Of a DNA stretch of 64,000 nucleotides, positions 1-64,000 are shown one piece after another. The DNA is taken from positions 357 through 64,356 of the forward strand of contig CAKTYZ010000017.1 of the NCBI GenBank assembly GCA_934635225.1, in the 5' to 3' direction. A program made the translations under genes and the position numbers. How positions within the stretch are numbered: position 1 is the first letter of the stretch; each line of letters begins with the position of its first letter. Origin of the DNA: an uncultured Kiritimatiellota bacterium (lineage in GTDB: Bacteria; Verrucomicrobiota; Kiritimatiellia; RFP12; UBA1067). The notes below the pieces were generated by a model. It made no database searches, had not been told where the DNA came from, and saw only the letters and a list, made by a program, of their open reading frames with translations.

Positions 1-1802
1 CGATCTCGAACCGGGCGACGGGGGCGCAGACGACCTACACGCGCCAGTTCATCCGCGCGCCGGTGATTCCCGCCACGGCGGTGCGCAGGCCGGGGGAGAA
101 CGCGATCGACGTCATGTGGACGGTGGTGGACGGCTGCACCTACTACCAGGTCGTCCGCCGCACGGTGGACCGCGACGGGACGCGCGGCGCATGGGGGAAC
201 CGGATGGGGGTCTCGCCCTCAGGCGCCGAAGGCTGCTACCCCGACATCGGCGTCGACGCCCTGACGCTCTACGAGTTCGCCGTGTGCCCGAAGTATGCCG
301 ACCCGTCCGACTACGGCTACGTCACGGCCGAGCCGGTCCTGCCGTCCGCGCCCGTCTCGGTGCTGGGCGCGCGCCTCGACCTTTACAACCTCTCGGTGGG
401 CGATCCGTGGGACTGCACGGTCGGCGTCGACTTCGCCTACGCCTCGTGCCGCCTCCTCAGCGACCCGACGGATCTCGCGCATGTCAGCCTGAAGGACCTG
501 ACGGGCGGCACGAACGTCTTTGCGCGGACGCTCGCCCTCGACGGCGCGTCCGTCTCGAACGGCGCGTTCACGCTCGACCTCGACCCGGCGCAGGGCGCGG
601 TCTCGACGGGGCGGCTCGCCTGGCATGCGACGGCGGACCTTCCGAACGCCTACCTCACGAACGTCGTCCTCGAAATCAAGATGCAGCCGTCGGGGACGAC
701 GGCGGTGACGGCGCCGTTCACGCTGGACACGCGGGGGACGCGTGCGACGTTCGACGCGCTGGGTCCGTACCTCGCGGGCGGCGCGACCGCCGTCACGCAG
801 ACCGTCGCCGCGGCCTACGGCGCACTCCCGTCGGCGACGCGCGCGGGCTACAGGCTCGTCGGCTGGACGCTCGGCGTGACGAACGGCGCGCCGCAGGCGC
901 GCGAAGGCGAGGCCCCCCTCCGCCTCGGGCCGCACACGCTCTACGCGCGGTGGGAGACGGACTGGGGCGGCGAGACCGCGTTCGCCTACGAGGCGATCGA
1001 CGCGACGACGGCGCGGATCACGGGCCTGAAGGGGGCGGCGCCGGCGAACGGACGCTTCGGCCTGCCCGACCGGGTTGACGGCTACCTCGTCACGGAGATC
1101 GGCGCGCGGGCGTTCGCCTATTCGCCGGCTGCGTTCGGCGCGGTCTCGTTCCCGGTCTTCTGCACGAATGTCGCGGATTATGCGTTCGGGAGCGCAAGGG
1201 GCGTGACGGAGCTGGCGTTTGTGCCACCGCGCCGTGCGGATCGTCCGTCCGAGACGGCGACGCTGTCGCTTGGTGAGGGTGCGTTCACAGGCACGCAGGT
1301 GACGGACGTGACGATTCCGGCGTTCGTCGACTACCTGGGCGAGGGCGCGTTCGCCAACTGTCAGTCGCTTGCCGAGGTGACGGTGCTGGGGACGCCGACG
1401 ACGGGTGGCAACGGCGTCTTCCGCCGGGCGGCGCTCGCGACGGACAGCAAGAAGCTGACCTTGCGGGCCGATGTGGCGTGGGTTGCGGCGAACGGCTTTG
1501 ACGCGAAGGGCAACATCGTGCCGACGGCGATTGCGCCGACCGTCCAGTCCCTGCGCGTGACGGGTCTTTCGGGTGTGGCGAAGGCATGGACGCTGACGCT
1601 CGCGGTGACGCTGGCGGACGGTGACTGGGGCGCGTTCGACGCAAACGCCATGCGCGTCGACTTTACCGAAACGCTGACGGGGACATCGACGCGGCTTGTT
1701 CCGACGGCGGCGGACAAGTCGGACGAGGGCGTCGTGACGCTGACGGTCGTTCTGCCGGAAGAGACGCCGTGCGGATTCTTCCGGGTGATCGTTGGCGAGT
1801 GA
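1..1802 (+). CDS. Cell-surface protein, 5'-truncated by the window edge. Carries a Listeria-Bacteroides (Flg_new) repeat and BspA-type leucine-rich repeats.
   Basis: The reading frame is open from position 3 back past the window start. The motif GYRLVGWTL...TLYARWE resembles a Flg_new repeat. The repeated segment GYLVTEIGARAFAY...VTELAFV...GEGAF...IPAFVDYLGEGAFANC resembles the BspA/LRR_5 pattern. Confidence 0.5.
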   Translation, partial: ISNRATGAQTTYTRQFIRAPVIPATAVRRPGENAIDVMWTVVDGCTYYQVVRRTVDRDGTRGAWGNRMGVSPSGAEGCYPDIGVDALTLYEFAVCPKYADPSDYGYVTAEPVLPSAPVSVLGARLDLYNLSVGDPWDCTVGVDFAYASCRLLSDPTDLAHVSLKDLTGGTNVFARTLALDGASVSNGAFTLDLDPAQGAVSTGRLAWHATADLPNAYLTNVVLEIKMQPSGTTAVTAPFTLDTRGTRATFDALGPYLAGGATAVTQTVAAAYGALPSATRAGYRLVGWTLGVTNGAPQAREGEAPLRLGPHTLYARWETDWGGETAFAYEAIDATTARITGLKGAAPANGRFGLPDRVDGYLVTEIGARAFAYSPAAFGAVSFPVFCTNVADYAFGSARGVTELAFVPPRRADRPSETATLSLGEGAFTGTQVTDVTIPAFVDYLGEGAFANCQSLAEVTVLGTPTTGGNGVFRRAALATDSKKLTLRADVAWVAANGFDAKGNIVPTAIAPTVQSLRVTGLSGVAKAWTLTLAVTLADGDWGAFDANAMRVDFTETLTGTSTRLVPTAADKSDEGVVTLTVVLPEETPCGFFRVIVGE

Positions 1803-1818
1803 AAAGGAGGGCGTTGAA

Positions 1819-2766
1819 ATGAGAGTTCTGTGTGCTTTCGGTTTGGTGCTTGCGGCGACGACAGCGGCGCAGGCGGAAGGATGGCGCTTCTCGGCGGGCC
1901 CGGCATGGCGCTCGCGCGTGGAGGTAGAGACGTCGGGCTCGGTTTCCGCGCCGCTCGCCACGCTCGGCGCGAACTCGGTGAACTATCGCTATGACACGGA
2001 TCGCGCGCAGATCGTGCCTGATCCGGTCGATCCGACGGAAACGCTGTGGGACGTTCCCGTGACGCGCACGGAGGTCATCCAGTCGACGGGCGACGGCATG
2101 GCGAGCCTGTCGGATTCGGACAATCCGTCTGCGTTGGGTCTCAACCTCTCGGCGGGCTACGACGTCTATTCTGGTGACTGGTTCTCGGTCGGCCTCGGCC
2201 TGCGGTTCGCCGCGTATTTCGACATGAAGTCCTCGTCGTCCGCGTTCCTGGACACGGGCTCGACGCGGACGCGCGTTTCGACGGGCTGGTTCCTGCACGA
2301 GGACATGCCCTATCCGCCGAGTGCGCTGCCCGCGATCCCGGACTCGTCCACGTGCCCGACGTTCAGAGAGGATCCCTTGTCCGTCGATCCCGGCACGCCC
2401 GTTCCCGGCGCGGGCAGCCGCCTCGTGCGCACGCGCTACCGGGCCGACCTCTGGCAGATCGGCGTCGGGCCGAACGTGACGTGGCACGCCCTCTCCTGGC
2501 TCGACGCCTACGCGGGCGCGGAGGCGATCCTCAACCTCGCGGCGGCCGACTTCGACGCGAACGGCTCTTCGACCTCCCGGACGGACTGCCTCCTGGGCTT
2601 CGGCGGCCACGTCGGGCTGGAGGCGAAGCTCACGGACTGTCTCGGCCTCTACGGCCAGGTCGGCTACGAGTGGGTGGACAAGTGCGACATTTCAGCAGGA
2701 GGCATCGCAGCGGATGCCGACTTTTCCTCGGTTGTCGTCACGGCGGGCGTGATTGTTCGTTTTTGA
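1819..2766 (+). CDS. Putative outer-membrane beta-barrel protein
   Basis: A Shine-Dalgarno sequence AAAGGAGG precedes the ATG at 1819. The N-terminus MRVLCAFGLVLAATTAAQA looks like a signal peptide. The protein has alternating amphipathic segments and ends in a C-terminal aromatic residue (...VIVRF). Confidence 0.45.
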   Translation: MRVLCAFGLVLAATTAAQAEGWRFSAGPAWRSRVEVETSGSVSAPLATLGANSVNYRYDTDRAQIVPDPVDPTETLWDVPVTRTEVIQSTGDGMASLSDSDNPSALGLNLSAGYDVYSGDWFSVGLGLRFAAYFDMKSSSSAFLDTGSTRTRVSTGWFLHEDMPYPPSALPAIPDSSTCPTFREDPLSVDPGTPVPGAGSRLVRTRYRADLWQIGVGPNVTWHALSWLDAYAGAEAILNLAAADFDANGSSTSRTDCLLGFGGHVGLEAKLTDCLGLYGQVGYEWVDKCDISAGGIAADADFSSVVVTAGVIVRF

Positions 2767-2844
2767 TTTTATTTGATTTTTCGTGAACCTACGGGGCGCG
2801 TCGTGCATTAACATCAGTGAACAGCACGAGAGACGCGCGTCCGA

Positions 2845-3366
2845 ATGGAAATCTGGTTGGAAATCAGAAAAGACCCGGAAAGCGGTGCAAAACGGCTCGT
2901 TTCCGAGTATGGAGACCGCCTTTTTGCAACCGCGCTCTTGTTGTGTCGAAATGACCACGATGCCGAAGAACTGGTCTTTCGCACTTTCGATCAGGCGATT
3001 CGCAAAATTGCGCGTTATCAGACGACAGGTGCCTTCTTCAACTGGCTCTACACGATTCTGCTGAACTTCCGTCGTATGGACGTGCGCAAGCGGCGCGTCG
3101 AACTCGTCCCCGTTGGCGGCTCGTTTGACCTGCCAGAGTGTCCGGATCCTCTTTTTGTCGAATTGGCCGCAGATGCGGGAGCCGATGCGTTGCGCGCGGC
3201 AATCGGCAGTGTGTCCGAGCCGCTTCGTTTTGTTGTGAAAAGACGCTATTTCGACGCGAAGCCCGTCGAAGAGATCGCTCGGGAACTGGGTGTTCCAGCG
3301 GGAACGGTCAAGTCAAGGCTTCACAAGGCAAGGGAGGTACTCCATGGACTTCTGTCCCGAAAATAA
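2845..3366 (+). CDS. ECF-family RNA polymerase sigma-70 factor
   Basis: The segment DAEELVFRTFDQAIRKIARY matches sigma region 2. The C-terminal ARELGVPAGTVKSRLHKAREVL matches the region 4 helix-turn-helix. Confidence 0.8.
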   Translation: MEIWLEIRKDPESGAKRLVSEYGDRLFATALLLCRNDHDAEELVFRTFDQAIRKIARYQTTGAFFNWLYTILLNFRRMDVRKRRVELVPVGGSFDLPECPDPLFVELAADAGADALRAAIGSVSEPLRFVVKRRYFDAKPVEEIARELGVPAGTVKSRLHKAREVLHGLLSRK

Positions 3367-3658
3367 TGAGAAGCATCTGCCGGCAGACTTTGCCGACCGT
3401 CTTGTGGCAAGCATTCGCGCCCGCCGGCGGCGTATCCGCCGCGCGAAGGTTCTTGCGGCAATCGCGTTCGTCGTCGTCAGTTCGGTCGTTTGCGCCGGTT
3501 TCTTCGCCCCAACGGAGGCGATTGGGCGAACGGAGACGAGCCTTATTGCGGCGCATCCGACGAGCCGACAGGAACAGGTGTCGGGCTGGATGCTCTTGGG
3601 CGTCTTCAGAGAATGCTTTAAGCGCATGAAAACGACGAAGAAGAAAGAAGAAAAGTAA
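3341..3658 (+). CDS. Putative membrane-anchored anti-sigma factor
   Basis: The gene overlaps the 3' end of the sigma gene. It has one predicted transmembrane helix (VLAAIAFVVVSSVVCAGFF) after a short cytoplasmic N-terminus. The start was chosen at the internal MDFCPE. Confidence 0.4.
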   Translation, partial: SMDFCPENNEKHLPADFADRLVASIRARRRRIRRAKVLAAIAFVVVSSVVCAGFFAPTEAIGRTETSLIAAHPTSRQEQVSGWMLLGVFRECFKRMKTTKKKEEK

Positions 3659-3659
3659 A

Positions 3660-4097
3660 ATGGCTGTGTTGGGTCAGGGCATCGTCCTAATGGTTGCAGG
3701 AATGGGGATTGTCTACCTGTTCCTTTGGGTGCTGATTGTCGTTTCCAAGAAGGCGAGTGCGCTGGTCTCGCGCTTCGATTATCTTATCCCGGATGAGGCA
3801 CCGAAAAGAGCGGTGCGCAGGGGACCGAGTGGACAAGTTGCGCGTGTTCGACCGACTCTCAGCACGAGCGCATCCCTTGCGAAGGGGGAAAAGGTGAGGG
3901 CACCTGTGCCGGGCACGGTGTTGCGCGTGACGGCGACGAGCGGGTCGCGTGTTGCGAAAGGCGATGAGCTTCTTGTCATGGACGTCATGAAGATGGAGAC
4001 TCCTTTTTCCGCACCATGCGATGGCGTGGTTACGATTTTGGTCTCCGCGACTGACAAGGTTGCAACAGGTGATGCGCTTGCCGTCATTGAGCGGTGA
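3660..4097 (+). CDS. Fusion of an OadG-like membrane anchor with a biotin carboxyl carrier domain (biotinyl-lysine motif VMKME)
   Basis: The N-terminal transmembrane helix resembles the OadG/MmdD anchor. The C-terminus has a biotinyl/lipoyl domain (GTVLRV...[24 protein letters not shown]). The gene starts 2 nt after the anti-sigma stop codon. Confidence 0.7.
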
Positions 4098-5611
4098 AAG
4101 AACGAGAACAATTAATGGCCATTAAAGATATGATGAAGAGGATTCTATTGTTTTTTTGCGTTTCAGTTGGCCTGTTCGATGCACGGGCAGAAGACAACTG
4201 GCTGACGACTGTTCGCAAGGTCGGCAATCTGGGTGCGGAGACGGGGATTGCCGGCTTCTTGGAACGTGAAGCCCCCGCCTACCTCACGGGGGATTTCGCC
4301 GAAGCAGAGCGGCCCGAGGCAAAGCCGCTGTCTGCGAATCGAAACGGCTACTGGGACAAGAACGGCCAATGGCACGGCGGCTATTTCGATGACGGCGGAC
4401 AATTTGTCGAAGGGCATGCGGTTTCAACGCTCTTCGGAATGCCCTATGGCCTTGGACAGCTGATCATGATTCCCGTCTGCCTTATCCTGCTGTATCTGGC
4501 AATCGTGAAGGGCTTTGAGCCGCTTCTTCTCTTGCCGATCGGTTTTGGCGGACTTCTCGCGAACTGTCCGCTCTCGGGCATCACGGTGCCGGCCATGATG
4601 CATGACGGCATAATCGCCTTTTTGGCGAGTGGCGAACCCGTGATGACGGGCGGAGTCGTCGAGCCGGGCGGTTTTCTTCATTATTTCTTCAAGTTCGGCA
4701 TCGACACGGGGGTCTTTCCAATCATGATCTTCATGGGCGTCGGCGCCATGACGGACTTTGGCCCGCTGATCGCCAGCCCCAAGTCGGCCTTGCTTGGCGG
4801 CGCGGCCCAGTTTGGCATCTTCTTTGCGCTCTTTGGGGCTTTGGGCCTCTCGGCGCTCTTTCCGAACCTTGACTTTGGCCTTAAGGAGGCGAGCGCTATC
4901 GGCATCATCGGCGGTGCGGATGGCCCGACGGCAATCTGGCTCACCTCGCGCCTCGCCCCGGATCTTCTGGGCGCGATCGCGGTTGCCGCCTACTCGTACA
5001 TGGCTCTTGTGCCGATCATCCAGCCGCCCATCATGAAGATCCTGACGACGAAAGAAGAACGGCTGATTCGCATGCCGCAGTTGCGTGCCGTCACGAAACT
5101 GGAGAAGATAGCATTCCCGCTCATCGTGCTCTTGCTGTGCGCGACGTTGTTGCCGTCTGCCGTGCCGTTGATTGGCGCGCTCATGCTGGGCAATCTCGCG
5201 AAGGAGATTGGCGCACCTGTTTCACGCATTTCCGATACGATGGCGAATGCGCTGATTAACATCGTCACGATCATGTTAGGCCTGTCCGTCGGCTCGAAAC
5301 TCGCCTGCGAGAAATTCCTTTCAGGGCAGACGCTCGCGATCCTCGCGTTGGGACTCTGCGCGTTTTGCGTCGGCACGGCGGGCGGTGTCCTGATGGCGAA
5401 GCTCATGAATCTCTTCTCGAAGGAAAAGATCAATCCGCTTATCGGGTCGGCGGGAGTTTCCGCAGTCCCGATGGCCGCGCGCGTCTCGAACAAGGTTGCG
5501 CTTGCGGACGATGCGACGAACTATGTCCTTATGCAGGCGATGGGTCCGAATGTCTCGGGCGTCATCGGTTCGGCGGTCGTTGCGGGTGTCCTCTACACGC
5601 TGTGCCGCTGA
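4094..5611 (+). CDS. Beta subunit of a Na+-transporting biotin-dependent decarboxylase (OadB/MmdB/GcdB family), with a signal-peptide-bearing N-terminal extension of about 115 aa
   Basis: From residue about 116 the sequence ([42 protein letters not shown]...) lines up with the OadB N-terminus. The ORF-track GTG start overlaps the upstream stop codon. Alternative ATG starts lie at 4115 and 4130. Confidence 0.8.
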
Positions 5612-5663
5612 CTATGCAATCTCAACATCAGAATAACCTAATACAAGAAAGGTCCGGTCTCCC

Positions 5664-5768
5664 ATGACTGTTCGTCTTATCGTCATTGTCGCTGTTGCAA
5701 TCGCCGCTGTGATAGGCATGGTTGTCATCGGAAAACTCGCGGACGGCAAGCCTGACCAGGAGGGCTGA
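5664..5768 (+). CDS. Hypothetical 34-aa hydrophobic peptide (MTVRLIVIVAVAIAAVIGMVVIGKLADGKPDQEG)
   Basis: It is a short intergenic ORF between the decarboxylase beta-subunit gene and rpoN, with one predicted transmembrane helix. There is no homology evidence. Confidence 0.2.
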   Translation: MTVRLIVIVAVAIAAVIGMVVIGKLADGKPDQEG

Positions 5769-5894
5769 TCGCCGGCCAATGACATGATGGGTGTCCGTGC
5801 GCGTGCAAGGGATTCTCCGAGGCATGCGAGTCCGTTTGCCATGCGATGGCCGACGGCGTTGACGGAAGGGGCTTGGTTTTGTTATCATTAGGCC

Positions 5895-7148
5895 ATGAGC
5901 CTTTCTTTTCAGATTCAGCCTCGGTTGGCCCAGCATCAGGTCGCGACACCTGTAATGATGCTGGAACTCTCTCTCTTGCAATTGCCCCTGACGGAATTGC
6001 GTGAGGCGGTCAAGAAAGAGGTGGACTCGAATCCTGCGCTAGAGATCGAACGCGACTTCAACTCTGGGCGCGGCATGCATGCGGCTTCGGAAGGCTTTGA
6101 TTTCGAGCGTGTGGCCGACGAGGGCGGCGAAAGCCTTGAAGACCATCTGCTGGGCGAACTCCGGATGGATGGCGTTGAGGGGCGGGAACTTGAACTTTGC
6201 CGCGCAATTGTCGCGGAACTGGACGAAGACGGGCGCTTTAAGGGTTCTTATCCCGATCTCGTGATGACGGCAAACGCGACGGTCGCCGAGTTGGAAGCGG
6301 CGCGTCAACGTGTCTTGTCCATTGATCCGAAAGGGTGTGGTGCACGTGATCTTGCCGAATGCTATCGTGCGCAGATAGAACGCATCCCTGCCGCGAAACG
6401 ACCGGCGGTCGAGAAGGCGCTTGACGAATTGTCCGCAGCGATTCAGAAGGGGCAGATGCAGTCTTATCGTCCGTCGGATCTCCAGACTTTCCGCCTTCTT
6501 CGGATGTTGGAAGCGTTTCCGGGCCGTCTCTACGACCGTCGTCGCGTCGAGACGGTTGTGCCGGACGTGGTGGTTGATGCGGATGGCACGGTTCGCGTTG
6601 ATCAAGGCGACATTCCCGAGTTGCGCGTCTCGCAGAAGTACATTGAACTGGCAAAGGATCGCGAAGCCGATGCGGAGGCTCGTGCGTTTGCCGTCGAAAA
6701 GGTCAAACGGGCGCGCGAGTTTCGCGAGGCGCTGATTCGGCGGCAGGAGATGATGGAGACGATTGCCGAAGCGGCCGTCGGAGGGCAGAGGGAGTTTCTG
6801 ACGCGAGGGCCGTCAGGGCTGAAGAGGCAGACGATGAGCGAGATTGCCAAGAAGGCGAAGTGCGACGTCTCGACCGTCTCACGCGCGGCGGCGCGCAAGT
6901 ACGTGAAGACGCCCCGCGGTACGGTGTCCCTGCGCAAGTTCTTCCAGCTTGTCGATCAGGAACCCATCGAGAAGTTGCGCGAGATTCTTCTGTCGCTTCC
7001 GCCAAGGCCGCACGTCCCCGACCAGAAGGTCGCGGAGATGCTGGAGAAGGCTGGCTATAAGATGGCACGGCGGACGGTGGCGAAGTATCGCCGGAAGTTC
7101 GGTTTGAGCGAAGGGCGTATTCCGGTTCGCCAGAAAAATGTGGTATAA
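5895..7148 (+). CDS. rpoN: RNA polymerase sigma-54 factor
   Basis: It has a Gln-rich N-terminus, and its C-terminus carries the RpoN box ARRTVAKYR. Confidence 0.85.
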
Positions 7149-7149
7149 T
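7141..7149 (+). promoter_or_regulatory. Extended -10 element TGGTATAAT, 10 nt upstream of the nfo ATG, with no Shine-Dalgarno sequence
   Basis: It reads TGGTATAAT-ctcatctctt-ATG. The same architecture recurs at gatB (8053-8061), gyrA (9647-9655), the ABC transporter (15700-15708), tsaD (41007-41015), trkA (42107-42115), nfu (49278-49286), der (51245-51253), the DUF2723 gene (60665-60673), and on the - strand at the permease (59673-59678). Confidence 0.55.
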
Positions 7150-7159
7150 CTCATCTCTT

Positions 7160-8032
7160 ATGGAAAACTGCATGAAAATCGGTTGTCATCTGAGTTCGTC
7201 TGGCGGGTATCTCGCCATGGCCCAGACGGCTGTCTCGATTGGCGCGAATGTCTTTCAGTTCTTCACCAGGAACCCGCGCGGCGGCGCAGCAAAGCCTCTT
7301 GACAAGAATGACATCGCGGCGTTTCTCGACTATGCGGCGGAAAATGGCATTGGCCCGATTCTCGCACACGCGCCCTACACGCTGAATGCGGCGGGCTCCG
7401 AAGACCGCGTGCGTGACTTCGCCGAGAAGACGATGGCGGACGACTTGAACCGCCTTGCGTTCACGCCGGGTGCGCTCTACAACTTCCACCCGGGCAGTCA
7501 TGTCGGGCAGGGTACGGAGAAAGGCATCGCGCTCATCTCGTCCATGTTGGTTCGGATCTTGACGGATGCTGCGCGACAGGAGACGGACGGCACGACGATT
7601 CTGCTGGAGACGATGGCGGGAAAAGGCAGCGAAGTCGGGCGGAACTTCGAAGAGGTCCGGGCGATCATCGACGCGACGGAGGCTCGGCTTCCGACGGCGA
7701 ATCGTCCGCGTCTGGGCGTTTGTCTGGATACCTGTCATGTCTGGGATGGCGGTTATGACATTGTCGGTGATTTGGACGGCGTTGTGGGTGCGTTTGACCG
7801 CGTGGTTGGGTTGGACCGCTTGAAGGCGATTCACTTGAACGACTCGATGAATGCCCTCGGTGCGCATAAGGACCGCCACGAGAAGATCGGGAAGGGGAAA
7901 ATCGGACTCAATGCGTTCCAGCGCATCGTGAACCATCCGAAGCTGCGCGAGCTTCCGTTCTATCTGGAGACGCCGTGTGATTTGCAGGGATATCGTGATG
8001 AGATTGCGCTTCTGAAGTCATTGCGGGACTGA
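7160..8032 (+). CDS. nfo: Endonuclease IV
   Basis: The sequence [13 protein letters not shown]...[11 protein letters not shown]...LETMAGKG...HLNDS matches Nfo. Translation may instead begin at the second ATG at 7171. Confidence 0.85.
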
Positions 8033-8071
8033 AAGCAGGGAACGCGGAAAATTGCTATAATATCCTGACTT

Positions 8072-9550
8072 ATGGAATTCGAGAATACAATCGGGCTGGA
8101 GACGCATGTCCAGCTGAAGACGAAGACGAAGATGTTCTGCGGCTGCCTTCTGAAGACGGGTTGCGAGCCGAACACGAATGTATGCCCGGTTTGCCTTGGC
8201 TATCCGGGGGCGTTGCCGGTCATGAACAAGGAGGCCGTGAAACTGACGGTGATGAGCGGCCTCATGCTCGGCTGCAAGATCAACAAGCGCGCGACTTTCG
8301 ACCGCAAGAACTATTTCTATCCCGACATGGCGAAAGACTACCAGATTTCCGAGAATGGGAATCCGCTGTGCCTTGGGGGCGGCGTCGAGATCACGCGCGC
8401 GGACGGCACGAAGAAGTTCATCCGGATCAACCACATCCATCTCGAAGAGGACGCGGCGAAGATCAACCACTACGCGACGACTTCGGGCGTGGACTTCAAC
8501 CGAGGCGGCACGCCGCTCATGGAGATCGTCTCTGAGCCGGACATGGAGTCGGCAGACGACGCGATTGCCTATCTGACAGCCCTCAAAGAAATGCTCGTTT
8601 ATGCGGGCGTCTCCGACTGCAATCTCGAAGAGGGCAATATGCGTTCTGACGTCAATGTCTCGATCCGCCCGAAGACGGATGTGCCGGGGCTTCCGACGAA
8701 GCCGGACGGCACGATTGACTTCTCGAAGCTTGGCACGAAGATTGAAATCAAGAACATGAACTCATTCAGCGGCATCCACGCCGCGCTTGTCTACGAGGCG
8801 AAGCGCCAGCGCGAATGCATGGTCCATTCGATTCCGCTTGTGCAGGAGACGCGCCGATGGGATCCCGAGGCGCTGGAGACGGCGTCCATGCGCTCGAAGG
8901 AGAATGCGCATGACTATCGCTACTTCCCTGAGCCAGACCTCGTGCCGGTTGAACTGTCCGACGAGCAAGTCGAGGAATGGCGCAAGCTCCTGCCCGAGAA
9001 GCCCGAGAGACGCCGAGCCCGCATGATTGCGGACTACGGCCTTGCCGAATATGATGCGGAGGTCCTTTCCCAGCACAAGGCAAACGCCGACTATTACGAG
9101 GCGGCGGCGAAGGAACTCGACAAGAAGACAGCGAAGCTTCTCTGCAACCTGTTCCTCGGCGATGTGATGGCTCTCTTGAACGCGAGCGGCAAGGCGATTG
9201 GCGACTGCGTGATGACGCCGGTGGAACTCGCCGCACTCGTCAAGCTTTTGGCGGCCGGCACGATCAACGGCCCGACGCTGAAGGAGCTCCTGCCTGAGAT
9301 TTTCGAGAAGGGCGGCGATCCTGTGGCGATCGTGAACGAACGCGGCCTTGGCGCGGTTTCCGACAGAGCGGCGCTGGAGGCGTTTGTCGACCAGGCCATT
9401 GCGGCGAATCCCGGTCCTGTCGCGGACTTCAAGGCGGGCAAGAAGGCCGCAGCCGGCTTCTTTGTCGGGCAAGTGATGAAGCTCTCGAAGGGCAAGGCCG
9501 ACCCGAAGATCGTCGGGTCCCTTGTCGCCAAGAAACTCGCCGCAATGTGA
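8072..9550 (+). CDS. gatB: Aspartyl/glutamyl-tRNA amidotransferase subunit B
   Basis: The N-terminus GLETHVQLKTKTKMFCGC and the overall length match GatB. Confidence 0.9.
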   Translation: MEFENTIGLETHVQLKTKTKMFCGCLLKTGCEPNTNVCPVCLGYPGALPVMNKEAVKLTVMSGLMLGCKINKRATFDRKNYFYPDMAKDYQISENGNPLCLGGGVEITRADGTKKFIRINHIHLEEDAAKINHYATTSGVDFNRGGTPLMEIVSEPDMESADDAIAYLTALKEMLVYAGVSDCNLEEGNMRSDVNVSIRPKTDVPGLPTKPDGTIDFSKLGTKIEIKNMNSFSGIHAALVYEAKRQRECMVHSIPLVQETRRWDPEALETASMRSKENAHDYRYFPEPDLVPVELSDEQVEEWRKLLPEKPERRRARMIADYGLAEYDAEVLSQHKANADYYEAAAKELDKKTAKLLCNLFLGDVMALLNASGKAIGDCVMTPVELAALVKLLAAGTINGPTLKELLPEIFEKGGDPVAIVNERGLGAVSDRAALEAFVDQAIAANPGPVADFKAGKKAAAGFFVGQVMKLSKGKADPKIVGSLVAKKLAAM

Positions 9551-9665
9551 GCGAGAGGGTTGTGCGCACGTTGCTGGAAGTGCGCGAGAACGGCGGGGGC
9601 ATTGCCTTGGCGAGGCCCGATGGGACGCGTAAAGCGTCAGGAAATTTGGTATAATACCATAACTT

Positions 9666-12215
9666 ATGAGCGAAGAAGAGACGAAGACGGCGGCGCCGGT
9701 CGGTGGCGTTCTTGAGGATGTCAACATTGAAGAGGAGATGTCGAGAGACTACATCGACTACTCCATGAGCGTCATTGTCGGGCGTGCGCTGCCAGATGTG
9801 CGCGATGGGTTGAAGCCCGTCCATCGCCGCTGTCTCTTTGCCATGCACGAGCTCGGCAACTCCTGGAACACGAAGCACGTCAAGTCCGCCCGCGTCGTCG
9901 GCGAGGTGATCGGCAAGTACCATCCGCATGGCGATTCGTCCGTGTATGACGCAATCGTCCGCCTCGCGCAGGACTTCTCTTTGCGGCTGCCGCTCGTAGA
10001 CGGTCACGGCAACTTCGGCTCGATCGACGGCGATCCTCCGGCTGCGATGCGTTACACGGAAGTTCGCATGCAGAAGGTGACGAATGACTTGCTGGACGAT
10101 CTTGAGAAGGACACGGTGGACATGATGCCGAACTTCGACGAGACGCTTGAGGAGCCGACGGTCCTTCCCGCAAAGTTGCCGAACTTGCTCCTCAACGGCT
10201 CATCGGGCATTGCCGTTGGCATGGCGACGAACATCCCACCGCACAACCTTGGCGAGCTTTGTGACGGAATCGACCACTATGTGCAGCACCGTGAGGACTG
10301 CACGGTCGATGATCTCATGCAGTTCGTGAGGGGACCGGATTTCCCGACGGGGGCTGAGATCTGCGGCGTCAATGGCATCCGCGCGATGTATAAGCTCGGT
10401 CGCGGGCAGCTGACGGTGCGTGGCAAGGCGGAGGTCGTGACCGATGCGAAGACTGGGCGCGAGAAGATTGTCATCAGCGAGATTCCCTATGGCGTCAACA
10501 AGCGCGAGATGATCATGCGCATGGCCGCGCTCGTGAAGGAGAAGGTCATTGAGGGCATCAGCGACATCCGCGACATCTCGGGCGGGCATACAAGTGATGC
10601 GAAGGGTGCTCCGAAGGGGAGGAAGACGACGGAAGACGAAATCTGCATCGTCGTGGACCTTAAGCGCGATGCGGTTGGCGAGATTGTGCTGAACCACCTC
10701 TACAAGCACACGGATCTCCAGACGACGTTTGGTGCGATCATGCTGGCGATTGTTGGCGGTCGTCCGAAGATCCTGAACCTGAAGGACTATTTTAAGTGCT
10801 ATGTCGATCACCGCTTTGAGGTGATTACGCGACGGACCCGGTTCGACCTTCGCAAGGCTCAGGCGCGCAAGCACATTGTGGACGGCCTGCTTCTTGCGAT
10901 TGACAACCTTGACGAAGTCGTGCGGATCATCCGCGCGTCAAAGACGCGCGATGAGGCGAAGGGCTCGTTGCAGGCAAAGTTCGGGTTCTCAGACCTGCAG
11001 GTCAACGCGATTCTGGAGATGCGGCTCTACCAGCTCGTCGGCCTTGAGCGTGACAAGCTCACGGACGAGCTCGCGAAGCTTCTGACGGCGATTGCGGAGC
11101 TCGAGTCCATCCTCGCGGATCCCGAGAAGGTCTATGCGATCATTCGCGCGGACGTGGCGGACCTGAAACTTCGGTTTTGCTCCAAGGAGGATGCGAAGCG
11201 TCGCACGGAGATTGTGGCAGATGCCAACGAGGTCTCGATCAAGGACCTTATCCCCGACGAGCCGTGCGTAATTACGCTCTCGAACCGTGGCTACGTCAAG
11301 CGCGTGCCGCTCACGGAATACAAGGAGCAACGCCGTGGAGGCCATGGCGTCAGGGGGGCGCAGGTAAAGGAAGAGGACTTCATTCGTCTCGTCTTTGTCG
11401 CGGATACGCACGATGAGCTGATGTTCTTCACGAATACGGGGCGGCTTTTCGTGAAAGGGGCCTACGAGATCCCTGAAGCACCGCGTACGAGCTTTGGACG
11501 CCCGCTTATCAATCTCCTCAACCTCCAGTCAGGCGAGCAGGTCCTCCAGCTTCTGCCGATTCGCTCGTTCGAGGGTGATGTCGATGTCTTCTTTGCGACG
11601 CGCAATGGTACGGTCAAGAAGACGCTGCTTGGCGATTTCCAGAACGTCAACAAGTCGGGCATTCGCGCCGTCAACATCGAGGCGGGCGATGAACTCGTCG
11701 AGGTTCGCCTGGTCAAGCCGTCAGACGACGTCCTGATGCTGACGCAAAACGGGCGTGCGATGCGCTTTGCGGCGACAGATGTGCGCCGGATGGGCCGCAC
11801 GGCGACGGGCGTGCGCGGCATCCGTCTGCAGGAAGACGACCGCGTCGTCAGTTTTGACGTTGTCGATGACGCGAAGACGCTTTTCATCGCGACGGCGAAT
11901 GGCTATGGAAAGCGCTGCGAGTTCAAGGACTTCACGCGCCACAATCGTGGCGGGCAGGGGATGATTGGCATCAAGGGCGCGGATCGCAATGGCGCGGTCG
12001 TTGCGGCGCATGCCGTTTCCGATGACGAGAACGTTATCTCCATCACGAGCGACCAGCAGATGGTCCGAAGCCCGGTCGCGCAGTTCAATGTGCAGAGCCG
12101 TATGGCGCAGGGCGTGAAGCTCGTGCGGCTCTCCGAAGGCGCGACGCTTGTCTCGGTCTCGGTCTGCGAGGGCTCGGAAGAAGGCCTGTCCACAACGGAA
12201 GGAGGGGAAGCGTGA
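9666..12215 (+). CDS. gyrA: DNA gyrase subunit A
   Basis: The N-terminus [28 protein letters not shown] matches GyrA, and the C-terminus has beta-pinwheel repeats. Confidence 0.9.
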
Positions 12216-13678
12216 AGGTCGTCTCTTTGTTTGCAGCAGGGTTGCTCGCGGTCGATTGTCTTGCCGCGATCCGTGCGCTGACGCCCGACATGTACGGGGG
12301 AAAGGCGGACGCCTGGCAGGTGAAGCGCCATGACGAGAAGATGCACGCCGTCACGAATGGCGGCGCGAAGGTCATCTTTGTCGGAGACTCGATTACGCAT
12401 TTCTGGGAGACGAACGGCAAGGAGCAGTTGGCAAAGTACTTTGCACGAGGAGATCGGAAGATGCTCAACCTCGGCATCTCTGCCGATCGCACGGAACATG
12501 TGCTTTGGCGCTTAACCGAGGGGCGCGAGTTGGACGGCTATGAGGCGAAGTGCGTCTTGCTGATGATCGGCACGAACAATGCCGGGCATTTCCCGTTCGC
12601 GCAGGAGCCGCCGATTGACACGATTCTCGGCATTCGCGAGATTTTGAAGACGATTCGGGCCAAGCAGTCAAGGGCGACGATTGTCCTGACGGCGATTTTC
12701 CCGCGCGGACGTGATGCGACGGACGCGATTCGGCGTCGCAATGAGGTCGTCAACAAGGAGATCCGCAAGCTGGCGGATGGCGTGCAGGTTTTTTGGTGTG
12801 ACTTTAACGACCAGTTCTTGACGCCCGAAGGATTGTTGACGCCCGAACTCTTTCCCGATTTCTTGCATCCGAATGGCGCGGGTTACGAGATCTGGGCAGC
12901 CGCAGTCAAGCCGTATGTCGATTATGCGCTTTCGGAGGGAGGTCTCCCGTTGCCAGCGAACCGGTATTCTCCTTTTGTGCGCCGGGAGAATGTGCGCACG
13001 GACCAGCTTGAGGCGGTCTATCCGGTTTCGCGCATCCGTTCTGAAGGCTATGGTGCGCCGGATTGGTGGCTTGATCGGCTGATGACGAAGCGCAATGAGA
13101 TCGCGGCGTCAAATGGCGCATTTGACCTTGTCTTCTTCGGCGATTCCATCACGCACGGCTGGGAATCGGCGGGCCGGGCGGTTCTGGATGAACTGCGCCA
13201 GACCTATACGGTCCTTGACATCGGCTATTCGGGGGATCGTACCGAACACCTTCTTTGGCGTGGTCGTTTTGGCGAACTTGACGGCTACAAGGCGAAGTGC
13301 ATTATGCTGATGATTGGCACGAACAATACCTGGCATCGGCGGGATAAGCCCGAGGCGATTGCCTCTGGCATCAAAGAGATCTTGGCTCTTATCGCCGAGA
13401 AGCAGCCGCAAGCGAAGACATTGCTCTTGCCGATTTTCCCGTTTGGAGATAGCCCGGAGCATGCAAACCGAGTCAACAACGAAGCCGCGAATGCGATTGT
13501 CAGGGGATTTGCAGATGGTCAGAGAGTCATCTGGGTTGATTTCAACGCTAAGTTCCTCGATGCGAAGGGTGACAACGTGAAGTGGATGCCGGACCATTGT
13601 CATCCCAATGCGGCGGGGTATCGTGAAATCTGGATGCCATCCGTTCTGCCCTATTTCAAGGAGATCTGCGGCAAATAA
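12212..13678 (+). CDS. Secreted hydrolase with tandem SGNH/GDSL domains (two esterase modules)
   Basis: A signal peptide is followed by two copies of the GDSITH(F/G)WE...LMIGTNN...HPN pattern. The start codon overlaps the gyrA stop codon. Confidence 0.7.
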
Positions 13679-13773
13679 GCATTTGGAGAGATTTTTGTCA
13701 GAAGGCGGGAGCGAAACTTCCTAACTTCTCGAAGGGCGTCTGACGTCTAACGAAAAAAGAAAGGAAGAGGAAA

Positions 13774-14283
13774 ATGAACAAGAAAAACATGAAACGAACG
13801 GTTGCCGTCGCGTGCGCGACGATTCTGTGCGCAGGTGCCTGTTTGGCCCATCCGGGCGGACATGGCCCGGGAGGTCCCGGAAGGCCGGGTTGGCATCGTC
13901 CGTCGCCTCCGAGCCGATGCGCACGCTATCGCCATCATGCGCCCTATCGCCATCATGGCGGTGCGTGGGGACGTGGCGGTCGGAACTTCTGGCCAGGATT
14001 TGTCGGGGGCGTCATCGGGGGAGCCGTTGCGCGGACGATTGTTGAGCCGGCGCCCGTGTTTGTGACAACGCCGACGGTGGTCACGACCCCGACGGTCGTG
14101 ACACGGCCTGTGGTCGTTCAACAACCCGTCATCCAGCAGACGGCCGTTGTGGCCTCGCCTGTCACGCAAGTCCAGAATGTCTGGGTTGAAGGGTGTTACG
14201 TTGATCAAGTGCAGGCAAATGGTGCCGTGATTCGCGTCTGGCAACCAGGGCATTATGAACAGCGCACTGTTGTCGTCCAATAA
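13774..14283 (+). CDS. Secreted low-complexity protein rich in His, Gly and Pro
   Basis: A signal peptide is followed by an HPGGHGPGGPGRPGWHRP...RHHAPYRHHGG block, then a Val/Thr/Pro-rich segment, then a C-terminal GCYVDQ...VIRVWQPGHYE module. Confidence 0.4.
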   Translation: MNKKNMKRTVAVACATILCAGACLAHPGGHGPGGPGRPGWHRPSPPSRCARYRHHAPYRHHGGAWGRGGRNFWPGFVGGVIGGAVARTIVEPAPVFVTTPTVVTTPTVVTRPVVVQQPVIQQTAVVASPVTQVQNVWVEGCYVDQVQANGAVIRVWQPGHYEQRTVVVQ

Positions 14284-14297
14284 ATAGGATATTTGAC

Positions 14298-15020
14298 ATG
14301 AAAGCGGAAAGCTTGAAATCTGTCCCCGGCGCGGCTCTTGTGTGGGGCCTCGCCATCTTCTCGGCGCAGGCCGAGAAGGTCGAACTCTTCAATGGCAAGG
14401 ACCTCTCGGGCTGGACGTCGGTCGTGGACCATGACGTGACTGGCGGCTACACGGCAAAAGAGCCGACGTGGTTCGTCAAGGACGGCATGATTCTGACGAC
14501 GGGCACGCCGTTTGGCTATTTGCGTACCAAACGCGACGATTTCGGGGATTTCCGCCTGCATGTCGAATATCGATGGTGGCGTGAGACGGAAAAGCCGAAT
14601 TCCGGCGTTTTTGTGCGGTTGGCTGCGGAGCGAGGGACCTTCATCCCGACTTGTCTCGAAAATCAGCTCTGCCGTGGGGCGATGGGCGACGTGCTTGGCC
14701 TTGCAGGACTGCGGTTTGCGGGCTTTGAGCCGCGTTCGCCCTACAATCCGGCGCAGCCGCTTTCGGGCATTACCAAGGCTCCGCGACAGGGGGTGGACGT
14801 GGAGAGGCCTTTTGGCGAATGGAATGTCCTTGAGGTTGAGTTGAAGGGCGACGTGCTGGTCAATCGCATTAACGGTGTCGAACTGAATCGGCTGCAGGGG
14901 ATTTCCGTTTCCAAGGGCGCGATCGCGCTTCAGTCGGAAGGCGGGGCCGTTCAGTTTCGAAACGTCTGGGTCGAGGATTCGTCGGCGTCGGGTGGCGCAG
15001 CTGCGGCTCAACCGAAGTGA
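14298..15020 (+). CDS. DUF1080 / 3-keto-disaccharide-hydrolase-like secreted protein
   Basis: After a signal peptide, the motifs LFNGKDLSGW and GAIALQSEGGAVQFRNVWVE match the DUF1080 hallmark. Confidence 0.7.
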   Translation: MKAESLKSVPGAALVWGLAIFSAQAEKVELFNGKDLSGWTSVVDHDVTGGYTAKEPTWFVKDGMILTTGTPFGYLRTKRDDFGDFRLHVEYRWWRETEKPNSGVFVRLAAERGTFIPTCLENQLCRGAMGDVLGLAGLRFAGFEPRSPYNPAQPLSGITKAPRQGVDVERPFGEWNVLEVELKGDVLVNRINGVELNRLQGISVSKGAIALQSEGGAVQFRNVWVEDSSASGGAAAAQPK

Positions 15021-15024
15021 TGCG

Positions 15025-15675
15025 ATGCAACGACTTCAGTACGACACGCTGTTTTTTGATCTTGATGGCACGCTGACCAATCCAGCGCGTGGTATTGTGA
15101 ACGCCGTGACTCATGCGCTCGCGAAAAGGGGAATCGTGGTTGAAGACCGGGACTCCCTTTGTCGGTTTATCGGCCCGCCGTTAGTCGATTCGTTCGAGCG
15201 GTTCTACGGGTTTTCCCACGCCGAATCCCTTCGGGCGGTGGCGGACTATCGAGAATACTTCTCCGAGACCGGGCTTTACGAGAACGAGGTTCTTCCAGGC
15301 GCGGTTGAGTTGCTGTCTGCACTGGAGGCCAAAGGTCGAAAACTGGTCATCGCCTCGTCAAAACCGGAGCCGTTCGTGCATCGGATCCTTGACTGTTTTG
15401 ACTTGACGGCATTCTTTACGGCGATTCATGGCGCGACGATGGACGAGACGCGGAATCAGAAGGATCAGGTCATCGCATGGGCATTGACTCACTCGGGAGA
15501 GATTGGCGCGGCGGTCATGGTTGGCGACCGTTGTCATGACATCGTAGGCGCGCGTGCAAATGGGTTGGATTCTATCGGCGTTCTGTGCGGATTTGGTTCG
15601 GAAGCCGAGCTTCGTGACGCGGGTGCGACTTATGTCGTAAAAGATTTGCAGGCGCTGAAGACGCTTTTGGGATGA
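15025..15675 (+). CDS. HAD-superfamily phosphatase (resembles phosphoglycolate phosphatase)
   Basis: The DxDGT motif appears as LFFDLDGTL, together with a later GD..HD motif. Confidence 0.7.
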   Translation: MQRLQYDTLFFDLDGTLTNPARGIVNAVTHALAKRGIVVEDRDSLCRFIGPPLVDSFERFYGFSHAESLRAVADYREYFSETGLYENEVLPGAVELLSALEAKGRKLVIASSKPEPFVHRILDCFDLTAFFTAIHGATMDETRNQKDQVIAWALTHSGEIGAAVMVGDRCHDIVGARANGLDSIGVLCGFGSEAELRDAGATYVVKDLQALKTLLG

Positions 15676-15719
15676 ACTTTGCGCGGACTTCGACGTTTTT
15701 GGTATAATGCGAGACAGTT

Positions 15720-17711
15720 ATGGGAATCGACTACAAAAAAGAGTTCTTTGACCGCGACTACACGGCGCGCGAGGCGTATGGACGTGCTTGGAAATACGCG
15801 CGAAAGTATAAGTTCCGGATTACGATCGGCATAATCTGCGGCATGCTGACGGCTGGTACGCTTGTGCCGATTTTCACGATTGTTCAGCCGGCTCTTGAGA
15901 AGGTGAGCCGGACGGAGCGGCTGGAAGCATTGAAGGCGGAGCTTTCCGAATTGGGGAAAGAAGGACAAGAGATAAGGGAGGAAGGGGGATCCCCGGACGA
16001 GGTGTCCGCTCTGGGAAGGTCCAAGATGATGCGTGAGATGAAACGCGCGTCGCAGATGCCAAGCTGGTATCCCAAAGCGAAGGCACTTGCCGACAAGCTG
16101 GGCATTCCGCTTGAACAGGAGGATGGCGCGATGGGTGGTGCCCTTGTCCTGATGGCGGTAATTGGCATTCCTCTTGTCGCGCTTTTGCGGTTGGGTCTCA
16201 TCTTCCTCAATCAGTATTGCCTGACATGGTCCGCCTCGCGTGTGGTGATGGACCTTCGTCAGGATCTTCTGCGCAAGATTCAGGAGCAGTCGATCCAATT
16301 CCACGGCCGGATTGACGTTGGTCAGCTGATGACGCGTGCAACGGGCGATCCGCAGGTCATGCAGTCGATCATCCAGACGATGCTGGCCGAGCTTTGCCGT
16401 GCGCCGTTTGAGATATTCGTCGCCGTTTCCTTCATCATCTGGTTCGCGATCGCAAACAACATGCTCGCAACGCTGGGCATCATCGCGCTTGCGATGCCGG
16501 CGTTCATGTTGCCCGTTTGTGGGCTCGGAAAGACGATTCGGAAGTGGTCTCGTCGGACGTTGGAGAAGAGCTCTGTCGTCGGTTCGCGCATCCATGAGAT
16601 TCTGACTTGTATCCGCGTTGTCAAGGCATATGACACTGAGTCGTATGAAAACGAGAAGTATGCGCAGGTCAACCGCAAACTGTTTGGGACGAATATGCGC
16701 GCCGTTCGTTGGGGGCTTGTCGTGAGCCCGACGATTGAGACGATTGGCATTATCCTTATTTGTGCTTTCCTTGTCTGGTGCTTCGCCACTCATGTCACGC
16801 TTGCGAATGTCATTCCGATGCTTGCGCCGCTTCTTCTGATTTACAAGCCAATCAAGCAGATGGCGTCCTTGCAGGTCTCTATTGAGACGGCGCAGGCTTC
16901 GCTTCAGCGAATCTGGTCGCTGATGGATGTGGATATGCGCCTTCCCGAGAAGGCGGACGCGGCGGCAAAAGCGTCCTTTGACGACAGGATCGTTTTCGAT
17001 GACGTCTCGTTTCGCTATGATACGGCCGATCATGACGCCGTGTCCCATGCGTCGTTCGAGATTCTGCGAGGCAAGATGGTTGCCGTCGTGGGCGGAACCG
17101 GGAGCGGAAAGACGACGATGTCGGGCCTCTTGGCGCGCTTCTTCGATCCGCAATCGGGCCGGATTATGATGGACGGCGTGGATTTGCGCGATCTGCGCAT
17201 TTGCGATCTGCGTAGGCTCATAGGTTCTGTCCAGCAGGAGACGATACTCTTCAATGACACAATTGAGGAGAACATCCGCTATGGAACGCATCAAGCGACG
17301 CATGACGAAATCGTGGCGGCGGCGAAGATGGCGAATGCCCATGAGTTCATCATGAGCCAGCCTGAGGGATATGCGCGGATTTGCGGAGAAAAGGGCTTTG
17401 CGCTTTCAGGCGGCGAACGCCAGCGCATTGCGATTGCGCGCGCGATTTTGCGCAATCCGCCAATTCTCATCCTGGACGAGGCGACGAGCGCGCTTGACAC
17501 CGTGACGGAAAAACTCGTACAGGATGCTCTCAACAACTTGATGAAGAATCGCACGGTCTTTGCGATTGCGCATCGGCTCTCGACGATTCGCAATGCAGAT
17601 CTCATCCTTGTCATGGAACACGGGAAGATCGTTGAGCGCGGCACTCATGATGAGCTGCTGTCCGAGGATGGCGTCTATCGTAGGCTCTGCGAAATGCAGC
17701 GGACGAATTGA
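15720..17711 (+). CDS. ABC exporter with fused permease and ATPase (MsbA-like), with an insert of about 80 aa between TM1 and TM2
   Basis: Six transmembrane helices are followed by a Walker A motif (GGTGSGKTT), an LSGGERQR signature and a Walker B motif (ILILDEATSALD). Confidence 0.85.
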   Translation: MGIDYKKEFFDRDYTAREAYGRAWKYARKYKFRITIGIICGMLTAGTLVPIFTIVQPALEKVSRTERLEALKAELSELGKEGQEIREEGGSPDEVSALGRSKMMREMKRASQMPSWYPKAKALADKLGIPLEQEDGAMGGALVLMAVIGIPLVALLRLGLIFLNQYCLTWSASRVVMDLRQDLLRKIQEQSIQFHGRIDVGQLMTRATGDPQVMQSIIQTMLAELCRAPFEIFVAVSFIIWFAIANNMLATLGIIALAMPAFMLPVCGLGKTIRKWSRRTLEKSSVVGSRIHEILTCIRVVKAYDTESYENEKYAQVNRKLFGTNMRAVRWGLVVSPTIETIGIILICAFLVWCFATHVTLANVIPMLAPLLLIYKPIKQMASLQVSIETAQASLQRIWSLMDVDMRLPEKADAAAKASFDDRIVFDDVSFRYDTADHDAVSHASFEILRGKMVAVVGGTGSGKTTMSGLLARFFDPQSGRIMMDGVDLRDLRICDLRRLIGSVQQETILFNDTIEENIRYGTHQATHDEIVAAAKMANAHEFIMSQPEGYARICGEKGFALSGGERQRIAIARAILRNPPILILDEATSALDTVTEKLVQDALNNLMKNRTVFAIAHRLSTIRNADLILVMEHGKIVERGTHDELLSEDGVYRRLCEMQRTN

Positions 17712-17737
17712 AGCGGCGGTGGAAGGGATGATCTGAG

Positions 17738-19405
17738 ATGAAGACGATGCAGATTGCGCTTGCGACACTTGTTGCCGGCCTTTGCGTGGTCGGGACTCTC
17801 GCAGATTTGGCAGAGCTGGGCTTCAAGGAGACGACGCTTCCGTTGCTGCCGGAAGAGAAGTGGTGGGGCGGCGCAGGAGGCGACGGGCAGAATCAGCCTT
17901 ATGGTGCGACTTCATCGACGCGAATGATGGATTTGCGTGTTCACGGCAATACGTCCGCACCTCTGCTTGTCTCATCTCGTGGACGTTTTGTCTGGTGTGA
18001 AAGGCCGTTTGCCTATCAGTTCACGAATGGCGTGTTGCGTCTTCATGTGCGTGAGTCCGCTTCCCTTGAAGTCGAGAAGCCCGGCGAAACGCTTCGTGAA
18101 GCCTATCTGGCGCTTGCGGCACGGCACTTGCGTTTTGACGGGAAGCTTCCGCCGGAGATATTCTTCTCGAAACCGCAGTGGAACAACTGGATCGAGATCT
18201 TCCTCTGCGGCATGAATCAGAAGAGCGCGGACGACTATGCGCGTGAACTCGCCGAGAGCGGTTTCCCTTGTGGCGTCTACATGATGGACGGTGGATGGCC
18301 GACGCATCAGGGCGCCTACGAATTCTATGCGAAGGACTTTCCGGACCCCAAGGGAATGTTCGCGCGCATTCGGTCGCACGGTTGGATCCCCCTGATCTGG
18401 ACGGCGCATTTCGTTTCGCCGGACAGCCGCGAATACAAGTGCTTGCGGTATCACAAGAAGCTGAATGGGCTGGATTATTTGGCCTATCGTGCAAAGCCGG
18501 GCAGCAAGGAGGCCGGCGTTGTCCGCTGGTGGAGTGGAATCAGCGCGATTTACGATCTCACGAAGCCGGACGCGCGAGACTACTATGTCAAGACCCTTCG
18601 TGACTTTGCCGCCGCTTACGGAATTGCCGGATTCAAGTTTGATGCGGGTGATCCGAAGATGTTCGCGGAAGACATTCGCTTCTTCGACGAAGAGGCGGAA
18701 GGCGTTGACTATACGCGGCTCTATGCCGAACTCGCTGCGCAGGAGTTTCCCTATCATGAGATTCGCGTCAGCTGGAAGTGCGGCGGTCTTCCGCTGGTGA
18801 CGCGTCTGCCGGATCGCGCTCACTCGTGGGCGTCGCAGCGGACGATTATCCCGCAGATCATTGCAGCAGGGCTGCTCGGTTGCCCCTATTCGGTTGCGGA
18901 TATGGTCGGTGGTGGCATGGAGGTGTCCTTTGTGGGCGTTCCGCTTGATGAAAAGCTTGTCTTGCGTTCGGCTGCACTTCATGCGCTTATGCCGATGATG
19001 CAGTTCTCGTTGGCTCCATGGCGGCGCCTCTCTCCAGATGGCGTGAAGGTCTGTCGGCAGTTTGCGACGTTGCACGAGGCGTTCGCGCCGTATATTCTGG
19101 CTTGTGCGCGCGAAGCCTCCAGGACTGGTGCGCCGATCGTCCGTGCGATGGAATATGAATTCCCAAATGAGCGGTTTGTCCAGTCTCGGAGTCAGTTCAT
19201 GTTGGGGAAACGGTATCTGGTGGCGCCAGTCATGAATGCAGACGATTCGACTGTTGTGGAGTTGCCTCCCGGAACATGGACGGATGATTTGGGGACCAGT
19301 TATGAAGGACCGCAGACGCTCGAGCTCAGGGACGTTCCCATTTCACGTCTGCCGCGCTTCGAGCGGGCACCGGCCCCCTTGATTTGTGAGAATGAGGAGG
19401 ACTGA
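17738..19405 (+). CDS. Secreted glycoside hydrolase, clan GH-D-like (GH27/GH31/GH36-type TIM barrel)
   Basis: A signal peptide is followed by the motifs VYMMDGGW, GFKFDAGD and CPYSVADMVGGG, which resemble the alpha-galactosidase-type patterns DDGW, KxD and CxxGG. Confidence 0.45.
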   Translation: MKTMQIALATLVAGLCVVGTLADLAELGFKETTLPLLPEEKWWGGAGGDGQNQPYGATSSTRMMDLRVHGNTSAPLLVSSRGRFVWCERPFAYQFTNGVLRLHVRESASLEVEKPGETLREAYLALAARHLRFDGKLPPEIFFSKPQWNNWIEIFLCGMNQKSADDYARELAESGFPCGVYMMDGGWPTHQGAYEFYAKDFPDPKGMFARIRSHGWIPLIWTAHFVSPDSREYKCLRYHKKLNGLDYLAYRAKPGSKEAGVVRWWSGISAIYDLTKPDARDYYVKTLRDFAAAYGIAGFKFDAGDPKMFAEDIRFFDEEAEGVDYTRLYAELAAQEFPYHEIRVSWKCGGLPLVTRLPDRAHSWASQRTIIPQIIAAGLLGCPYSVADMVGGGMEVSFVGVPLDEKLVLRSAALHALMPMMQFSLAPWRRLSPDGVKVCRQFATLHEAFAPYILACAREASRTGAPIVRAMEYEFPNERFVQSRSQFMLGKRYLVAPVMNADDSTVVELPPGTWTDDLGTSYEGPQTLELRDVPISRLPRFERAPAPLICENEED

Positions 19406-19406
19406 G

Positions 19407-20627
19407 ATGAAAGACGTGGTGGATGTTCATGCCGTCGTTCGTGATCTCGCCGTGCGGGCAAGATCGGCTTCGGCCTTGCTTGTCAGAATGACAACGGCTG
19501 AGAAGAACGCGTTGCTCCAGAGGATCGCCGAGATGCTGGAGGCGCGGCATGATGTGATTGTCGCCGCGAATGAAAGAGACGTCGCTCAGGCGAGGGCGAA
19601 TGGATTGTCCGAGGCGATGGTGGACCGTCTAGAGTTGACCGAGGTGCGCTTCCGCGGAATGGTTGAGGGTGTCCAGACTGTCGCGCAGCTGGCGGACCCT
19701 GTCGGAGAGACGATTTGGGCGCGCAAACGACCGAGTGGCATCACGATTCGCAAGGTGCGTGTTCCGTTTGGCGTAATCGCCGTCGTTTTCGAGAGTCGCC
19801 CGAATGTTCTCGTTGATACGGCGGCGCTTTGCCTGAAGACGGGCAATGCCGTGGTCTTGCGCGGCGGCAAAGAGGCGATTGAGACAAATCGCGTGTTGGC
19901 GCAGACTGTCAAGGAAGGGTTGGGCGATTGGGCGGAAGCTGTGCAGTTCGTAGACATTCTCGATCATGCGGCCGTCAGGGAACTCGTGCGCGCCGTCGGT
20001 CTGGTCGATGTTGCGATTCCGCGTGGCGGTGAGCGACTCATCCGCGCAATGTGCGAGGCGGCTCTTGTCCCCGTATTGAAGCACTACAAGGGCGTTTGCC
20101 ATGTCTATGTGGACGACAAGGCTGATCTTGCGATGGCGCTTGCGATCCTCGACAATGCGAAAGTCCAGCGGCCGAGCGCCTGCAACGCGGCGGAGTGTCT
20201 GCTCGTTCACGAAAAGCTTGCGCCGATCTTCTTGCCGATGGTGCGGGCTTGGGCGAAAGATAGGGGCGTGACCTTGCATGATGGCGCGGACGTGGATTGG
20301 GAACGCGAGTTCTTGTCTTTGGAGATGAACGTCGGCACCGTTCGCGATTATCGCGCGGCAATTGACCACGTCAATCGCCATGCCTCGCATCACTCGGATT
20401 GCATTGTGACAAATGACGCCTCGCGTGCGCAGGAGTTCTTGCGCGATGTCGATTCGGCATGTGTCTATCACAATGTCTCGACGCGTTTCACGGATGGTGG
20501 GGAGTTTGGCATGGGCGCGGAGATTGGCATCTCGACGGACAAGCTTCACGCGCGCGGACCGATGGGGCTGGAGGAACTGACGACCTACAAGTATCTTGTC
20601 ACGGGCGACGGAGTCGTCAGAAGATAA
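19407..20627 (+). CDS. proA: Gamma-glutamyl phosphate reductase
   Basis: The segment NERDVAQARANGLSEAMVDRL lines up with ProA. A GGAGG Shine-Dalgarno sequence precedes the start. Confidence 0.85.
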   Translation: MKDVVDVHAVVRDLAVRARSASALLVRMTTAEKNALLQRIAEMLEARHDVIVAANERDVAQARANGLSEAMVDRLELTEVRFRGMVEGVQTVAQLADPVGETIWARKRPSGITIRKVRVPFGVIAVVFESRPNVLVDTAALCLKTGNAVVLRGGKEAIETNRVLAQTVKEGLGDWAEAVQFVDILDHAAVRELVRAVGLVDVAIPRGGERLIRAMCEAALVPVLKHYKGVCHVYVDDKADLAMALAILDNAKVQRPSACNAAECLLVHEKLAPIFLPMVRAWAKDRGVTLHDGADVDWEREFLSLEMNVGTVRDYRAAIDHVNRHASHHSDCIVTNDASRAQEFLRDVDSACVYHNVSTRFTDGGEFGMGAEIGISTDKLHARGPMGLEELTTYKYLVTGDGVVRR

Positions 20628-20659
20628 GGCGGAGAGCGCAAAGGGAGGGGAGGGAAGAA

Positions 20660-21172
20660 ATGAAGAAGGCCTTTGCCATTTTATCACTTGTGTCCTTCAT
20701 GCCTCTCGTGGCCGTTGCCGCTGAGGGCGGCAACACGAGCCTCGACGGGAGCTATGCAGGCGTTTCGGGCGTAATGACGCTGCCGCAGGGCGGCTCACGT
20801 CTGCGTCGTCTTGGCGGCGTGGCGGTTCGAGGGGGTATGTATCTCTCGGACTTCTGGGCGATTGAGGGCGATGTCTCTTGGCAGGAAAACGTCGCTGGAT
20901 TTGGCGTTTCGACGCTTGTTCATGCGCAGTCTTGGGCAGTTTATGGCGACCTCTTTGGCTATTCCGCTTTTGACCCGTTCATGACCGTGGGCGCATGTGG
21001 CTGGCTGGACTCGCATGATGTCGGGCAGGTTGGGCCACAGGTTGGGGTGGGTGCGTTCTACCACTTAGACGACAACTGGTCGATTCGGATGGAGACGACG
21101 GCAACGCTGGGTCTTGAATCGGATGTTGAGGTGGTCTATGCCGTCTCGGTCGGAGTCCAATATGGGTTTTAG
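20660..21172 (+). CDS. Small outer-membrane beta-barrel protein
   Basis: A signal peptide (MKKAFAILSLVSFMPLVAVAA) is followed by amphipathic strands, and the protein ends in a C-terminal Phe (VQYGF). Confidence 0.5.
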   Translation: MKKAFAILSLVSFMPLVAVAAEGGNTSLDGSYAGVSGVMTLPQGGSRLRRLGGVAVRGGMYLSDFWAIEGDVSWQENVAGFGVSTLVHAQSWAVYGDLFGYSAFDPFMTVGACGWLDSHDVGQVGPQVGVGAFYHLDDNWSIRMETTATLGLESDVEVVYAVSVGVQYGF

Positions 21173-21193
21173 CGCGGAAGGGAAGGGCGGAGC

Positions 21194-22000
21194 ATGCTGA
21201 AGGACTGTCGTGAAGAATGGTATGACCCGGAGAAGAAAGTCTCTGTGACGTTGGTTGACGTGACGCGTGCGGCACAAGACCTCGCCCGTGCGCATTTGTG
21301 CGGGCCAACGGCGGCGTATTATCTGGCCAGGGGCCTTGCGGCGGCGGCGTTGCTGGGTGCGGAAATGAGCGAAGCGGACGAGACGGTCGCCGTTCAGCTG
21401 AAGTGCACGGGGCCACTTGGCGGGCTTAATGTTGAATGTTCGCGCGAAGGGACGCTGCGCGGCTACACGGAGAAGAAAATCCTGGATGGCCTTGATGGAA
21501 TGGGCGCACCGAAAGACAAGACTGCACTGGGTGATTGCCAGATTCAGGTCACGCACTCGATTCCCGGGCGTATTCTTTCGCAAGGCATCTCAAACTCCCT
21601 CGACGGCTATCTGGCGGGGTCGCTTCAGCGCAAGGCAACCATCCGGCTTGAGGTCTCCGTTTCAGATGAGGTTGAGATTCTGGAAGCGCGCGGCATGCTC
21701 ATCGAAGAGTTGCCGGATGGAAAGGACACGGGCATTTTGGGCGTTCGTTTCAAGTCGTTGGCGGTCACGGAACGCAATCTTCTCAGGCAGTTGGGGCTTG
21801 AAAAGGCGGAACTTAAGAAGACGTCGCCGTTGTCATTCAAGTGCCGCTGTTCGCTGGAACGTGCGGCGGAAATGCTGGCGTCGCTTGATGAAGAGGAGAG
21901 GAAGGCGCTCCCCCCGACGATTGACATAACCTGTCACATGTGTGGCAAGACCTATACGGTGAGGACTTCGGTTAGCCATGAGACATCGGGTTTGGGTTGA
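21194..22000 (+). CDS. hslO: Hsp33 redox-regulated chaperone
   Basis: The C-terminus has a zinc centre of the form CxC...CxxC (FKCRCSLE...ITCHMCGK). Confidence 0.8.
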   Translation: MLKDCREEWYDPEKKVSVTLVDVTRAAQDLARAHLCGPTAAYYLARGLAAAALLGAEMSEADETVAVQLKCTGPLGGLNVECSREGTLRGYTEKKILDGLDGMGAPKDKTALGDCQIQVTHSIPGRILSQGISNSLDGYLAGSLQRKATIRLEVSVSDEVEILEARGMLIEELPDGKDTGILGVRFKSLAVTERNLLRQLGLEKAELKKTSPLSFKCRCSLERAAEMLASLDEEERKALPPTIDITCHMCGKTYTVRTSVSHETSGLG

Positions 22001-23183
22001 GATCGACTTGAAGGCGCTTGTCGCCAACTATCGCAAGATCGCCGTGCGCATGCGCCCGGCCAAGGTCTTGTGCGTTCTCAAGGCGAATGCCTACGGGCTG
22101 GGCGTCGCCGCGTATGCAAAGGCTTTGGCTGAGGCAGGCTGCACGAACTTCGGCGTTGCCGAGCCGTATGAGGCGATGGAGCTGCTGGGAGTCTTGAAGA
22201 AGGGCGCGAAGACGGCGGTTGATGTCCAGATTCTCTCGTCGATTCTGCCGGATGAGATTTACGAAATGGTGAAGGCCGGCGTGATTCTCCCGGTGACGGA
22301 CCTTGAGACGGCGAAACTCATTTCCGACGCGGCCGTTCGGGCGAAGAGGGTTGCGCGCGTCCACTTCAAGCTTGATACGGGCATGGGACGGCTGGGAATC
22401 CTTGCCATGGGCTTGGCAGGCGTGGAGACCGCGCTTCAAACGATTCGTGCCGTGCGGGAACTGCCCGCGCTGGATTGCGAAGGAGTCTTCTCGCATTTTC
22501 CAATGGCTTACGATCCGAAAGATCCGTTCACGAAACGGCAGATTGCGCTTTTCAAGAAGATTGTCTCGACGGCGGCAAAGGAGGGAATCGTTTTCAAGAA
22601 GGTTCATATTGCCGCGTCGGACGGCATCAACAATTTCCCGGACTGTTCCAAGAAGCCGTTTACGCTTGTGCGCACGGGCATCAACTTGCATGGGTCATTT
22701 GATCCGTACGGGCGGAAAGCCCTGAAGGTCGAGCCGGTCCTGACGCTGAAGACGCGCGTTGCGCAGGTGCGCGTGCTGCCGGCGGGGACGACTCTCGGAT
22801 ACGGGCGAACCTGGTGCCTTGCCGCGCCGACGAAAGTCGCGACGATCTCAGCGGGATACGCGGATGGGCTTCCGCTTGCGCTCACGAATCGCGGTTTCGT
22901 TTTCATCGGCGGGCATCGCTGTCGGATTGTCGGGCGCATTTCAATGGACTACACGACGGTGGACGTCTCGGACGTGCCGCGTGTCCGCCCGGGCGATGAA
23001 GTCGTCTGCTTTGGCAAATGCGGGCGCGATTCGATTACGCCGGATGACTGGGCTCGCCTGAAGGGGACGCACGCCTACGACATCATCTGTTCGCTTGGGA
23101 ATCGTGTGCAACGCGTGATTCGTCGTTCAAACCGTGATGCGTGTGCCTCCACGCACGTTTGTCGGGGTGGCATGCAGTGGTGA
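21978..23183 (+). CDS. alr: Alanine racemase
   Basis: The N-terminus VLKANAYGLG carries the PLP-binding lysine motif. Confidence 0.85.
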   Translation: MRHRVWVEIDLKALVANYRKIAVRMRPAKVLCVLKANAYGLGVAAYAKALAEAGCTNFGVAEPYEAMELLGVLKKGAKTAVDVQILSSILPDEIYEMVKAGVILPVTDLETAKLISDAAVRAKRVARVHFKLDTGMGRLGILAMGLAGVETALQTIRAVRELPALDCEGVFSHFPMAYDPKDPFTKRQIALFKKIVSTAAKEGIVFKKVHIAASDGINNFPDCSKKPFTLVRTGINLHGSFDPYGRKALKVEPVLTLKTRVAQVRVLPAGTTLGYGRTWCLAAPTKVATISAGYADGLPLALTNRGFVFIGGHRCRIVGRISMDYTTVDVSDVPRVRPGDEVVCFGKCGRDSITPDDWARLKGTHAYDIICSLGNRVQRVIRRSNRDACASTHVCRGGMQW

Positions 23184-23220
23184 ACGCCCCTATCCCGTTT
23201 TATGATATAATATGCGTATC

Positions 23221-24618
23221 ATGAATAAGAAGATGAGCTTGATCGGGGGCCACAAGGCCCGGATTCTTGTCGCGGCAATCGCATGGGCGTGTGCGCTTCC
23301 CGTTGGGGCGGAGCCGAAGGAAGGAGAGATGGTTTGGGCGCAGGACCGAGAGGTTTTCGTTCACCATCCGAACTATGACGCGGCGAAGATTCCGCCGTAC
23401 GCGTTGGAGGATCCGTTGACGTTCCTCGACGGGCGGAAGGTGACAAAGGAGAACTGGCCGGAACGCCGTCGAGAGATTCTTGGCATTTTCGCGCGGGAAA
23501 TGTATGGCGCTGAACCGCCGGCGCCTGAGGCTGTCGTCACGGAACTTGCCGACGAGAAGGTCGATGCGGCAGGCGGGTTTGCGATTCGTCGCCAGTATCG
23601 GATGTGGTTCAAGGCGGATCGGTCGGGCCCTTGCGTCAACTGGATCGTCTGGATTCCGCGTTACGCGAAGAAGCCAGTGCCCGTCGCCTTGTTCCTTAAT
23701 TACAATGGAAACGCCGAACTTGTCCCGGATGCGGACATTCCGCTGCTCACGAACTGGAACAGGTGGGTCGCGGAGAAAGGCGCTGGGTTCCTCGAATCGA
23801 TCCGTGGCCTCCAGGCCAATCCGAACAATCGGACGCACTTCCCGATCCAGTCGATTCTTGCGCGCGGTTACGCGGTGATGAGTGCGTGCTATTGCGACGT
23901 CTCGCCGGATCCTGACCGATTGGAGACAGACGCGAGGTTCAAGCAGAACCCTTTTGCCTATACGGGCGTCTTCGAGCTGTGGGGGCCGCGCGATTCGTCG
24001 CGCACGGACAACATCACGGCCCTTGGCGCGTGGGGCTGGGCGTTGTCGCGCGGGCTTGACCTCGCCGAACGCATTCCCGAAATTGACGCGAAGAGGTCTG
24101 TCGTGACCGGCAGCTCGCGCCTCGGCAAGGCCGCGCTCATGGCGGCGGCGCGTGACGAGCGTTTTGCCGTCTGCGTGCCGAACCAGACGGGTGGTGGCGG
24201 CGTGCCGCTTGCGAAGCGCGACTTCGGCGAGAATGTCTCGACGGAGAACCGCTACTTCACGCACTGGTACTGCACGGCCTATGCAAAGTACGCGAAGGAT
24301 CCGCACAAGACGATGCCGTTCGATCAACATCTTTTCCTCGCCTGTGTCGCGCCGCGCGCCTTGCTGGTCGAGGGGTTTGACGAGCCGTGGTTTGACACCG
24401 AAGGCGAGTTCCTGTCGGTGAAGGCCGCGAGTCCGGTCTGGGAACTCCTGCGTGGCGCGGGTCTGCCGAAGGTCGCTTGGCCGAAACCCTACGACATGTC
24501 GGCGGTCGGCCCGTTCCTCGGCTATGTCCGTCGGACGGAACGCCACGGGCTTGTCGCGCTGGATTGGAAGTGGGCGCTGGACTTCGCGGATCGCGTTCTC
24601 GGCGCACAGGGCCTGTGA
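23221..24618 (+). CDS. Secreted esterase resembling CE15 glucuronoyl esterases
   Basis: The signal peptide is MNKKMSLIGGHKARILVAAIAWACALPVGA. The motif VTGSSRLGK matches the G-C/S-S-R-x-G nucleophile motif of CE15. The start was chosen at the second ATG, because the first directly abuts the TATAAT. Confidence 0.5.
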   Translation: MNKKMSLIGGHKARILVAAIAWACALPVGAEPKEGEMVWAQDREVFVHHPNYDAAKIPPYALEDPLTFLDGRKVTKENWPERRREILGIFAREMYGAEPPAPEAVVTELADEKVDAAGGFAIRRQYRMWFKADRSGPCVNWIVWIPRYAKKPVPVALFLNYNGNAELVPDADIPLLTNWNRWVAEKGAGFLESIRGLQANPNNRTHFPIQSILARGYAVMSACYCDVSPDPDRLETDARFKQNPFAYTGVFELWGPRDSSRTDNITALGAWGWALSRGLDLAERIPEIDAKRSVVTGSSRLGKAALMAAARDERFAVCVPNQTGGGGVPLAKRDFGENVSTENRYFTHWYCTAYAKYAKDPHKTMPFDQHLFLACVAPRALLVEGFDEPWFDTEGEFLSVKAASPVWELLRGAGLPKVAWPKPYDMSAVGPFLGYVRRTERHGLVALDWKWALDFADRVLGAQGL

Positions 24619-24670
24619 ATGTGGCCCAGATTAATGAGATAACGCAAGGATAGGTCCTTGTCGCATTGGG

Positions 24671-25855
24671 GTGCCCATGGTTGAACTGGTGATAACCGCT
24701 TTTTATGTCGTTTTGTGCGTGCTTCTGTTCGCATTGGCGATTCTGATCCATGAATTCGGACACTTCATCGTCGCCCTGAAGCTGGGGTTGCGCGTGGAGG
24801 CCTTTTCCATCTTCTTCGGGCGTCCGATTTTCAAGAAGACGTTCCGAGGCGTCGAGTACCGTATCGGGTGGATTCCGCTCGGGGGCTATGTCTCGATACC
24901 TGACGTCGATCCCGAGGGGACGAAAGCGCTGGAAGGCGAAGGAACGGGCGGAGAACGTGGCGAGAACTCGAAAGGCAAGCCTTCCGTGCGCATCCCGGCG
25001 TGGAAGGAGATTGCCGTTGCCGTCGCGGGCCCTGCGATGAACATTGTTCTTGCGGTTGCCCTTGCGGTGGGGCTTTCCCTTGTGCCGGGGGCGAAGTTCG
25101 GCACGCTTTCGGCCAAGATCGGACAGGTCTTGGCGGATGGTCCGGCGGCGGCGGCGGGACTGAAGCCTGGAGATGTCGTGAAGTCCGTTGGCGGTCATGC
25201 GGTCGAGACTTGGTCCGAAATGCAGACCGAAGTGCAGATTGCGGGCGGCAACCCGGTTGCATTCGTTGTGGCGCGTGAGACCGACGGCAAGGCTGGGGAG
25301 ACGGAGCTTGTCGTTACGCCGAAGAAAGACCCGGTGACAGGCGCGTGGCTCATCTTGGCCCTGAGCGAGACGAACACGACAGGCGCTGTTGCCTGGATGC
25401 CGGCGCGCAGTCCCCTGAAACAGCTCGCGTGGGATGCGGGGTCGATCTTCCGTGTGCTGAAGGGGCTTGTCACGCCGAAAGAGGCGAAGTCGACGGCGGG
25501 TGCGCTTGGCGGTCCTGTGATGATCGCCGAGGGCCTTTACCGTCAGGTCCGTCGCGACAAGTGGGACGGACTCGGCTTCTTGCGCTTCCTGAACGTCAAC
25601 CTTGCGGTCTTGAACCTTTTGCCGATCCCTGTGCTGGACGGCGGACTCATTCTCTTTGCGTTCATCGCGCTTGTCATCCGCCGTCGTCTGCCGGACTGGT
25701 TCATCGCGAAGGTCTCGATGGCGTTCATGGTCTTGCTGATGGGCTTGATGGGCGTGCTGATCCTGAAGGACGGCTTACGCAGTTACAAGATCCACACCTT
25801 CAAGCCCGACAATGCGGAGACGAATGTTCTTGAGAGAGCAGACCAGAAGCCTTAA
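24671..25855 (+). CDS. rseP: RIP metalloprotease / site-2 protease (M50 family)
   Basis: A HEFGHF zinc motif lies in TM1. There is a PDZ-like segment, and the C-terminus carries LDGG. Confidence 0.8.
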   Translation: MPMVELVITAFYVVLCVLLFALAILIHEFGHFIVALKLGLRVEAFSIFFGRPIFKKTFRGVEYRIGWIPLGGYVSIPDVDPEGTKALEGEGTGGERGENSKGKPSVRIPAWKEIAVAVAGPAMNIVLAVALAVGLSLVPGAKFGTLSAKIGQVLADGPAAAAGLKPGDVVKSVGGHAVETWSEMQTEVQIAGGNPVAFVVARETDGKAGETELVVTPKKDPVTGAWLILALSETNTTGAVAWMPARSPLKQLAWDAGSIFRVLKGLVTPKEAKSTAGALGGPVMIAEGLYRQVRRDKWDGLGFLRFLNVNLAVLNLLPIPVLDGGLILFAFIALVIRRRLPDWFIAKVSMAFMVLLMGLMGVLILKDGLRSYKIHTFKPDNAETNVLERADQKP

Positions 25856-26852
25856 GGTCGGAGACCTTCCGATCGGCGGCGGCGCGCCCGTGAGCGTGCA
25901 GACGATGTGCAACGCCGATCCGCATGACGCGGCGGCGTGCATCCGCCAGCTGAACGCCTGTGCGGCGCGCGGCTGTGACGTCTTTCGCCTGACTGTGCCG
26001 GATCTGGAGGCCGCGCGCGTGCTGGGCGAGGTGAAGAGGGCCTCGCCGATTCCACTGGTCGCAGACATCCATTTCGACTACCGCTGTGCATTGTCCGCGA
26101 TCGAGGCGGGGGCCGATGCGCTTCGGCTCAATCCGGGCAACATCGGTTCGCGTGACCGGGTGCAGGCCGTCGCCCGCGCGGCCAAGACGAAGGGCGTGCC
26201 GATTCGCATCGGCGTCAATGGCGGTAGCCTTGAAAGGGGCGAGACGCTCGTCACTTCCGCCTTGAAGCATCTGAAGCTGCTGGAGGACGAGGGGTTCTAC
26301 GCGGTCGTCATCTCCGCGAAAGCCTCGAGTGTCGCCGAGACGTTGGCGACATACCGCGAACTTGCGGAAAAGACGGACTGTCCGCTGCACCTTGGCGTGA
26401 CGGAGGCCGGGACGCTGATTCCGGGCGCGGTGCGCAGTTCGGTCGCGCTGGGCATCCTCCTGTCGGAGGGGATTGGCGACACGATTCGCGTTTCGCTCAC
26501 GAACAAGCCGGAGAAAGAGGTCAAGGTCGGGCTTGAGATCCTTCGCGCATTGGGGCTTCGCGCACCCGGCCCGTCGATTACGAGCTGCCCGACCTGCGGG
26601 CGGACGAAGGTTGATCTCGTGCGGGTCGCCACGCAGGTCGAGGAGGCCCTTGAAACCTTGAGCCTCGCGAAATGTCCCAAGGTCGCCGTGATGGGTTGCG
26701 CGGTGAACGGCCCCGGTGAAGCGAAGGGAGCGGATGTCGCGCTGTGCGGTGGACAAGGTGAGTTTCTTTTGTATGTGCGCGGGGCCTTCGTCGAGAAGGT
26801 CTCGGAGGCGGATGCCGTCAGGAAGGTGATTGAACATGTCGTTTCTCTCTAA
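25824..26852 (+). CDS. ispG: 4-hydroxy-3-methylbut-2-enyl diphosphate synthase
   Basis: The N-terminus KVGDLPIGGGAPVSVQTMCN matches IspG, and the C-terminus has a Cys cluster (CPTCGR...C). Confidence 0.9.
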   Translation: MFLREQTRSLKVGDLPIGGGAPVSVQTMCNADPHDAAACIRQLNACAARGCDVFRLTVPDLEAARVLGEVKRASPIPLVADIHFDYRCALSAIEAGADALRLNPGNIGSRDRVQAVARAAKTKGVPIRIGVNGGSLERGETLVTSALKHLKLLEDEGFYAVVISAKASSVAETLATYRELAEKTDCPLHLGVTEAGTLIPGAVRSSVALGILLSEGIGDTIRVSLTNKPEKEVKVGLEILRALGLRAPGPSITSCPTCGRTKVDLVRVATQVEEALETLSLAKCPKVAVMGCAVNGPGEAKGADVALCGGQGEFLLYVRGAFVEKVSEADAVRKVIEHVVSL

Positions 26853-28335
26853 CAACTTCGCCGCGATTGCCGTCGCGGTTGCGTCTTCGGCCGTCGTTTG
26901 GACGTTCGGCGGGACGCGTGGCGAACTCCTCGTGATGATTGCGCCGTGGCTCTCCGCACTGTTGCTCGAAGTCCTGTTCTTCTTCCCTCAGCGTCGTTCG
27001 GACGAGACGACCTATGATGCGCGTGCGCGGGTTTGGCACGATCTGAAGAAGGATCCCGTCGTTTGGGTCTGCGTCGGCTTCATGGCGCTTCTGCTGATTC
27101 CGTTTGCCAACAACGGCCTCTGCCCCGTCTGTGACGCGAAGGCGATTGCTGAGGGACATTCGATGGCTCCGCCCGTGCCGATTCTCCCGTTTTGCGTGGA
27201 CCGTCTCGACCACTTGAATGTCGTCCTCTGGTTCGCGTTGGCGTTGCCCTCGCTGCTTGTCGTGCGCCATGCGCTGACGCGGAAGGGCAAGCGCTTCGTG
27301 CTGGAGCTGATCGTCTGGAATGGCACGGCACTGGCTGCGCTGGGCTTCGTCCAAAGTGCGCTGGGTGCGCCGGGCCCGCTTTGGAGCGACCAGTCCGGGA
27401 CAAAGAGCGTCGGCGACTTCTTCTCGACGTTCGGCTATCCGAACATGGCGGGCGACTATTTCACGACGCTCTTCGGGTTGTCGCTTGCCCTTTGGCGCCA
27501 GCATTTGGAGGAGAGACGTGCGGCGCAGGACATCTCGTCTGGTGAAGTGCCTCGTCCGCGCCAATTCTGGGAGAAGCATTACTTCCTGATTCCGGCGGTC
27601 GTCTTCTTCTATTCGGCGCTGAATACGCTTTCGCGCGCGGCGATCCTGCTTGTCACGCTCTCGGCTGTCGTCTATTTCCTGCATTCGTTCATCTCGTTTG
27701 TCGCGCACAAGCGCAAGGCAGACCGCGTGCGTGCCGGAGCGTGGACGGCTCTCGCGCTTGGCATCGTCATTTTCCTGTCCTGCCTCTTTGCGCCGAAGGA
27801 CCTCCAGAAGGAGGTAAACACGCTCGGCACGACGGAGGTCTTGGACCGCGTGACGGGCCGTGGGCAGTACCATGTCCGCGTCGCGACGGAGATCTGGAAA
27901 GACCATGTCCTCTTCGGCTGCGGCGGCTGGGGCTACATCCACTTCTGCATCCCGAAGATGACCCCGGAGGAATACAAGCAGATGCAGGTCGTGGGTGGCA
28001 TCAATGTCCACAACGACCATCTCCAGTTCCTGACCGAACACGGTCTCGTCGGCTTTGTCGCGCTTGTCGCGCTCGTCATCCTGCTGCTCTGGCCGGTTGG
28101 CCAGACATGGCATCTGCTGGCGCGCGAGGCGCGGTTCAAAAAAGACCGTGACGCGCCGCCGAAGCCCGTGCAGGTCTTTGCGCTTCCCGCGCCGGCGTTC
28201 TTTATCCTCACGACGGCCGTCTGCACGTTCATCCATGCGTTCGGCGACTGTCCGTTGCGCTCCCCGGCTGTGCTGACGCTCTTCTTCGTCTCGCTCGCCG
28301 CCATCCCGGGCTTCTTGCCCAGAAAGGAAAACTGA
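26830..28335 (+). CDS. Polytopic membrane protein of the O-antigen ligase / Wzy_C family
   Basis: It has about 10 predicted transmembrane helices, and the motif HNDHLQFLTEHGLVGF resembles the Wzy_C signature. Confidence 0.55.
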   Translation: MNMSFLSNNFAAIAVAVASSAVVWTFGGTRGELLVMIAPWLSALLLEVLFFFPQRRSDETTYDARARVWHDLKKDPVVWVCVGFMALLLIPFANNGLCPVCDAKAIAEGHSMAPPVPILPFCVDRLDHLNVVLWFALALPSLLVVRHALTRKGKRFVLELIVWNGTALAALGFVQSALGAPGPLWSDQSGTKSVGDFFSTFGYPNMAGDYFTTLFGLSLALWRQHLEERRAAQDISSGEVPRPRQFWEKHYFLIPAVVFFYSALNTLSRAAILLVTLSAVVYFLHSFISFVAHKRKADRVRAGAWTALALGIVIFLSCLFAPKDLQKEVNTLGTTEVLDRVTGRGQYHVRVATEIWKDHVLFGCGGWGYIHFCIPKMTPEEYKQMQVVGGINVHNDHLQFLTEHGLVGFVALVALVILLLWPVGQTWHLLAREARFKKDRDAPPKPVQVFALPAPAFFILTTAVCTFIHAFGDCPLRSPAVLTLFFVSLAAIPGFLPRKEN

Positions 28336-28337
28336 CA

Positions 28338-29534
28338 ATGTTGCACGTCAACGAGAACTACGCCAAGATCAAGCCCACTTATCTCTTCGCCGAGATCGCC
28401 CACCGCGTCAACGCCCATCAGGCGGCGCATCCGGAGGCGAAAGTCATCCGCCTTGGAATCGGTGACGTGACCGAGCCGTTGGCGCCGAGCGTCATCGCCG
28501 CGATGCACAAGGCCGTGGACGACGAGGGCGGGAAAGGCGAGCGGTTCTACGGCTATGGCCCAGAGCAGGGCTATGCGTTCCTGCGTGAAAAGATCGCCAA
28601 GTTCGACTTCCAGGATCGTGGCATCGACATTTCGGCGGACGAGATTCTCGTCTCGGACGGTGCGAAGTGCGACTGCGGCAACTTCCAGGAGCTCTTCGGT
28701 CCGGACGTCAAGATCGCCGTCGGCGATCCCGTCTATCCCGTCTATGTCGATACGAACGTCATGGCGGGGCGCCACGACATCCAGCTCCTGCCGTGCACGT
28801 GCGCCAACGGCTTTGTGCCCGCCCCCGAAGAGTGCGCGGCGGATATCGTCTACCTCTGCTACCCGAACAATCCGACGGGTGCGGTCGCGACGAAAGTCCA
28901 GCTTCAGGCTTGGGTGGACTGGGCGAATTCGAAGAGAGCCCTCATCATCTTTGACGCGGCCTATGAGGCGTTCATCCGCACGCCGGGCATTCCGCACTCG
29001 ATCTACGAATGCGTGGGCGCGAAGACTTGCGCCGTCGAGATCCGTTCGTATTCCAAGACGGCGGGCTTCACGGGCATCCGCTGTGGCTACACGGTCGTGC
29101 CGGACGGGCTGGTCGCCTACAACGCCGACGGTTCGTCCGTGCCGCTGCGCCCGATGTGGACGCGCCGTCAGACGACGAAGTTCAACGGGGCGTGCTACGT
29201 CACGCAGAGAGGCGCAGAGGCCGTGTACTCGCCCGACGGACAGGCGGAGACGCGGGCGACGATTGACTTCTACCTTGAGAATGCCGCGCTGATGAAGCAG
29301 GCGTTGCAGGACCTCGGCTACACGGTGACGGGCGGCACGGACTCGCCCTATCTTTGGGTGGACGTGAAAGGCGAGAGCTGGGCGTTCTTCGACCGGCTCC
29401 TGAAGGAGGCGAACGTCGTCACGACGCCGGGCGCGGGCTTCGGCGCGGCGGGCGAGGGCTACATTCGCATCAGCGCGTTCAATTCGCGCACGAACGTTCT
29501 TGAGGCGATCGAGCGGCTGAAGAAGGTCCTCTAA
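28338..29534 (+). CDS. dapL: LL-diaminopimelate aminotransferase
   Basis: The N-terminus NENYAKIKPTYLFAEIAHRV is characteristic of DapL, and the protein has a class-I aminotransferase fold (SKT.G motif). Confidence 0.75.
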   Translation: MLHVNENYAKIKPTYLFAEIAHRVNAHQAAHPEAKVIRLGIGDVTEPLAPSVIAAMHKAVDDEGGKGERFYGYGPEQGYAFLREKIAKFDFQDRGIDISADEILVSDGAKCDCGNFQELFGPDVKIAVGDPVYPVYVDTNVMAGRHDIQLLPCTCANGFVPAPEECAADIVYLCYPNNPTGAVATKVQLQAWVDWANSKRALIIFDAAYEAFIRTPGIPHSIYECVGAKTCAVEIRSYSKTAGFTGIRCGYTVVPDGLVAYNADGSSVPLRPMWTRRQTTKFNGACYVTQRGAEAVYSPDGQAETRATIDFYLENAALMKQALQDLGYTVTGGTDSPYLWVDVKGESWAFFDRLLKEANVVTTPGAGFGAAGEGYIRISAFNSRTNVLEAIERLKKVL

Positions 29535-29542
29535 ACGCGGGC

Positions 29543-31234
29543 TTGCCGCTCATGCTGGGCGTTCTCATCCTTGCGGCGGTGACATGGTATCCCGCGACAA
29601 ACTGGGTCGATCGGCCTGATCCGGTCGCGAGCGTGCGTGCGCGAAAGGGCGGGACCCTTCGCTTCTCGGGCGGTCAAGGTCCGAAGAGTTACAACGCCTA
29701 CATCGACAACAACGCCTACACGCGGATGACGTTTGATCTCCAGTATGAGAACCTCATCTCCGTCAACGCGGCGACGCTTGACTTTGAGCCTGCACTGGCG
29801 CGGCGCTGGGCGATTTCGGATGACGGACGGGAGTTCACGTTCGTCTTGGATGCGCGGGCGAGCTGGTCGGACGGCGTGCCGGTGACGGCGGTGGATGTAA
29901 AGGGGACGTTCGACGCCGTGATGGACGCGAAAAGCGAGACGGGGCCGTGGAAAACGATCCTCGGTGCGTTCGAGAGTCCGGAGGTTCTGGACGTGCGCAC
30001 GGTGCGTTTCCGCAAGAAGGGGGAGAGTCCGCGCGACTGGCGCGACCTCATGCATTGCGGCATGTTCTCGATTTTGCCGCGCCATGCGCTTGCGGGACGC
30101 GATTTCAACAAGCTCTCCCTTCTCGGCTTGCCTGTCAGCGGGCCGTATTGCCTCGCGCGTGTCGAAGAGCAGGTCGAGAGCGAGTTCCGCCGCACGGGCG
30201 TTTGGTGGCGGCAGGACTTCCCGTCCATGCGCGGCCTTTACAACTTCGACCGCATCGTTCTGCGTTACTATGCGGACAACGAGAACGCCTTCGAGGCTCT
30301 GAAGAAGCGGGCGATAGACGTCTATCCCGTTTACTCCGCGCGCATCATGAACGCGGAGACGAAAGGCCCGAAGTTCGCGCACAATTGGATTCTGAAGCGT
30401 CGCGTGAAGAACCACGCGCCCATCGGCTTTCAGGGCTTTGCGATGAATATGCGCCGTCCGCCGTTCGATGACCTGAAGGTGCGACAGGCGATGGCGAAGC
30501 TCGTAGACCGCGAGACGATGAACCGCACGCTGATGAACGGCGAGTATTTCCTCCAGAAGAGCTACTACACTGACCTCTATGACGCGGCGCATCCCTGCAC
30601 GAACAGGCAGTGGACGTATGACGTTGCGGGCGCGAAGCGGCTTTTGTCCGAGGCGGGATACGCGAAGGGGTTCAAGTTCTGCTTTCTCTCGCGTTCGGCG
30701 GGCGAGGACAAGTTCCTCTCTCCGTTCTCGCAGGCGCTGGCCGCGTGTAACATTCAGATGGAGATCGTGCGCAAGGACTTCGCCAGCTGGATGCGTGACA
30801 TGGACGCGTTCAACTTTGACATGACTTGGGCGGCGTGGGGCGCGAGCCTTTTCCGCAATCCCGAAACGATCTGGCATTCGTCCGAAGGCAAGAGTCCGGG
30901 CGGCAACAACGTGACGGGGCTTGACATTCCTGATGTGGATGCGCTCATTGCCGCCGAGAAAACGATGATGTCGGCCGCAGACCGTGAGGCGGCTTACCGT
31001 CGGATTGACGCGCAGGTTGCTGCACAAGTCCCGTATGTCCTCTTGTGGAACACGGACGAGCATCGGCTTCTCTACTGGAATAAGTTCGGCATGCCGCGCA
31101 CGGTCCTCGGACGGTACGGCGATGAGGACGGCGTTCTGTCATATTGGTGGTATGACGAGGACCGTGTCCGCGAGTTGGACGAGGCCATTTCGTCCGATTC
31201 CTGCCTTCCCAATGTTCCCGAACGCGTTCAATAG
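29543..31234 (+). CDS. ABC transporter substrate-binding protein, family 5 (peptide/nickel type)
   Basis: Its length and the motifs (GGTLRF..., YVLLWN) match the SBP_bac_5 family. Confidence 0.7.
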   Translation: MPLMLGVLILAAVTWYPATNWVDRPDPVASVRARKGGTLRFSGGQGPKSYNAYIDNNAYTRMTFDLQYENLISVNAATLDFEPALARRWAISDDGREFTFVLDARASWSDGVPVTAVDVKGTFDAVMDAKSETGPWKTILGAFESPEVLDVRTVRFRKKGESPRDWRDLMHCGMFSILPRHALAGRDFNKLSLLGLPVSGPYCLARVEEQVESEFRRTGVWWRQDFPSMRGLYNFDRIVLRYYADNENAFEALKKRAIDVYPVYSARIMNAETKGPKFAHNWILKRRVKNHAPIGFQGFAMNMRRPPFDDLKVRQAMAKLVDRETMNRTLMNGEYFLQKSYYTDLYDAAHPCTNRQWTYDVAGAKRLLSEAGYAKGFKFCFLSRSAGEDKFLSPFSQALAACNIQMEIVRKDFASWMRDMDAFNFDMTWAAWGASLFRNPETIWHSSEGKSPGGNNVTGLDIPDVDALIAAEKTMMSAADREAAYRRIDAQVAAQVPYVLLWNTDEHRLLYWNKFGMPRTVLGRYGDEDGVLSYWWYDEDRVRELDEAISSDSCLPNVPERVQ

Positions 31235-31424
31235 GCAGCTTTGGATCGTCAAGTCGTATCGTCGTATGCGAATGAACGCGTTCTCCTGTTGAAACGAACG
31301 CGTTCTCTTGTGTGAACGAACGCGTTCTCTTATATAAGTGAACGCGTTCACTTGGTGGAATGAACGCGTTCGTTTGCCATAGAGAACGCGTTCACTTGCT
31401 CTGGAGAACGCGTTCACTTGCCTT
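31220..31424. repeat. Array of the 10-bp perfect palindrome GAACGCGTTC: seven copies phased at exactly 22 bp (31273, 31295, 31317, 31339, 31361, 31383, 31405), plus one copy overlapping the stop codon of the SBP gene (31220)
   Basis: This was counted directly from the sequence. The units share an asymmetric flank, giving the consensus GAACGCGTTC(T/A)CTTG. Confidence 0.9.
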
Positions 31425-31536
31425 CGGGGATGGTAAGAGGCAGAATCCGCATCCTTGCGGCGGCCTCTGAACACCATGGGAATGAAGATTTTTTGTCTCC
31501 TGTTCAGGTCGCTATTGACGCAGTAGCCGCGTTTTT

Positions 31537-31545
31537 GGTATACTG
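31537..31545 (+). promoter_or_regulatory. tRNA-Ala promoter: TTGACG, an 18-nt spacer, then TGGTATACT
   Basis: The sequence TTGACGcagtagccgcgtttttggTATACT lies 20 nt upstream of the tRNA 5' end. Confidence 0.5.
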
Positions 31546-31565
31546 TATCTCACATTCATCTGAAT

Positions 31566-31641
<76 letters not shown>

Positions 31642-31799
31642 TCCTTGATCGTGTGTAAATAAAAGGGTTTCCGTGTTTTCTGGCCGACGCGGGAATCCGC
31701 CCTGGACGAGGGGCGTAGGGTGTTTTACAACACTTTACAACACTTGCGCGGGGTTGTCCGAGAGGTGACTTGTAAAGAGGGTGGGGCGGCAAAAACTCC

Positions 31800-32190
31800 T
31801 TAAGTCACTTTGGCCAGACGTGAATCGTAGGCATGTGCGGTCTCTCCGTTGAGTGATTCCCTGTGGATTGAGTTGATCCAGTCCTCGAGCCGCTTCTGGC
31901 TCAGGAACTCGCGGCCGTGGACTCTCGCGAAGTGCCGCGGCGATGTCCAGGCGCACCGGTTCACGTACTGGTTCCAGGCGGTCCCGAGGATTTCGCGTCG
32001 GTGGTCCGTGAGGCGTTTCCCCGCGTCCTGCCTTATGGCATGCCTCCTTCTGCTCATGGCGTCGATCTTTCGTGTTCCTGGTTTCTTCTGCGCCGCTGGC
32101 CACCCCATGGGGGTGGCGTGGCTTGTCTTTCCTCTTCTTCGATCCCCATGGCCTTCCTCTCTTCCTTGCTGACCCGTTAGATATTACCAT
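31800..32190 (-). pseudogene. Decayed gene for an AT-hook protein (MVISNGSARKRGRPWGSKKRK...) that is frameshifted into ...DAMSRRRHAIRQ...LSQKRLEDWINSIHRE; a possible remnant of a mobile element or integrase
   Basis: Two overlapping - strand ORFs (31735-32190 and 31800-32108) read as one protein only if a frameshift is assumed. A paralogous, truncated copy lies at 39544-39810. Confidence 0.4.
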
Positions 32191-32192
32191 TT
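32037..32192. repeat. Direct repeat, copy A (about 155 bp), upstream of the alpha-2-macroglobulin gene; it contains the palindrome CCACCCCATGGGGGTGG
   Basis: It aligns with 39585-39794 (copy B). The shared blocks are GGCATGCyTCCTTCTGCTCATGGCGTCGrTCTTTCGT and GGCCACCCCATGGGGGTGGCGTGGC...TCTTCTTCGATCCCCATGGCCTTCCTCTCTT..TTGCTGACCCGTTAGATATTACCATT. Confidence 0.8.
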
Positions 32193-32299
32193 GGGAATGC
32201 GAGGTTCATGGCGATGAAAATATGATACAATATCCGCGCCTTTCAGGAGAAGGGCGAAGAGATAATCTAAGCCAATAAAGTGGAAGAAAGGAGACGGAG

Positions 32300-35200
32300 A
32301 TGAAGGATTCTGGAGAGAAATTGCGTGGGGGAATGCGCGGCGCTTACCCCGTTTGCATCGGTTTGCTGGCATTGGTGGTCGTATGTTCCGCCGTGTTCTC
32401 GTGCTGGTTGTACGGGCGGGTGCGTTCGTATGAGAAGGCGCATGGCGTGGAGATTCTTTCCGCTGCGCAAGAGGATGTTGGGAAGACGGGCGGCGAAGAG
32501 CAGAAATACGATCCGCCGAAGCCACTGCCAGAGACGGTGCGCGATGCGTCCGTAGGGGTGAAGACGCGGACGAATGCGGTGGAAAAGGCGGAAATGAAGG
32601 TCGCGTCCGTCAATTACGACGGGGATACGCGGCTTGAGGTCACGCTGACGGAGCGTCCGAACATGGACGGCATTCGACAGTACGTGGAGGTCGGGCCGAT
32701 GGACGAGGGGGTTGCCGGAATCTCCTACAAGGCGGACTACAACTACGGGAAGCGCGTCTACGAGCCGAAACTCATCATCACGGGCGATTTCGCGAACGGG
32801 ACGAACGTCACGCTGCGCCTGCGCAAGGGACTCTCGCTCTACGGGAAGTCGTCCTTGGCGGAGGGTTCCCTGGCGGAGGACTACACCTATACCTTTCACC
32901 GACGGGATCTTAAGCCGTCCGTGGCATTCGCCCATGCGGGACGCTACCTGCCGCCGAGCGGCGGACGGACGCTCGCCATCGAGAGCGTGAACGAGCCGAG
33001 CGTCCGGGCGGAAATCCGCCGCGTGGAACCGGCGAACATCGTCCAGTTGCTGGCGCGAGAGGAGAATAAATATGCGCGTTATTTCAACTTTTATTACTGC
33101 GACAATGGAGATGCTAGGGATACGGCGGAACTTGCCGGAGAGGTGACGGAAAGTTTTCATAAGTGCCAGAATACGCTCAACCGAAAGGAAATCTGGCAGA
33201 TGCCGGTCGGCGCGGCGGATGGCGGTCCGAGCAACGGCGTGTACTTGGTGAGCATCTGCCACGGGCCCACATACCGACTCGTCTGTGTCTCCGACCTCGG
33301 GCTGTCCGTGCGACAGAGTGGAGACGATTTGGGCGTGTGGGTGACTTCGCTGACGACGGGACGGCCCATGCCGGGAGCGAAGATTCGGGTGTTTTCCGCC
33401 GCGAATATCGAAGTGATGACCGGGACGAGCAATGCGGACGGCTGGTGCGTTCCAACGCGCATCCAAAAGGGTGCTCCGTTCGCCGTCGTGGTGACGACAC
33501 CGTCGGACGATGACCGCACGTTCATGGCCCTCACGGATCGCATGGAGGTTGACGAAACCTACACGGACGGTGCGCGCGCAGACTACGTTGCGAAGGAGGC
33601 GTGTACGGGGTTCGCGTGGACAGAGCGCGGCATCTATCGGCACGACGAGAAGATCTTCTACCATCTTCTTCTGAGGACGGGCGAGATGAAGGCTCCGAAG
33701 CCGTTCCCCGTGAACCTGCGACTTGTCACCCCGAAAGGTGATGTTTTCATCAGGAAAACGCTCGTTTCGGACGAATCGGGGGCGATTGCGTACAATGGCT
33801 TCGCCGTGCCGGCGGACCAGCCGAGCGGGAAGTGGCAGATTCTCGCCGTTCTGCCGGGCGAGAAGGAGGTCGTGCTCGCCGAACGCGAAATCAAGGTCGA
33901 GGAGTTCGCACCACCGCAGGTGCGCGTCACGGTTGCCGCAAAGGAGGAGGATGTGAATCCCACGAACTTCGCCTTCACCGTCTCCGCCGAACACCTCTTC
34001 GGGGGCGCGGCGACCGCGCTTCGGTGCGAGGGTGCGGTCGTCTTCGAGGACGTGCCGTTCGCCCCGGCGGCGTGGAAGGGCTACCAGTTCGGGAACGAGG
34101 ACCTCGGACTGAAGCCGAGCTTCCGGCGGCTTGGCGCGAAAGTTCTCGATGCGGAGGGGCGGATGGCGTTTGTCGCGCCGCTCTGGAAGGATTCGGGGCT
34201 GCCGAAGGCGATGGTTCGCACCACGGCGCAGGGGACGGTGTTCGAGGATGGGGGACGACCGGCGACGGCCCGCGCGACGGTTCTTCAGCACTATTATCCT
34301 TATTATATAGGCTCGACGCTTGCGAGTTGGGTGCGCAAGCCCGAACAGGGAATGCCACGCCTTCTGCTCGCCTGCGTGAACTCGGACGGGACGCGCGTTG
34401 CCGAGGCGAAGAGCCTGACCGTCCGGCTTGAGCGCATTGATTCCGTCTACTCCTACAAGCAGGGGGACAACGGCGTGAACACGTGGAACAGCGAGCGCAT
34501 CCGCGTGCCGGCATCGGACGATTGGACGGTCACCACGCGGACGGATGCGGATACGGAGGTCATCCTGCCGGTTGCCGAGAGTGGGGACTACATGGTCACG
34601 GTGTTCGATGTCGAGACAGGTGTCTCCTACGCCCGCGCATTCTATCTGAGCACATGGGGCGACGAGGCCATCCGTGCGCCGCTCGCCAACCCGACGGAAG
34701 TGACGATTCGCGCCGACAAGTCCGTCTACCGTGTGGGCGAAGCGCCGCGCCTCATCGTGAAGTCGCCGTTCGCCGGATTCGCGATGCTCTCCGTTCAGCG
34801 CGAGCGCGAACGCTATACTCAGATTCTCGAACTCACGAACGCGACGAGCGAAGTGGTGCTTCGTCCCGTCAGCCGTGAGGACGCGCCGAACCTCGACGTC
34901 TACCTCTCGGTCGTGCAGAGCGTGGCGGAGAACTCGAAGCACCTCGCCGCGCGGGCGCACGGTCAGACGACGGTGAAGGTGATGCCGAAGGAATACGAGA
35001 TTCCCGTCAAGGCCAGTGCGACGGTTGAAGCGGCGAAGACCGTGCGGGTCCAGGTTCAGGCACCGGGTGCGGAGGCCGTGTGGGTGACGGTCGTGGATGA
35101 GGGAATCAACCTCCTGACGGGCGAACCGACTCCCGATCCGGTCGCGGCGTTTGCAGAGGAGCGCGGTGCGGACCATCCGCTCTACGACATCTACGGCAGG

Positions 35201-37111
35201 ATTCTGCCCGTGGACGGTGCGGCCCTCAAGGCCAACGGAATCAAGACGGGTGGCGGATTCGGTGCCGAGATGCTGGGGCGCGTCAGCCCCGTCGGGACGC
35301 GGCGGTTCAAGCCGCTCGCCCTCCAGCGGCAGGCGGAACGCGGTGCGGACGGCATGTGGCGGACGACATTCAAGTTGCCGCCGTTCGTCGGCGAGGTGCG
35401 CGTGACGGCGGTCGTCCACTCGACGACGGCGACGGGCGCGGCATCCGTGCAGGCGAAGGTTGCGCCGGCGATCGTGATGATGCCAGATGCGCCGCGTTTT
35501 GCCGCACCGAACGACTTGTTCGAGGTGGCGTTGCCCCTCCACAACAGGAGCGGCGAGGCGGCGACGATTGACTACGAGATTCTGGCGGATGGGGCGATTG
35601 TCGCGTCCGACAAGACCCTGCACCTTGCCAAGGACGCGGCGACGAATATCTTCGTACGAGTCCGCGCACCGTCCGAGCCGGGCGAGATGCGCCTCGTCTA
35701 CCGCGTCAGCGGATGCGGCGAGCCGCAGGAGCAGACAATCGACCTCCCCGTGCGTCCGGCCGTCGCGTGGCGCGAGGTGGCGGGCGTGGCGCTGAAGGGC
35801 GAATCGCCGAAATGTGAGACTTCCGCCTTCGTCAAGTATGTCGAACGCGAGTTCGATTCGCCGCTTGGGGAGTACGAGGCGGCGTTGCGGTGGCTCGCCG
35901 AATACCGCCACGGCTGTCTGGAGCAGACGTGTTCGCGCGTCTTCCCTCTCGTCGCGGCGGGCGGCATCATGAACGGCATCGTCTCGAATGCGACGGACGC
36001 GGTGGCGAGGGGCGTTCGGCGCGTGGAGTCGATGGTGCGCGAGAACGACTTCACGATGTGGCCCGACTGCAACTATGCGCCGTGGAACCGCGAGGTCTCC
36101 CTCTACGCGGCACACTTCCTGTTCGCGGCGGAGAAAGCGGGCGTCACGCTGAACCCGATTGCACGGAAGCAGGTCGTCAAGTTCCTGACTCAAAAGTGGC
36201 AGTATTTGACCCTCGGCGATGAATCGACCTATGCGGCGTATGTGCTCGCGCTGTCGGGCGCGGCGAATCGGGATCGGCTCTTCAGTCTCTACGACAAAAG
36301 TGCCACGCTTTCGGCTCTCGCCCGTGCACGGCTCGCGCTTGCCTTCGTTGAAGTCAACGACCTCACGCGGGCGCGGACGCTCCTTGCCGAGTCCTATGAA
36401 CCGCAGTCCGTCAAGGAGGCAGCGTTCCAGCTGCTGGCACGGGTTGCGGTGAACCCGAAGGACGAGCGGAATGCTCCGCTTCTCGTTTGGCTGAACGAGT
36501 CGCGCGACCGCGAAAGATTCAGCTGGGGGACGACCGAGGAAAACGCCCACGCGCTTCTCGCAATCGGCGCGTACTATCAGGCGAATCCGCCGAAGAAGGG
36601 TGAGAAGTTCGTTGCGTGGCGGAAGCTGACACTGTCCAAGGTTGAGGACGTGAAGGCCGAATCGTCGGGACTCTTCCTCGCGCGGCGGTTCCTGACGGCG
36701 GAAGGCAAGCCCGCCGACCTTGCGAACCTCACCTGCGGCGATCTCCTCTATTCTGAGCTCTCAATCACCTCCGCCGTCAGCCGCGTTGTCAACGACCTCG
36801 TGATTGAGGACCTTTTCGCCGGCGGCTTCGAGCCGGTGCACAATGCGCTCGAGTGGAAGGCAAAGGAGGGCGACGCGGATGGGCGACAGCCTGTCGTCGA
36901 CTGGGTGATGCGCACGGACGCACGGGACGATCGTATGCTGGTCTTTTCCAAGAAGTTCACACTGGGGGCGGGCGATGTCGCACGAGTCTCGTATCCGGTT
37001 CGGGTGGTTTCGGCGGGCGAGTTCGTCCTGCCGGGCGCGAGCGTGGAGGGGATGTACAATCCTGAGCTGCGCTCTTGCCTTGCTCCTGGCCGCATCGTGG
37101 TTCACCATTGA
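32300..37111 (+). CDS. Bacterial alpha-2-macroglobulin with a thioester
   Basis: The protein is 1603 aa with an N-terminal signal/anchor. The thioester motif GCLEQ (EYRHGCLEQT) is present. A Shine-Dalgarno sequence AAAGGAG precedes the start. Confidence 0.85.
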   Translation: MKDSGEKLRGGMRGAYPVCIGLLALVVVCSAVFSCWLYGRVRSYEKAHGVEILSAAQEDVGKTGGEEQKYDPPKPLPETVRDASVGVKTRTNAVEKAEMKVASVNYDGDTRLEVTLTERPNMDGIRQYVEVGPMDEGVAGISYKADYNYGKRVYEPKLIITGDFANGTNVTLRLRKGLSLYGKSSLAEGSLAEDYTYTFHRRDLKPSVAFAHAGRYLPPSGGRTLAIESVNEPSVRAEIRRVEPANIVQLLAREENKYARYFNFYYCDNGDARDTAELAGEVTESFHKCQNTLNRKEIWQMPVGAADGGPSNGVYLVSICHGPTYRLVCVSDLGLSVRQSGDDLGVWVTSLTTGRPMPGAKIRVFSAANIEVMTGTSNADGWCVPTRIQKGAPFAVVVTTPSDDDRTFMALTDRMEVDETYTDGARADYVAKEACTGFAWTERGIYRHDEKIFYHLLLRTGEMKAPKPFPVNLRLVTPKGDVFIRKTLVSDESGAIAYNGFAVPADQPSGKWQILAVLPGEKEVVLAEREIKVEEFAPPQVRVTVAAKEEDVNPTNFAFTVSAEHLFGGAATALRCEGAVVFEDVPFAPAAWKGYQFGNEDLGLKPSFRRLGAKVLDAEGRMAFVAPLWKDSGLPKAMVRTTAQGTVFEDGGRPATARATVLQHYYPYYIGSTLASWVRKPEQGMPRLLLACVNSDGTRVAEAKSLTVRLERIDSVYSYKQGDNGVNTWNSERIRVPASDDWTVTTRTDADTEVILPVAESGDYMVTVFDVETGVSYARAFYLSTWGDEAIRAPLANPTEVTIRADKSVYRVGEAPRLIVKSPFAGFAMLSVQRERERYTQILELTNATSEVVLRPVSREDAPNLDVYLSVVQSVAENSKHLAARAHGQTTVKVMPKEYEIPVKASATVEAAKTVRVQVQAPGAEAVWVTVVDEGINLLTGEPTPDPVAAFAEERGADHPLYDIYGRILPVDGAALKANGIKTGGGFGAEMLGRVSPVGTRRFKPLALQRQAERGADGMWRTTFKLPPFVGEVRVTAVVHSTTATGAASVQAKVAPAIVMMPDAPRFAAPNDLFEVALPLHNRSGEAATIDYEILADGAIVASDKTLHLAKDAATNIFVRVRAPSEPGEMRLVYRVSGCGEPQEQTIDLPVRPAVAWREVAGVALKGESPKCETSAFVKYVEREFDSPLGEYEAALRWLAEYRHGCLEQTCSRVFPLVAAGGIMNGIVSNATDAVARGVRRVESMVRENDFTMWPDCNYAPWNREVSLYAAHFLFAAEKAGVTLNPIARKQVVKFLTQKWQYLTLGDESTYAAYVLALSGAANRDRLFSLYDKSATLSALARARLALAFVEVNDLTRARTLLAESYEPQSVKEAAFQLLARVAVNPKDERNAPLLVWLNESRDRERFSWGTTEENAHALLAIGAYYQANPPKKGEKFVAWRKLTLSKVEDVKAESSGLFLARRFLTAEGKPADLANLTCGDLLYSELSITSAVSRVVNDLVIEDLFAGGFEPVHNALEWKAKEGDADGRQPVVDWVMRTDARDDRMLVFSKKFTLGAGDVARVSYPVRVVSAGEFVLPGASVEGMYNPELRSCLAPGRIVVHH

Positions 37112-39254
37112 CTGGTCGCCCGAAGGGGCGGACGAGTATCCGGGCGGCATCGTCCTACGCGATGACGCGGGGAATGTGCTCCGCGTGTCGCTGGGCGAGG
37201 GCGATGTCGACTGCCGCCCTTACTACGCGGCGGATCCGAACGACTGGATCGTGAAGGCCCTCGTGGCGGTGGAAGACGGGTCGTTTTGGACGCATCGCGG
37301 TGTGCGTCCGCTCTCGATCCTGCGGGCGACCGCGCAGAACCTCTTTTACCGTCGCCGCATTTCGGGGGCCTCGACCCTCACGATGCAGACGGTGCGGCTG
37401 ATTCGCCCCCATCCGAAGACTCTCTGGTGGAAGTGGAAAGAGACGATTCTGGCCCTCAAGATGGAGAGAAAGCGCGACAAACTGTGGATTCTGTCGCAAT
37501 ATCTGAACCGCACTCCCTACGGATCGAACTTCGTCGGCATCGAGGCGGCGGCGCAGGGCTGGTTCGGGAAGGGCGCGAAGGATCTCGGACTCGGCGAGGC
37601 GGCCTTGCTCGCGGGGATGGTGCAGGCCCCCTCGCGGTTTCGTCCCGACCGTGGCTACGAAAAGGCGATGAAGCGTCGCGACTACGTGCTGAACCGTATG
37701 TTGAAACTGGGAATGGTCACCGAGGGGCAGTGCGCGGCGGCGCGGACGGTTCGCCCCGTCGTCCGCCGTGCGCCGCGTCCGTTCAAGGCCCCCCATTTCT
37801 GCGACTGGGTGATGATGAGGATCGGGAAGGATCGCAACGCGCAGCGCAGGAGCGGCGATTTCGTGACGACGCTCAATGCGGACGTCCAGCGGCTCGCGGA
37901 AAATGCGGTCGCGCAGGCGGCGGAGAAGGGCGGCTATTCGGTTGCGGCGGTTGTGATGGGGGTCAGGACGGGTGAGGTGAAAGCCCTCGCCTGTAGCGGC
38001 GACTACTTCAACGCGGCGGGGGGGCAGGTGAATACCGCTGTTTCGTCGCGTCCGGCTGGTTCGACGCTCAAGCCGTTCCTCACAGCCCTCGCCTTCGACC
38101 GGGGACTCTCCACGCCCGATGAGCGGGTTGCCGATGTGCCTCGCGCCTACCGGGGGTATCGTCCGGCGAACTTCGATGCGGCGCACCGGGGACTCGTCAC
38201 GGTTCGGGATGCGCTCGTCCTTTCCCTGAACATTCCGTTCGTGCAGATGCTGAACCGCGTCGGCGTTTCGGACTTCGGGGCGATGCTGAGGGAACTCGGC
38301 TTTGAGCAGTTGGGGAAGTCGGACGAACCGTTCGGTCTTGGCATGGCCATCGGCAACGCCGAAGTCTCGCTCGTCGAACTCGTCTCGGCCTACGCCACGC
38401 TTGCACGGGGCGGAATTGCGCGTCCCCTTGCGGTCCTTCGTCCGGAAGACGGAGAAGGCGAGGATGCGGCGGGTTTCCGTGTGTTTTCGGAAGGCAGTTC
38501 CTACCTCGTTTCGGATGTCCTTTCGGGTAACGAACGCGCGAGCGCGGCATTCGGGCATATCGCCGACGTGCCCGTGTCGCGCTTCGCGTGGAAGACGGGC
38601 ACCTCAAGTGCCTATCGGGATGCGTGGACGGTTGCGTGGAATCCGGACTATGTCATCGGCGTGTGGTGCGGACACAAGGTCGGCGGCTTCGGCGACAAGA
38701 CGCTTGTCGGGGCGAAGGCCGCCGCACCCGTCGCTCTCGGTCTCGCGCGGTCGCTCTATCCGCAGAACGACGGGCCGTGGTTCGTCGCACCGCCGGAAGT
38801 CCACGAGCGGGAGGTCTGTCCGCTGTCGGGTCTGCCGCGCAGCGCGAACTGTCCGCAGGGGGAAGTCGGGCGCTATCTTGAGGGACGGAGCGATGCGCGA
38901 CCATGCGCGGTTCATGTTCGGGACGCGGAAGGGCGCGTCGTCGAGCGGTTGGATGCCGCACTTGCGGCATTTTCGGGAGATCTCGACGCGGCGGAACGGC
39001 TTCAGATTTCAAAGCCGGAGAACGATTCCGCATTTTGCCGTGTAAAGGGGATGGCGCAGCAGAAGGTCATCTGCCAGGTCCTCGGCAACCCGAAAGAAGC
39101 GCGGCTTTGGTGGATGCAGAATGGCGTAATGGTTGGGAACAGCGTCGATTCCGAGCCGTTTGCCGTCGAAATGGCGGTTGGCACAAACGAGGTGACGTGC
39201 GTCTCTGCGGAGGGCGTTTCCGCATCCGTCCGCTTCTTCGTGCGGGAGGAATAA
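36975..39254 (+). CDS. pbpC: Penicillin-binding protein 1C (transglycosylase-transpeptidase)
   Basis: The GT51 motifs EDGSFWTHRGV and GASTLTMQ are present, with a transpeptidase domain. If the ATG at 36975 is used, the gene overlaps the 3' end of the A2M gene by 137 nt. Confidence 0.8.
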   Translation: MSHESRIRFGWFRRASSSCRARAWRGCTILSCALALLLAASWFTIDWSPEGADEYPGGIVLRDDAGNVLRVSLGEGDVDCRPYYAADPNDWIVKALVAVEDGSFWTHRGVRPLSILRATAQNLFYRRRISGASTLTMQTVRLIRPHPKTLWWKWKETILALKMERKRDKLWILSQYLNRTPYGSNFVGIEAAAQGWFGKGAKDLGLGEAALLAGMVQAPSRFRPDRGYEKAMKRRDYVLNRMLKLGMVTEGQCAAARTVRPVVRRAPRPFKAPHFCDWVMMRIGKDRNAQRRSGDFVTTLNADVQRLAENAVAQAAEKGGYSVAAVVMGVRTGEVKALACSGDYFNAAGGQVNTAVSSRPAGSTLKPFLTALAFDRGLSTPDERVADVPRAYRGYRPANFDAAHRGLVTVRDALVLSLNIPFVQMLNRVGVSDFGAMLRELGFEQLGKSDEPFGLGMAIGNAEVSLVELVSAYATLARGGIARPLAVLRPEDGEGEDAAGFRVFSEGSSYLVSDVLSGNERASAAFGHIADVPVSRFAWKTGTSSAYRDAWTVAWNPDYVIGVWCGHKVGGFGDKTLVGAKAAAPVALGLARSLYPQNDGPWFVAPPEVHEREVCPLSGLPRSANCPQGEVGRYLEGRSDARPCAVHVRDAEGRVVERLDAALAAFSGDLDAAERLQISKPENDSAFCRVKGMAQQKVICQVLGNPKEARLWWMQNGVMVGNSVDSEPFAVEMAVGTNEVTCVSAEGVSASVRFFVREE

Positions 39255-39584
39255 GTATTCAGAAGTGCATGTCCGTACGAACCGTTGGCGTCTCAAGTAC
39301 TCGGAATTGCGGACGGATTTGAGCGCAAAATCGCTTGATGGGAGTGGAAAGACGTGTAAAATCGTGCATTATTTTGAGGTTCGTGCCAATATGTGCACTT
39401 GTCGGGATTCGCGCCATTTCGCCACGCTTTGAGGTAAACGGTTTTGGTCAGAGGGTAAGGCGGGCGCGGCGGATTGCCTGCGGTGCTCGGCACGGAGAAG
39501 TAAGACACGCCGCGTCCTGGCTGTCTTACAAGTCCTAAGCGTCCTACCCGACGCGGATTGATTCCCCACGCTCAGCCGTTTTTT

Positions 39585-39794
39585 TGGCATGCTTCCTTCT
39601 GCTCATGGCGTCGGTCTTTCGTCTGATGGTTTGTGTTGCAGTTCCCATCATACACGATTTCCTCGACGCCGTGGGCGTTTTCCTTCGCCGCCGGCGGCCA
39701 CCCCCATGGGGGTGGCGTGGCGTGCTTTTCTTCTTCTTCGATCCCCATGGCCTTCCTCTCTTATTTGCTGACCCGTTAGATATTACCATTTTCG
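39585..39794. repeat. Direct repeat, copy B (about 210 bp, with an internal insertion of about 60 bp), downstream of pbpC
   Basis: See copy A. On the - strand it encodes MVISNGSANKRGRPWGSKKKK... Confidence 0.8.
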
Positions 39795-39865
39795 CGTTGG
39801 GATTTTTCACTCGCCCCCCTTGCGCGGCGTCAGAAAAAAGAGTATACTACACACCGTTTTCGATT

Positions 39866-39942
39866 GGGGCTGTAGCTCAACTGGATAGAGCATCAGACTA
39901 CGAATCTGAGGGTTGTGGGTTCGACTCCCGCCAGCCCCGCCA
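39866..39942 (+). tRNA. tRNA-Arg (anticodon ACG)
   Basis: A cloverleaf was folded by hand. The anticodon loop is ctACGaa and a 3' CCA is present. Confidence 0.85.
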
Positions 39943-39958
39943 ATTGAAAGCGCCAGAT

Positions 39959-40035
<77 letters not shown>

Positions 40036-40066
40036 AAAAGATCTGGTTCTGGCTTCAAGCCCTTGT

Positions 40067-40143
40067 CGGACCGTAGCGCAGCCTGGTAGCGCGTTTGCTT
40101 GGGGTGCAAAAGGTCACGAGTTCAAATCTCGTCGGTCCGACCA
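40067..40143 (+). tRNA. tRNA-Pro (anticodon GGG)
   Basis: A cloverleaf was folded by hand. The anticodon loop is ttGGGgt and a 3' CCA is present. Confidence 0.85.
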
Positions 40144-40447
40144 ATGAGTGTGGTGATACGCTCGCCTTACGACCAATGTTTTCGTGGGTGTGGTCGAAGG
40201 TCTTTTCGTGATGAGACATGTAGGCATCTGAATGTCGCGTGGTAACTCAACATGACAATAGCGAATCAAGGACAAATCGTCGAGCTGTAAAATAGAGGTA
40301 AACAATCTGAATCGCTGATATTTCGCGCGCTATGCGAATCGCGTCACATTGATTTCTGGATCACAAGAATGATATAATGCAAACGCCATTTACGGTATGT
40401 TCAGAAAAGGTGTTTTTCTTTTTCTCACATGAAGAGGAGGTGATTTT

Positions 40448-40876
40448 ATGAAGAAACTGATGTTTGTCGCCAGTGTGGTATTTGTTGCAGGATCGCTCTT
40501 TGCGGTGGCCACCAAGCGGACATATCGTGACGCGCAGGGTCGCAATATGGGTTCTGCGTCGATGGATTCGTCTGGCCGGGCAACTTATCGGGATGCCCAA
40601 GGCCGAAATTTAGGGTCGTCCACTATGATTGGTAGCAGGACGACCTATCGTGATTCATTGGGACGCAACCAAGGATCCGCGACAACAGATTCGTCCGGGA
40701 ACATGACCTATCGAGATTCTCAGGGGAGAATGATGGGTACGGCTCGTATCGATTCGACCGGCATGGTCACGTATCGAGACGCGCAGGGGCGTTTGCAGGG
40801 CACGGCCATGACGGATTCGTCTGGCCGGATGGTCTATCGCGATACCCGGGGGCGTTTGCAAGGCACGAAGAAGTGA
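40448..40876 (+). CDS. Secreted protein made of eight tandem repeats of about 16 aa, with consensus TYRD(A/S)QGR.(L/M)G(S/T)A..DSSGR
   Basis: A signal peptide is followed by the eight repeats. An AGGAGG Shine-Dalgarno sequence precedes the start. The GC content is about 55%, against about 63% for the flanking genes. Confidence 0.6.
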   Translation: MKKLMFVASVVFVAGSLFAVATKRTYRDAQGRNMGSASMDSSGRATYRDAQGRNLGSSTMIGSRTTYRDSLGRNQGSATTDSSGNMTYRDSQGRMMGTARIDSTGMVTYRDAQGRLQGTAMTDSSGRMVYRDTRGRLQGTKK

Positions 40877-41029
40877 CCTTTGACACGGCATTCGAGAAGC
40901 TGGCGCGTTTGAAGATCCGCAGCGGGTTCAGGTTGTCGGACGCGGATTGTAATTATATCGCCGGAGCGTCATCACGCTGGGAGCAAGCCGCATGGCCGAT
41001 GAAATGTGGTATAATCTCCGTCCACAGAC

Positions 41030-42100
41030 ATGAATATCCTTGGAATAGAAACGAGTTGTGACGAAACGGCGGCAGCCGTTGTGCGCGACGGGCGAGAAGT
41101 CCTCTCGAATGTCGTCTACACGCAGATTCCGCTTCATCAGCCTTATGGCGGCGTTGTGCCCGAGATTGCCTCTCGTGCGCACATCGAGAAGATTACGCAA
41201 GTCGTAGGTGACGCGATGAAGGGGCTGTCTGTTGATGCGGTCGCCGTGACTTACGGACCGGGGCTCTCGCCTGCGCTTATTGTCGGGCTTAACGCGGCGA
41301 AGGGGCTGGCGAAGGCCTTGGGCGTGCCGCTTCTCGGCATCAATCATTTGGAAGGGCATCTGCATTCGCCGTTCCTTTGGGATGTGCCCGAGGATGCCAC
41401 GCACGCGAGTCCGGACCCGCGCGAACTGGGTCCGGCGCTTGGACTCGTGCTTTCGGGTGGCAACACGATGTGGATAGACATGCCGGCCTACGGTCGTTAT
41501 GAGGTCATCGGTGAGACGCTGGACGATGCGGCGGGCGAGGCGTTCGACAAGGCCGCGAAGCTCCTTGGGTTGGGTTATCCAGGCGGACTCAAGATTGATC
41601 GGATGTCGCAGGCGTGGCATGAGCACGCGTCGGCAGATCAGTCGTACATTCCTTTCCCGAAGGGACGTCCGCGCGACGGCGTGACCGCATTGGCGGGGCT
41701 GCCTGCCGAACTGTGCGTCTCGTTCTCAGGGTTGAAGACGGCGCTTTTGCGCTATGTCCAGCAGCATCCCGAAGTCCGGATGGAGCCTGGCCTTTCGCAT
41801 GTTGTTGCGTCGTATCAAGAGGCAATTGTCCAGGCGGTTGCGGACAGGACACGCGCGGCCCTTCGCCGCAAGCGCTACAATGCATTCGTCTTCGGCGGCG
41901 GCGTCTCGCTCAATTCCCGTGTTCGCATGGCTCTGACGGACCTCTGCCGGGAAGCGGGCGTGCCGTTGCTGATGGCAAAGCCGAAATACACGGGCGACAA
42001 TGGCGCAATGATTGCCGGGCTGGCGTACTATCGGCGCAACCACGAGGCGGATGCGATGTCGCTGGACGTAGGCCCGTGTCTGCAGGTCGGAGGCGACTGA
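41030..42100 (+). CDS. tsaD: tRNA N6-adenosine threonylcarbamoyltransferase
   Basis: The N-terminus ILGIETSCDETAAAV and the segment HIEKI...GPGL match Kae1/TsaD. Confidence 0.85.
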   Translation: MNILGIETSCDETAAAVVRDGREVLSNVVYTQIPLHQPYGGVVPEIASRAHIEKITQVVGDAMKGLSVDAVAVTYGPGLSPALIVGLNAAKGLAKALGVPLLGINHLEGHLHSPFLWDVPEDATHASPDPRELGPALGLVLSGGNTMWIDMPAYGRYEVIGETLDDAAGEAFDKAAKLLGLGYPGGLKIDRMSQAWHEHASADQSYIPFPKGRPRDGVTALAGLPAELCVSFSGLKTALLRYVQQHPEVRMEPGLSHVVASYQEAIVQAVADRTRAALRRKRYNAFVFGGGVSLNSRVRMALTDLCREAGVPLLMAKPKYTGDNGAMIAGLAYYRRNHEADAMSLDVGPCLQVGGD

Positions 42101-42121
42101 GAGATATGGTATAATGTCCGC

Positions 42122-42778
42122 ATGAAGAGAATAGGCATTATCGGCGCCGGGCGATTCGGCATGTCGCTTGCGGAATCACTCTCGAACGCGGGAGCGGAAG
42201 TCGTCCTCATCGATCGGAACCGTCCCGCCATGCAGATGGCGAACGAGTTTGCGACGGCGCTTCAGGGTGACGCGACCCAGCCGCACGTCTTGGAGGAGGC
42301 TGGCTTTGGCGAATGTGATGTCGTTGTCGTGGCGATTGGCTCCAACATGGAGGCCTCGATGATGGCGACGGCGAACTGCAAGGAGCTGGGTGTCCCGAAT
42401 GTCGTCTCGAAAGCGACGAGCGAGCTTCACGGGAAAATCCTCAGACGCATTGGCGCGGATTCGGTCGTCTATCCGGATCGCGACTCGGCACACCGTTTGG
42501 CGCGCGCAATTGCGAACCATGACGTCATTGACTTCCTGGAGGTTTCCGAAGGTTATTCAATTGCGGAGATTGATGTGCCGGACGGCGTGCGCGGCAAGAC
42601 GCTGGCCGAGGCGGATCTCCGCCGAAAGACAGGCGTGACCGTCCTCTGCATTCGCCGCGCCGATGCAGGTCCCAAGAAGCCTCGCAAGGTGATTTTTCCG
42701 CAGGCCAGCGACATGATCGCGCCCGATGACCGGCTGATCGTCTTCGGCGAGACGAAGAAACTGGACGAACTCTCCTGA
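42122..42778 (+). CDS. K+ transport regulatory protein with TrkA-N and TrkA-C domains (KtrA/TrkA-like)
   Basis: The Rossmann motif IGIIGAGRFG is present, and the C-terminal domain has the motif (AEADL...LIVFGE). Confidence 0.7.
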   Translation: MKRIGIIGAGRFGMSLAESLSNAGAEVVLIDRNRPAMQMANEFATALQGDATQPHVLEEAGFGECDVVVVAIGSNMEASMMATANCKELGVPNVVSKATSELHGKILRRIGADSVVYPDRDSAHRLARAIANHDVIDFLEVSEGYSIAEIDVPDGVRGKTLAEADLRRKTGVTVLCIRRADAGPKKPRKVIFPQASDMIAPDDRLIVFGETKKLDELS

Positions 42779-42780
42779 CG

Positions 42781-44064
42781 ATGAGCCGACTTGTCATTCG
42801 AGGACGGAAGACGATTTCCGGTATGCATCGCGTTTCGGGGAACAAGAACGCGGCGTTGCCGATGATCGCCGCGACGTTTCTCACGAACGAGTCTGTGACA
42901 ATCCGCAATCTTCCTGCGATTGATGACGTGGCGCGGATGCTGGATGTCGCACGGAACTTTGGGGCACAGGTCGTGCGCGATGCGAAGTCGGATTCCGTCA
43001 CGATTACGGCGGCGCGGCTGAAGTCCGCCCGCATTTCGCCCGAACTTGCGGCGAAGATCCGCACGAGTTTCCTGTTCGCAGGTCCGTTGCTGGCGCGTCT
43101 CGGACGGGCGTCCTTGCCGCCGCCGGGGGGGGACGCGATTGGCCATCGGAGGCTCGACACGCATTTTGCCGGATTCAAGGCGTTGGGGGCGAAGGCATCC
43201 GTGGGCAAGAAGTCGCTCGCGCTTCGTGGAACGCTCAAAGGGACGAGGATCCTTTTGGACGAGGCATCCGTGACGGCGACTGAGAATGTCCTGATGGCTT
43301 CCGTTCTGGCGAAAGGTCAAACGGAGATCTACAACGCGGCGTGTGAACCGCACATTGTCGATCTCGCGAATATGCTTGTGGCGATGGGGGCAAAGATTTC
43401 GGGCGCGGGCACGAACCGTCTGCTTGTCGAGGGCGTGGAGTCCCTTCACGGATGCGAAGTGGCTGTTGGTTGCGACTACATTGAAGCGGGCAGTTATCTT
43501 GTCGCGGCGGCCGTGACGGGAGGCGACTTGACCTTGACGGGTATCGACCCCGAGCCGTTTCGCGTGCTGGAGACGGCGTTCGCGCGCTTCGGCGTCACAT
43601 GGACGATTGATGCGGCGGCGCGGACCTTGCGCTATACGCCGCGCAAGCGCCTTCGGATGAAGTATGACCTTGGCGACGCGATCCCGTCCCTGTCGGACGG
43701 CACATGGCCTGCGTTTCCGTCGGACCTCCTGTCGATTCTCATCGTCTTGGCCACACAGGCGCGCGGCACGTGTCTTTTCTTCGAGAAGATGTTCGAGTCG
43801 CGGCTCTATTTCGTCGATCATCTCCGGCAGATGGGAGCGAAGATCGTCCCGTGCGATCCGCATCGGATCGTTGTCACGGGCCCCGCTGCGCTCGCGGGAG
43901 GTACGGTGACGTCTCCGGACATACGTGCGGGCATCGCGTTGGTGATCGCCGCGCTCTGCGCAAAGGGCGAGACGACGATTCAGAATGCGGAATCGATTGA
44001 CCGAGGGTATGTCGCAGTCGAACGGGCGCTTGGTGCGCTTGGTGCGGACATCGAGCGAAAATGA
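42781..44064 (+). CDS. murA: UDP-N-acetylglucosamine 1-carboxyvinyltransferase
   Basis: The sequence LVIRGRKTISGMHRVSGNKNAALP matches MurA throughout. Confidence 0.85.
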   Translation: MSRLVIRGRKTISGMHRVSGNKNAALPMIAATFLTNESVTIRNLPAIDDVARMLDVARNFGAQVVRDAKSDSVTITAARLKSARISPELAAKIRTSFLFAGPLLARLGRASLPPPGGDAIGHRRLDTHFAGFKALGAKASVGKKSLALRGTLKGTRILLDEASVTATENVLMASVLAKGQTEIYNAACEPHIVDLANMLVAMGAKISGAGTNRLLVEGVESLHGCEVAVGCDYIEAGSYLVAAAVTGGDLTLTGIDPEPFRVLETAFARFGVTWTIDAAARTLRYTPRKRLRMKYDLGDAIPSLSDGTWPAFPSDLLSILIVLATQARGTCLFFEKMFESRLYFVDHLRQMGAKIVPCDPHRIVVTGPAALAGGTVTSPDIRAGIALVIAALCAKGETTIQNAESIDRGYVAVERALGALGADIERK

Positions 44065-44086
44065 CGACGGTGAAGAGGGCTGTTGA

Positions 44087-45142
44087 ATGAGACTTGTGCA
44101 GGCAGATGAAGAAGGACTGGCCGTTGCGGCGGACATGCTGATGAAAGGCGGCGTCATCGTGTTGCCGACGGACACGGTCTATGGGCTTGCGGCGCATCCC
44201 GACTGTTCCGAAGCCGTGGAACGGCTTTATGCGATCAAGTCGCGTGACGCAAAAAAGCCGATTGCGCTTCTGGCAAGCGATGCGTCCGGGGCAACAAGGT
44301 TCATCGGCGCAGACGCCGCGCACGTCGGGGCGAAGCGTTGGCCGGGCGCGTTGACCGTCGTGGCGCAGGGCGAGGGCGTGCGTGTGCCAGACCACGATTG
44401 GACGCGGCGGCTGATTGCACGGTGCGGCGGGGCCTTGCGCGTCACAAGTGCCAATCTGTCCGGACAACGCGCGGCGACGGATGCCGAAGAGGCTCTGAAG
44501 GCCGTTGGGCTTACTGCGGATCTTGTCGTGGACGACGGCGTTTCGCCAGGCGGTCTGGCTTCGACGGTCGTTCGGGTCTCAGGCGGGAGCCTCACGGTCT
44601 TGCGTGAGGGACCTGTGACGTTCTTGACGCTTGCGAGCGGTTCGCCGCGTCGGGCGAAGATCCTGCACGAACTGGGCGTTGATTTCGTCGTCGTCAAAAG
44701 CGATGCCAGGGAGGTGAGCATTCCGCATGATCCTGAGCGAACGGTGCGCGAGAACGCCTTGGCGAAGGGGCGTGCGGCTCACGCGGAGAAGGTCCTGAGC
44801 GCGGATACCATCGTCTGGTTTGACGGAAGGATCTATGGCAAGCCGCGTGACCTGGATGAGGCGAAGACGTATCTTCGGGAGTTGAGCGGGCGGGTTCACA
44901 CGGTCTTCACGGGCGTTGCGTATGACGGCGAGGTGAAGGTCGTTCGTTCGGACGTGAAGTTCCGCACGCTCTCGGATGGGCAGATTGACGACTATGTCGC
45001 ACGTGTGAAGCCGACGGACCGCGCCGGCGCGTATGACATCGATGAATCCGGGGATTTGATTGTCGAGTCTTACACGGGCAGCTACGAGAATATCATGGGG
45101 CTTCCCGTGGAGCCGCTGAAAGAATGGGGGATCGTGGGATGA
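44087..45142 (+). CDS. Fusion protein: an N-terminal L-threonylcarbamoyladenylate synthase domain (TsaC/YrdC) and a C-terminal Maf-like nucleoside-triphosphate pyrophosphatase domain
   Basis: The YrdC motif VLPTDTVYGLAA is at the N-terminus. Maf motifs (LASGSPRRAKIL...ADTIVWFDGRIYGKP...LSGRVHTVFTGVA) follow from residue about 200. Confidence 0.7.
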   Translation: MRLVQADEEGLAVAADMLMKGGVIVLPTDTVYGLAAHPDCSEAVERLYAIKSRDAKKPIALLASDASGATRFIGADAAHVGAKRWPGALTVVAQGEGVRVPDHDWTRRLIARCGGALRVTSANLSGQRAATDAEEALKAVGLTADLVVDDGVSPGGLASTVVRVSGGSLTVLREGPVTFLTLASGSPRRAKILHELGVDFVVVKSDAREVSIPHDPERTVRENALAKGRAAHAEKVLSADTIVWFDGRIYGKPRDLDEAKTYLRELSGRVHTVFTGVAYDGEVKVVRSDVKFRTLSDGQIDDYVARVKPTDRAGAYDIDESGDLIVESYTGSYENIMGLPVEPLKEWGIVG

Positions 45143-45486
45143 GACTTCGGTTGAACGGCCTTTCGGTTGCGTGCGTCATTGGAGACAGGCCTGACGAGCG
45201 CACGCGTCTTCAGGAGCTGCGCGTGGATGTCACATTGGATATCCCGACTGTCGCGTCTCAGTCGGACATCCTCGCGGATACGGTGGACTATGCCGCGTTG
45301 ACGGAGCGGATTCGCGCGGTGCTGGTCACGGCGAAATGTCAGATGATCGAATGTGCGGCGCGTCAGGTGCATGACGCCTGTGCGGAGGCCTGTTCCGCCG
45401 TGGCGGGGGCACGAGTTGTGGGCGTGACCATTACGAAGGTCGGGACGATTCCCGGGTTGGCGTCCGTCTCGGTGGATTATCCCTGA
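45139..45486 (+). CDS. folB: Dihydroneopterin aldolase
   Basis: The sequence [19 protein letters not shown]...DTVDYAAL matches FolB. The start codon overlaps the upstream stop codon. Confidence 0.75.
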
Positions 45487-45500
45487 TGAGGAGAGAGAAG

Positions 45501-45971
45501 ATGACGGTGGCGGAGAAATTGGTTGAACTCCTCAAGGTGCGCGGGCTGACGTGTGCAGCGGCGGAGAGTTGCACGGGAGGAGGCGTTGGCGCGGCGATTA
45601 CAGCGGTTCCGGGGTCAAGCGCGGTTTTCCTCGGTGGCATTGTCTCCTATTCGAATGCCGTCAAGCACGAGGTCCTCGGTGTCTCGCAGACGACTCTGGA
45701 GACGGTTGGCGCCGTCTCGCCAGAGACTGCGGCGCAGATGGCAGAAGGGGTGCGGCGTCTGATAAAGGCCGACCTTGCGATTTCTCTGACGGGCATCGCA
45801 GGTCCGGGCGGAGGGTCTGCCGAGAAACCCGTGGGTCTTGTCTGGTTTGGCCTTGCCACGCCGAGAGGCGTGCGTACCGAGAAGGCGATCTTTACGGGGG
45901 ACCGCGCGACAGTGCGGGCGAAGGCCGTCACGCACGCGCTGGGCATGTTGACCGTGGGCGCACTGGCATGA
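45501..45971 (+). CDS. CinA C-terminal-domain protein (PncC-type nicotinamide-nucleotide amidohydrolase)
   Basis: The motif [19 protein letters not shown] is present. The start was chosen at the ATG that follows a GAGGAG Shine-Dalgarno sequence. Confidence 0.7.
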
Positions 45972-47011
45972 AACGGCGAACGGCCATTCTTGCGGCAGGG
46001 GACTTTCCCGCAGTCGGCTCGGAGCCTGAGCGACTGTTGCGGGCGGCCACGCGCGTCGTCGCCTGCGACTCGGCGGCGATGGCCTATCGGCGGCGGTTTC
46101 GCCGTTGGCCAGATGTCGTCATTGGAGATCTGGACAGCTTGAATGTGGGTGACTGTCCGGAATTGGCACGGCGTTGCGTGCGGGTTTCTGACCAGGAGAC
46201 GAATGACCTTGCCAAGGCGCTCGACTTCTGCCGGGCCGAGGATCCGGACGGCTGGAAGGACGCAGTCGTCATTCTTGGCGCGACGGGCAAGCGTGAAGAC
46301 CATACGATTGGCAACGTCTATCGGGCGTTGGAGGCAGAAGTCCCGATTGTCAGCGAATTTGGAGCGTTTCTCCCCGTGCGCGGTCGGCTGACCTTTCGAA
46401 CGCAGAAGGATGTGGGCGTGTCCGTTTTCGCGGGCAGTCCGCAGACGCGCATGACTTCGCGCGGATTGCGCTGGAAACTGGACGGAGTGCGCTTTGACAA
46501 TCCCTACTGTGCGACGCTGAACCGTGCGTCGTCTGAAACAGTGACCGTGACGAGTACTCATCCTGCGTTCGCCTATGTCGCGCGACCCGAAGGCGCGGTA
46601 CGGGCTGTCGTTTCGCTTGGCTCCAATGTCGGTGCGCGCGCGGCTTATCTGCAGCGGGCTTTGTCGTTTCTGGCAAGACTGCCAAGGACGCGCTTGCTGG
46701 ACATAAGTTCGGTACGTGAGACCGAGCCGGTTGACGTGCCCGTCGAGTATGCTGCGCAGAAGTTCTTGAACCAGGCGGCGATTTTCGAGACGACGTTGGA
46801 CGCGCGGACGTTTGCGCAGGCGATGCACGCGGTCGAAGGCCGTCTTGGGCGCGTCCGAACCGTACGAAACGGTCCCCGCACGATTGACTTGGACCTCATT
46901 TCGTTTGGATCCGTGAAGATGGAGACGCCCGAGCTGACGCTCCCGCATCCTCGTGCGAAGATGCGCGCTTTTGTGCTGGACCCGCTGAAAGAACTCGGTT
47001 TGCGGCTCTGA
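45968..47011 (+). CDS. folK: Fusion protein: an N-terminal thiamine pyrophosphokinase-like domain and a C-terminal HPPK (FolK) domain
   Basis: The N-terminus carries TPK motifs (AAGDFP...[32 protein letters not shown]) and a thiamin-binding-like beta domain. The C-terminus carries HPPK motifs ([24 protein letters not shown]). Confidence 0.7.
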
Positions 47012-47015
47012 TTCG

Positions 47016-49205
47016 CTACTCGAAGATGCGGGAGAGGTCGCTGTTGTCGGCGGAGAGGACGAAGACGGGCGAGGGCACGGCGGCAAGGTCTGCCGTGAGG
47101 TGGGCGATGTAGTCGCCGTAATCGGATTGCGACTCTTCTTCTTTGGGCGGGCGTAGCCCAATGAATGAGAGCGTGGCGTCCGAGGAGCTTTGCGTGAGAA
47201 TCTCCGTGAAGGGGTTCCCCTTCGTATCAAGAATGCGCGTTTCGGTCACGATGCGTGCCGAGGCGAGGAAGGCCGTCAGTTGCGCTTGAGCCTGCTCGTG
47301 CGTATGGTTGTGTATGAGCATGTTGACGCGCAAGGGATGGCGACGCCACTTGTCGTCTCGACGGAGCAGGACGGCGAGCGCGAGCATCAGTGCGCCGTTG
47401 CCGCCGCCGCCGCGCCACCAGATGTCGATGAACCCGTCTTCGGGCGCGTGTCCAGCAGGGCCGATGGCGAGAACGTTCCGTCTTTCGCGTACGCAGGTCT
47501 TGACCAGTCCCGCGAACGCGGATGCATGGCCGCGTGCCGGAAGCCCGAAGAGAACGGTGTTGGGCACGAGGGGACCGAATCCGTAGGTGCGAAGCATTTC
47601 AGAAATGCCGGCCCAGATGTCATCCGAAGACTGTAAGTGCGGCACGAGGTCAAGGTCCATGTTCGTTCCTGTGCGCAGGACGGCGTCGCGGAGCGTGGGT
47701 TTGTCGAGGGGCGTTCCGGATTCGGGCAGGATGCTCGCAAGCGTCACGAAGCTGCGTCTTCCGGAAATGCCCTTTGCGAGTTCAATGAGGCGGGGGCAGG
47801 AGACGGGAAGACGAGAGAATACGAGGAGATTCGGTCTCCAGTTGCGTTCTGCGTGCGTGTCAGATGCGAGCCGCTGAAGGGCAAAGCGCACGAGCGCAGC
47901 CATGATGCCGGTGCGCAGGTCGCCGAATTGGACGCGGAGCTGCCGACGTTTGACGAGGCCGTAGATCGCCATCTCGCACGCGAGCGCGACAAAGGTCCAG
48001 CCGGGGCTGATCATGAACATTGCGCCCGTGCAGCCGGCGAAGCCGAGCAGGGGGAAGACGGCGCGGACGCGGAACGTCGGGCGCCATGAGGGGTTTGCGA
48101 GAAGTTCCTCAGCGGCCGCCACGAAGTTGAGAAGCGCGTAAGTCGAGAGGTTGAAAAGCGTGAGAATCGGCGCGATGACGTTGATGTCGCCCAATGCGAG
48201 GCCTGTGGCGGCGATGCCGAAGCAAAGGAGCGCAGACAGCCGAGGATCGTCGGTCTTGCCGAAGCCGCGCCCGAATGCGGAGGGCAGAAGGTGGTCGCGC
48301 GCGAGGGCCTGGAGGACGCGCGGGGCACAGAGGAAACTTCCGACGGCGCTGGAGAGAGTTGCCGCCCAGACGCCGAGCAGGATCAGCATCGGCCAGCGGG
48401 CGCACTTCTGGAGGAGCATTGTGTCTGCCCGAAGCCACGCCGCATCGGTCACGAACGCATGGAGGACGAGTGGTACCGTCATGTAGATGACGTAGCCCGT
48501 GAGGACGGCGGCAATCGTGCCAAGCGGAATGGACTTTCGCGGGTCTTTCAGGTCGCCGGACATGCCGAGGCCCGAAAGGATGCCGGTGACTGCGGGAAAG
48601 AAGACGGCGAAGACGGGCCAAAAGCCGAGCGTGGCGGTCGTGGGGACAGACCCCGGTGCGGGCGGCTCAGGCGCGTGTCCGAAGAAGAAGGAGACGAGCG
48701 AGAGGACGATGGCTCCCATGATGAAGTATTGGGACTTGAGGGCGAGATCGGCCGAGAGCGTCGAGACGAACGCGAGGATGCAGAGCGTGATGAGGCCGAC
48801 TGTCCGCACGTCCCAGCCCGAGACGATGGGAAGCCCGGATTGCGTCAGCGCTTCGGCGAAGCCCGCAGTGTAGAATGAGACGCCGATGGCTTGCGAAAGG
48901 GCGAGGGGAATGCCGAGCGCGGCTCCGGATTCGAGACCGAGCGAACGCGAGAGCATGAAGTACGCGCCACCGCCTTTCATGCGCATGTTGGTGGCGAGGG
49001 CCGAGATGGAGAGCCCCGTCAGAAAGGTGATGGCGCTGCCGATCGTCACGAGCGCGAGTGCGCCGGAGAGCCCGACGTTGCCGAGCATCCAGCCAAAGCG
49101 CAAATACATCACCACGCCGATAATCGTCAGGATGCTGGGCGTGAAAACGCCTTGAAAGGTGCCGAATGCGTATCCGCTTGTCTGTTTTGCGTCCGTTGTT
49201 GCCAT
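47016..49205 (-). CDS. Cation:chloride cotransporter (SLC12/CCC family) with a C-terminal regulatory domain
   Basis: An amino-acid-permease-type core of about 12 transmembrane helices is followed by the motif RPNLLVF. On the - strand a GGAGG Shine-Dalgarno sequence and a TGGTATAAT element lie upstream. Confidence 0.7.
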   Translation of the reverse strand: MATTDAKQTSGYAFGTFQGVFTPSILTIIGVVMYLRFGWMLGNVGLSGALALVTIGSAITFLTGLSISALATNMRMKGGGAYFMLSRSLGLESGAALGIPLALSQAIGVSFYTAGFAEALTQSGLPIVSGWDVRTVGLITLCILAFVSTLSADLALKSQYFIMGAIVLSLVSFFFGHAPEPPAPGSVPTTATLGFWPVFAVFFPAVTGILSGLGMSGDLKDPRKSIPLGTIAAVLTGYVIYMTVPLVLHAFVTDAAWLRADTMLLQKCARWPMLILLGVWAATLSSAVGSFLCAPRVLQALARDHLLPSAFGRGFGKTDDPRLSALLCFGIAATGLALGDINVIAPILTLFNLSTYALLNFVAAAEELLANPSWRPTFRVRAVFPLLGFAGCTGAMFMISPGWTFVALACEMAIYGLVKRRQLRVQFGDLRTGIMAALVRFALQRLASDTHAERNWRPNLLVFSRLPVSCPRLIELAKGISGRRSFVTLASILPESGTPLDKPTLRDAVLRTGTNMDLDLVPHLQSSDDIWAGISEMLRTYGFGPLVPNTVLFGLPARGHASAFAGLVKTCVRERRNVLAIGPAGHAPEDGFIDIWWRGGGGNGALMLALAVLLRRDDKWRRHPLRVNMLIHNHTHEQAQAQLTAFLASARIVTETRILDTKGNPFTEILTQSSSDATLSFIGLRPPKEEESQSDYGDYIAHLTADLAAVPSPVFVLSADNSDLSRIFE

Positions 49206-49295
49206 AAAGTCCTCCAACAACAAGATTATACCACAATCTTGAAGGAGCGGGCGAGATCCCCGACGGCGAGCGGATTGTGATATAATATAGGGACT

Positions 49296-49514
49296 ATGGA
49301 AGAGAAAATCAAAGCGAAACTCGAAGAGCTTCGCGCCGGGCTTCAGGCTGACGGTGGCGATCTCGAACTGGTGAAGATCGACGGCAAGGTCGTGTACCTG
49401 AAGCTCGTCGGGCACTGCGGCAGCTGTCCGTTTGCGATGATGACGCTCAAGCAGGGCATTGAAGTGGGGCTTCAGGAGATTGACCCCGAGATTACGGTCG
49501 AGAGGGTCGCATGA
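49296..49514 (+). CDS. NifU-like (Nfu) Fe-S cluster assembly domain protein
   Basis: The CxxC motif GHCGSCP lies in a 72-aa protein. Confidence 0.7.
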   Translation: MEEKIKAKLEELRAGLQADGGDLELVKIDGKVVYLKLVGHCGSCPFAMMTLKQGIEVGLQEIDPEITVERVA

Positions 49515-50110
49515 TGAAGACAGTCAACGTGTCACTTGTCGGTGTCGGCGGTCAGGGAATCATTCTGACGGCCGATCTTTTGGCGAAGACGGCGGCGCTT
49601 GCGGGCTATGACGTCAAGAAGTCTGAGATCCACGGCATGGCCCAGCGCGGCGGTTCGGTGACGAGTCAGGTTCGCTTTGGCGCGTCCGTCGCTTCGCCGA
49701 TCATTCAGGAAGGCACGGCGGACGTGCTCGTCTCCTTTGACAAGCTGGAAGCCCTGCGCAACGCGGGCATCCTCGCGAAGGGCGGTACGGCCTTCGTGAA
49801 CGACACTTATCTGACGCCGGTCACGGTCTCGTCAGGCCAGCAGGCGGATGTCGCGGATCTGGATGGTAAGCTCAAGAAAGCGTTCAAGAAGCTCGTCCTC
49901 GTCGATGCGATGAAGGTCGCGGCAGATGAGGTCGGCAACCCCCGCACGATGAACATGGTCATCGCGGGTGCGCTCTCGGCCTTCTGCCCGTTTGAGGAAG
50001 CGACATGGTTTGAGGCGCTTGCGCAGTTGCTGACGGGGGCGAAGGCGAAACTTCTCGACATCAATAAGAAGGCGTTCTCGCTCGGCCGCGCGGCGGCGTT
50101 AGCTCATTGA
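49511..50110 (+). CDS. Stand-alone protein of the 2-oxoacid:ferredoxin oxidoreductase gamma / IorB family
   Basis: The GVGGQGI motif and the length of about 200 aa fit. No catalytic alpha or beta subunit is adjacent. Confidence 0.55.
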   Translation: MMKTVNVSLVGVGGQGIILTADLLAKTAALAGYDVKKSEIHGMAQRGGSVTSQVRFGASVASPIIQEGTADVLVSFDKLEALRNAGILAKGGTAFVNDTYLTPVTVSSGQQADVADLDGKLKKAFKKLVLVDAMKVAADEVGNPRTMNMVIAGALSAFCPFEEATWFEALAQLLTGAKAKLLDINKKAFSLGRAAALAH

Positions 50111-51231
50111 TGCCCGCGCACGTCTCTTCGACGGACTTTTCTCAGGGAAGCGACATGGACAAGCTTACGGAAATCAGCTGGGAGGATTTCTCCCGTCTTT
50201 CATTGGACGCCAAGCGCCCGTATTTGGCGCGTGAGGAGGGAGACGGTCTCCCTTATCACACGCTGTTCGCCCAGCAGTTCGGCCGTTCGATTCTGGAGCG
50301 CCTCTGTGCGCTTGCGAACCGCATTCGCTTCATCAACAAGTCGAGGGAGGGTGCACTCTACCTGAAGAATGTCCTTGCGCACAAGCGTGCGATGCTCTAC
50401 TTTTCCCAGCCGAGTTCGCGCACGTTTCTCTCGCATTTGGCGGCATGTCAGCTTCTCGGCATCACGACGGGGAGCGTACGTGACGCGGCGACGTCGTCCG
50501 AGTTCAAAGGCGAGTCGAAAGAAGACTCGATTCGCACCTTCTCGTCCTATTTCGACATGATCATCATGCGCAGTCCCGAGCAGGGCCTTGCGGAAAAGAT
50601 GGCATGGGAGTTGTCGAATTCGGACCGCCCGATTCCGATTCTGAATGCGGGTTCGGGCAAGGACCAACATCCGACGCAGGCTTTGCTCGACATTTACACG
50701 CTGATGCGTTCCTTCGAGAACAACGGGGGCATTGACGGCAAGACCGTGACGTTCTGCGGCGACCTCATGCGTGGGCGCACGGTGCGTTCGCTCTCATATC
50801 TGCTGACGAACTTCAAGGACGTGAAACAGGTCTTTGTCGCCCCGCAGGAACTTCAGGTTCCGGCGGATGTCGTCATGATTCTGGCGAAGAAGGGCATTTC
50901 TTTCGAGGTCTGCGACAATCTTCGCGACGCGGTGAAGATTTCTGATGCGGTCTACATGACGCGCATTCAGGACGAGTGGGACTCGGCGAAGGGCGCGTCC
51001 GCGCGAATCGACACGTCGCGCTTCAAGTTCGGGGCGGAGGAGCTGAAACTCCTGAAGCCGACGGGCGCGATTCTGCATCCGCTGCCGCGCCGCGACGAGA
51101 TTGCGACCTGCTGTGATCGCGATCCGCGCGCGATGTACTGGCGACAGATGCGCAACGGCATGTGGATTCGCGCCGCGCTGATCGCTGCGACCTTTGGCTT
51201 CGAGCGGACGATTCTGGACTGCGGCTACTGA
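50107..51231 (+). CDS. Aspartate carbamoyltransferase catalytic-chain family protein (PyrB-like) with an N-terminal extension and a variant carbamoyl-phosphate loop
   Basis: The motifs HPTQAL, GDL..GRTV.S and LHPLPR.DEI match PyrB, but the STRTR loop reads SSRTF. Confidence 0.6.
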   Translation: MMPAHVSSTDFSQGSDMDKLTEISWEDFSRLSLDAKRPYLAREEGDGLPYHTLFAQQFGRSILERLCALANRIRFINKSREGALYLKNVLAHKRAMLYFSQPSSRTFLSHLAACQLLGITTGSVRDAATSSEFKGESKEDSIRTFSSYFDMIIMRSPEQGLAEKMAWELSNSDRPIPILNAGSGKDQHPTQALLDIYTLMRSFENNGGIDGKTVTFCGDLMRGRTVRSLSYLLTNFKDVKQVFVAPQELQVPADVVMILAKKGISFEVCDNLRDAVKISDAVYMTRIQDEWDSAKGASARIDTSRFKFGAEELKLLKPTGAILHPLPRRDEIATCCDRDPRAMYWRQMRNGMWIRAALIAATFGFERTILDCGY

Positions 51232-51260
51232 CGACTTGTGCTTTTGGTATAATGTGTGCC

Positions 51261-52604
51261 ATGAATGTTGTCAGCCTTGTCGGACGCCCGAATACGGGCA
51301 AGAGTGCGCTTTTCAATCGCATTGCGAAGAAGCGCGTCGCGATTGTCTTTGACCAGCCGGGCGTCACGCGCGACCGGGTGACGCGCGAGGTCGAGGTCCT
51401 TGGTCGCCGCCTGATGCTTGTCGATACGGGCGGCATCGCCTTCGACAATCGCGTAACGCACGACCCGCTGGACAACGAAACGCGGAGCCAGGCCGCGCTG
51501 GCAGTCGAGGATTCGGCCGTCTGCGTCATTGTCGTTGACGCGCGGACCGGTCTCACGCCGCTGGATCAGGAGGTCATCGAACGCGTCCGCAAGTCGGGCG
51601 TGCCGTGTCTCATCGCGGCGAACAAGTGCGACACGCCTGCGGACGACATTCGCGCGATGGAGTTCGAGCGGTTCGGGATCCCGGTCTATCCGACGTCGGC
51701 TGAACACGGGCGTGGCGTCGAGGAGCTTGTGCAGACGTTTGTCTCGAAGTTGCCGCCAGCTGTCGAAGACGAGACGGCGGTGCGTCCGTTGCGCGTTGCG
51801 GTCGTCGGTCGGCCGAACGCCGGCAAGTCGAGCTACATCAACCGGCTTCTCAACGCGCCGCGTGTCATCGTCTCGGAGATTGCGGGCACGACGCGTGACG
51901 CGGTTGAAGTGCCGTTTGCGATTGGCTCGGGCCCTGAGGCGCGGCACTATATGCTGGTTGACACGGCGGGCATGAAGCCTCATACGAAGATGTCCAAGAC
52001 TTCGGTTGACAATTTCTCGCTGTTCCGCTCGGAACAGGCGATTGAAGAGGCCGATGTCGTCATTCTCCTGCTGGACCCCGTGATGGGGCCGACGCTTCAG
52101 GACAAGCGCATCGCCGGCAAGATCCTAGACGCGCATCGCGCGTGCGTCCTTATGCTGAACAAGTGGGATCTCGCGAACGAGGCGGGCATCACGGAGGAAA
52201 AGAAAGCGGCGGCGGCCGTTCGTCAGATGATGCCGTTCCTCTCGTTTGCGCCGATCGTGTTTTGCTCGAACAAGTCGGGCTACAACATCCGCCGCACGGT
52301 TGATGCGATTGACAAGGCTGCCGCGAGCGCGTCCGAGCGTCTGCCGACGGGGATGCTGAACCGCGTCATCGAGACGGCGACGAAGAAGACGCTCGCGCCG
52401 ATGATTCGCGGCAAGCGGCTCAAGGTCTACTATGGGCTGCAAGTCGCGACGAATCCGCAGACGATTCGCCTTTTCGTGAATGACCCGAAGCTCGTCACGC
52501 CCGCCTATCTCGCCTTTATCGAGAAGAACATCCGCGCACGCTTCGGGCTGGAGGGCGCACCCCTGCGCATCTTCCTCAAGGCGCGCAGTCGGAGGGAATC
52601 GTAG
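51261..52604 (+). CDS. der: Ribosome-biogenesis GTPase Der (EngA)
   Basis: It has two GTPase domains (GRPNTGKS and GRPNAGKS) and a KH-like C-terminus. The start was chosen at MNVVSLV, directly after TGGTATAAT. Confidence 0.85.
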   Translation: MNVVSLVGRPNTGKSALFNRIAKKRVAIVFDQPGVTRDRVTREVEVLGRRLMLVDTGGIAFDNRVTHDPLDNETRSQAALAVEDSAVCVIVVDARTGLTPLDQEVIERVRKSGVPCLIAANKCDTPADDIRAMEFERFGIPVYPTSAEHGRGVEELVQTFVSKLPPAVEDETAVRPLRVAVVGRPNAGKSSYINRLLNAPRVIVSEIAGTTRDAVEVPFAIGSGPEARHYMLVDTAGMKPHTKMSKTSVDNFSLFRSEQAIEEADVVILLLDPVMGPTLQDKRIAGKILDAHRACVLMLNKWDLANEAGITEEKKAAAAVRQMMPFLSFAPIVFCSNKSGYNIRRTVDAIDKAAASASERLPTGMLNRVIETATKKTLAPMIRGKRLKVYYGLQVATNPQTIRLFVNDPKLVTPAYLAFIEKNIRARFGLEGAPLRIFLKARSRRES

Positions 52605-52728
52605 TAGCGGCGAGGCGGGCATGATGACGCCCTTGCGGACGAAGTCGTTCCCGACGCAAATCACGGACGTCTTTTCCGTCGAGAGGCAACTGAAGGCGCT
52701 TTGGTTCTCGACCGCCGCGTGACTTGCG

Positions 52729-53922
52729 TCAGCAGTCCGCGTTGAGTGCGTCGGTGCGCCAGTCGCGCATCGTCTTGCCGTAACGCTTGCGGAAGCGCCG
52801 CGTGAGGCTCGAGAGGTCGCGAAAGCCACAGCTGGCGGCGATGCGGGCGATTGGTTCGTCCGTTTCCTCCAGCCGGCGGACGAGTTCCTCGAAGCGGCGG
52901 TCGTCGAGGGCCTCTGCCGCAGTCCGCCGTTCAAACTGGCTGAATCGCAGTTCGAGCAGACGGCGCGAGACGCCCAGTTCATGGGCGAGTTCGTTCACGC
53001 CGAGCCCTCTCGTCGCCTGGCGGTCGATCAAGGCGAGAGCGCGGCGAATTAGCTGCGCGGCGGGTGCAATGGGCGCTGTCGATTCGCGGGGGACGAGCGC
53101 ATGGTGCGTCCAGGGCAGAATGCAGGCGCCCCGTGGCCGTCCGTTCATCATCTTCTCCAGTTCGCGTGCGACGATCTCGCCTTGGCGTTCGGTCACGAAT
53201 CGGATGCTGGACAGGCGCGGTGTGGCGTGCGAGCAGAAGATTTCATCGTCGTCTGCTCCGAGCACGGCGGCTTGATGCGGCACGTCGATCTTTGTGGTGC
53301 GGCAGGCCGTGAGGACGCGCGTGGCGAGAAAGTCGTTCGCGGCGAAGAGCGCGAAGGGGCGCGGCAGCTTCAGGAGCCAGTCCTGAAGCGGCGTCTCGCT
53401 TTCTTCCCTCAGCAGACGGGCCGAGGGAAGAACCATGCAGTCGTGTCCGGCGGCAGCAAGCGCGGCTCGGTAACCCGTTTCGCGGCGCAACGACCAGCGC
53501 GTGTCGTCAGGAGAGGGAACGAAGACGAAGGCGCGAAAGTTCCCGACCGAGAGAAGATGACGCGCCGCAAGCCGGCCCAGCCCCTCGTCGTCGGCTCGCA
53601 CGAGCCGAAGTGCCGCGCCGTGCGGCAGTTCGGGCGGATACAGCGACTCCAGCGAGATGACGGGAATGCCCGAATCCGTTAGCGTCTGCCAGATGGCGCG
53701 GTCGAGGTCTTGGAAGACGATGAAGCCGTCTATGCCGTCTTCAAGCGCGGCGGCGATCGTAGCGGATGAGAAGCGGTCTCCAGTCTCGATGAGCTTGATG
53801 CGCCAGTCGCGTTCCCGCCGCAAAAAGCGCAAGATGCCTTCAAGGCGGATGCGCCCGACGGCGGTGCTCATCTGCACGGCGATGACGACGTTGCGTGCGC
53901 GTGGCTGATTTTGCTGTTTCAT
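52729..53922 (-). CDS. XylR-like regulator: a periplasmic-binding-protein-type sugar sensor with an AraC-family helix-turn-helix
   Basis: The C-terminus has an AraC HTH (IARIAASCGFRDLSSLTRRFRKRYG). The upstream domain has a LacI/PBP-type fold. Confidence 0.7.
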   Translation of the reverse strand: MKQQNQPRARNVVIAVQMSTAVGRIRLEGILRFLRRERDWRIKLIETGDRFSSATIAAALEDGIDGFIVFQDLDRAIWQTLTDSGIPVISLESLYPPELPHGAALRLVRADDEGLGRLAARHLLSVGNFRAFVFVPSPDDTRWSLRRETGYRAALAAAGHDCMVLPSARLLREESETPLQDWLLKLPRPFALFAANDFLATRVLTACRTTKIDVPHQAAVLGADDDEIFCSHATPRLSSIRFVTERQGEIVARELEKMMNGRPRGACILPWTHHALVPRESTAPIAPAAQLIRRALALIDRQATRGLGVNELAHELGVSRRLLELRFSQFERRTAAEALDDRRFEELVRRLEETDEPIARIAASCGFRDLSSLTRRFRKRYGKTMRDWRTDALNADC

Positions 53923-54094
53923 GAGTCTGAATGCGAGGGCTTGCCGCACATTATAGCACATTCGAATCTTGCTTTGCGCAAAAAGCAGTTTTTCTCTTGC
54001 GCACAAAGATTCCCGAAAGATGGTATCATACACGGCGTTTCGACAGGCGAGGTCTTCGCCGGGCGCTGAAATCAAGAAACAAGGAGAACGAACG
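53923..54094. promoter_or_regulatory. Divergent intergenic control region between the regulator and the GH10 gene, carrying repeated TTGCGCA half-sites
   Basis: The sequence ...cttgctTTGCGCAaaaagcagtttttctcTTGCGCAcaaag... is present. On the - strand, TGCTATAAT lies upstream of the regulator gene. Confidence 0.4.
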
Positions 54095-55705
54095 ATGAGT
54101 GATCAAATGCGGCTTGCCGTGCTTGCGGCTTGGGCTTTTGCGGTTCCTGCTGTACGCGGCATGGAGCGGTCGGTGATGTCTGACGCCTATTGGGCGGTTT
54201 GGAACGACGCCGAACAGGCGCGGATTGACGCTGACATCGAGCGGAATCGCAAGGCGGACGCTTCGGTGCGGATTGACGCGCCGTCGGGTACGGTCGTGAA
54301 GGTCCGGCAGCTGACGCATGACTTCCGCTTCGGTGCGCACATCTTCAATTTCGACCAACTTGGCAAGTCCGCGTACAATGCGGCGTACAAGGCGAGTTAT
54401 GGCGAAGGCGGGCTCTTCAATCAGGCGACCGTGTCTTTCTACTGGATCGACCACGAGCCGTCGCCAGGCGCGTTCCGCTTTGACGGCGATTATCGGGACA
54501 CGGAACGCTACTGGAACGGTCTGACGCGGGAAGAGGCGATGGCAGACCGGTTCTGGCGACGTCCCGCGCCGAGTCCGGTCATTGGCTTCCTCAAGGCGAA
54601 AGACATTGCGATTCACGGGCACATTCTCATTTGGGGCAACGCGAAGCCGTATTGGATTTACGACTGGTATTGCCCCGAGGGCGAGAAGCGCCTGTTTGAC
54701 GAAATCGGCATACCGCGTCATTCGTCGTCCTACGGTTGGGAGCCGTGCGGGCAGAATTGGCATCGGGGCTACATGGGCAAGTGGGCGCGCGCATGGAGGA
54801 TGCGCTACAAGGGGCTCGAGGAACGTGCGCTTGAACGCGCCGCACCTGTCTTTGCGCAGAACATGAGACGGATCTTCCGCAAACGCGTTGCGGATGTTGC
54901 CGAGCGCTATGGTGCCGTCGTGGACAGTTGGGATGTCGTCAACGAGAGCGCAGACGACTGGGTGCGTTACCGCAAGTCGCGGACGGGCCTTGGCTACTGG
55001 TTCAGCGGCTACGGGCTGATGCCGGGGGACTATCCGCTCCATGCATTGCTGGATGCGAAGGAGACGATGCCGGAAACGGCGAAGCTCGCCATCAACGATT
55101 ACAACATCTCGAAAGACTTTCTCTCGCAGGTTCGCGATCTGGAGAAGGAAGGCGCGCGAATCGATTTCGTCGGCTGTCAGATGCACATCTTCAGCACGAA
55201 CGATTCGATGCGCCTGTCGCGCGGCGCAACGGACGTGAATTGGGTTGGCTCGCCGGAGACCATTCGCCAACGGCTCGACATGATGGCGAAGACGGGCCGT
55301 CCGCTTCACGTCTCCGAGGTGACGATCGCCGCGCCGGGCGTGGATGACGTCTCGCGGCAGATTCAGGCGATCCTGACGCGCAACATCTACCGCGCGTGGT
55401 TCTCGCATCCGAAGACGATGGGCATCACGTGGTGGAATACGGTGGACGGCGCAGGTGTCGCGGGAGAACCGCTCGTCTCGGGCCTGTTCACGTGCGAGAT
55501 GGAGAAGAAGCCCGTCTATGACGCGCTCGACGAACTCATCAACCGCGAATGGCGGACGAATCTTGACGTCATGGCGGATGGGGGCGGAAAGGTTGCCTTC
55601 CGGGGCTTCAAGGGACGTTATCGCCTCTCGTGGCAGGGGGCGGACGGCAAGTTCGTCTCGAAGCTGATTGAGGTCAAAGAGGACGGAAAACATGAAAGAG
55701 ATTGA
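54095..55705 (+). CDS. Secreted GH10-family endo-beta-1,4-xylanase-like protein
   Basis: A signal peptide is followed by the motifs HGHILIWG and WDVVNE (acid/base) and VSEVTI (nucleophile). An AAGGAG Shine-Dalgarno sequence precedes the start. Confidence 0.6.
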   Translation: MSDQMRLAVLAAWAFAVPAVRGMERSVMSDAYWAVWNDAEQARIDADIERNRKADASVRIDAPSGTVVKVRQLTHDFRFGAHIFNFDQLGKSAYNAAYKASYGEGGLFNQATVSFYWIDHEPSPGAFRFDGDYRDTERYWNGLTREEAMADRFWRRPAPSPVIGFLKAKDIAIHGHILIWGNAKPYWIYDWYCPEGEKRLFDEIGIPRHSSSYGWEPCGQNWHRGYMGKWARAWRMRYKGLEERALERAAPVFAQNMRRIFRKRVADVAERYGAVVDSWDVVNESADDWVRYRKSRTGLGYWFSGYGLMPGDYPLHALLDAKETMPETAKLAINDYNISKDFLSQVRDLEKEGARIDFVGCQMHIFSTNDSMRLSRGATDVNWVGSPETIRQRLDMMAKTGRPLHVSEVTIAAPGVDDVSRQIQAILTRNIYRAWFSHPKTMGITWWNTVDGAGVAGEPLVSGLFTCEMEKKPVYDALDELINREWRTNLDVMADGGGKVAFRGFKGRYRLSWQGADGKFVSKLIEVKEDGKHERD

Positions 55706-56462
55706 TTTCACGGGCAAGGTCGCCGTCGTCACGGGTGCGGCGTCCGGCATGGGGCTGATGACTTCGCAGGAACTGGCGAAGCGCGGCGCGGCGGTCGTGA
55801 TGTGCGACGTGAACGCGGAGTCCCTGACCCACGCCGTGTCGGAAATTGTCGCGTCAGGCGGACGTGCGGTGGCGAGCCCCGGCGATGTGCGCAAGTTCGC
55901 GTCTGCCGAGAAAGCGGCGGCCGAAGCGGCGAAGCGCGGCGGCTGCGACATTCTCGTCACCTGCGCGGGCGGCAATGAGGCGCGGTGCTGCGCGAGCCGC
56001 GTGCCGTTCTATGAACAGCCGGTCGAGGTGTTGGACTGGGGGATTGACGTCAATCTCAAAGGGCCGATTTATTTCGCCCGAGCGTGCATGCCGCAGATGG
56101 TTGCGAAGGGAAAGGGCGTCATCGTCTGCCTCGGCTCGGTCACGGGCTTTGAGGGCGATGGCGTCGGCGCGATGTACGGCACGGCGAAGAGCGGGCTTTT
56201 CAACTTCGTGAAAGGGCTTGCTCTTGCGGGTGGCCCGCACAACGTGCGCGCCGTCTGCGTGACGCCAGGCCCGGTGCTGACGCGCACGGCGATGAGCGGC
56301 ATGCCGACGGCGCTCGGTCGCGCAGGCGAGACGGGCGAACTTGTAGATGTCATCCTTTTCATGTGCTCGGACAACGCTTCGTTCATCACGGGGTCGAATC
56401 ATGTCGTGGACGGCGGTCGCCTTTGCATGTACCAGCCCTATGTCGCGCCGGAGGCGAAATGA
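55692..56462 (+). CDS. Short-chain dehydrogenase/reductase
   Basis: The cofactor-binding motif TGAASGMG is followed by a later YGTAK motif. Confidence 0.75.
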   Translation: MKEIDFTGKVAVVTGAASGMGLMTSQELAKRGAAVVMCDVNAESLTHAVSEIVASGGRAVASPGDVRKFASAEKAAAEAAKRGGCDILVTCAGGNEARCCASRVPFYEQPVEVLDWGIDVNLKGPIYFARACMPQMVAKGKGVIVCLGSVTGFEGDGVGAMYGTAKSGLFNFVKGLALAGGPHNVRAVCVTPGPVLTRTAMSGMPTALGRAGETGELVDVILFMCSDNASFITGSNHVVDGGRLCMYQPYVAPEAK

Positions 56463-57541
56463 GACGAGGACTGATTGCGGGCGCGGCGTTTCTTCTGGCA
56501 TTCGGAGCCGCGTGTGCGGCCGTTCCGTCGGACGACCGCCTGAAGGGGCCGTTTCTCATCGCTTCCACGCCTTACCTGACGGATGGCGCCGTGGATTATG
56601 ACGCGCTGGTGGCTGAGGCGCGCTACATGGACGCGTCGGGTTGCGCGGGTGTCATCTGGCCGCAGTCGAACGACTCGATTGACCTGCTGACGCGCGAGGA
56701 GAAGTTTGCGGGCTTGCGTCGTCTCGTGGCCGCCGCCGAGACCTTCACGAACGCCGTGCTGACGCTGGGCGTCAGTGGCACGAATACGGCGGAGACGCTC
56801 GCCTTTGCCGCATTCGCCGAGTCCCTTGCCGCAGATAGCCCCGCGCCGATTGCGCTCGCGGTGCGTCCGCCGACCGAGGCGCGTTCGATGGAGGCGGTTC
56901 GGGATTGTCTGGAGGCGCTTGGGCGCATCGCGAAGCGTCCTGTCATCGTCCAGACCTTTGTCTCGGATGACTGTCCCGCGCCGTCCGTAGATTACCTCGT
57001 CGATCTTGCGCGGCGGTTCCCCGGCGTGTATGGCTACATTAAGGAGGAAAGCGAAGGCAATCGCGCGAATGCGCGGCAGGCGGCCGAATGCGCGGCGAGA
57101 CCGATCGTGAAGACGGTCTTCAGCGCGTGGGGCGGCTGGCAGTGGCTTTATCAGCACCGCGCCCTTGGAACGGAAGGACTCGTCTCGGAGCGTCCCGCCT
57201 ATGCGCCGCTCGTCGTGCGCATTTGGCGGACCATGCGGGCGGGCGATCCTGACGGACGGCTTCAGGAGGAATATGCGATGTATCGCTACCTGATCGACCA
57301 GCGCGCGATTCCCGGCGGCAGTCTGCGCGGCTATTCGCTCTACTACCTCAAGCGGCTGGGCCTTTTCAAGACGACGCTCTCGCGTACGTACCTCTCTTCG
57401 CGCACGACGGAATCGGGCACCTTCGGCGTGGGTCACGACTGGAAGCTGGTCGATCTCAACCTCACCGATGCGCAGCGCGCGGAACTGGATGCGAACTTCG
57501 AGGGGATGAGGCGGTTCTTGGCGCGGAAAGCGAAACGGTGA
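56459..57541 (+). CDS. DapA/NAL-family (DHDPS-like) lyase with an N-terminal signal peptide
   Basis: The signal peptide MRRGLIAGAAFLLAFGAACAA is followed by VDYDALVAEARYMDASGCAGV, which is typical of the DHDPS family. Confidence 0.55.
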   Translation: MRRGLIAGAAFLLAFGAACAAVPSDDRLKGPFLIASTPYLTDGAVDYDALVAEARYMDASGCAGVIWPQSNDSIDLLTREEKFAGLRRLVAAAETFTNAVLTLGVSGTNTAETLAFAAFAESLAADSPAPIALAVRPPTEARSMEAVRDCLEALGRIAKRPVIVQTFVSDDCPAPSVDYLVDLARRFPGVYGYIKEESEGNRANARQAAECAARPIVKTVFSAWGGWQWLYQHRALGTEGLVSERPAYAPLVVRIWRTMRAGDPDGRLQEEYAMYRYLIDQRAIPGGSLRGYSLYYLKRLGLFKTTLSRTYLSSRTTESGTFGVGHDWKLVDLNLTDAQRAELDANFEGMRRFLARKAKR

Positions 57542-58790
57542 AGGCGCGGATCGACTACAAGTGGAGGCTTCTGTCGCTCCTTTCGGCGACTTACTTCCTC
57601 GCGCAGGGCACGCGGCAGATCTACAACGCCGTCCTGCCGCAGATCAAGTCTGACTTCGCCGCGTCCGGGTTGGATGATCTTCAGCTCGGCCTCGTCGGCA
57701 GTGCGTTTACGCTCGTGTTCGGTCTGGTGATTCCGTTTGCGGGGACCTGCGCAGACTTCCTCCGCCGCAAATGGATCGTCGTCTTCGGCACGCTTCTGTT
57801 CTCGGTTGGCATCTTCACTTCAGGCCTTGCATCGGGACTCGGTCTGCTCATCGTGTCGTATGGCGTTCTCAATGCGGCGGGCCAGTCGATGCTTCCGCCG
57901 TCCATCTCGTCCCTGATCGGACAGTTCCATGTCGGGACGCGGGCGACGGCGTTCTCAATCTACCAGATGGTCTTCTATGTGGGAATTGTCGTGTGCAGCG
58001 CGGTGTCGGGCTGGCTTTCGGGTGTCTGGGCACGGGCGGCTGGCGCTGGGCGTTCGGACTCTTCGGCGCGTTCGGCATCCTTTGGCCGTTTGCGCTCGCG
58101 TTCCTCTTGCGGGACACGCCACAGCCGGTCGCGTCAACGCAAGAGGACAAGCCGTCCGTGCGCGAGGCCGTGTGCGCGTTCTTCGGGCACCCGGCGGCGA
58201 TTCTGCTGACGCTGGGGCTTGGTTTTTACGTCTACGCGACCTACGGCTTCAAGATGTGGTGTCCGATGTTCCTTCTGCGGACCTTCCCCGGCATGACGCC
58301 GTCGGGCGCGGCGTTTCATGCCGTGTTCTGGTATTATCTTGGCGCGATGGCGGGCGTGATGCTCGCGGGGCGGCTGTCGGACCGTCTGTTGCCGCGCCGT
58401 CCGTGCGTCCGTCTGGAGGCGAATGTCACGGGTCTCCTGCTGATGATCCCGTTTGTCCTTTTGACGGCGTTCGCGCCGGGCGGCGCCATGGCGTGTCTGG
58501 CGATCTTCGGCTTTGGCTTTGCGACCGGCGTTTACGACTCGAACCTCTACGCGGCGCTGCTGGATGTCGTGAACCCGCGCTATCGGGCGGCGGCCGTCGG
58601 CATCTTCGGCTGCGGCGGAAATGTCCTTGGTGCGCTTGGGCCGGGAATGCTCGGTTGGCTGAACGGGCGTCTTGGCATGAGGGCTTCCCTTGCGTCGCTC
58701 GCGGCTTTCGCCCTCGTCGGCGCTCTCGTCATTTCCCTATCCGGACGCGTGGGTCGAGCGCGGCGTAGACAAGGTCCGTCGCGAGGTTGA
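57538..58790 (+). pseudogene. MFS transporter gene interrupted by a 1-nt frameshift near 58028-58040
   Basis: ORF 57538-58209 carries TM1-TM5, then runs into low-complexity nonsense (RSDSSARSASFGRLRS...). ORF 57771-58790 continues in another frame with GTGGWRWAFGLFGAFG...TM6-TM12. Confidence 0.5.
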
Positions 58791-59664
58791 CGAACTGGTA
58801 GAGAAGCGCGCCAAGCACGACGACCGTGCGCACGACCGCCATGTCCGCCGAATGGATGGCGTTGATGGCGACCGAGCCGAGTCCGGGGATGCCGAAGAAG
58901 CTCTCCAAGAGAAGCGAGCCCGTGAAGAGTCCGGGGATTGAGAGCGAGACGTAGGTGACGATCGGGATGAGCGCGTTGCGGAGGACATGGCGCGTCAAGA
59001 TGACGGGGTGCGAGAGACCTTTTGCCCGCGCGGTGAGGACATAGGGCTTGTAGAGTTCGTCGAGGAGGGCCGTGCGGAAGAACCGAACGTCCGTCCCCAG
59101 CGACGAGACGATGCCGATCAGGACGGGAAGGACGAGATAGAAGGCGCTTCGGTAGCCCCAGATGGGGAAGAGACCCGCCTTGTAGGAGAGGAAGAACTGT
59201 CCCGCCAGCACCCAGATGACGTAGTTCACGCTCATGAGGACGGTCGATCCGAGAAGGATGGCCTTGTCGATTGCCCGCCCGCGAAAGGCGGCTGCGCCGA
59301 GGGCGAGCGTGAGACCGACGAAGACGCTGCCGACGAGAATCGGCACGGTTAGCGAGAGGGATGGGCCGACACCGCGCTTGAGCACGTCGAGGACGGGCTC
59401 GTCGTTTTCGACCGAGTAGCCGAAGTCCCCTTTTGCGAGGTCTGTGAGGAAACGGACGAATTGGCTGTCTGCCGCGAAGACAAGGGGCTTGTCATAGCCG
59501 TATTGACGGTTGAACGCGGCGACGGATTCTGCCGTCGCGTTCTTGCCGAGGATAGCCTCTGCGGGCGAACCGCCAATGACATTGAAGAGGACGAACGTCA
59601 GAAGCAGGATTCCGATGGTGGTCGGAATCATCTCAAGAATGCGACGGATGACATACTTCAACAT
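58729..59664 (-). CDS. ABC transporter permease (DppB/OppB-type inner-membrane component)
   Basis: It has 6 transmembrane helices and the EAA-like motif (TARAKGLSHPVILTRHVLRNAL). On the - strand, TATAAT lies 8 nt upstream of the ATG. Confidence 0.75.
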   Translation of the reverse strand: MLKYVIRRILEMIPTTIGILLLTFVLFNVIGGSPAEAILGKNATAESVAAFNRQYGYDKPLVFAADSQFVRFLTDLAKGDFGYSVENDEPVLDVLKRGVGPSLSLTVPILVGSVFVGLTLALGAAAFRGRAIDKAILLGSTVLMSVNYVIWVLAGQFFLSYKAGLFPIWGYRSAFYLVLPVLIGIVSSLGTDVRFFRTALLDELYKPYVLTARAKGLSHPVILTRHVLRNALIPIVTYVSLSIPGLFTGSLLLESFFGIPGLGSVAINAIHSADMAVVRTVVVLGALLYQFVNLATDLVYAALDPRVRIGK

Positions 59665-59805
59665 AAAGCGACATTATACGCTATTTCGCCCTCGTCGGTC
59701 AAACCGGGACAGGGGGCGGACCCTGAGGGGCGCACGGTCCGCCATCGCTTGATTCTGCGCCCGTGCGTTTGGTATAATTCTCAAAATAAAAGGAGAAATC
59801 AGACA

Positions 59806-60567
59806 ATGAAGACACTTGAAGGTAAGGTTGCGTTGGTGACGGGCGCGGCGCGCGGGATTGGCGCGGCGATCGCAAAGAAGCTGGCTGAGAACGGCGCGGC
59901 TGTCGCGATTTGCGATTTGAAGGCCGAGTGGTGCGATGAGACGGTCGCGGCGCTTCAGGCGCTGGGTGTGAAGGCGAAGGGGTACGGCGTCAACGTCTCG
60001 GTGTCGGCTGAGGTCGATGCGTGCGTGAAGGGTGTCCTTGCCGATTTCGGGCGTCTCGACGTCATGGTCAACAACGCGGGCATTACGAAGGACGGGCTCC
60101 TGATGCGCATGAGCGACGACGACTGGGACGCCGTGCTGAACGTCAACCTCAAGGGCACGTTCCTCTTCACGCGCGCGGTGGCGCGCCCGATGATGAAGAA
60201 CAAGGACGCCGAGGGGAATGTGGTTGGCGGCTCGATCATCAACATCGCGTCCGTTGTCGGCATCATGGGCAACGCCGGTCAGGCGAACTATACCGCGTCG
60301 AAGGGCGGCGTCATCGCGCTCACCAAGACGACGGCGAAAGAGCTTGGCTCGCGCAACATCCGCTGCAACGCGGTCGCGCCGGGCTTCATTCAGTCCAAGA
60401 TGACGGACGTCCTGCCCGAGGCCGTGCGCAAGTCGTACATGGAGACGATTCCGCTTCGTCGTTTCGGCACGGTCGAGGACATTGCCAAGGCCGTCGCGTG
60501 GCTCGCGGGCGACGAGTCGGCCTATGTGACGGGGCAGGTCATCTCCGTCAACGGCGGCATGATCTGA
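59806..60567 (+). CDS. fabG: 3-oxoacyl-ACP reductase
   Basis: The motifs VTGAARGIGAAIA, NNAG and YTASKGG match FabG. An AAGGAG Shine-Dalgarno sequence precedes the start. Confidence 0.8.
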   Translation: MKTLEGKVALVTGAARGIGAAIAKKLAENGAAVAICDLKAEWCDETVAALQALGVKAKGYGVNVSVSAEVDACVKGVLADFGRLDVMVNNAGITKDGLLMRMSDDDWDAVLNVNLKGTFLFTRAVARPMMKNKDAEGNVVGGSIINIASVVGIMGNAGQANYTASKGGVIALTKTTAKELGSRNIRCNAVAPGFIQSKMTDVLPEAVRKSYMETIPLRRFGTVEDIAKAVAWLAGDESAYVTGQVISVNGGMI

Positions 60568-60685
60568 CGTGCAGGTTCCCTGCGGCAATCCCCCTTGGCC
60601 GATTGCGTGGCCAAGGGGTTTGTGGGCGATGCGGCCGGGGGGAGGCCACAGTGCCCTCGATTTTTGGTATAATCCTTAGCCAATC

Positions 60686-63600
60686 ATGAAGGATAATAAG
60701 TTTTTCACGAAGCTTGACTGGGCGGCGTTCTGGACAGCCACGCTCCTGACGTTCATCGTCTATTTCTTCACGCTGGGACCGTCCGTCGGTCTAGAGGATT
60801 CGGGCGAACTCGCGACGGCTGCGGCGAATCTCGGCGTACCGCATCCGCCGGGGTATCCCTTCTGGACCTTCTGCTCATGGCTCTTCTGCAAGGCGTTCTC
60901 ATGGGTGACCTACATGGGGCATCCGACGCCTGCGTGGGCTGTTTCGCTCTGCTCGGCGACCTTCGGCGCGTTTGCCGCCGGCTGTACGGCCATGCTCATC
61001 TGCCGTTCGTCGTCTGATTTCATCGGTCGGGACGAGGAGACTCCCGACTTCCACATCCTGCGCCCCTCCGAACTCCTCTCCTTTGGCGGCGCGGTCGGCG
61101 GTGCGTTGACGTTCTCGCTTTCGCCGGTCGAGTGGTCGCAGTCCACGATTGTCGAGATTTACTCGCTCAACGCGCTCTTTCTGATGTGGGTCTTTCTGCT
61201 GTCTTACCGCTGGATGCGTCGTCCGTCGGACAAGGTCCTTTGGTTCACGGCCTTTGTCTTCGGGCTTGGCTTGACGAACTATCAGGTCCTGCTCTTCGCG
61301 ATTGTGCCGCTTGCGCTCGTGATCGCGATGCGTAACATCGGGCTCTTCCGTGACGTCTTCATCTACCTCGTCCCCGTCGGGATGACTTGGCAGGTCCTCC
61401 AGATCGGTCAGCTTGCGCGCGCGGACCGCTATATGCAGTCGAACGTGATCAACAAGCATGCGGCGCTCGTGGACAAGGCCGTTTCGGCTCCGTCCACGAC
61501 GGTTCTCGTTCTTGCGCTGGCCGTTCTTGTGGCCGCGCTTGTGGCCGCAGCGGTCCTGAAGGGGCGCGGACGGGTCGAGAATGCGGCCAAGGCCGTCCTT
61601 TATGCGGGTGGCGGCGCGGCGGCTCTGGTCTTCTTGACGTCATTCGTGTTTGTCTCGAAGAACACCTGGACGGGCGTGACGGCTGAGGTCGCGCCGCTTG
61701 TCGAGCCGACGCGCTATGCGCTGATTGCCGCGCTCTGCGCCGGTTCGGTCGTCGCGGCGGCCCTCGCCGCCCTGAAGGGGACGGATGAGGCGATTGAAGG
61801 CCTCTTCCCCCGGCTTGCGGCGCAGTTCAGCCGTGAACTGCTGGTTTCGGCGGGGTTTGCGCTGGCGGCGGTCATCGTGGCGCTGACGGTTCCGTCGGCG
61901 GGCGCGGCGGGCTATGCCGGTCCCGCGTTTCCTTGGGGGAAGTCCACGGGCATGTTTGCGCTCCTTGTCGCGCTTCTCTTCGTCCTCTCGTCGTTCACGC
62001 GACGGGGCCTCTCCTTCGCCATCCCCGTGGCGGGGCTTCATCTTGCGGTGTTTGTCCTTCTCGCGCATGGCGCGATGAATGGGCTGACGCATCCGGCCAG
62101 CTGGTGGTTCGGCTGGACTATCGCGTGGAACTTCGTCCTTTTGGCACTGGCGTGGCTGACCTTGCCGAACGGGCGCTCCGTCGCGGGCGCGGCGTTCTTC
62201 GCCCAGCTGGGCGTCTCGTTCTACGCCTACATGCCGATTGTCTCCGACCTTCGCAATCCGCCGATGAACTGGGGCTATCCGCGCACGTGGGAGGGCTTCA
62301 AGCACGCGATCATGCGCGGGCAGTACGAGGCCATCGGCGTGCCGAGCTTTCCGTCGGTCGGCGCGTTCTTCGCGTTCTTCTTCAAGCAGATGGGACACTA
62401 CTTCGGCGATGTGATGGTGCAGTTCACCGACCTGCTCGTCTTCTTCGCGCTCGTGCCGTTCGCGGTCGGGCACTGGGTCGTCGAGAAGACGCACCGCAAG
62501 ATGTTCTGGCAGTGGATGATCGCGGCGGCGGCGTGCTTCCTCATGATGTCGGGTCTCCTCATCCTCCTCGCGAATGTGAAGGGTGACGTGCAGGACGGCT
62601 TCATCCAGAAGGTGAAGTTCATCTCCTCGCACGCGATGATCGCGCTTTGGATCGGCTATGGCCTCGTCTTCGCGGCGGCCGTCGGGCTTCGCTTCTTCCA
62701 GCGCAAGGCGGCGAGCGTCCTGCCGTCGGACGGCGTCGAGCAGCGTCTTGCGAGCCGTCGGATTCGCCGGAGCGGCGGCATCGTGGTCGCCGCGTGTGTC
62801 GCGGCCCTCACGATTCTCGTCTGCGCCGTCTACCCGATCGTCCAGAACTACACGGACGAGCGGATGGTCTTCGAGCTGGGCGGCAACGAGCAGAACGGCC
62901 ATACCTTTGGCTGGCAGTTCGGGGCTTATCAGCTGGAGGGCGCGAAAGCCATCAACGACCAGATCGTTGCGGACGAGGAACCGCTTCCCGACCCGACCTA
63001 TCCGCCGGCGATGGACAAGTTCTCGATTTTCTTCGGCGGGACCGATCCGGGGCGTTTTGTGCCGACCTACATGATCTATTCGGCGAACTACCGTCCTGAC
63101 GTCTACCTCATCACGCAGAACGCCCTTGCGGACGACACCTACATGTCTGTCCAGCGAGACCTCTACGGCGACGAGATCTGGATTCCGGCGAAGGAGGATT
63201 CGGCCGAGGCGTTCAACGTCTACGTGGACGAAGTCCAGCGCGGCGTGCGCCCGGCAAACGGCGACCTGCAGATCCAGAACGGGCGCGTGCAGGTGACGGG
63301 CGCTCTTGGCGTCATGGAGATCAACGGCATCCTCACGAAGATGATGCATGACCATGACCGTCTGCGCCATTCGTTCTACGTCGAGGAGTCGTATGTCATT
63401 CCGTGGATGTACCCGTACCTCTCGCCGCATGGCCTCATCATGAAGATCAATGCGGAGAAGACTCCCTATGACGCGAAGCGTGCCGCGCAGGACCGTGATT
63501 TCTGGGACTGGTACGCGCGTCGCCTTTTGGACGACCCGATGTATCGGCGGGATTTTGCGGGGCAGAAGAGCTTCTCGAAGCTGCGCGCGGCGATTGCGGG

Positions 63601-64000
63601 CCTCTACCAGAAGCAGGGGCGGTATCTCGAGGGCGCGCAAGCGTTCCGCGAAGCCGTCCTCCTCTACCCGGCTTCCCCCGAGGCGACGTTTCGCTACGCA
63701 CAGGAGTGTCTGCTGCCGTTCAGCAAATGGGACATCGTTCTGGAGATGATGGACTACACGGACCTCATCGACCCGAACAACAAGCGCACGGCGGGGCTGA
63801 GAAGCTACGTCAACCGCATCCGCACGCTGACGGGCGAAGTCCAGCGGCTGGAGGCCAAACGGCGCGAAGGCCCCCTGTCAGACGCCGACACCTTCGGTCT
63901 CGCGACCTGCTACTATGAGATGGGGCGCACGATGGAGGCCGCGCAGCTCGTGCGCGGGTTCGTGGACAAGGTTTCTGACGCGCCGGCCCTTCAGATGCTG
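60686..64000 (+). CDS. Large polytopic membrane protein with an N-terminal DUF2723/TMEM260-like (GT-C-like) domain; it runs past the right edge of the window
   Basis: The motif GLEDSGELATAAANLGVPHPPGYPFW and many transmembrane helices are present. I did not see a stop codon in this frame before the window edge. The R-rich - strand ORF 61640-63640 is its shadow. Confidence 0.55.
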   Translation, partial: MKDNKFFTKLDWAAFWTATLLTFIVYFFTLGPSVGLEDSGELATAAANLGVPHPPGYPFWTFCSWLFCKAFSWVTYMGHPTPAWAVSLCSATFGAFAAGCTAMLICRSSSDFIGRDEETPDFHILRPSELLSFGGAVGGALTFSLSPVEWSQSTIVEIYSLNALFLMWVFLLSYRWMRRPSDKVLWFTAFVFGLGLTNYQVLLFAIVPLALVIAMRNIGLFRDVFIYLVPVGMTWQVLQIGQLARADRYMQSNVINKHAALVDKAVSAPSTTVLVLALAVLVAALVAAAVLKGRGRVENAAKAVLYAGGGAAALVFLTSFVFVSKNTWTGVTAEVAPLVEPTRYALIAALCAGSVVAAALAALKGTDEAIEGLFPRLAAQFSRELLVSAGFALAAVIVALTVPSAGAAGYAGPAFPWGKSTGMFALLVALLFVLSSFTRRGLSFAIPVAGLHLAVFVLLAHGAMNGLTHPASWWFGWTIAWNFVLLALAWLTLPNGRSVAGAAFFAQLGVSFYAYMPIVSDLRNPPMNWGYPRTWEGFKHAIMRGQYEAIGVPSFPSVGAFFAFFFKQMGHYFGDVMVQFTDLLVFFALVPFAVGHWVVEKTHRKMFWQWMIAAAACFLMMSGLLILLANVKGDVQDGFIQKVKFISSHAMIALWIGYGLVFAAAVGLRFFQRKAASVLPSDGVEQRLASRRIRRSGGIVVAACVAALTILVCAVYPIVQNYTDERMVFELGGNEQNGHTFGWQFGAYQLEGAKAINDQIVADEEPLPDPTYPPAMDKFSIFFGGTDPGRFVPTYMIYSANYRPDVYLITQNALADDTYMSVQRDLYGDEIWIPAKEDSAEAFNVYVDEVQRGVRPANGDLQIQNGRVQVTGALGVMEINGILTKMMHDHDRLRHSFYVEESYVIPWMYPYLSPHGLIMKINAEKTPYDAKRAAQDRDFWDWYARRLLDDPMYRRDFAGQKSFSKLRAAIAGLYQKQGRYLEGAQAFREAVLLYPASPEATFRYAQECLLPFSKWDIVLEMMDYTDLIDPNNKRTAGLRSYVNRIRTLTGEVQRLEAKRREGPLSDADTFGLATCYYEMGRTMEAAQLVRGFVDKVSDAPALQML

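Follow-up and report, generated by a model that had tools for sequence, protein, structure and literature searches.

How do membrane subunits of a Na+-pumping biotin decarboxylase come to lie behind an ECF sigma factor, with no gene nearby for the enzyme that loads carboxyl onto biotin, and what would such a unit do? Decarboxylase sodium pumps are viewed as machines of fixed alpha-beta-gamma composition, with genes that stay together. The window analyzed here, a 64-kb stretch of DNA from a gut Kiritimatiellia, carries at positions 2845-5611, in this order, genes for an ECF sigma factor, a membrane protein of 104 aa with a single span, a fusion of an OadG-type anchor with a biotin carrier (termed G-BCCP) and a catalytically intact OadB (termed OadB'). 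All four annotations of the original prediction held up, that of the anti-sigma as a putative one, and its observation as a whole was confirmed.

The first gene (2845-3366, forward strand, like all features below) encodes a 173-aa sigma-70 family factor, recognized by Pfam, NCBIfam and its orthologues. The protein comprises regions sigma2 and sigma4 alone (Sigma70_r2, residues 18-84; Sigma70_r4_2, residues 114-164), the architecture and size (about 170-200 aa) of ECF group 4. It scored 60.4 bits against the NCBIfam sigma70-ECF superfamily model (cut-off 42.9), exceeded the TIGR02937 cut-off, and is 44-97% identical to its orthologues in other copies of this gene cassette. The second gene (3344-3658) overlaps the first by 23 nt, and its ATG sits 3' of the Shine-Dalgarno sequence AAGGGAGG. 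Its 104-aa product has a short cytoplasmic N-terminus in which an LP(A/D)DFxDRL helix is conserved, a single hydrophobic span, and a conserved C-terminal motif (SxWxLLGxxRECFKRxK) followed by a basic tail. The family is small (only 67 clusters, 71-126 aa), its members in other cassettes are 31-97% identical, and one homologue is labelled RskA in a JGI record. The cytoplasmic segment, of only about 34 aa, leaves no room for a class I ASD, and the protein had no Pfam or NCBIfam match in searches to E<=10. Assignment to a described anti-sigma family was dropped, the Pfam matches at that threshold being just noise. Its position, overlap with the sigma gene, single transmembrane span and LPxDFxDRL helix fit a short anti-sigma factor, and we refer to it as a putative anti-sigma on the basis of position and topology only.

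The third gene (3660-4097) encodes G-BCCP (145 aa), in which Pfam matches and alignments delimit an OadG anchor, an Ala/Pro-rich linker and an OadA-type biotinyl domain. The predicted fusion of anchor and carrier was thus recovered as OAD_gamma and Biotin_lipoyl in one protein. Residues 6-51 matched OAD_gamma (PF04277; 29.2 bits, cut-off 27), the anchor matched the gamma chain 6iva_B at 2.5e-5, and residues 1-50 aligned with the canonical Kiritimatiellia OadG (73 aa). Residues 78-143 matched Biotin_lipoyl (PF00364; 47.8 bits) and contain the MKM biotinylation motif, which is of the (A/V)MKM type and invariant in the eight G-BCCP family members compared. Residues 76-143 are 74-83% identical to the OadA C-terminus. 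In the alignment, the DDANIALAIAIARG-type C-terminal tail of canonical Kiritimatiellia OadG is missing, with the linker and biotinyl domain in its place. In the Salmonella enzyme the gamma C-terminal tail is required for binding of alpha, but not of beta (PMC7274780). The alignments show that G-BCCP corresponds to an OadG anchor joined to an OadA biotinyl domain, minus the carboxyltransferase and the predicted alpha-binding tail. The search for this family returned 401 matches, and the best 120 of the 401 are all 131-157 aa long.

The fourth gene (4130-5611) encodes OadB', a predicted carboxybiotin decarboxylase and Na+ translocator. It matched OAD_beta (PF03977) at 8e-148 (492.5 bits, cut-off 31.6), TIGR01109 with 523.2 bits (cut-off 190.6) and Salmonella OadB (6iva_A) at 3e-132. 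The alignment with 6iva_A shows that all known catalytic and Na+-site residues are kept within identical motifs (D203, Y229, N373, G377, S382 and R389 in Klebsiella/Salmonella numbering). OadB' is also extended at its N-terminus by about 105 aa, with a signal-peptide-like beginning.

The four genes were predicted to be packed with overlaps or a 2-nt gap and to be translationally coupled. The sigma/anti-sigma overlap held up, and the gap between the anti-sigma and G-BCCP genes is 1 nt rather than 2. The overlap between G-BCCP and OadB' did not hold: a 4-nt GTGA overlap needs the GTG start at 4094, a further alternative is an ATG at 4115, and for the identical gene, gene callers choose 4115 or 4130 as the start. 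All relatives have their OadB begin with M(K/R)K, preceded by a Shine-Dalgarno sequence, and in most of them the frame upstream is closed. The OadB' start is therefore probably the ATG at 4130 or 4133, leaving a 32-nt gap, and the overlap was probably an ORF-calling artefact. Coupling thus remains plausible at the first two junctions only.

Downstream of OadB', an ORF at 5664-5768 that is called in all identical contigs encodes a 34-aa single-span membrane peptide, MTVRLIVIVAVAIAAVIGMVVIGKLADGKPDQEG. Neither this ORF nor the loss of the alpha-binding tail from the fusion was part of the original prediction. Homologous ORFs (37-48 aa) lie 3' of OadB in other sigma-linked cassettes. None was found 3' of canonical oadB in six loci examined, or 3' of OadB in L006 and L113, the two type-ii loci whose sequence extends that far; in type-ii loci no sigma gene adjoins G-BCCP-OadB. 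No convincing intrinsic terminator was seen 3' of the small ORF, and no Rfam family matched an RNA element or riboswitch within window positions 2600-6000.

The original prediction also placed an ECF-type promoter before position 2845, and a candidate for it was found there. A bipartite motif, TGAACC-N14-TGCATT (2784-2809), lies 36 nt before the sigma ATG and is the single match in the window (0.1-0.16 expected). One copy of TGAACC-N14-16-GCAT precedes the sigma gene by 36-62 nt in every cassette locus that has upstream sequence, whereas about 55 canonical oadGAB loci have none; the loose pattern gives 4 chance matches in 1.8 Mb of unrelated loci. The -10 element, GCAT[T/A], is unusual. The conserved 'GAAC' -35 element before the factor's own gene is, at the level of sequence, what an autoregulatory promoter would present. 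The motif also precedes G-BCCP where G-BCCP-OadB has no adjacent sigma gene (L006, L106-109, L113 and L114), which marks G-BCCP-OadB as probable targets of the sigma factor, and it is present at L189, where sigma, anti-sigma and small ORF form a unit by themselves.

The linkage itself is conserved, as the original prediction would have it. The cassette was found in at least 20 metagenomic contigs, with proteins 40-88% identical; the same five-gene order occurs in L086, L088, L090, L102-105 and L191-193 and in some 15 short contigs from the rumen, and the flanks differ in all six lineages in which they are known. When a genome collection was scanned with OadB no identical locus was found, the best match being 84% identical. 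Since the arrangement is conserved across diverged lineages, it is not due to chance. We consider it somewhat probable that the locus is a self-regulated, conserved ECF-sigma operon made up of the motif, sigma, putative anti-sigma, G-BCCP, OadB' and the small membrane peptide.

Loss of the carboxyltransferase, and absence of the sigma pair from some G-BCCP-OadB loci, would also be expected of a decaying oadGAB remnant that by accident adjoins an unrelated sigma/anti-sigma pair. In one lineage (L086/L087) OadB' has in addition suffered an in-frame internal deletion, the other genes being retained, so that the pump may be dispensable there. Yet all five ORFs are under purifying selection (dN/dS 0.08-0.39: about 0.10 for sigma, about 0.19 for the putative anti-sigma, 0.12-0.2 for G-BCCP, 0.08-0.15 for OadB' and 0.14-0.39 for the small ORF). 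The catalytic residues of OadB' are intact, the order is kept between unrelated flanks in lineages that have reached saturation at synonymous sites, and the motif moves with G-BCCP where the sigma gene is absent. The comparative data contradict decay without a functional link, and we find this reading scarcely credible.

If the genes belong together, OadB' and G-BCCP might be part of a signalling device more than of a pump, acting as a flux sensor or a Na+/carboxybiotin co-sensor to which the anti-sigma and the small peptide would answer, in the manner of the transporters of FecA-FecR-FecI or BceAB-type systems. G-BCCP-OadB' sits precisely between two genes, those of the anti-sigma and the small ORF, that directly abut in L189; no partner is known for the motif conserved at the C-terminus of the anti-sigma; and L086/L087 retain sigma, anti-sigma and G-BCCP despite the deletion in OadB'. 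However, the type-ii G-BCCP-OadB' pairs stand under a motif copy of their own, which is how regulon targets behave, and OadB' shows no sequence specialization relative to the canonical pump subunit, a single position discriminating cassette from canonical OadB. We judge a co-sensor role quite improbable.

The proposed self-regulated operon would then have to obtain carboxybiotin. As the original prediction had it, the window contains no gene for an alpha subunit. In tblastn, the full OadA of a relative matched the biotinyl part of G-BCCP only (3879-4088, 77% identity), its carboxyltransferase region finding no match, and Pfam scans of the 37 window ORFs revealed no HMGL-like, PYC_OADA or Carboxyl_trans domain. 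Identical metagenome contigs extend the search by 10 kb upstream of the window, where no carboxyltransferase was found either, so that an alpha subunit just outside in an oad/mmd operon, which would have weakened the reading, did not turn up. The locus is accordingly not a complete oadGAB operon, alpha not being encoded with gamma and beta, and the loading part must be borrowed from elsewhere.

Relatives have a canonical operon, hisI-oadG-oadA-oadB. The sequence comparisons show the cargo of the cassette to be a paralogue of this clade's oadG-oadA-oadB, and the biotinyl domains of gut G-BCCP are 71-78% identical to those of gut OadA. In a more distant, sigma-less lineage, the tandem order oadG-oadA-oadB-X-G-BCCP-oadB' is found on single contigs (L129, L174, L181 and L187), which shows, for that lineage only, that the canonical and auxiliary systems co-reside in one genome. 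The nearly identical tandem oadB copies of L187 indicate gene conversion, and the biotinyl-domain identity matrix is compatible with recurrent origin or with conversion against a co-resident oadA. A first neighbour-joining tree of OadB had hinted at a cassette clade; after bootstrapping, one sub-clade only was recovered (bootstrap 81), and a clean duplication tree was given up. A single ancient OadB duplication is not claimed, because the tree is poorly resolved and blurred by gene conversion.

From these comparisons we lean, with modest confidence, toward an ECF-regulated auxiliary decarboxylase/Na+ pump that would be charged in trans, probably by canonical OadA. A signal would free sigma from the membrane protein, and the freed sigma would transcribe its own operon from TGAACC-N14-16-GCAT, raising the amounts of G-BCCP and OadB'. 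The original prediction suggested envelope stress, which may be the trigger, but the sequences point to no particular signal. G-BCCP, biotinylated, would dock through its OadG-like helix on OadB' or on mixed OadB/OadB' trimers. A carboxyltransferase from another locus, canonical OadA being the likeliest, would load carboxyl onto this biotin in trans, and OadB' would decarboxylate the carboxybiotin and export Na+. The efficiency of trans-carboxylation is an assumption, because G-BCCP does not have the tail that tethers OadA.

The original prediction had raised recruitment of the biotin-bearing module to another partner. The donor could be a different carboxyltransferase encoded elsewhere, for example an acyl-CoA enzyme of the MmdA/GcdA type, with methylmalonyl-CoA, glutaconyl-CoA or malonate as substrate and Na+ still exported. 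Mmd and Gcd pumps have a stand-alone biotin carrier and a separate anchor; MmdC is among the best NCBIfam matches of G-BCCP, although at 56 bits it is far under the 200-bit cut-off; and the OadA-binding tail has been lost. Moreover, no OadA was found for the organism of the window, either in the 64 kb or among the canonical loci fetched. None of the latter is conspecific with the window (tetranucleotide correlation at most 0.96 vs. 0.99 for same-species loci), and blastn of the cassette loci against them revealed no near-identical housekeeping genes. Samples bearing the cassette and those bearing the most abundant canonical OadA (P0154) did not overlap among the matches listed, and no MAG ranges shared by G-BCCP and OadA were found among NCBI protein accessions. 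Against another partner stand the paralogy of the module with oadGAB, the resemblance of its biotinyl domain to that of the clade's own OadA, its location inside the oadGAB operon in the tandem lineage, and the lack of a Carboxyl_trans gene linked to any of roughly 35 G-BCCP loci examined. We therefore regard an MmdA/GcdA-type donor as possible but rather unlikely.

The same lack of a linked carboxyltransferase would suit charging of G-BCCP by an ATP-dependent biotin carboxylase of the AccC/PycA type, because a free, membrane-anchored carrier is in principle accessible to any biotin-dependent enzyme. The module would then be an ATP/bicarbonate-driven Na+ pump or, run in reverse, a carboxybiotin supplier driven by the Na+ gradient; OAD is known from Dimroth's work to be reversible. 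But none of the loci examined has a biotin carboxylase gene linked to it, the tandem with oadA favors OadA as the partner, and we know of no precedent for a biotin carboxylase charging such a module. This route appears very improbable.

A bolder form of the auxiliary pump can also be given. Gut and rumen Kiritimatiellia may possess a dedicated circuit of sigma, anti-sigma and small peptide that has a carboxyltransferase-less pump as its only conserved regulon. On a membrane or ion-gradient signal this pump would enter or compete with OadGAB; or else it would be charged by an unconventional donor, for instance a biotin carboxylase. G-BCCP could, for example, replace OadG in beta3gamma3 and so re-wire the coupling of oxaloacetate decarboxylation to Na+ export. 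We view this proposal as unlikely on present evidence; if re-wiring of OadGAB or non-canonical charging were true, either would add a new principle to the regulation of decarboxylase sodium pumps.

These data suggest that (i) a widespread gut and rumen group keeps a second beta subunit and its own membrane-tethered biotin carrier under what appears to be a dedicated ECF sigma circuit; (ii) if operation in trans is true, the membrane half of the pump is modular and separately regulated, which would be relevant to the tuning of the sodium motive force in strict anaerobes; and (iii) an uncharacterized ECF sigma clade gains a compact system with a candidate promoter, a candidate target and a very short putative anti-sigma. 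Kiritimatiellia are hard to grow, and a heterologous test would give the first functional handle on their regulation.

How does the cassette relate to known systems? The closest is OadGAB of Klebsiella, Vibrio and Salmonella (TC 3.B.1; structures 6IVA and 6IWW). OadB' is of orthologue grade by its 6iva_A match, and G-BCCP is of OadG type at its N-terminus and of OadA type at its C-terminus. The cassette differs in that neither the operon nor the surrounding 74 kb encodes an alpha carboxyltransferase, in combining gamma anchor and biotinyl domain in a single 145-aa protein devoid of the alpha-binding tail, in the 105-aa N-terminal extension of beta, and in that its genes follow a promoter-like motif of ECF type and an ECF sigma with its putative anti-sigma. 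Other OAD_gamma-Biotin_lipoyl fusions occur in public protein sets, with three biotinyl domains (P0342) or two (P0347 and P0462); these are 245-407 aa long, have their carriers in tandem and do not exceed 38% identity to G-BCCP, whereas the single-carrier form of 131-157 aa comprises only two clusters at 50% identity (P0341 and P0344).

The MmdABCDE and GcdABCD pumps have a small separate biotin carrier, an OadG-family anchor and an OAD_beta-family beta subunit, with the carboxyltransferase gene in the same cluster and with carrier and anchor as separate proteins. The carrier of the cassette is likewise small and outside alpha, but it is fused to the anchor, descends from OadA/OadG and not from MmdC/GcdC, and has no linked Carboxyl_trans gene.

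Condition-dependent regulation of OAD has been described in sodium homeostasis, in which the Na+-I riboswitch (DUF1646 motif) controls oxaloacetate decarboxylase genes (PMC9337991). There the sensor is an RNA and the regulated genes include the alpha subunit, in contrast to the sigma/anti-sigma pair of the cassette. We found nothing on an ECF-Oad link or on OAD of Kiritimatiellia in the literature searched, and no report of a bioenergetic pump module as ECF cargo in the ECF literature searched.

On the regulatory side, CnrY-CnrH is an autoregulated ECF sigma system with a short class II single-pass anti-sigma. The cassette resembles this type in its two-domain sigma, in the overlapping downstream gene for a small single-pass protein with a short cytoplasmic N-terminal helix, and in the conserved 'GAAC'-type -35 element before the sigma gene. 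It differs in that its 104-aa protein matches no anti-sigma family described in Pfam or NCBIfam, and in that its conserved cargo is a bioenergetic pump module.

Five closely packed ORFs on the + strand make up the cassette (window 2784-5768), and all five are under purifying selection (dN/dS 0.08-0.39, where synonymous sites are unsaturated). The first (2845-3366, +) encodes a 173-aa ECF sigma factor with Sigma70_r2 and Sigma70_r4_2 domains and a TIGR02937 match that exceeds the cut-off. It shares 23 nt with the gene of a 104-aa protein with one hydrophobic span (3344-3658, +), whose ATG lies downstream of a AAGGGAGG Shine-Dalgarno sequence. G-BCCP, the fusion of an OadG anchor with a biotinyl domain (145 aa; 3660-4097, +), starts 1 nt beyond the stop of that gene and matches OAD_gamma (residues 6-51) and Biotin_lipoyl (residues 78-143). 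The gene of the cassette beta subunit, OadB' (OAD_beta match, 8e-148), ends at 5611 (+) and is followed by a single-span 34-aa ORF (5664-5768, +) that was absent from the original prediction. The 4-nt overlap formerly assigned to G-BCCP and OadB' needs GTG 4094 as start, whereas gene callers choose 4115 or 4130 for the identical gene. The OadB of all relatives starts with M(K/R)K behind a Shine-Dalgarno sequence, and the upstream frame is closed in most of them, so ATG 4130/4133, after a 32-nt spacer, is the likely start. No Rfam element was found in the cassette region.

As predicted, the alpha subunit is absent from the window. When the complete OadA of a relative was compared with the window by tblastn, the match was confined to the biotinyl part (3879-4088, 77% identity), and Pfam scans detected no HMGL-like, PYC_OADA or Carboxyl_trans domain in 37 window ORFs. 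Identical human-gut metagenome contigs, from Hadza and other cohorts, reach 10 kb farther upstream, where the genes encode an ABC transporter, a DUF1275 protein, a 1,680-aa LRR/fn3 protein and an outer-membrane-like protein; rpoN, gatB and gyrA lie downstream of the cassette. Searches of canonical oad loci and OadA proteins did not locate the carboxyltransferase of the window species. Since it has no alpha subunit, the cassette is not a complete OAD operon.

The flanks of the cassette were also compared between strains. The outer-membrane-like gene just 5' of it (1792-2766) is 70% identical between the L001/L003/L004 and L002/L005 contigs, the giant LRR/fn3 protein before this gene varies from 1680 to 1699 aa, and the cassette, rpoN, gatB and gyrA are 99-100% identical in the same comparison. 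From these alignments, the region upstream of the cassette looks like a strain-variable surface-protein hotspot. On the 3' side, the cassette is adjoined by rpoN (sigma-54, 5895-7148). A sigma-70-like promoter match just ahead of it (TTGACG-18-TATCAT, extended TG, 5859-5888) suggests that rpoN has its own transcription. Farther along the window, 32300-39254 encodes a bacterial alpha-2-macroglobulin (1603 aa) and then a PBP1C-type penicillin-binding protein, a known pairing, and a three-tRNA cluster lies at 39866-40140.

The closest OadBs among the matches listed (74-84% identity) belong to Kiritimatiellia MAGs from gut and rumen; the window species is absent among the matches listed in the OadB scan of species-representative genomes. 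Several of the relative MAGs carry Firmicutes or Bacteroidetes names through mis-binning. Clear Kiritimatiellia oad contigs (L006, L007 and L008) were deposited under the bin names Gemmiger sp., Barnesiella intestinihominis and Faecalibacterium sp. CAG:74, which indicates that these bins are contaminated. In close relatives, the canonical operon consists of hisI, oadG (73 aa), oadA (597-613 aa) and oadB, and OadA comprises a carboxyltransferase and a C-terminal biotinyl domain.

Alignment of G-BCCP with OadG and OadA showed that it is a chimera of the OadG anchor and the OadA biotinyl domain. Residues 1-50 align with the OadG transmembrane helix and RFDxxxPxxAPKK segment, an Ala/Pro-rich linker follows, and residues 76-143 are 74-83% identical to the final 68 residues of OadA. 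The whole carboxyltransferase is absent, as is the C-terminal tail of OadG (DDANIALAIAIARG). Salmonella OAD with this alpha-binding tail deleted no longer binds alpha but still assembles beta with gamma (PMC7274780). G-BCCP would thus be expected to dock on beta without tethering alpha, in which it would differ from OadG. The G-BCCP family has 401 matches, and the best 120 of the 401 are all 131-157 aa long, contain both domains and are 55-95% identical. Other OAD_gamma-Biotin_lipoyl fusions are distant proteins with two or three carrier domains, whereas G-BCCP has one. Three of them (P0342, P0347 and P0462; 245-407 aa) carry the OAD_gamma anchor and two or three tandem Biotin_lipoyl domains; membrane-tethered multi-carrier proteins thus exist in other lineages.

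OadB' matches Salmonella OadB (6iva_A) at 3e-132, and its catalytic motifs are intact, with D203, Y229, N373, G377, S382 and R389 lying within identical motifs. A single position discriminates 12 cassette from 10 canonical OadBs. OadB' thus looks, from its residues, like a functioning carboxybiotin decarboxylase that has acquired no new function. In the lineage of L086 and L087 (two independent samples), a close relative with an 88% identical sigma factor, OadB' has an in-frame deletion of residues ~90-358 that leaves a 226-aa protein (L086 6631-7311, L087 565-1245); its sigma, anti-sigma, G-BCCP and small ORF are intact. Both canonical and cassette OadBs of Kiritimatiellia (L007-L015, L088, L090, L129 and others) have an N-terminal extension of ~105 aa (window 4130-4440) that is missing from Vibrio and Salmonella OadB. 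Its beginning resembles a cleavable signal peptide, a conserved GYWDKxxxWHGGYFD motif lies inside it, and partial extensions occur among Victivallales and Desulfobacterota matches.

The contexts of diverged members were sorted into four classes. In the sigma-linked class (L086, L088/89, L090/91, L102-105 and L191-193), the order is sigma, a 104-126-aa protein, G-BCCP, OadB and a small ORF (37-48 aa). The flanks of these cassettes are unrelated (MTHFR/metH, mfd, RND efflux/panC, argG or GH2/SDR; the outer-membrane-like gene and rpoN in the window), and ~15 short rumen contigs have the same order (L110-112, L115-121 and L124-128). The gene order of the original prediction is thus conserved in related genomes. 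Type-ii loci (L006, L106-109, L113 and L114) have G-BCCP and OadB with no adjoining sigma pair. In tandem loci (L129, L174, L181 and L187), from a digester-type lineage related to 'Verrucomicrobia ADurb.Bin070', oadG, oadA, oadB, a 139-159-aa secreted ORF, G-BCCP and oadB' lie on a single contig, so that cassette-type genes co-reside with canonical oadGAB in this one lineage. The fourth class is a stand-alone sigma unit (L189) of sigma, anti-sigma and a 45-aa small ORF, with no oad genes. The small ORF follows OadB in sigma-linked cassettes only and lies immediately 3' of the anti-sigma gene in L189, which ties it to the sigma pair.

The ORF that separates oadB from G-BCCP in tandem loci (L129 4843-5322, L174 3267-3722, L181 1732-2190 and L187 7679-8098) is conserved and has no Pfam match; it has a hydrophobic segment at the N-terminus, and its C-terminal region carries a CEFSSLRSILHP...VLC motif. 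The L187 contig also encodes a 535-aa protein with BPL_N (biotin-protein ligase N-terminal) and FGase domains (135-1742), ~2.3 kb upstream of the tandem locus and past a divergent uvrB.

Alignment of the sigma upstream regions revealed TGAACC-N14-TGCATT at window 2784-2809, in agreement with the ECF-type promoter proposed upstream of 2845. Autoregulated ECF sigma genes usually have a 'GAAC'-type -35 element in front of them. The motif has one match in the window (0.1-0.16 expected) and occurs exactly once, at the equivalent position, in every cassette locus with upstream sequence (variants CGCATT, AGCATT and TGCATA; spacers 14-16 nt). It was found in 0 of ~55 canonical oadGAB loci, and the loose pattern gave four chance matches in 1.8 Mb of unrelated loci. 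In L189 the motif lies in front of the stand-alone sigma gene, and in type-ii loci it lies immediately upstream of G-BCCP. It is this last placement, in loci with no sigma gene alongside, that argues most strongly for the G-BCCP and OadB' genes being targets of the ECF sigma factor.

The 104-aa protein had no family match, even at E<=10. Its family is small (67 clusters, 71-126 aa), with a conserved LP(A/D)DFxDRL helix within a ~34-aa cytoplasmic N-terminus, one transmembrane span, and, at the C-terminus, a strongly conserved SxWxLLGxxRECFKRxK motif plus a basic tail. So short a cytoplasmic segment leaves no room for a class I anti-sigma domain; the protein resembles small class II anti-sigmas, for example CnrY, in its length and topology, and we infer that it is a putative anti-sigma factor.

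We propose that (i) a signal would release the sigma factor, which would transcribe the operon; (ii) G-BCCP would bind OadB' or mixed OadB/OadB' trimers, the latter being conceivable because core identity is ~90%; (iii) a carboxyltransferase encoded elsewhere, most probably OadA, would carboxylate the biotin of G-BCCP in trans; and (iv) OadB' would decarboxylate carboxybiotin and export Na+. OadA is favored as the partner by the tandem loci and by the 71-78% identity between the biotinyl domains of gut G-BCCP and gut OadA. The biotinyl domains of digester and gut G-BCCP are only 49-60% identical. That gut G-BCCP is closer to gut OadA than to digester G-BCCP suggests either that it arose from oadA repeatedly or that it underwent gene conversion with an oadA present in the same genome. 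Gene conversion does occur: the tandem OadB copies of L187 (6226-7674 and 8697-10148) are near-identical, which indicates a recent event between these paralogues; the L129 and L181 pairs are diverged.

The cassette is a real, conserved system that is directly testable and bears on how modular the sodium bioenergetics of gut anaerobes is and how it is regulated. Its parts come from known families (OAD_beta, OadG anchor, biotinyl carrier and ECF sigma factors). In the literature searched, we found no report of an ECF sigma factor linked to decarboxylase pump genes; Na+-I riboswitches are an earlier example of regulated OAD expression (PMC9337991). Mmd and Gcd pumps also have stand-alone carriers, but there the carboxyltransferase is linked.

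Follow-up and report, generated by a model that had tools for sequence, protein, structure and literature searches.

A 22-bp-phased array of seven short palindromes upstream of tRNA-Ala in a gut Kiritimatiellota bacterium: candidate sites for cooperative protein binding

Why should seven identical copies of a 10-bp palindrome, GAACGCGTTC, stand at an exact 22-bp period in front of a tRNA gene of an uncultured gut Kiritimatiellota bacterium? In the whole stretch of DNA that we analysed (64,000 nt, hereafter the window) this 10-mer has eight exact matches against 0.39 expected, a count that none of 100 shuffles reached, with start positions at 31220, 31274, 31296, 31318, 31340, 31362, 31384 and 31406. 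The last seven copies, whose cores span 31274-31415, keep the exact 22-bp period, and TRF recovers a period of 22 (also 44) across 31270-31422, which bears out the rigid repetition described in the first-pass annotation of this DNA. All eight exact copies, as well as all 13 matches to a 15-bp motif (≤2 mismatches), lie at this one locus within the 64-kb window. The array is, as that annotation had stated, not a CRISPR, whose repeats measure 23-55 bp with spacers about as long: the cores are 10 bp and the linkers 12 bp long, and no cas domains occur in the window. The features of the locus are collected in Table 1.

Table 1. Coordinates of the array, its symmetry elements, its flanking features and the segments missing in shorter alleles (positions are those of the window).
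Feature	Position	Strand	Basis or remark
SBP_bac_5 solute-binding protein (SBP) gene	29543..31234	+	ORF list; Pfam PF00496, E 5.8e-56
Eighth GAACGCGTTC copy	31220..31229		within SBP codons E-R-V plus first base of Q
Long imperfect palindrome, 174 bp, centred on unit 4	31258..31431		inverted-repeat arms
Seven-unit array, 22 bp each	31274..31427	+	invariant GAACGCGTTC core, nCTTG flank and 7 unconstrained bases
Segment missing in allele B, 110 bp (5 units)	31284..31393		L008
Segment missing in allele A, 110 bp (5 units)	31311..31420		L172, L181-L183
Near-perfect 32-bp palindrome	31318..31349		units 3 and 4 with self-complementary linker tcttatataagt
Unit 4 plus flanks, perfect 18-bp palindrome AAGTGAACGCGTTCACTT	31336..31353		dyad centre of whole array, at 31344/31345
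Sigma-70-type promoter TTGACG-18-TATACT with TG extension	31515..31544	+	in front of tRNA-Ala
tRNA-Ala (anticodon GGC)	31566..31641	+	tRNA match

The way in which the units vary is informative. Across the seven units there is not a single indel, and the variable columns number 0 in the core and 11 of 12 in the linker; the cores are identical at 70/70 positions, the CTTG flank (+2 to +5) is ~86% conserved, and linker positions 6-12 show 28% pairwise identity, the level of random sequence. The chance that all 10 core columns would fall among the 11 invariant columns is ~1.7e-5. Since invariant cores are combined with random linkers and no indels, we argue that both sequence and spacing are held, as is characteristic of a site under constraint whose phase is constrained too. 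Aligned, the units yield a symmetric 16-bp consensus, AR-n-GAACGCGTTC-n-YT: the A and R at flank positions -3/-2 are mirrored by the Y and T at +2/+3, and such a dyad is typical for dimer sites. The flank previously given as (T/A)CTTG is exact in four of the seven units, but it carries 1-2 mismatches in the other three. Similarly, the proposal that every site faces the same side of the helix applies to neighbours but not to the whole array, because 22 bp at 10.5 bp per turn adds ~34 degrees per unit and ~206 degrees overall.

What could hold both sequence and phase? The reading that we prefer, with a probability of about 0.4, is that the array represents phased operator-type sites occupied cooperatively by a putative dimeric DNA-binding protein. 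Each site would be the ~16-bp palindrome around GAACGCGTTC, and the candidate binder probably pairs dimers, like tetrameric LysR-, TetR- or DeoR/GlpR-type regulators. Dimers on neighbouring sites, about two helical turns apart, would be able to touch, and occupation of all seven sites would generate a gently spiralling nucleoprotein block filling the gap from the end of the ispG-to-SBP run to the tRNA-Ala promoter. The most likely effect that we infer would be to insulate or tune transcription over the SBP/tRNA-Ala junction, either by blocking read-through from the SBP operon, by modulating the tRNA-Ala promoter from afar, or both; alternatively, the array may do no more than titrate or store the binding protein. 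The sequences show the anatomy, the pattern of constraint, the series of alleles and the lack of mobile-element genes; protein binding, cooperativity and any effect on transcription are inferred from them. In favour of this model we count the core and phase constraint, the dyad of the site, the known operator cores and the preferred pair spacing of 20-22 bp, together with the pair kept in short alleles, the recurrence in other genomes and the identity of the long allele in at least 13 assemblies. The anatomy (invariant cores, indel-free phase, randomised linkers, known operator core) fits the cooperative platform for a dimeric regulator that had been suggested at first sight, but the search for a cognate binding protein found none: apart from an ECF sigma factor gene and rpoN, the window has no DNA-binding genes, and the Pfam search of the window ORFs revealed no regulator gene adjoining the array. 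As rpoN is in the window, a sigma-54 enhancer was also considered and discarded; by eye, the sequence downstream of the array has no TGGCAC-N5-TTGC, and no -24 element precedes the TTGC of units 5-7.

The surroundings of the array help to define its possible role. It begins 40 nt past the stop codon of the SBP gene, which closes the run ispG / Wzy_C / aminotransferase / SBP and whose homologues are named Kiritimatiellae ABC-transporter SBP. The eighth copy, 54 bp from unit 1 and therefore out of the 22-bp register, was thought to overlap this stop codon; in fact, it ends 2 nt before the TAG at 31232-34. Because "RV" is a conserved motif at the C-terminus of the SBP family, with VP(L/V/E)RV kept in homologues, this copy may in part be a coding coincidence. 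On the other side, the array does lie upstream of the tRNA promoter, but the distances of ~120-260 bp given before have to be corrected: counted to the -35 hexamer, they are 100 bp from the last core end and 241 bp from the first core start. With respect to the tRNA-Ala start site, the array sits 135-285 bp upstream, and no promoter is overlapped. At this distance, with a tRNA-Arg/Met/Pro promoter in the same window that is free of a GAACGCGTTC array and with two-unit strains whose tRNA-Ala promoter is identical to the 7-unit form, the idea that the array activates the tRNA promoter is weak. The integrase-like gene debris reported beside the array could not be confirmed either. The minus-strand ORFs of 151 and 102 aa have no Pfam match, and part of the stretch that contains them recurs, as a duplicated non-coding segment, in front of another tRNA cluster. 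The next genes beyond tRNA-Ala and its Pfam-less 3′ ORFs are A2M and PBP1C.

Might the array instead be an iteron-type origin, or a partition centromere, inherited from an integrated plasmid or phage? This was the second role proposed in the first-pass annotation, and seven units at a 22-bp period indeed resemble iteron origins in form. A tRNA gene is close to the array and, in chlamydial plasmids, which belong to PVC bacteria too, the origin consists of 22-bp repeats of varying copy number, four in the Chlamydia trachomatis plasmid (PMC7143637). Nevertheless, we consider this explanation extremely unlikely. The ~50 window ORFs include no rep, par, int or transposase gene (Pfam and NCBIfam); rep, par and int genes are absent within ~30 kb on either side, and the neighbours are all housekeeping genes. 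There is no DnaA box (≤1 mismatch) in 30900-31900, and AT-rich unwinding DNA is lacking as well: the GC content over 40 bp reaches its minimum, 35%, at the tRNA -10 element. Searches among 72,556 plasmids and 50,697 phages gave 0 matches, and the cumulative GC skew is monotonic. Furthermore, the 5′ side of the tRNA, where the array is located, is not the one usually used for integration, the core is symmetric and just 10-15 of each 22 bp are conserved. Since the genes, the DnaA box, the AT-rich element and the plasmid or phage match are all missing, an origin or partition site of an integrated element is not supported. An 8-nt match to the chlamydial iteron, CTTGGTGG, in the unit 4 linker was judged to be due to chance. 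A plasmid partition centromere of the parC/sopC/parS type was discarded for lack of partition genes in the window and of a plasmid match, and so was the attachment region of an integrated element, given the array 5′ of the tRNA and the 3′ ORFs without Pfam match that are followed by A2M and PBP1C. In addition, no direct repeat of the tRNA-Ala 3′ end is present among the listed repeat families.

The palindromic core, on the other hand, is well represented among known operators. The GAACGCGTTC 10-mer is the centre of an experimentally footprinted Rex operator (PMC5355995) and is found within KstR operator motifs (PMC1995591). In Streptomyces, a LysR-family gene and its divergent neighbour are separated by DNA that contains two copies at 22-bp spacing. 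We conclude that GAACGCGTTC is an operator core, validated or inferred, for Rex, KstR and LysR-type regulators, and that it is paired at 21-22 bp elsewhere. The unit 4 palindrome matches the S. avermitilis Rex operator (cydA1 ROP), ATGTGAACGCGTTCACAA, at 15/18 positions and the Rex 18-bp dyad TTGTGAA-N4-TTCACAA at 10/14 specified positions; in units 6 and 7 one TTCAC half of this dyad is present, and units 1-3 and 5 match it poorly. For the window, the idea of a Rex regulon was set aside, as Rex-like sites (≤3 mismatches) do not exceed chance there and none is found in the array. In prokaryote-like metagenome contigs, the commonest spacing of GAACGCGTTC pairs is 20-22 bp (18 of 81 de-duplicated pairs; range 14-44), after setting aside a dominant 21-bp-spaced family (Ga0049107, Ga0056xxx; 44% GC, no ORFs) that looks like a eukaryotic host repeat. 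A viral scan for GAACGCGTTC pairs at 22 bp gave 0 matches.

Arrays on the same core also exist in other genomes, and their contexts raise the question of whether such arrays are mobile. In another PVC lineage (L029 and L150), a ~350-bp non-coding segment found in differing gene contexts contains 2-3 sites with GAACGCGTTC, the 22-bp phase and even the tCTTG flank; in L150, the adjoining unit carries the symmetric double variant GACCGCGGTC. A Bacteroidales MAG (L016, L022, L031) has three GAACGCGTTC copies at 22 bp inside a ~190-bp module that is bounded by inverted CTCCGCAGAGAAAAGT and present at three housekeeping loci. No Rfam-type RNA families were matched in L016, L022, L029, L031 and L150. 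Comparable arrays elsewhere are placed between convergent genes or within dispersed non-coding elements, not at promoters. The modules repeated at three loci and the segment in different gene contexts would be expected if the array were a remnant or miniature mobile or dispersed non-coding element (MITE-like), whose palindromes bind a transposase, recombinase or regulator in trans; its two inverted halves, like abutted element ends, and its location at a synteny break beside a tRNA point in the same direction. However, the 64-kb window contains neither a second copy of the core or flanks nor a transposase or integrase gene, neither a target-site duplication nor an empty-site allele was found, and the array flanks are dissimilar to the other elements, which makes this origin distinctly unlikely in our opinion.

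How stable is the array? Three array alleles exist among strains of this species (~99% ANI; human-gut metagenomes). The 7-unit allele is found in at least 13 contigs, and its sequence does not differ between at least 13 independent metagenome assemblies; it is carried in ERZ28614275, and a 2-unit allele in ERZ27263827. Allele A consists of unit 1 and a hybrid of units 2 and 7 (tcttg/ccttcgg), and allele B of a hybrid of units 1 and 6 followed by unit 7, the core of which is now GAACGCGTTT. A separate 110-bp in-register deletion accounts for each of these 2-unit alleles; both deletions take out the dyad centre of the array, and what is left in either allele is a pair of neighbouring sites, still 22 bp apart and with the outer flanks unchanged. 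Because five of the seven sites have been lost twice independently at ~99% ANI, the long array is dispensable. The 7-site state is a recombination-prone long allele, and the smallest working form appears to be a pair of adjacent sites. The paired-operator geometry of LysR/TetR-type regulators (two dyads at ~21-22 bp) is present at the locus and clearest in the 2-unit alleles, with no overlapped promoter and no adjacent regulator gene. The first-pass annotation had taken absence or lack of conservation in close relatives that keep the flanking genes as a sign that the array is not functional; this holds only in part, since the 7-copy state is not conserved but two units are kept.

Apart from its phase, the array has a symmetry of higher order, which raises the question of whether structure alone could maintain it. 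The self-complementarity of linker 3 is 10/12, and the 44-bp TRF consensus agrees with the 32-bp palindrome. The arms of the 174-bp palindrome (31258-31344 and 31345-31431) are 72% complementary, and linkers 0-2 are similar to linkers 5-7 read in reverse complement, symmetric pairing reaching 25/48 versus 17.4 expected (P ~0.008). The RNA fold predicted for the array is a nested hairpin of -126 kcal/mol with a z of -7.2. All this could be explained by a self-maintaining quasi-palindromic minisatellite without any sequence-specific protein, in which a short palindrome was duplicated in tandem and inverted: any core could pair with any other within a hairpin or cruciform, template switching would then correct the cores, linkers left unpaired would drift and slippage between units would lead to collapse. 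The complementary arms, the mirrored linkers of the left and right halves and the very strong predicted fold agree with it, as do the two independent 110-bp in-register deletions, both with loss of the dyad centre. So do the symmetric double variant GACCGCGGTC in L150, which is expected of palindrome-templated change, and the locus-specific 21-22-bp arrays of other palindromes in sister Kiritimatiellae. We still regard it as an unlikely explanation. Template switching should render the linkers complementary or identical, and positions 6-12 are random; the asymmetric conserved CTTG flank and the recurrence of 10-mer, 22-bp phase and tCTTG in unrelated genomes are left unexplained; and the 7-unit allele, being identical across at least 13 samples, is not hypermutable.

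Several considerations are counted against the cooperative binding of a protein. Hairpin-templated correction could hold identical palindromic cores with free linkers without a protein, and fast site turnover fits badly with the long time required for linker randomisation. The distance to the tRNA promoter, the array-less tRNA-Arg/Met/Pro promoter, the dispensable long array and the non-promoter location elsewhere are also counted on this side.

The same fold may be viewed at the RNA level. Located 40 nt past the stop codon, with no intrinsic terminator detected between the SBP gene run and the tRNA-Ala promoter, the array at the 3′ end of the SBP operon could fold as a long, interrupted hairpin and, like the REP/BIME clusters of E. 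coli, halt exonucleases or keep read-through from reaching the tRNA gene. The predicted nested hairpin (-126 kcal/mol, z -7.2) and the strain-variable copy number, as in BIMEs, are consistent with such a role. However, a hairpin requires pairing and not identity, and no covariation is seen; the long hairpin is gone in both 2-unit alleles; no U-tract follows it; and the motif is not dispersed like REPs in the 64-kb window. The Rfam search of the locus had the tRNA as its sole match, with none above threshold for the array and weak microRNA-like matches that reflect the hairpin. Overall, a function as an RNA element seems very unlikely to us.

In relatives, orthologues of the SBP at 81% and 76% identity (L001-L007) and of A2M at 90%, 64%, 60% and 58% identity (L176-L179, L188-L190) have other neighbours, no tRNA and no GAACGCGTTC array, and 22-bp arrays upstream of A2M are not a conserved feature among the more distant of them. 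Sister Kiritimatiellae do possess other locus-specific 21-22-bp arrays built on different palindromes: the species represented by L176 has an AAACCAC-N4-GTGGTTT core plus a second 22-bp repeat, and the array core of L005 is GGGGACNGTCCCC. It is tempting to speculate, although we give it little credence, that gut Kiritimatiellae harbour an undescribed class of locus-specific 21-22-bp-phased short-palindrome arrays, with a core differing by lineage, each assembling a filament-forming, co-evolving DNA-binding protein. If real, this class would correspond, on the chromosome, to plasmid centromeres or to iteron handcuffing, and would serve insulation, chromosome organisation or the control of a mobile mini-element.

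Why does this locus matter? If a protein does assemble on the array, an uncultured phylum for which no transcription factor site is known would offer a natural phased operator with seven sites, and the natural deletion alleles of the array (7 versus 2 sites) would make the effect readable by metagenomics and metatranscriptomics. The array also illustrates that invariant cores combined with random linkers can expose selection on sequence and helical phase. If it is merely an unstable quasi-palindrome, it would mainly be an assembly-breaking, strain-typing marker for this gut species.

A comparison with known systems places the array among several families of repeated sites. The R6K gamma origin has seven 22-bp iterons, and iteron origins and the array are alike in the 22-bp period, in a repeat count of 4-7 and in a copy number that varies between isolates. 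However, iterons lack symmetry and are conserved from end to end (17-22-bp direct repeats, bound by Rep monomers), and their neighbours are a rep gene, DnaA boxes and an AT-rich region, whereas the array conserves only a 10-bp palindromic core and 4 flank bases and has no rep, AT-rich region or DnaA box. The REPs of enterobacteria are dispersed in hundreds of copies per genome. REP/BIME elements share with the array the extragenic palindromes at the 3′ end of operons, the hairpin potential and the strain-variable cluster size; the array differs from them in being restricted to one locus in 64 kb, in its shorter units (10-16 bp) and in its rigid phase. Among plasmid centromeres, such as ParR/parC of R1 and pSK41 or sopC of F, with its twelve 43-bp units and an inverted repeat in each, dimers on tandem phased sites form a superhelical filament, and repeat numbers below the natural one still work. 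Centromeres adjoin partition genes and serve as their operator, whereas the array is embedded without partition genes in a housekeeping chromosome; tandem phased sites and a flexible copy number are common to both. Finally, paired or tandem operators are known for LysR-type (RBS/ABS), TetR (double) and GlpR regulators, the latter a DeoR-family protein with tandem 20-bp operators in the E. coli glp promoters. In these systems, 2-5 sites overlap a promoter, and a regulator gene usually lies next to them, in contrast with the seven sites, no overlapped promoter, no nearby regulator and polymorphic copy number of the array. What they have in common with it are 14-20-bp dyads about two turns apart, an arrangement in which the dimers of the known systems are in contact.

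Eight copies of the decamer GAACGCGTTC are present in the 64-kb window against 0.39 expected, a count reached in none of 100 shuffles, and all of them are confined to the array locus, the rest of the 64 kb being free of it. As the first-pass annotation had described, seven exact copies follow one another at a rigid 22-bp period (TRF periods 22 and 44; Table). The eighth, which had been placed over the stop codon of the SBP gene, in fact ends before it; this copy lies 54 bp from unit 1 and hence outside the 22-bp register, and the 'RV' encoded there belongs to a conserved C-terminal motif of the SBP protein family. When the seven units are aligned in register no indels are found among them, the core columns are invariant (10/10), the CTTG at +2 to +5 is around 86% conserved and linker positions 6–12 have a mean pairwise identity of 28%, which is random. 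The (T/A)CTTG flank claimed for every copy is exact in four of the seven units and 1–2 bases off in the other three. Because flank positions −3/−2 (A, R) are mirrored by +2/+3 (Y, T), the dyad symmetry of each site extends imperfectly over 16 bp and is joined by an additional, asymmetric TG; in unit 4 the palindrome is perfect over 18 bp, reading AAGTGAACGCGTTCACTT (31336–31353). At 10.5 bp per turn, the 22-bp period rotates successive sites by around 34 degrees, so that instead of sharing one flat face of the helix, as had been proposed, they would trace a shallow spiral.

Features of the window and of the compared contigs (positions on the contig named, otherwise on the window)
Feature	Position	Remarks
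SBP_bac_5 gene	29543–31234 (+)	closes ispG / Wzy_C / aminotransferase / SBP run; stop codon upstream of array
Eighth GAACGCGTTC copy	31220–31229	last sense codons of SBP gene (…P-E-R-V-Q-stop), 2 nt short of TAG
Array cores, units 1–7	starts 31274, 31296, 31318, 31340, 31362, 31384, 31406	period exactly 22 bp
Promoter TTGACG-18-TATACT	31515–31544	consensus-like; downstream of array; drives tRNA-Ala(GGC)
tRNA-Ala(GGC)	31566–31641	downstream of array
7-unit allele		L180 (plus 11 similar places) and L184; base for base as window
Allele A, 2 units	31311–31420 absent	L172, L181–L183; unit 1 + unit 2/7 hybrid (tcttg joined to ccttcgg)
Allele B, 2 units	31284–31393 absent	L008; unit 1/6 hybrid + unit 7 with core GAACGCGTTT
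Three cores at 22 bp, 'Bacteroidaceae'-labelled MAG (CAYPZK01)	L016 3112–3165; L022 4734–4787; L031 7786–7839	
Shared non-coding segment, PVC-type contigs	L029 6539–6881; L150 4587–4952	~350 bp, 82% identity
L176 arrays	7586–7671 and 7685–7752	between ftsH and A2M; indel-free, 22-bp period; identical in L177
L005 array (also L006, L007)	10381–10527	GGGGACNGTCCCC x3 at 21 bp, GGGGAC(T/A)GTCCCC

Why would cores be invariant, phase constant and linkers random? This is what would result if both a protein site and its helical register were under selection. The invariant dyad cores, indel-free phase and randomised linkers therefore lead us to favour, with a probability of about 0.4, a candidate cooperative binding platform for a dimeric protein, probably one that pairs dimers; the smallest functional form would have two sites, and the seven-site state would represent a long allele. 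This reading gains further weight from the proven role of the core dyad as an operator and from the widespread occurrence of two-site versions with the same phase. The footprinted Rex operator ATGTGAACGCGTTCACAA (PMC5355995) has this core at its centre, and KstR (TetR-family) operators such as ACTAGAACGCGTTCTAAT (PMC1995591) contain it too, which makes the core a generic dimer-binding dyad of unrelated regulators. Among 185,579 species-representative genomes, scanned in full, two cores 22 bp apart were identified at 31 loci. Most of these are intergenic Streptomyces pairs (ttGAACGCGTTCaa-N8-ttGAACGCGTTCaa), one group of which separates a LysR-family gene from a divergent gene for a membrane protein. 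None of these 31 loci carries more than three cores, so the seven-copy array is exceptional. In a metagenome scan that allowed the spacing to vary, 20–22 bp was the commonest distance in prokaryote-like contigs (18 of the 81 pairs among the matches listed, range 14–44); the raw 21-bp peak of that scan was inflated by a multi-copy element (L040–L130; Ga0049107, Ga0056114, Ga0056123, Ga0056130) whose four GAACGCGTTC cores are spaced by 21, 38 and 11 bp and which, located close to the ends of contigs in ORF-free DNA of low GC content (0.44), is probably a eukaryotic host repeat.

The window itself is ordinary chromosome of an uncultured gut member of the Kiritimatiellae: its best named homologues are Kiritimatiellae MAG proteins, its gene content is housekeeping (gyrA, gatB, rpoN, ispG, alr, der, tsaD, carbohydrate-active enzymes and similar), its genes lie almost exclusively on the + strand and the cumulative GC skew shows a monotonic rise. 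On the 3′ side of tRNA-Ala, around 650 bp without a credible gene precede an alpha-2-macroglobulin (A2M)/PBP1C pair; a short tandem repeat, TTTACAACAC (2.2 copies, 31724–31745), is found there ~85 bp from the tRNA. The minus-strand ORFs of this spacer, whose former reading as integrase debris is not supported, have no Pfam match and overlap a non-coding segment of ~170 bp (32030–32196) duplicated at 39580–39795 with 93% identity in matched blocks; the duplicates differ by 27- and 23-bp indels, not all multiples of three, and lie directly 5′ of the A2M promoter and of the tRNA-Arg/Met/Pro promoter, respectively. TGnTATAAT-like extended −10 motifs (e.g. ATATGATACAAT, TGTGGTATAAT) precede genes at 23200, 32220, 42104, 49275, 7135 and 41001, which suggests that an extended −10 element is what sigma-70 promoters depend on in this organism.

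Since the array occupies the gap between the end of the SBP operon and the tRNA-Ala promoter, where no intrinsic terminator was detected, the platform may insulate or tune transcription across this junction, or it may simply titrate its protein. The anatomy fits the dimeric-regulator platform of the first-pass annotation, but the classical upstream activator role at the tRNA promoter attached to it is weakly supported, because the sites are 135–285 bp upstream of the tRNA start site, the tRNA-Arg/Met/Pro promoter in the same window lacks such sites, and five sites have been lost without any promoter change.

The exact small ORF beside the tRNA is shared by 21 metagenome contigs, and locus-bearing contigs come from human-gut samples. 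Some strains carry the 7-unit allele and others two units (Table); in the flanking genes these strains are 99.0–99.6% identical to the window. The linkers retained differ between alleles A and B and both sets occur in the 7-unit form, so that the ancestral form is the long array or one longer still, and the short alleles are independent in-register 110-bp (five-unit) deletions. Each retains exactly two sites at 22 bp with the promoter untouched; in its long form the array is demonstrably dispensable. In one allele A contig, L172, the stretch 31384–33256 (array end, tRNA, spacer and A2M N-terminus) is 94% identical to the window, against 99–99.6% on either side, and because this divergent block begins inside the array, the latter is suggested to be a recombination breakpoint as well. 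Two further assemblies (L185, L186) end exactly at the first bases of tRNA-Ala and the allele B contig diverges at 31507; the array-to-tRNA region may differ in some strains, or confuse assemblers. The SBP-tRNA-A2M junction is not kept at all in the species-level relatives compared. Linkers saturated with change indicate an old array with long-maintained cores, and this is in tension with the loss of five units twice within ~1% sequence divergence and with the absence of the locus outside the species. Possible resolutions are selection maintaining the array only in some lineages, its acquisition as a block, or unusually fast mutation of linkers looped out in hairpins.

The whole array is a long imperfect palindrome (arms 31258–31344 and 31345–31431, 72% complementary), in which left and right linkers are roughly mutual reverse complements (P about 0.008) and linker 3 is self-complementary, giving a near-perfect 32-bp palindrome (31318–31349). 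The predicted single-strand fold is a nested hairpin of −126 kcal/mol (z −7.2); that the array is an RNA 3′-end hairpin is, in our judgement, improbable.

Related units also occur within non-coding modules elsewhere. In CAYPZK01, of a different phylum since its ProA is only 41% identical to that of the window, the cores lie inside a conserved ~190-bp, MITE-like-looking module flanked by inverted CTCCGCAGAGAAAAGT, at three loci: after rpoC, beside a proB-like gene and beside a BlaR1/TonB gene. The segment shared by L029 (Verrucomicrobia UBA6354) and L150 has 2–3 GAACGCGTTC units at 22 bp and ends in the same GAACGCGTTCtCTTG, in different gene contexts; L150 carries a partial second copy (5674–5765) and an extra unit with a symmetric variant core, GACCGCGGTC. 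Such modules speak for a dispersed non-coding element, of which the array would be a remnant or a miniature and whose protein would bind the sites in trans, but neither a second copy nor a transposase is present in the 64 kb, and we regard this origin as distinctly unlikely. Slightly better placed, though still unlikely, is a self-maintaining quasi-palindromic minisatellite: it accounts for the instability of the array, its dyad structure and the core with a symmetric variant, but leaves unexplained the random linkers, the conserved CTTG flank and the reappearance, in other genomes, of this core with this phase and flank.

Other Kiritimatiellae contigs carry arrays of different cores at a 21–22-bp period. 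In a sister species (L176, L177), whose A2M region has 92% DNA identity to the window, a pair of arrays upstream of A2M comprises four AAACCAC-N4-GTGGTTT-like dyads and three copies of ATGCCAGCCCTTCGTCCTGCCG; the L005 array lies near, or inside, the annotated mfd 5′ end, with a fourth GGGGAC(T/A)GTCCCC copy ~90 bp away.

The nearest formal analogue of the array is the set of four 22-bp iterons of chlamydial plasmids (PMC7143637). An iteron origin or centromere of an integrated replicon, as the first-pass annotation had alternatively proposed, is nevertheless very improbable here, every defining accessory feature searched for having been absent. The chlamydial iterons are asymmetric and adjoin replication genes, whereas the present core is symmetric and has no replication genes beside it. 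The array, a real, statistically striking and structurally unusual feature, belongs to the general kind of phased tandem protein-binding sites, though it matches none of the specific families known.

Follow-up and report, generated by a model that had tools for sequence, protein, structure and literature searches.

The locus just downstream of a cluster of three tRNA genes, in a 64,000-nucleotide stretch of DNA from an uncultured Kiritimatiellota bacterium (the whole of this stretch being referred to below as the window), raises the question of what kind of protein is encoded by a short open reading frame (ORF) that follows an AT-rich segment, and of whether the gene is native to its host. The original prediction read the ORF as a secreted protein of eight near-identical tandem repeats of 16 residues, apparently belonging to no described family, perhaps acquired horizontally and perhaps variable in copy number.

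The ORF is a real gene (Table 1), and the description of its surroundings was accurate: the stretch following tRNA-Pro, put at some 300 bp and about 45% GC, measures 304 bp and 42.4% GC, and the ORF, put at about 55% GC, has 55.7%, compared with 60.9% for the whole window. The Shine-Dalgarno sequence is graded strong, and 62 of 72 family loci have an SD-like site. A putative sigma-70-like promoter is recognised in the leader by its match to the consensus; across the family, promoters of this type with at least 9 of 12 matches occur upstream of 12.5% of the genes and in 6% of control windows, a mild enrichment that gives no family-wide sign of high expression. A search downstream of the ORF found no intrinsic terminator, and an Rfam scan of positions 39000-41200 returned the three tRNAs and no further family. 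The genes upstream of the tRNAs encode an alpha-2-macroglobulin-like protein and PBP1C, those downstream of the repeat ORF are tsaD, trkA and aroA, and the window contains no second copy of the repeat gene.

Table 1. Features of the repeat gene and its upstream region (positions in the window)
Feature	Positions	Strand	Basis
tRNA genes Arg-acg, Met-cat and Pro-ggg	39866-40143		
tRNA-Pro(ggg)	40067-40143		
AT-rich intergenic leader between tRNA-Pro and ORF, holding putative promoter and 5' UTR	40144-40447	+	
Putative sigma-70-like promoter, TTGATT, 18 nt spacer, TATAAT, with TG before the -10 hexamer	40349-40378	+	consensus match, 10/12 positions
Shine-Dalgarno sequence AGGAGGTG, 5 nt before ATG	40435-40442	+	
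Whole ORF, 142 codons plus stop	40448-40876	+	ORF list; homologues in database searches
Predicted Sec-type signal peptide, residues 1-21 (MKK, hydrophobic core, AVA then T22), without lipobox Cys	40448-40510	+	sequence rules
Repeat unit 1, TYRDAQGRNMGSASMDSSGRA, 21 aa	40520-40582	+	
Repeat unit 2, TYRDAQGRNLGSSTMIGSRT, 20 aa, one-residue deletion in the second turn	40583-40642	+	
Repeat unit 3, TYRDSLGRNQGSATTDSSGNM, 21 aa	40643-40705	+	
Repeat unit 4, TYRDSQGRMMGTARIDSTGMV, 21 aa	40706-40768	+	
Repeat unit 5, TYRDAQGRLQGTAMTDSSGRM, 21 aa	40769-40831	+	
Unit 6, truncated, basic C-terminal cap, VYRDTRGRLQGTKK, 14 aa	40832-40873	+	

The number and length of the repeats had to be revised. Instead of eight units of 16 residues, the protein contains five full units of 21 residues (20 in the second) and a 14-residue end unit, giving six YRD..GR motifs, at residues 26, 47, 67, 88, 109 and 130. 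The unit motif is T-Y-R-D-x-x-G-R-x-x-G-(S/T)-x-x-x-D-x-x-G-x-x, so that the consensus first given, TYRD(A/S)QGR.(L/M)G(S/T)A..DSSGR, was essentially right. Amino acid self-identity reaches 0.485 at a lag of 21, compared with a background of 0.096 at a lag of 16 and a highest value of 0.25 in 2000 shuffles, and in the DNA the self-identity is 0.53 at a lag of 63 nt and 0.27, the background value, at the 48 nt originally proposed. The 21-residue (63-nt) periodicity is far beyond chance. Nor are the units near-identical: their 14-residue cores share 43-79% of amino acids (mean 62%) and about 59% of nucleotides, and residues that are identical between units are mostly specified by different codons (e.g., 9 of 11 and 8 of 10). 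The longest exact DNA repeat inside the gene is 16 nt. Because the DNA copies are so diverged, Tandem Repeats Finder reports no array in positions 39000-42000, and the periodicity is thus demonstrated by autocorrelation. The divergence of the copies and their differing codons therefore indicate old duplications, with selection maintaining the protein sequence.

The reading of the product as a secreted repeat protein holds, export being predicted by rule. The N-terminus (MKKLMFVASVVFVAGSLFAVA followed by TKR) is laid out like a Sec signal peptide in its n-, h- and c-regions, with MKK as the positive n-region, a hydrophobic core of 17 residues, and small residues at -3 and -1 of a predicted signal peptidase I site (AVA before T). 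All 41 aligned family members likewise combine a positive n-region with a 12-residue window whose hydropathy is 1.96 or higher, and in each of them the mature start is preceded by a small residue. No lipobox ([LVI][ASTVI][GAS]C) is present in the window protein, which has no Cys, and the 41 aligned members have no consistent lipobox, Cys occurring in some relatives only. In larger relatives the same repeat module is placed after transmembrane anchors, an arrangement consistent with an extracytoplasmic location. From these features we infer that the window protein is exported by the Sec pathway and that it would reside finally in the periplasm or at the cell surface.

The structure predicted by AlphaFold2 from a 33-sequence alignment has a mean pLDDT of 82.7 (rising to about 90 within the repeats and falling under 50 in the signal peptide alone, which is modelled as disordered or helical) and a pTM of 0.71. 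In the model each unit supplies two of the 12 strands, with D-x-x-G-R and D-x-x-G-x turns between strands, and the predicted fold is an elongated 12-strand antiparallel beta-meander to which each unit contributes one beta-hairpin. Foldseek finds only local or architectural matches to known structures (TM-scores of 0.2-0.5), among them engineered single-layer sheets of OspA, blades of the BamB propeller, alternansucrase repeats, RhsA (24% identity) and MORN proteins in BFVD; the protein is thereby grouped with extended hairpin sheets and not with barrels. Of the two folds initially suggested, a beta-solenoid or a repeat beta-hairpin, the hairpin form is the one that AlphaFold2 returns, and beta-solenoids are absent from the top Foldseek matches.

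The mature window protein would have about 121 residues and a mass of about 13.1 kDa, with a pI of 11.0, a GRAVY of -1.16 and a net charge of +11; it is rich in R, G, T, S and D, has one Tyr per unit and contains no catalytic motifs. A basic character is common to the 41 orthologues (mature net charge +7 to +17, pI about 10.5), none of which departs from the R, D, G and R of the motif. The sheet begins with conserved basic residues (TK/TKR) and ends with others (KK/KR), and nearly every family member finishes in a basic tail (KK, KR, RR, KTVK and similar). The basic ends may serve as caps, in a form of negative design against edge-to-edge aggregation.

The view that the repeat lacks a curated description is borne out by database searches, in which matches were either below threshold or confined to part of a model: NCBIfam, PADLOC and PHROGs yield nothing above threshold, and the window protein has no convincing match in Pfam or NCBIfam. 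A full-text literature search for the repeat motif likewise found no match, and nothing relevant on small YD-repeat proteins. Source names of the homologues are 'hypothetical protein' or blank, apart from two automatic JGI names, one of which is reproduced by no family search and the other of which describes an unrelated N-terminal domain.

The nearest comparisons are with two kinds of hairpin repeat. The RHS/YD repeats of Rhs toxins, TcB/TcC and teneurins resemble the family in having a period of about 21 residues, one hairpin per unit and a core of the form aromatic-x-D-x-x-G-R-(L/I/V), followed by G-(R/K)-x-T-T into the next unit. Here the core reads Y-R-D-x-x-G-R-x, its Tyr lying one position away from that of the YD repeats and its post-GR strand being two residues longer. 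The window protein moreover has six units and not dozens, and accordingly no closed shell, plug, autoproteolytic C-terminal domain or toxin; it stands alone and, by the rules applied above, is exported by Sec. The Pfam model of these repeats, PF05593 (RHS_repeat, gathering cut-off 22 bits), does not match the window protein even at E ≤ 10; it is passed over the whole 38-position model, at 30-36 bits, by 13 of 80 short relatives and 1 of 41 six-unit relatives (14 of 121 in all), those that pass being the ones with a 'TTDSSGR' linker. PF03527 (RHS protein) is not reported for the window protein and is found weakly (E 0.002) in 2 of the 41 relatives. An hhalign comparison of the family with E. 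coli RhsA gives an E-value of 0.36, and one with a profile of the RhsA YD units gives P 0.008 over 17 columns; neither is significant, and the alignment pairs D..GR..-..G at the cost of a two-residue gap.

The second kind comprises the YG/CW_binding_1-type repeats of glucansucrases, choline-binding proteins and clostridial toxins, which are also hairpins of about 20 residues with an aromatic-x-D-x-x-G core. These repeats bind carbohydrate or teichoic-acid ligands, and this property is the basis of the functional analogy considered below. In the PDB the best sequence match of the window protein is to the glucan-binding repeats of alternansucrase (domain V; E 1.9e-5 by phmmer and 2e-4 by profile), the protein also matched by Foldseek, and RhsA appears in the same search at E 7.7. 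The Pfam CW_binding models, with their GW/YY-F-D-x-x-G consensus, however, do not match the window protein, the invariant Arg and the Thr-rich strands of the family are not found in YG repeats, and the family protein belongs to a Gram-negative host and stands alone without a catalytic domain. By sequence comparison the family thus appears to belong among the aromatic-D-x-x-G hairpin repeats of about 20 residues, lying between the YD and YG types and being a demonstrable member of neither. The architecture and this family assignment are held with high confidence.

The likeness to other elongated sheets is of a different order. The single-layer sheet of OspA and the MORN repeats share with the family model an extended, solvent-exposed array of antiparallel hairpins, and the top Foldseek matches are OspA variants in the PDB (E 3e-4) and MORN proteins in BFVD; there is nevertheless no sequence relationship, the TM-scores are just 0.2-0.3, and, unlike the family protein, MORN proteins reside in the cytoplasm and OspA is a lipoprotein whose ends are globular domains. 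A separate set of profile matches is unlikely to denote family membership. PF08789 (PBCV-specific basic adaptor domain) scores 24.7 bits, above its whole-protein cut-off of 20.4 bits, with its best stretch covering positions 4-17 (14 of 38), and in a second scan no single stretch passes; DUF6725, DUF2790 and DUF903/YgdI-YgdR give partial matches of the same kind, each to 10-17 positions of models of 38-83 positions. What these models have in common with the family is a short basic hairpin motif, Y-x-D/N-x-x-G-K/R, and the scores are sums of partial matches to this common hairpin.

The family is large and nearly confined to a narrow group of hosts. A word-index search returned 203 homologues, and an exhaustive profile search over clusters at 50% identity returned 1984 at E ≤ 1e-3, 641 at E ≤ 1e-10 and 25 at E ≤ 1e-30. 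In GTDB contigs, with one genome per species, there are 134 family loci, and the best 80 of these 134 are in Kiritimatiellia MAGs from rumen, faeces and gut, some of them under the older labels Verrucomicrobia or Lentisphaerae. Nearly all loci thus come from gut or rumen Kiritimatiellia, to which the family is almost restricted. A few family loci are found in bins named after unrelated taxa, which are probably contaminated. The closest relative, at 73% identity, is encoded in a Kiritimatiellia MAG (locus L028) and shares with two other close relatives (L015 and L036) and the window protein a second unit of 20 residues; a gut or rumen member of the Kiritimatiellia is therefore a very probable source of the window.

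Copy number across the family is strongly centred on six. Exactly six YRD..GR motifs and a length of 140-150 aa are found in 68 of 88 parsed ORFs; the remainder have 3, 4, 5, 7 or 9 motifs, several of them at contig ends or frameshifted, and some genomes carry six-unit and nine-unit paralogues together. Units are more alike within a protein (0.68-0.81) than at the same position across species (0.64-0.73), which indicates that they have been homogenised while the count was still held at six. A majority of the forms in metagenome protein catalogues (136 of 255) have 3 units and a length of 78-85 aa; these may be true paralogues or in part products of assembly collapse. The exact 142-aa protein of the window is present on at least 23 metagenome contigs from different samples; four of these contigs were compared and are 100% identical in DNA, and they therefore yield no information on polymorphism or dN/dS.

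The family gene is solitary, without operon partners. All-against-all clustering of neighbours across 80 family loci revealed no recurrent neighbour, and homologues of the window neighbours (33-48 kb) are near the family gene in none of the 80 other loci; in one species it is flanked by tsf and rpmH. Its genomic position shifts between species, and it tends to adjoin tRNA genes.

The suggestion of horizontal acquisition is that a 0.7-kb low-GC segment was inserted beside tRNA-Pro from another organism. The gene has a GC3 of 0.60, lower than that of any of 28 long ORFs in the window (mean 0.75, minimum 0.635) and than the 0.78 expected from its amino acid composition, synonymous codons being used nearly evenly; it directly follows the tRNA cluster, about six independent family loci have a tRNA gene no more than 600 bp away, the position of the gene differs in every species, and the closest tsaD relatives (76-87% aa identity) have no such gene upstream of tsaD. 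The last comparison loses its force, however, because the four tsaD relatives found by a metagenome TsaD scan share tsaD alone, and without any flanking synteny they cannot show insertion. Between the tRNAs and tsaD there is no integrase, nor are there mobile-element genes, and a repeat of tRNA-Pro of 12 nt or longer occurs nowhere in the window outside the tRNA cluster; thus, of the marks of a tRNA-linked island (an integrase or other mobility gene, a repeat of the tRNA 3' end), none was found, and low GC3 alone fits. The segment is moreover a single gene, and its 304-bp AT-rich stretch is an ordinary promoter and leader, as at other family loci, where the 250 bp upstream average 52.5% GC and the loci 59.7%. 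Family-wide, the GC3 of the gene tracks that of its flanks (mean difference -0.006), deviations of -0.11 to -0.16 being present in about 8 of 55 loci; the family is limited to the host's own class, and there is no near-identical donor, the best relative being only as close as the 73% noted above. Low GC3 is the sole sign of foreignness, and recent acquisition from another organism is considered improbable.

Taken as a whole, the observations are best explained if the protein is abundant and non-enzymatic and has a binding or structural function in the envelope of gut and rumen Kiritimatiellia, a reading that is given about an even chance of being correct. On this explanation the small pre-protein would be exported by the Sec pathway and cleaved by signal peptidase I, and the mature, polycationic beta-ribbon of six hairpins would reside in the periplasm or at the cell surface, where its arrays of Arg, Tyr and Thr might attach to anionic glycans or envelope polymers in the way that carbohydrate is bound by the YG/cell-wall-binding and YD hairpin repeats. 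The ligand-binding part is put forward tentatively, as possible and not as probable, on the basis of the analogy with YG/CW-binding and YD repeats, the charge of the protein and the absence of partner genes. Since the alignment with RhsA is not significant, the carbohydrate-binding analogy draws on weak homology, and the fixed copy number could equally reflect a role as ruler or scaffold instead of one in ligand binding. A bolder version would make the family a new class of envelope protein, a lineage-specific, polycationic single-layer beta-ribbon with a fixed length of six hairpins, exported in quantity, that organises or measures the envelope or captures anionic (e.g., sulfated) host or dietary glycans, its length being held by selection despite the homogenisation of its units; this version is considered unlikely.

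A different fate of the exported protein would be self-assembly, with units stacking into extracellular fibres as a matrix or functional-amyloid subunit in the manner of curli CsgA. CsgA has a signal peptide and five strand-turn-strand repeats of about 19-23 residues, and the window protein resembles it in architecture and size; it is likewise a solitary, repeat-only protein with predicted export, and its best Foldseek matches in the PDB are the OspA sheets described as a 'peptide self-assembly mimic'. The Curlin and Fap models of Pfam, however, match neither the window protein nor its relatives, genes for the secretion apparatus or nucleator are near none of the 80 loci, and the net charge of +7 to +17 disfavours stacking. 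The conserved basic residues at both sheet edges would, as a negative design, act in the same direction, and the model is a hairpin meander whose top structural matches include no beta-solenoids. Amyloid-like assembly is therefore regarded as having little probability.

The constancy of length is central to another alternative, in which a rigid beta-ribbon, selected for its 12-strand length, would act as a spacer or tether of fixed length, serving as a ruler or cross-link in the periplasm comparable to Lpp in enterobacteria. Retention of six copies in 68 of the 88 ORFs, and of this count in the face of unit homogenisation, speaks for such a function, and the C-terminus is nearly always Lys or Arg. 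Against a tether, there is no lipobox and hence no lipid anchor, many members end in Arg only, which makes a cross-link through an epsilon-amino group impossible, and forms with 3, 5, 7 and 9 units exist. A spacer of this kind appears quite unlikely.

A further alternative, closer to the original prediction, is that of a contingency locus, at which tandem repeats expand and contract by slippage or recombination and thereby generate variable surface proteins. The range of 3 to 9 units across the family and the exact internal DNA repeats of 50-106 nt in the family gene of some species count in its favour. In the window gene itself the longest exact internal repeat is 16 nt, Tandem Repeats Finder gives an empty result and the DNA copies are saturated with synonymous differences; the four compared contigs, of at least 23 with the exact protein, have identical DNA, and six is by far the most frequent count in genome bins and across species, and the 3-unit catalogue forms may in part stem from assembly collapse. 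Variation in copy number through tandem DNA is not supported for this gene, and a contingency locus is very improbable.

In fungi, multi-core precursors carry repeats behind a signal peptide, with Arg or Lys close to where one unit meets the next; the family protein resembles them in layout and could in principle be cut at basic residues into secreted or modified peptides of about 20 residues; this is scarcely credible, as a modifying enzyme, protease or transporter is never a conserved neighbour, the units are confidently predicted to hydrogen-bond within one sheet, and the invariant D, G and R are turn-forming residues, not core-peptide-like.

The locus would gain more than modest interest if a part in the envelope or in glycan capture were demonstrated. 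To our knowledge, almost nothing has been established about the envelope and surface proteins of the Kiritimatiellia. The window gene represents a large family that is unnamed in databases, comprising at least 641 clusters at 50% identity and 134 species-representative loci, in organisms that are common yet almost uncultured in herbivore and human gut communities (PMC7807809). The family would be a minimal, stand-alone form of hairpin repeats known from the giant Rhs/Tc toxins and from Gram-positive wall-binding domains, and, with its unit number conserved at six, it provides an uncomplicated case in which selection on repeat-protein length can be tested.

In about six independent species, genes of this repeat family have a tRNA gene less than 600 bp away; in one further species the family gene is flanked by tsf and rpmH. 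Such tRNA-proximal placement is far more frequent than the ~1% expected by chance, a figure that is our own rough estimate; none of the other neighbours of family genes is conserved. The family genes may be placed together with genes of high expression, or may use insertion sites close to tRNA genes.

In the window, pbpC and the tRNA cluster are separated by 610 bp, and this gap holds a 58-aa ORF for which no Pfam match was found. The alpha-2-macroglobulin-like gene and PBP1C form a known pairing. Downstream (41030 onward) two t6A genes, tsaD and one for a Sua5/YrdC-Maf fusion, are only a few genes apart.

Features around the window gene and placement of family genes (L, family loci in GTDB species genomes)
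Feature	Position or locus	Strand	Remark
Alpha-2-macroglobulin-like gene, then PBP1C	about 32300-39254		
58-aa ORF	39572-39748	-	contains PPPWGWPP; called as gene in metagenome annotation
Terminator-like hairpin	39609-39628	+	in pbpC-tRNA gap
Terminator-like hairpin	39704-39720	+	in pbpC-tRNA gap
Placement near tRNA or tsf/rpmH	window 40067-40448; L015, L028, L052/L062, L054, L065		

The comparison of three- and six-unit forms covers homologous proteins P0011-P0120 and P0121-P0252 and loci L029, L168 and L169. Six-unit forms predominate in GTDB genomes (68/88), whereas in metagenome protein catalogues three-unit forms of 78-85 aa make up the majority (136/255); the latter may be genuine paralogues or may result from collapse in short-read assembly. 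The pairs L012/L051, L021/L061 and L016/L045 each lie within a single genome and combine a gene of six units with a paralogue of nine (206 aa); the L045 copy carries a frameshift.

The same repeat module also occurs in larger relatives (proteins P0132, P0137, P0029 and P0004), fused behind a multi-pass membrane domain (591 aa), a response-regulator receiver domain with a transmembrane segment, a zinc-ribbon with a transmembrane segment, or an unrelated 130-aa N-terminal domain. At loci L005-L007, from one Kiritimatiellae MAG lineage, the family gene reads as 226 aa, and its product (P0010) has an unrelated Cys-rich C-terminal extension beyond the usual ...GSKRTR end, at which its sister sequence P0007 terminates; this points to a lost stop codon or to an artefact of sequencing or annotation. 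Kiritimatiellia-type loci (L015, L035, L062, L063, L068) were found in bins named Barnesiella intestinihominis, Anaerovoracaceae, Lachnospira hominis, Limosilactobacillus gorillae and Clostridia, and probably represent contamination of those MAG bins.

Synonymous codons are used near-evenly in the window gene (40448-40876), where Thr, for example, is encoded by ACC (5), ACA (3), ACT (2) and ACG (6); the ACG share of Thr codons in the window's long ORFs is 72%. Because of this evenness GC3 of the gene falls to 0.60 and the DNA copies of its repeat units stay dissimilar. The even codon use may stem from a foreign origin, from usage linked to expression, or from selection that disfavours recombination between the units.

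What the first reader, a model, noticed from the sequence alone, without database searches (positions are those of the whole stretch)
45968..47011. Fusion of a thiamine-pyrophosphokinase-like domain with HPPK (FolK)
A single ORF carries the TPK catalytic motifs (GDFP...[14 protein letters not shown]) and a thiamin-binding-like beta domain. It then carries a complete HPPK with the motifs [16 protein letters not shown] and LPHPR. Both enzymes transfer pyrophosphate from ATP to a hydroxymethyl or hydroxyethyl group. I am not aware of this fusion being described. It sits in a tight, overlapping operon of tsaC-maf, folB, a cinA domain and folK. The TPK-like half may have been repurposed for a pterin substrate, or it may couple thiamine salvage to folate synthesis.
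Basis: partly seen in the sequence, partly recalled or inferred. Interest (0 to 1): 0.55.

Follow-up and report, generated by a model that had tools for sequence, protein, structure and literature searches.

The report
Fused thiamine and folate pyrophosphokinase gene
One gene of an uncultured gut bacterium joins two unrelated, apparently intact vitamin enzymes, thiamine pyrophosphokinase and the folate-pathway enzyme HPPK; the join is real and conserved but looks like a merger of neighbouring genes, not new chemistry.

Summary
Window 45968-47011 (+) is one uninterrupted 347-aa ORF. It has a thiamine pyrophosphokinase (TPK) catalytic domain (res 22-121), a TPK substrate-binding beta domain (132-198) and a complete HPPK/FolK (213-343). 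All score above curated profile cut-offs.

It is not an assembly artefact. The identical protein sits on at least 23 independently assembled gut-metagenome contigs. At least 117 protein clusters at 53-99% identity share the architecture.

Every catalytic and substrate-binding residue I checked in both halves is invariant in 89 of 89 homologues, except D309 (88 of 89). The junction never varies in length. AlphaFold gives pLDDT 93 and pTM 0.90.

The TPK half belongs to the Bacteroides-type subfamily (PDB 2OMK). It shows no change that would suggest a pterin substrate.

In related gut Kiritimatiellia, tpk, folK, folB and maf share a shuffled neighbourhood. There the genes have fused repeatedly: HPPK-TPK in the reverse order, FolB-TPK and TPK-Maf. 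HPPK and TPK are also each fused to unrelated partners.

Most likely this is a bifunctional enzyme with two independent active sites, created by compaction of an operon. I found no description of it in the searchable literature, although IMG already auto-names it. It is a new domain architecture of known enzymes, of modest interest.

The parts
45968..47011 (+). Whole fused gene, 347 aa plus stop: TPK (catalytic and beta domain) joined to HPPK
   Evidence: The identical ORF is on at least 23 independent contigs. AlphaFold model: pLDDT 93.3, pTM 0.90.
45968..46330 (+). TPK catalytic domain (about res 1-121). Contains D34, the GDLDS motif (D54, D56), ND (N79, D80) and GATGKREDH (R109, D111, H112).
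   Evidence: Pfam PF04263 at res 22-121. Aligned to 2omk and to mouse and human TPK1. These residues are invariant in 89/89 homologues.
46361..46585 (+). TPK substrate-binding beta-sandwich domain (about res 132-206). Contains the GLRW motif (W169) and the TLN motif (T183, N185).
   Evidence: Pfam PF21275 at res 132-198. W169 and N185 align with human TPK1 Trp202 and Asn219. Disease variants are reported at those two positions (PMC6679130). Foldseek match to 2omk with TM 0.77-0.82.
46586..46603 (+). Junction (about res 207-212, PEGAVR): a very short connection with no flexible linker
   Evidence: No length variation between res 200 and 217 in 89 homologues. The beta strands of the two domains almost abut in the model.
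46604..47008 (+). HPPK (FolK) domain (res 213-347). Contains [24 protein letters not shown] and LPHPR.
   Evidence: Pfam PF01288 and TIGR01498. End-to-end alignment with B. anthracis and S. aureus HPPK. Foldseek rmsd of 1.0-1.3 A to E. coli, S. aureus and B. anthracis HPPK for most chains.
45486..45971 (+). Upstream gene: CinA C-terminal (PncC-type) domain protein. Its stop overlaps the start of the fusion gene (ATGA).
45124..45486 (+). folB (dihydroneopterin aldolase), the pathway step immediately before HPPK
   Evidence: Pfam FolB at 65.5 bits. It scores below the NCBIfam equivalog cut-off.
44087..45142 (+). TsaC/YrdC-Maf fusion gene, in the same operon
   Evidence: Pfam Sua5_yciO_yrdC at res 17-175 and Maf at res 180-345.

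Best explanation
The gene encodes a bifunctional diphosphotransferase made of two unrelated, independently acting modules. The N-terminal module (res 1-206) is a Bacteroides-type thiamine pyrophosphokinase. It would convert salvaged thiamine plus ATP to thiamine diphosphate plus AMP. The C-terminal module (res 213-347) is a canonical HPPK/FolK. It would convert 6-hydroxymethyl-7,8-dihydropterin, the product of the FolB encoded two genes upstream, to its diphosphate for dihydropteroate synthesis.

The fusion arose when two genes of an ancestral cofactor and housekeeping neighbourhood (tpk, maf, folB, folK) came to abut in a compact operon with overlapping genes and lost the intervening stop. 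It gives fixed 1:1 co-expression. No substrate passes between the two sites.

Shown here: domain identity, intact catalytic and substrate-binding residues, purifying selection on both halves, a rigid conserved junction, reality of the ORF, and its confinement to gut-associated relatives annotated as Kiritimatiellia. Inferred: both activities, the substrates, and the absence of cross-talk.
For: - Both halves exceed curated family cut-offs.
- The TPK half matches PDB 2omk, the B. thetaiotaomicron TPK, at E 1e-23 over res 6-202. It aligns with mouse and human TPK1 so that D34, D54, D56, D80, R109 and D111 correspond to mouse D46, D71, D73, D100, R131 and D133. Trp202 and Asn219 are sites of human disease variants (PMC6679130).
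- All of these residues are present in 89/89 fusion homologues. The HPPK residues corresponding to E. coli N10, T42, N55, R82, R84, R92, D95, H115, R121 and F123 are also 89/89; the D97 equivalent (D309) is 88/89.
- Mean identity is 64% for the TPK half and 67% for the HPPK half, so the two halves are under equal constraint.
- AlphaFold gives pLDDT 93.3 and pTM 0.90. Foldseek matches the N half to TPKs and the C half to HPPKs at about 1 A rmsd.
- The TPK pocket residues are the same in fused and stand-alone TPKs of the clade; apart from Trp169 (Tyr there), the motifs also match Bacteroidales TPKs. In Bacteroides the gene (tnr3) sits in TPP-riboswitch operons with the thiamine transporter pnuT (bioRxiv 10.1101/867226). 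A TPK-ThiD fusion also exists in the subfamily (P0243).
- The origin from a shared neighbourhood shows in the relatives. They carry TPK|Maf|FolB (L003); HPPK-x-Metallophos-TPK|Maf (L007); CationEfflux-HPPK|TPK-Maf (L088); and HPPK-TPK as a single ORF (L010, L011, L085).
- Relatives of this HPPK are also fused to a cation-efflux protein, a response regulator, ThiF, 5-FTHF cyclo-ligase and a His-phosphatase domain. Relatives of this TPK are also fused to Maf, IspF and a GDSL lipase. Fusion with whatever lies next door therefore appears common in this lineage.
Against: - There is no biochemical evidence for either activity.
- No thiamine transporter, thiamine biosynthesis gene or TPP riboswitch lies in the 64-kb window or near tpk in 17 related loci. 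The thiamine assignment therefore rests on homology alone.
- TIGR01378 is passed by only 0.2 bits.
- tpk has joined folate genes three times: TPK-HPPK, HPPK-TPK and FolB-TPK. Pure chance would not obviously predict that, which hints at some selective link.
- The invariant junction and the high pTM suggest a fixed inter-domain interface. That is unexpected for two fully independent modules.
- TPKs work as homodimers, with the active site at the dimer interface. I could not test whether the C-terminal HPPK is compatible with that dimer.
Confidence: 0.78

Rival explanations
1. Functionally coupled fusion. The TPK-like module has been drawn into pterin or folate metabolism. It might pyrophosphorylate a pterin-related or other non-thiamine alcohol, or it might sense thiamine or TPP and regulate the attached HPPK. 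On this view, selection for the coupling explains why tpk repeatedly joins folK and folB.
For: - There were several separate fusion events with folate genes in related lineages: TPK-HPPK (at least 117 clusters); HPPK-TPK in the reverse order (7 clusters, 91 member sequences, one on 43 contigs); and FolB-TPK (2 clusters).
- tpk, folK, folB and maf stay near each other although their order is shuffled.
- No thiamine context or TPP riboswitch was found.
- The junction has a fixed length and the model has a high pTM.
- From memory and not tested here: the archaeal HPPK MptE has been described as TPK-like, which would be a precedent for TPK-fold enzymes acting on pterins.
Against: - The substrate-pocket and catalytic residues are the same in fused and unfused TPKs of the clade. 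They are also the same as in Bacteroidales TPKs linked to pnuT and TPP riboswitches, except that the Trp is Tyr there.
- A complete canonical HPPK is present, so no pterin kinase is missing.
- Stand-alone TPKs are nested inside the fusion clade, with unrelated neighbours (L002, L006).
- Relatives of both genes are also fused with many unrelated partners.
- There is no Pfam MptE-like hit at E <= 0.01.
Confidence: 0.12
2. One half is a decaying or non-catalytic remnant. It would have been retained only as a scaffold after an accidental read-through fusion.
For: - The TPK equivalog score is marginal (76.6 bits against a cut-off of 76.4).
- HPPK loop-3 Trp (E. coli W89) is replaced by Asn.
Against: - All key residues of both halves are invariant in 89 sequences that have diverged to 53% identity, apart from one substitution at D309. 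The two halves are equally conserved.
- Asn at the W89 position also occurs in HPPK-domain hits from Paenibacillus, Brevibacillus, Dolosigranulum and other genomes. From my own knowledge, W89 is not essential in E. coli HPPK.
- Both domains are modelled with pLDDT above 90.
Confidence: 0.06
3. The single ORF is an artefact: a sequencing or assembly frameshift, or a chimera, that merges two separate genes.
For: Many relatives do have the two genes separate, even on different contigs (L006 and L028; L003 and L031).
Against: - The identical 347-aa protein is on at least 23 contigs from independent samples and assemblers.
- At least 117 clusters share the architecture.
- The junction has a fixed length in 89 homologues.
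Confidence: 0.01

Closest known systems
Bacteroides-type thiamine pyrophosphokinase (tnr3; PDB 2OMK, B. thetaiotaomicron; Pfam PF04263 + PF21275; EC 2.7.6.2)
   Same: - N-terminal 206 residues: about 35-40% identity, E 1e-23.
- Same two-domain fold, TM 0.77-0.82.
- Same motifs: GDxDS, (Q)[14 protein letters not shown](I/L)GN, GLxW/YxL and TLN.
   Different: - Here the TPK is fused to HPPK.
- It is not linked to pnuT, an outer-membrane thiamine transporter or a TPP riboswitch.
- It has Trp, as eukaryotic TPK1 does, where Bacteroidales have Tyr in GL.(W/Y).L.
Canonical monofunctional HPPK/FolK (E. coli 1HKA/1Q0N, S. aureus 3QBC, B. anthracis 8SK1; EC 2.7.6.3)
   Same: - C-terminal 135 residues: up to 43% identity (Foldseek, B. 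anthracis 8SK1) and about 1 A rmsd.
- All Mg, ATP and pterin-binding residues are present.
- It lies next to folB.
   Different: - It has no start codon of its own and is attached to the end of a TPK.
- Loop-3 Trp89 is Asn.
Known multifunctional folate enzymes that contain HPPK: FolB-FolK (S. pneumoniae SulD, 2CG8), HPPK-DHPS (plants, Plasmodium, Francisella 3MCO), fungal FOL1 (2BMB)
   Same: HPPK is one module of a longer polypeptide. The fusion partner is encoded next to it in other organisms.
   Different: In those enzymes the partners catalyse consecutive steps of the same pathway. Here the partner belongs to a different vitamin pathway, so no intermediate can be passed on.
Reverse-order HPPK-TPK fusion in sister gut Kiritimatiellia (P0161, P0309-P0314; loci L010, L011, L085)
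   Same: The same two enzyme families: about 46-49% identity in the TPK part and 58-61% in the HPPK part.
   Different: The domain order is opposite and the context differs (followed by an Asp/Glu racemase gene). It is therefore a separate fusion event.

Membership tests
Thiamine pyrophosphokinase (TPK; EC 2.7.6.2; TIGR01378, PF04263 + PF21275) | Scores above the curated profile cut-offs for the catalytic and the substrate-binding domain | tested here: met
   PF04263 at 63.4 bits (cut-off 30.7). PF21275 at 33.8 bits (cut-off 27). TIGR01378 at 76.6 bits (cut-off 76.4, marginal)..
Thiamine pyrophosphokinase (TPK; EC 2.7.6.2; TIGR01378, PF04263 + PF21275) | Four conserved acidic residues of the Mg/ATP site (mouse D46, D71, D73, D100) plus the GxGGRxD(H/Q) motif | tested here: met
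   D34, D54, D56, D80, R109, D111 and H112 align to these residues and are invariant in 89/89. The mouse numbering is from my own knowledge.
Thiamine pyrophosphokinase (TPK; EC 2.7.6.2; TIGR01378, PF04263 + PF21275) | Thiamine-pyrimidine binding residues of the beta domain (human Trp202, Asn219) | tested here: met
   W169 and N185 align with them and are invariant. Disease variants Trp202Gly and Asn219Ser are listed in PMC6679130.
Thiamine pyrophosphokinase (TPK; EC 2.7.6.2; TIGR01378, PF04263 + PF21275) | Two-domain TPK fold | tested here: met
   The model (pLDDT 93) matches 2omk with TM 0.77-0.82. It also matches human, mouse, yeast and Bacillus TPKs.
Thiamine pyrophosphokinase (TPK; EC 2.7.6.2; TIGR01378, PF04263 + PF21275) | Homodimer with the active site formed across the dimer interface | not testable with these tools
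   Only a monomer model could be made. Whether the appended HPPK is compatible with the dimer is unknown.
Thiamine pyrophosphokinase (TPK; EC 2.7.6.2; TIGR01378, PF04263 + PF21275) | ATP:thiamine diphosphotransferase activity | not testable with these tools
   This needs an enzyme assay or complementation.
Thiamine pyrophosphokinase (TPK; EC 2.7.6.2; TIGR01378, PF04263 + PF21275) | Supportive but not defining: genomic link to thiamine transport or biosynthesis, or to a TPP riboswitch | tested here: not met
   No TPP riboswitch in the window or in 17 related loci. No thiamine genes in the window.
HPPK / FolK (EC 2.7.6.3; TIGR01498, PF01288) | Scores above the curated profile cut-offs over the full domain | tested here: met
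   PF01288 at 109.4 bits (cut-off 25.7). TIGR01498 at 113.9 bits (cut-off 54.1). Profile positions 1-126 of 128 are covered.
HPPK / FolK (EC 2.7.6.3; TIGR01498, PF01288) | Catalytic and ligand-binding residues (E. coli N10, T42, N55, R82, R84, R92, D95, D97, H115, R121, F123) | tested here: met
   N220, T252, N268, R295, R297, R304, D307, D309, H327, R333 and F335 are present and are 88-89/89 conserved. W89 is Asn301 here. The E. coli numbering is from my own knowledge.
HPPK / FolK (EC 2.7.6.3; TIGR01498, PF01288) | HPPK alpha/beta fold | tested here: met
   rmsd of 1.0-1.3 A over about 135 residues to most E. coli, S. aureus and B. anthracis HPPK chains.
HPPK / FolK (EC 2.7.6.3; TIGR01498, PF01288) | Pathway context (other folate genes nearby) | tested here: met
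   folB lies two genes upstream in the same operon. folP, folE and folC are not in the window.
Archaeal MptE-type HPPK (PF01973), considered as a precedent for a TPK-like pterin kinase | Sequence match to the MptE-like family | tested here: not met
   No such Pfam hit at E <= 0.01 for the whole protein. The resemblance of MptE to TPK is recalled from memory, and I could not retrieve the paper.

The most novel reading that the evidence does not exclude
The repeated joining of this TPK to folate enzymes (TPK-HPPK, HPPK-TPK, FolB-TPK) may reflect a real functional link in gut Kiritimatiellia. The TPK-like module might act on a pterin-related or other non-thiamine substrate. Alternatively, it might bind thiamine or TPP and allosterically control the first committed pyrophosphorylation of folate synthesis through the rigid inter-domain interface.
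Probability: 0.1. Interest if true: 0.65.

Novelty: new variant of a known kind. Interest (0 to 1): 0.33.

Why it matters
- The fusion joins two of the few known ATP-dependent diphosphotransferase types (EC 2.7.6.2 and 2.7.6.3). The two have unrelated folds and belong to different vitamin pathways.
- For annotation: NCBI names at least one homologue only as HPPK. The thiamine function is then lost in metabolic reconstructions of these uncultured gut bacteria. That could produce a false prediction that they cannot activate thiamine.
- For evolution: the clade is a clear small case study. One gene neighbourhood (tpk, maf, folB, folK) gave rise to fusions in both orders and with several partners. 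This is a caution against reading every 'Rosetta stone' fusion as a pathway link.
- If the minority reading were right, the protein would show cross-talk between B1 and B9 metabolism. I found no evidence for that.

Tried and rejected
- Frameshift or assembly artefact: rejected.
- TPP or THF riboswitch near the gene or near tpk in relatives: none found in the window or in 17 loci. Only tRNAs, a tmRNA and one AdoCbl-II riboswitch turned up.
- Thiamine or further folate genes in the 64-kb window: none. The other genes are housekeeping or unrelated to vitamins, for example gyrA, gatB, rpoN, ispG, dapL, proA, alr, der, a GH10 glycosidase and an A2M-like protein.
- Literature on a TPK-FolK fusion or on vitamin metabolism of Kiritimatiellia: nothing relevant.
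- The paper on archaeal MptE as a TPK-like HPPK could not be retrieved. That point therefore remains unverified memory.
- A search for a paper listing the TPK active-site residues failed. I used HMMER alignments to the mouse and human structures, plus the disease-variant table.
- The afdb50 fold library was unavailable. I could not check whether UniProt/AFDB holds full-length structural matches.
- The check on whether Asn at HPPK loop 3 is specific to the fusions was biased, because the locus scan pattern itself contained NGPRTID. It shows only that the variant occurs in many phyla.
- Whole-genome presence of thiL, thiE, thiC, pnuT or a second TPK in this organism could not be examined with the tools.
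Full report

Window 45968-47011 (+) reads through as 347 codons followed by a stop. The stop-to-stop frame opens earlier, at 45551. However, the ATG at 45968 overlaps the TGA of the upstream cinA-domain ORF as ATGA. It is the start chosen by independent gene callers on other assemblies, and it matches the N-termini of the homologues.

- Pfam places TPK_catalytic at residues 22-121 (63.4 bits), Thi_PPkinase_C (PF21275) at 132-198 (33.8 bits) and HPPK at 214-343 (109.4 bits). All are above the gathering scores.
- NCBIfam gives folK TIGR01498 at 113.9 bits (cut-off 54.1). It gives thi_PPkinase TIGR01378 at 76.6 bits (cut-off 76.4), which only just passes.
The HPPK loop reads [12 protein letters not shown], not [12 protein letters not shown].

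The ORF is not an artefact. The identical protein is in the public collection on 37 contigs. I read 23 of these, from different samples and assemblers, including human gut and Hadza metagenomes. In the four places shown, and in the similar places grouped with them, the gene order is TsaD, TrkA, MurA-like, TsaC-Maf, FolB, CinA, TPK-HPPK.

**2. What are the two halves?**

The N-terminal half is closest to PDB 2omk, the Bacteroides thetaiotaomicron thiamin pyrophosphokinase (E 1e-23, residues 6-202). It is more distant from mouse and human TPK1. In those alignments:

- D54 and D56 sit on the GDxDS aspartates (mouse D71, D73).
- D80 sits on D100.
- R109 and D111 sit on R131 and D133.
- W169 and N185 sit on Trp202 and Asn219 of the beta domain.

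The mouse numbering is from my own knowledge. Trp202Gly and Asn219Ser are listed as human TPK1 disease variants in PMC6679130.

The C-terminal half aligns end to end with B. anthracis, S. aureus and E. coli HPPK. It keeps the residues corresponding to E. coli N10, T42, N55, R82, R84, R92, D95, D97, H115, R121 and F123. Only the loop-3 Trp89 is Asn, and Asn at this position also occurs in HPPK-domain hits from Paenibacillus, Brevibacillus, Dolosigranulum and other genomes.

An AlphaFold2 model built on 89 homologues has mean pLDDT 93.3 and pTM 0.90. Foldseek against the PDB matches the N half to TPKs (2omk, TM 0.77-0.82). It matches the C half to HPPKs, most of the top chains at 1.0-1.3 A rmsd. 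No solved chain covers both halves.

**3. Is each half under selection?**

In an alignment of 89 fusion proteins at 53-76% identity to the window protein:

- The TPK half averages 64% identity to the window protein and the HPPK half 67%.
- Every key residue listed above is present in 89/89 sequences, except D309 (88/89).
- The segment between residues 200 and 217, which spans the junction, never changes length.

Both modules are therefore maintained, and the connection between them is short and fixed.

**4. How widespread is the fusion, and where?**

A search of 5.8 billion protein clusters returned 120 listed hits at 53-99% identity. At least 117 of them carry both enzymes. IMG names some of them 'HPPK/thiamine pyrophosphokinase'. 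One NCBI MAG protein (Kiritimatiellae bacterium) is named only as HPPK.

In an exhaustive HMMER search of 1.84 billion representatives clustered at 50% identity, the whole family collapses into one full-length representative, P0067. Apart from the reverse-order P0161, no more distant protein with both domains appears among the best 150. The architecture is therefore confined to one narrow lineage.

Among GTDB species representatives, the same-order fusion was found only in L001. Many Kiritimatiellia MAGs from rumen, ruminant gut and human gut carry the two genes separately, sometimes on different contigs. The taxonomy of the window itself is inferred only from these neighbours.

**5. Related arrangements**

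- P0161 and loci L010, L011 and L085 encode a single ORF with the opposite order, HPPK-TPK. This form comprises 7 clusters and 91 member sequences, one of them on 43 contigs.
- P0238 and P0315 are FolB-TPK fusions, found on contigs from separate samples.
- P0175 (locus L088) is TPK-Maf, preceded by a CationEfflux-HPPK fusion.
- L003 has TPK|Maf|FolB. L004 has TPK|Maf. L007 has HlyIII-HPPK-x-Metallophos-TPK|Maf.
- L002 has Metallophos-TPK and no folate genes.

A rough NJ tree of the TPK halves gives the following picture:

- The TPK-HPPK fusions fall in one clade, with two stand-alone TPKs nested inside it.
- The HPPK-TPK and TPK|Maf forms fall in the sister clade.
- FolB-TPK branches deeper.
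- The Bacteroidales TPKs form the outgroup.

HPPK relatives of this lineage also occur fused to a response regulator, ThiF, an epimerase fragment, a Tle1-like domain, 5-FTHF cyclo-ligase and a histidine-phosphatase domain. TPK relatives also occur fused to IspF, a GDSL lipase and ThiD. Some of these may be gene-calling or assembly artefacts, because I did not verify each one.

**6. Interpretation**

The simplest reading is that tpk, folK, folB and maf shared a neighbourhood in the ancestor of these gut Kiritimatiellia. Loss of intervening genes and local rearrangement brought different pairs into contact. In operons where starts and stops overlap, a small change then merges neighbours. The TPK-HPPK merger became fixed in one sub-clade.

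The product should be a bifunctional enzyme with two independent sites. One site activates salvaged thiamine. The other performs the step after FolB in folate synthesis.

- The pocket and catalytic residues are the same in fused TPKs and in stand-alone TPKs of the clade.
- Apart from the Trp, which is Tyr in Bacteroidales, they also match the Bacteroidales TPKs. In those the gene tnr3 lies in TPP-riboswitch operons with pnuT (bioRxiv 10.1101/867226).
- A canonical HPPK is already present in the same protein.
- There is no match to the archaeal MptE-like family.

**7. What keeps the alternative alive**

- No thiamine context or TPP riboswitch was found near tpk in the window or in 17 related loci.
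- tpk joined folate genes three separate times.
- The junction is rigid.

I therefore leave about 10-12% for some real coupling, either a changed substrate or allosteric control. I could not examine whole genomes for thiL, thiamine transporters or a second TPK. I could not model the TPK dimer, and there is no biochemistry.

**8. Novelty and score**

I found no paper that describes a TPK-HPPK fusion. The 2007 comparative-genomics survey of folate genes lists several fusions and notes folK copies in non-folate (pantothenate) operons. It does not mention thiamine (PMC1971073).

Both enzymes are well known, and automatic pipelines already recognise both domains. This is a new domain architecture of known enzymes. 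It is useful for annotation and as an example of fusion driven by gene neighbourhood, but it is not a new kind of system. Interest: 0.33.

Noticed in passing
window 44087-45142 (+): A TsaC/YrdC (t6A synthesis) domain and a Maf nucleotide pyrophosphatase domain are fused in one 351-aa ORF, directly upstream of folB. In relatives, Maf is instead separate or fused to TPK (P0175). Maf stays close to folB, folK and tpk in several loci (L003, L004, L007, L088). Speculatively, a Maf-type NTP pyrophosphatase next to folB could serve as the dihydroneopterin-triphosphate pyrophosphatase of these organisms.
   Followed up: partly
P0009, P0015, P0022 (alignment A1, columns about 80-145 and 440-544): Some fusion homologues carry 40-100-aa insertions after the GDLDS motif, and also C-terminal extensions. 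Both are built from a recurring peptide such as PPCLPSSITSVLSESN. This looks like a repeated DNA element inserted in frame, within or at the end of the gene.
   Followed up: no
L028 9443-10840 (+); L005 2628-4481 (+); L088 4001-5293 (+): Close HPPK relatives are fused to other partners: the C-terminal part of 5-formyl-THF cyclo-ligase, a histidine-phosphatase domain, and a cation-efflux transporter. HPPK in this lineage seems unusually prone to merging with whatever lies next to it. Some cases may be ORF-calling artefacts, because I used stop-to-stop frames.
   Followed up: partly
L007 11214-11286 (+): An AdoCbl-II (B12) riboswitch sits immediately after TPK|Maf and in front of a TonB-dependent receptor gene in a related Kiritimatiellaeota MAG.
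   Followed up: no
P0316, P0317: TPK homologues at 69% identity to the TPK part of the FolB-TPK protein carry a YgbB/IspF (MECDP synthase) domain. This is another cross-pathway fusion of this TPK.
   Followed up: no
window 41030-47011 (+): Seven genes of unrelated function run head to tail with overlaps or gaps of at most about 25 nt: tsaD, trkA, a murA-like gene, tsaC-maf, folB, cinA and tpk-folK. No convincing internal promoter or terminator was found. The operon ends convergently against an SLC12-like or amino-acid-permease-like transporter gene (47016-49415, -).
   Followed up: partly
window 45124-45486 (+): The FolB protein passes the Pfam threshold (65.5 bits) but falls below both NCBIfam folB cut-offs (52.3 bits against 72.15; 44.5 bits against 45.05). 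It is therefore a divergent dihydroneopterin aldolase.
   Followed up: no
window 39866-40140 (+) and 31566-31638 (+): There is a cluster of three tRNA genes at 39866-40140, upstream of the tsaD operon, and one more tRNA at 31566-31638.
   Followed up: no
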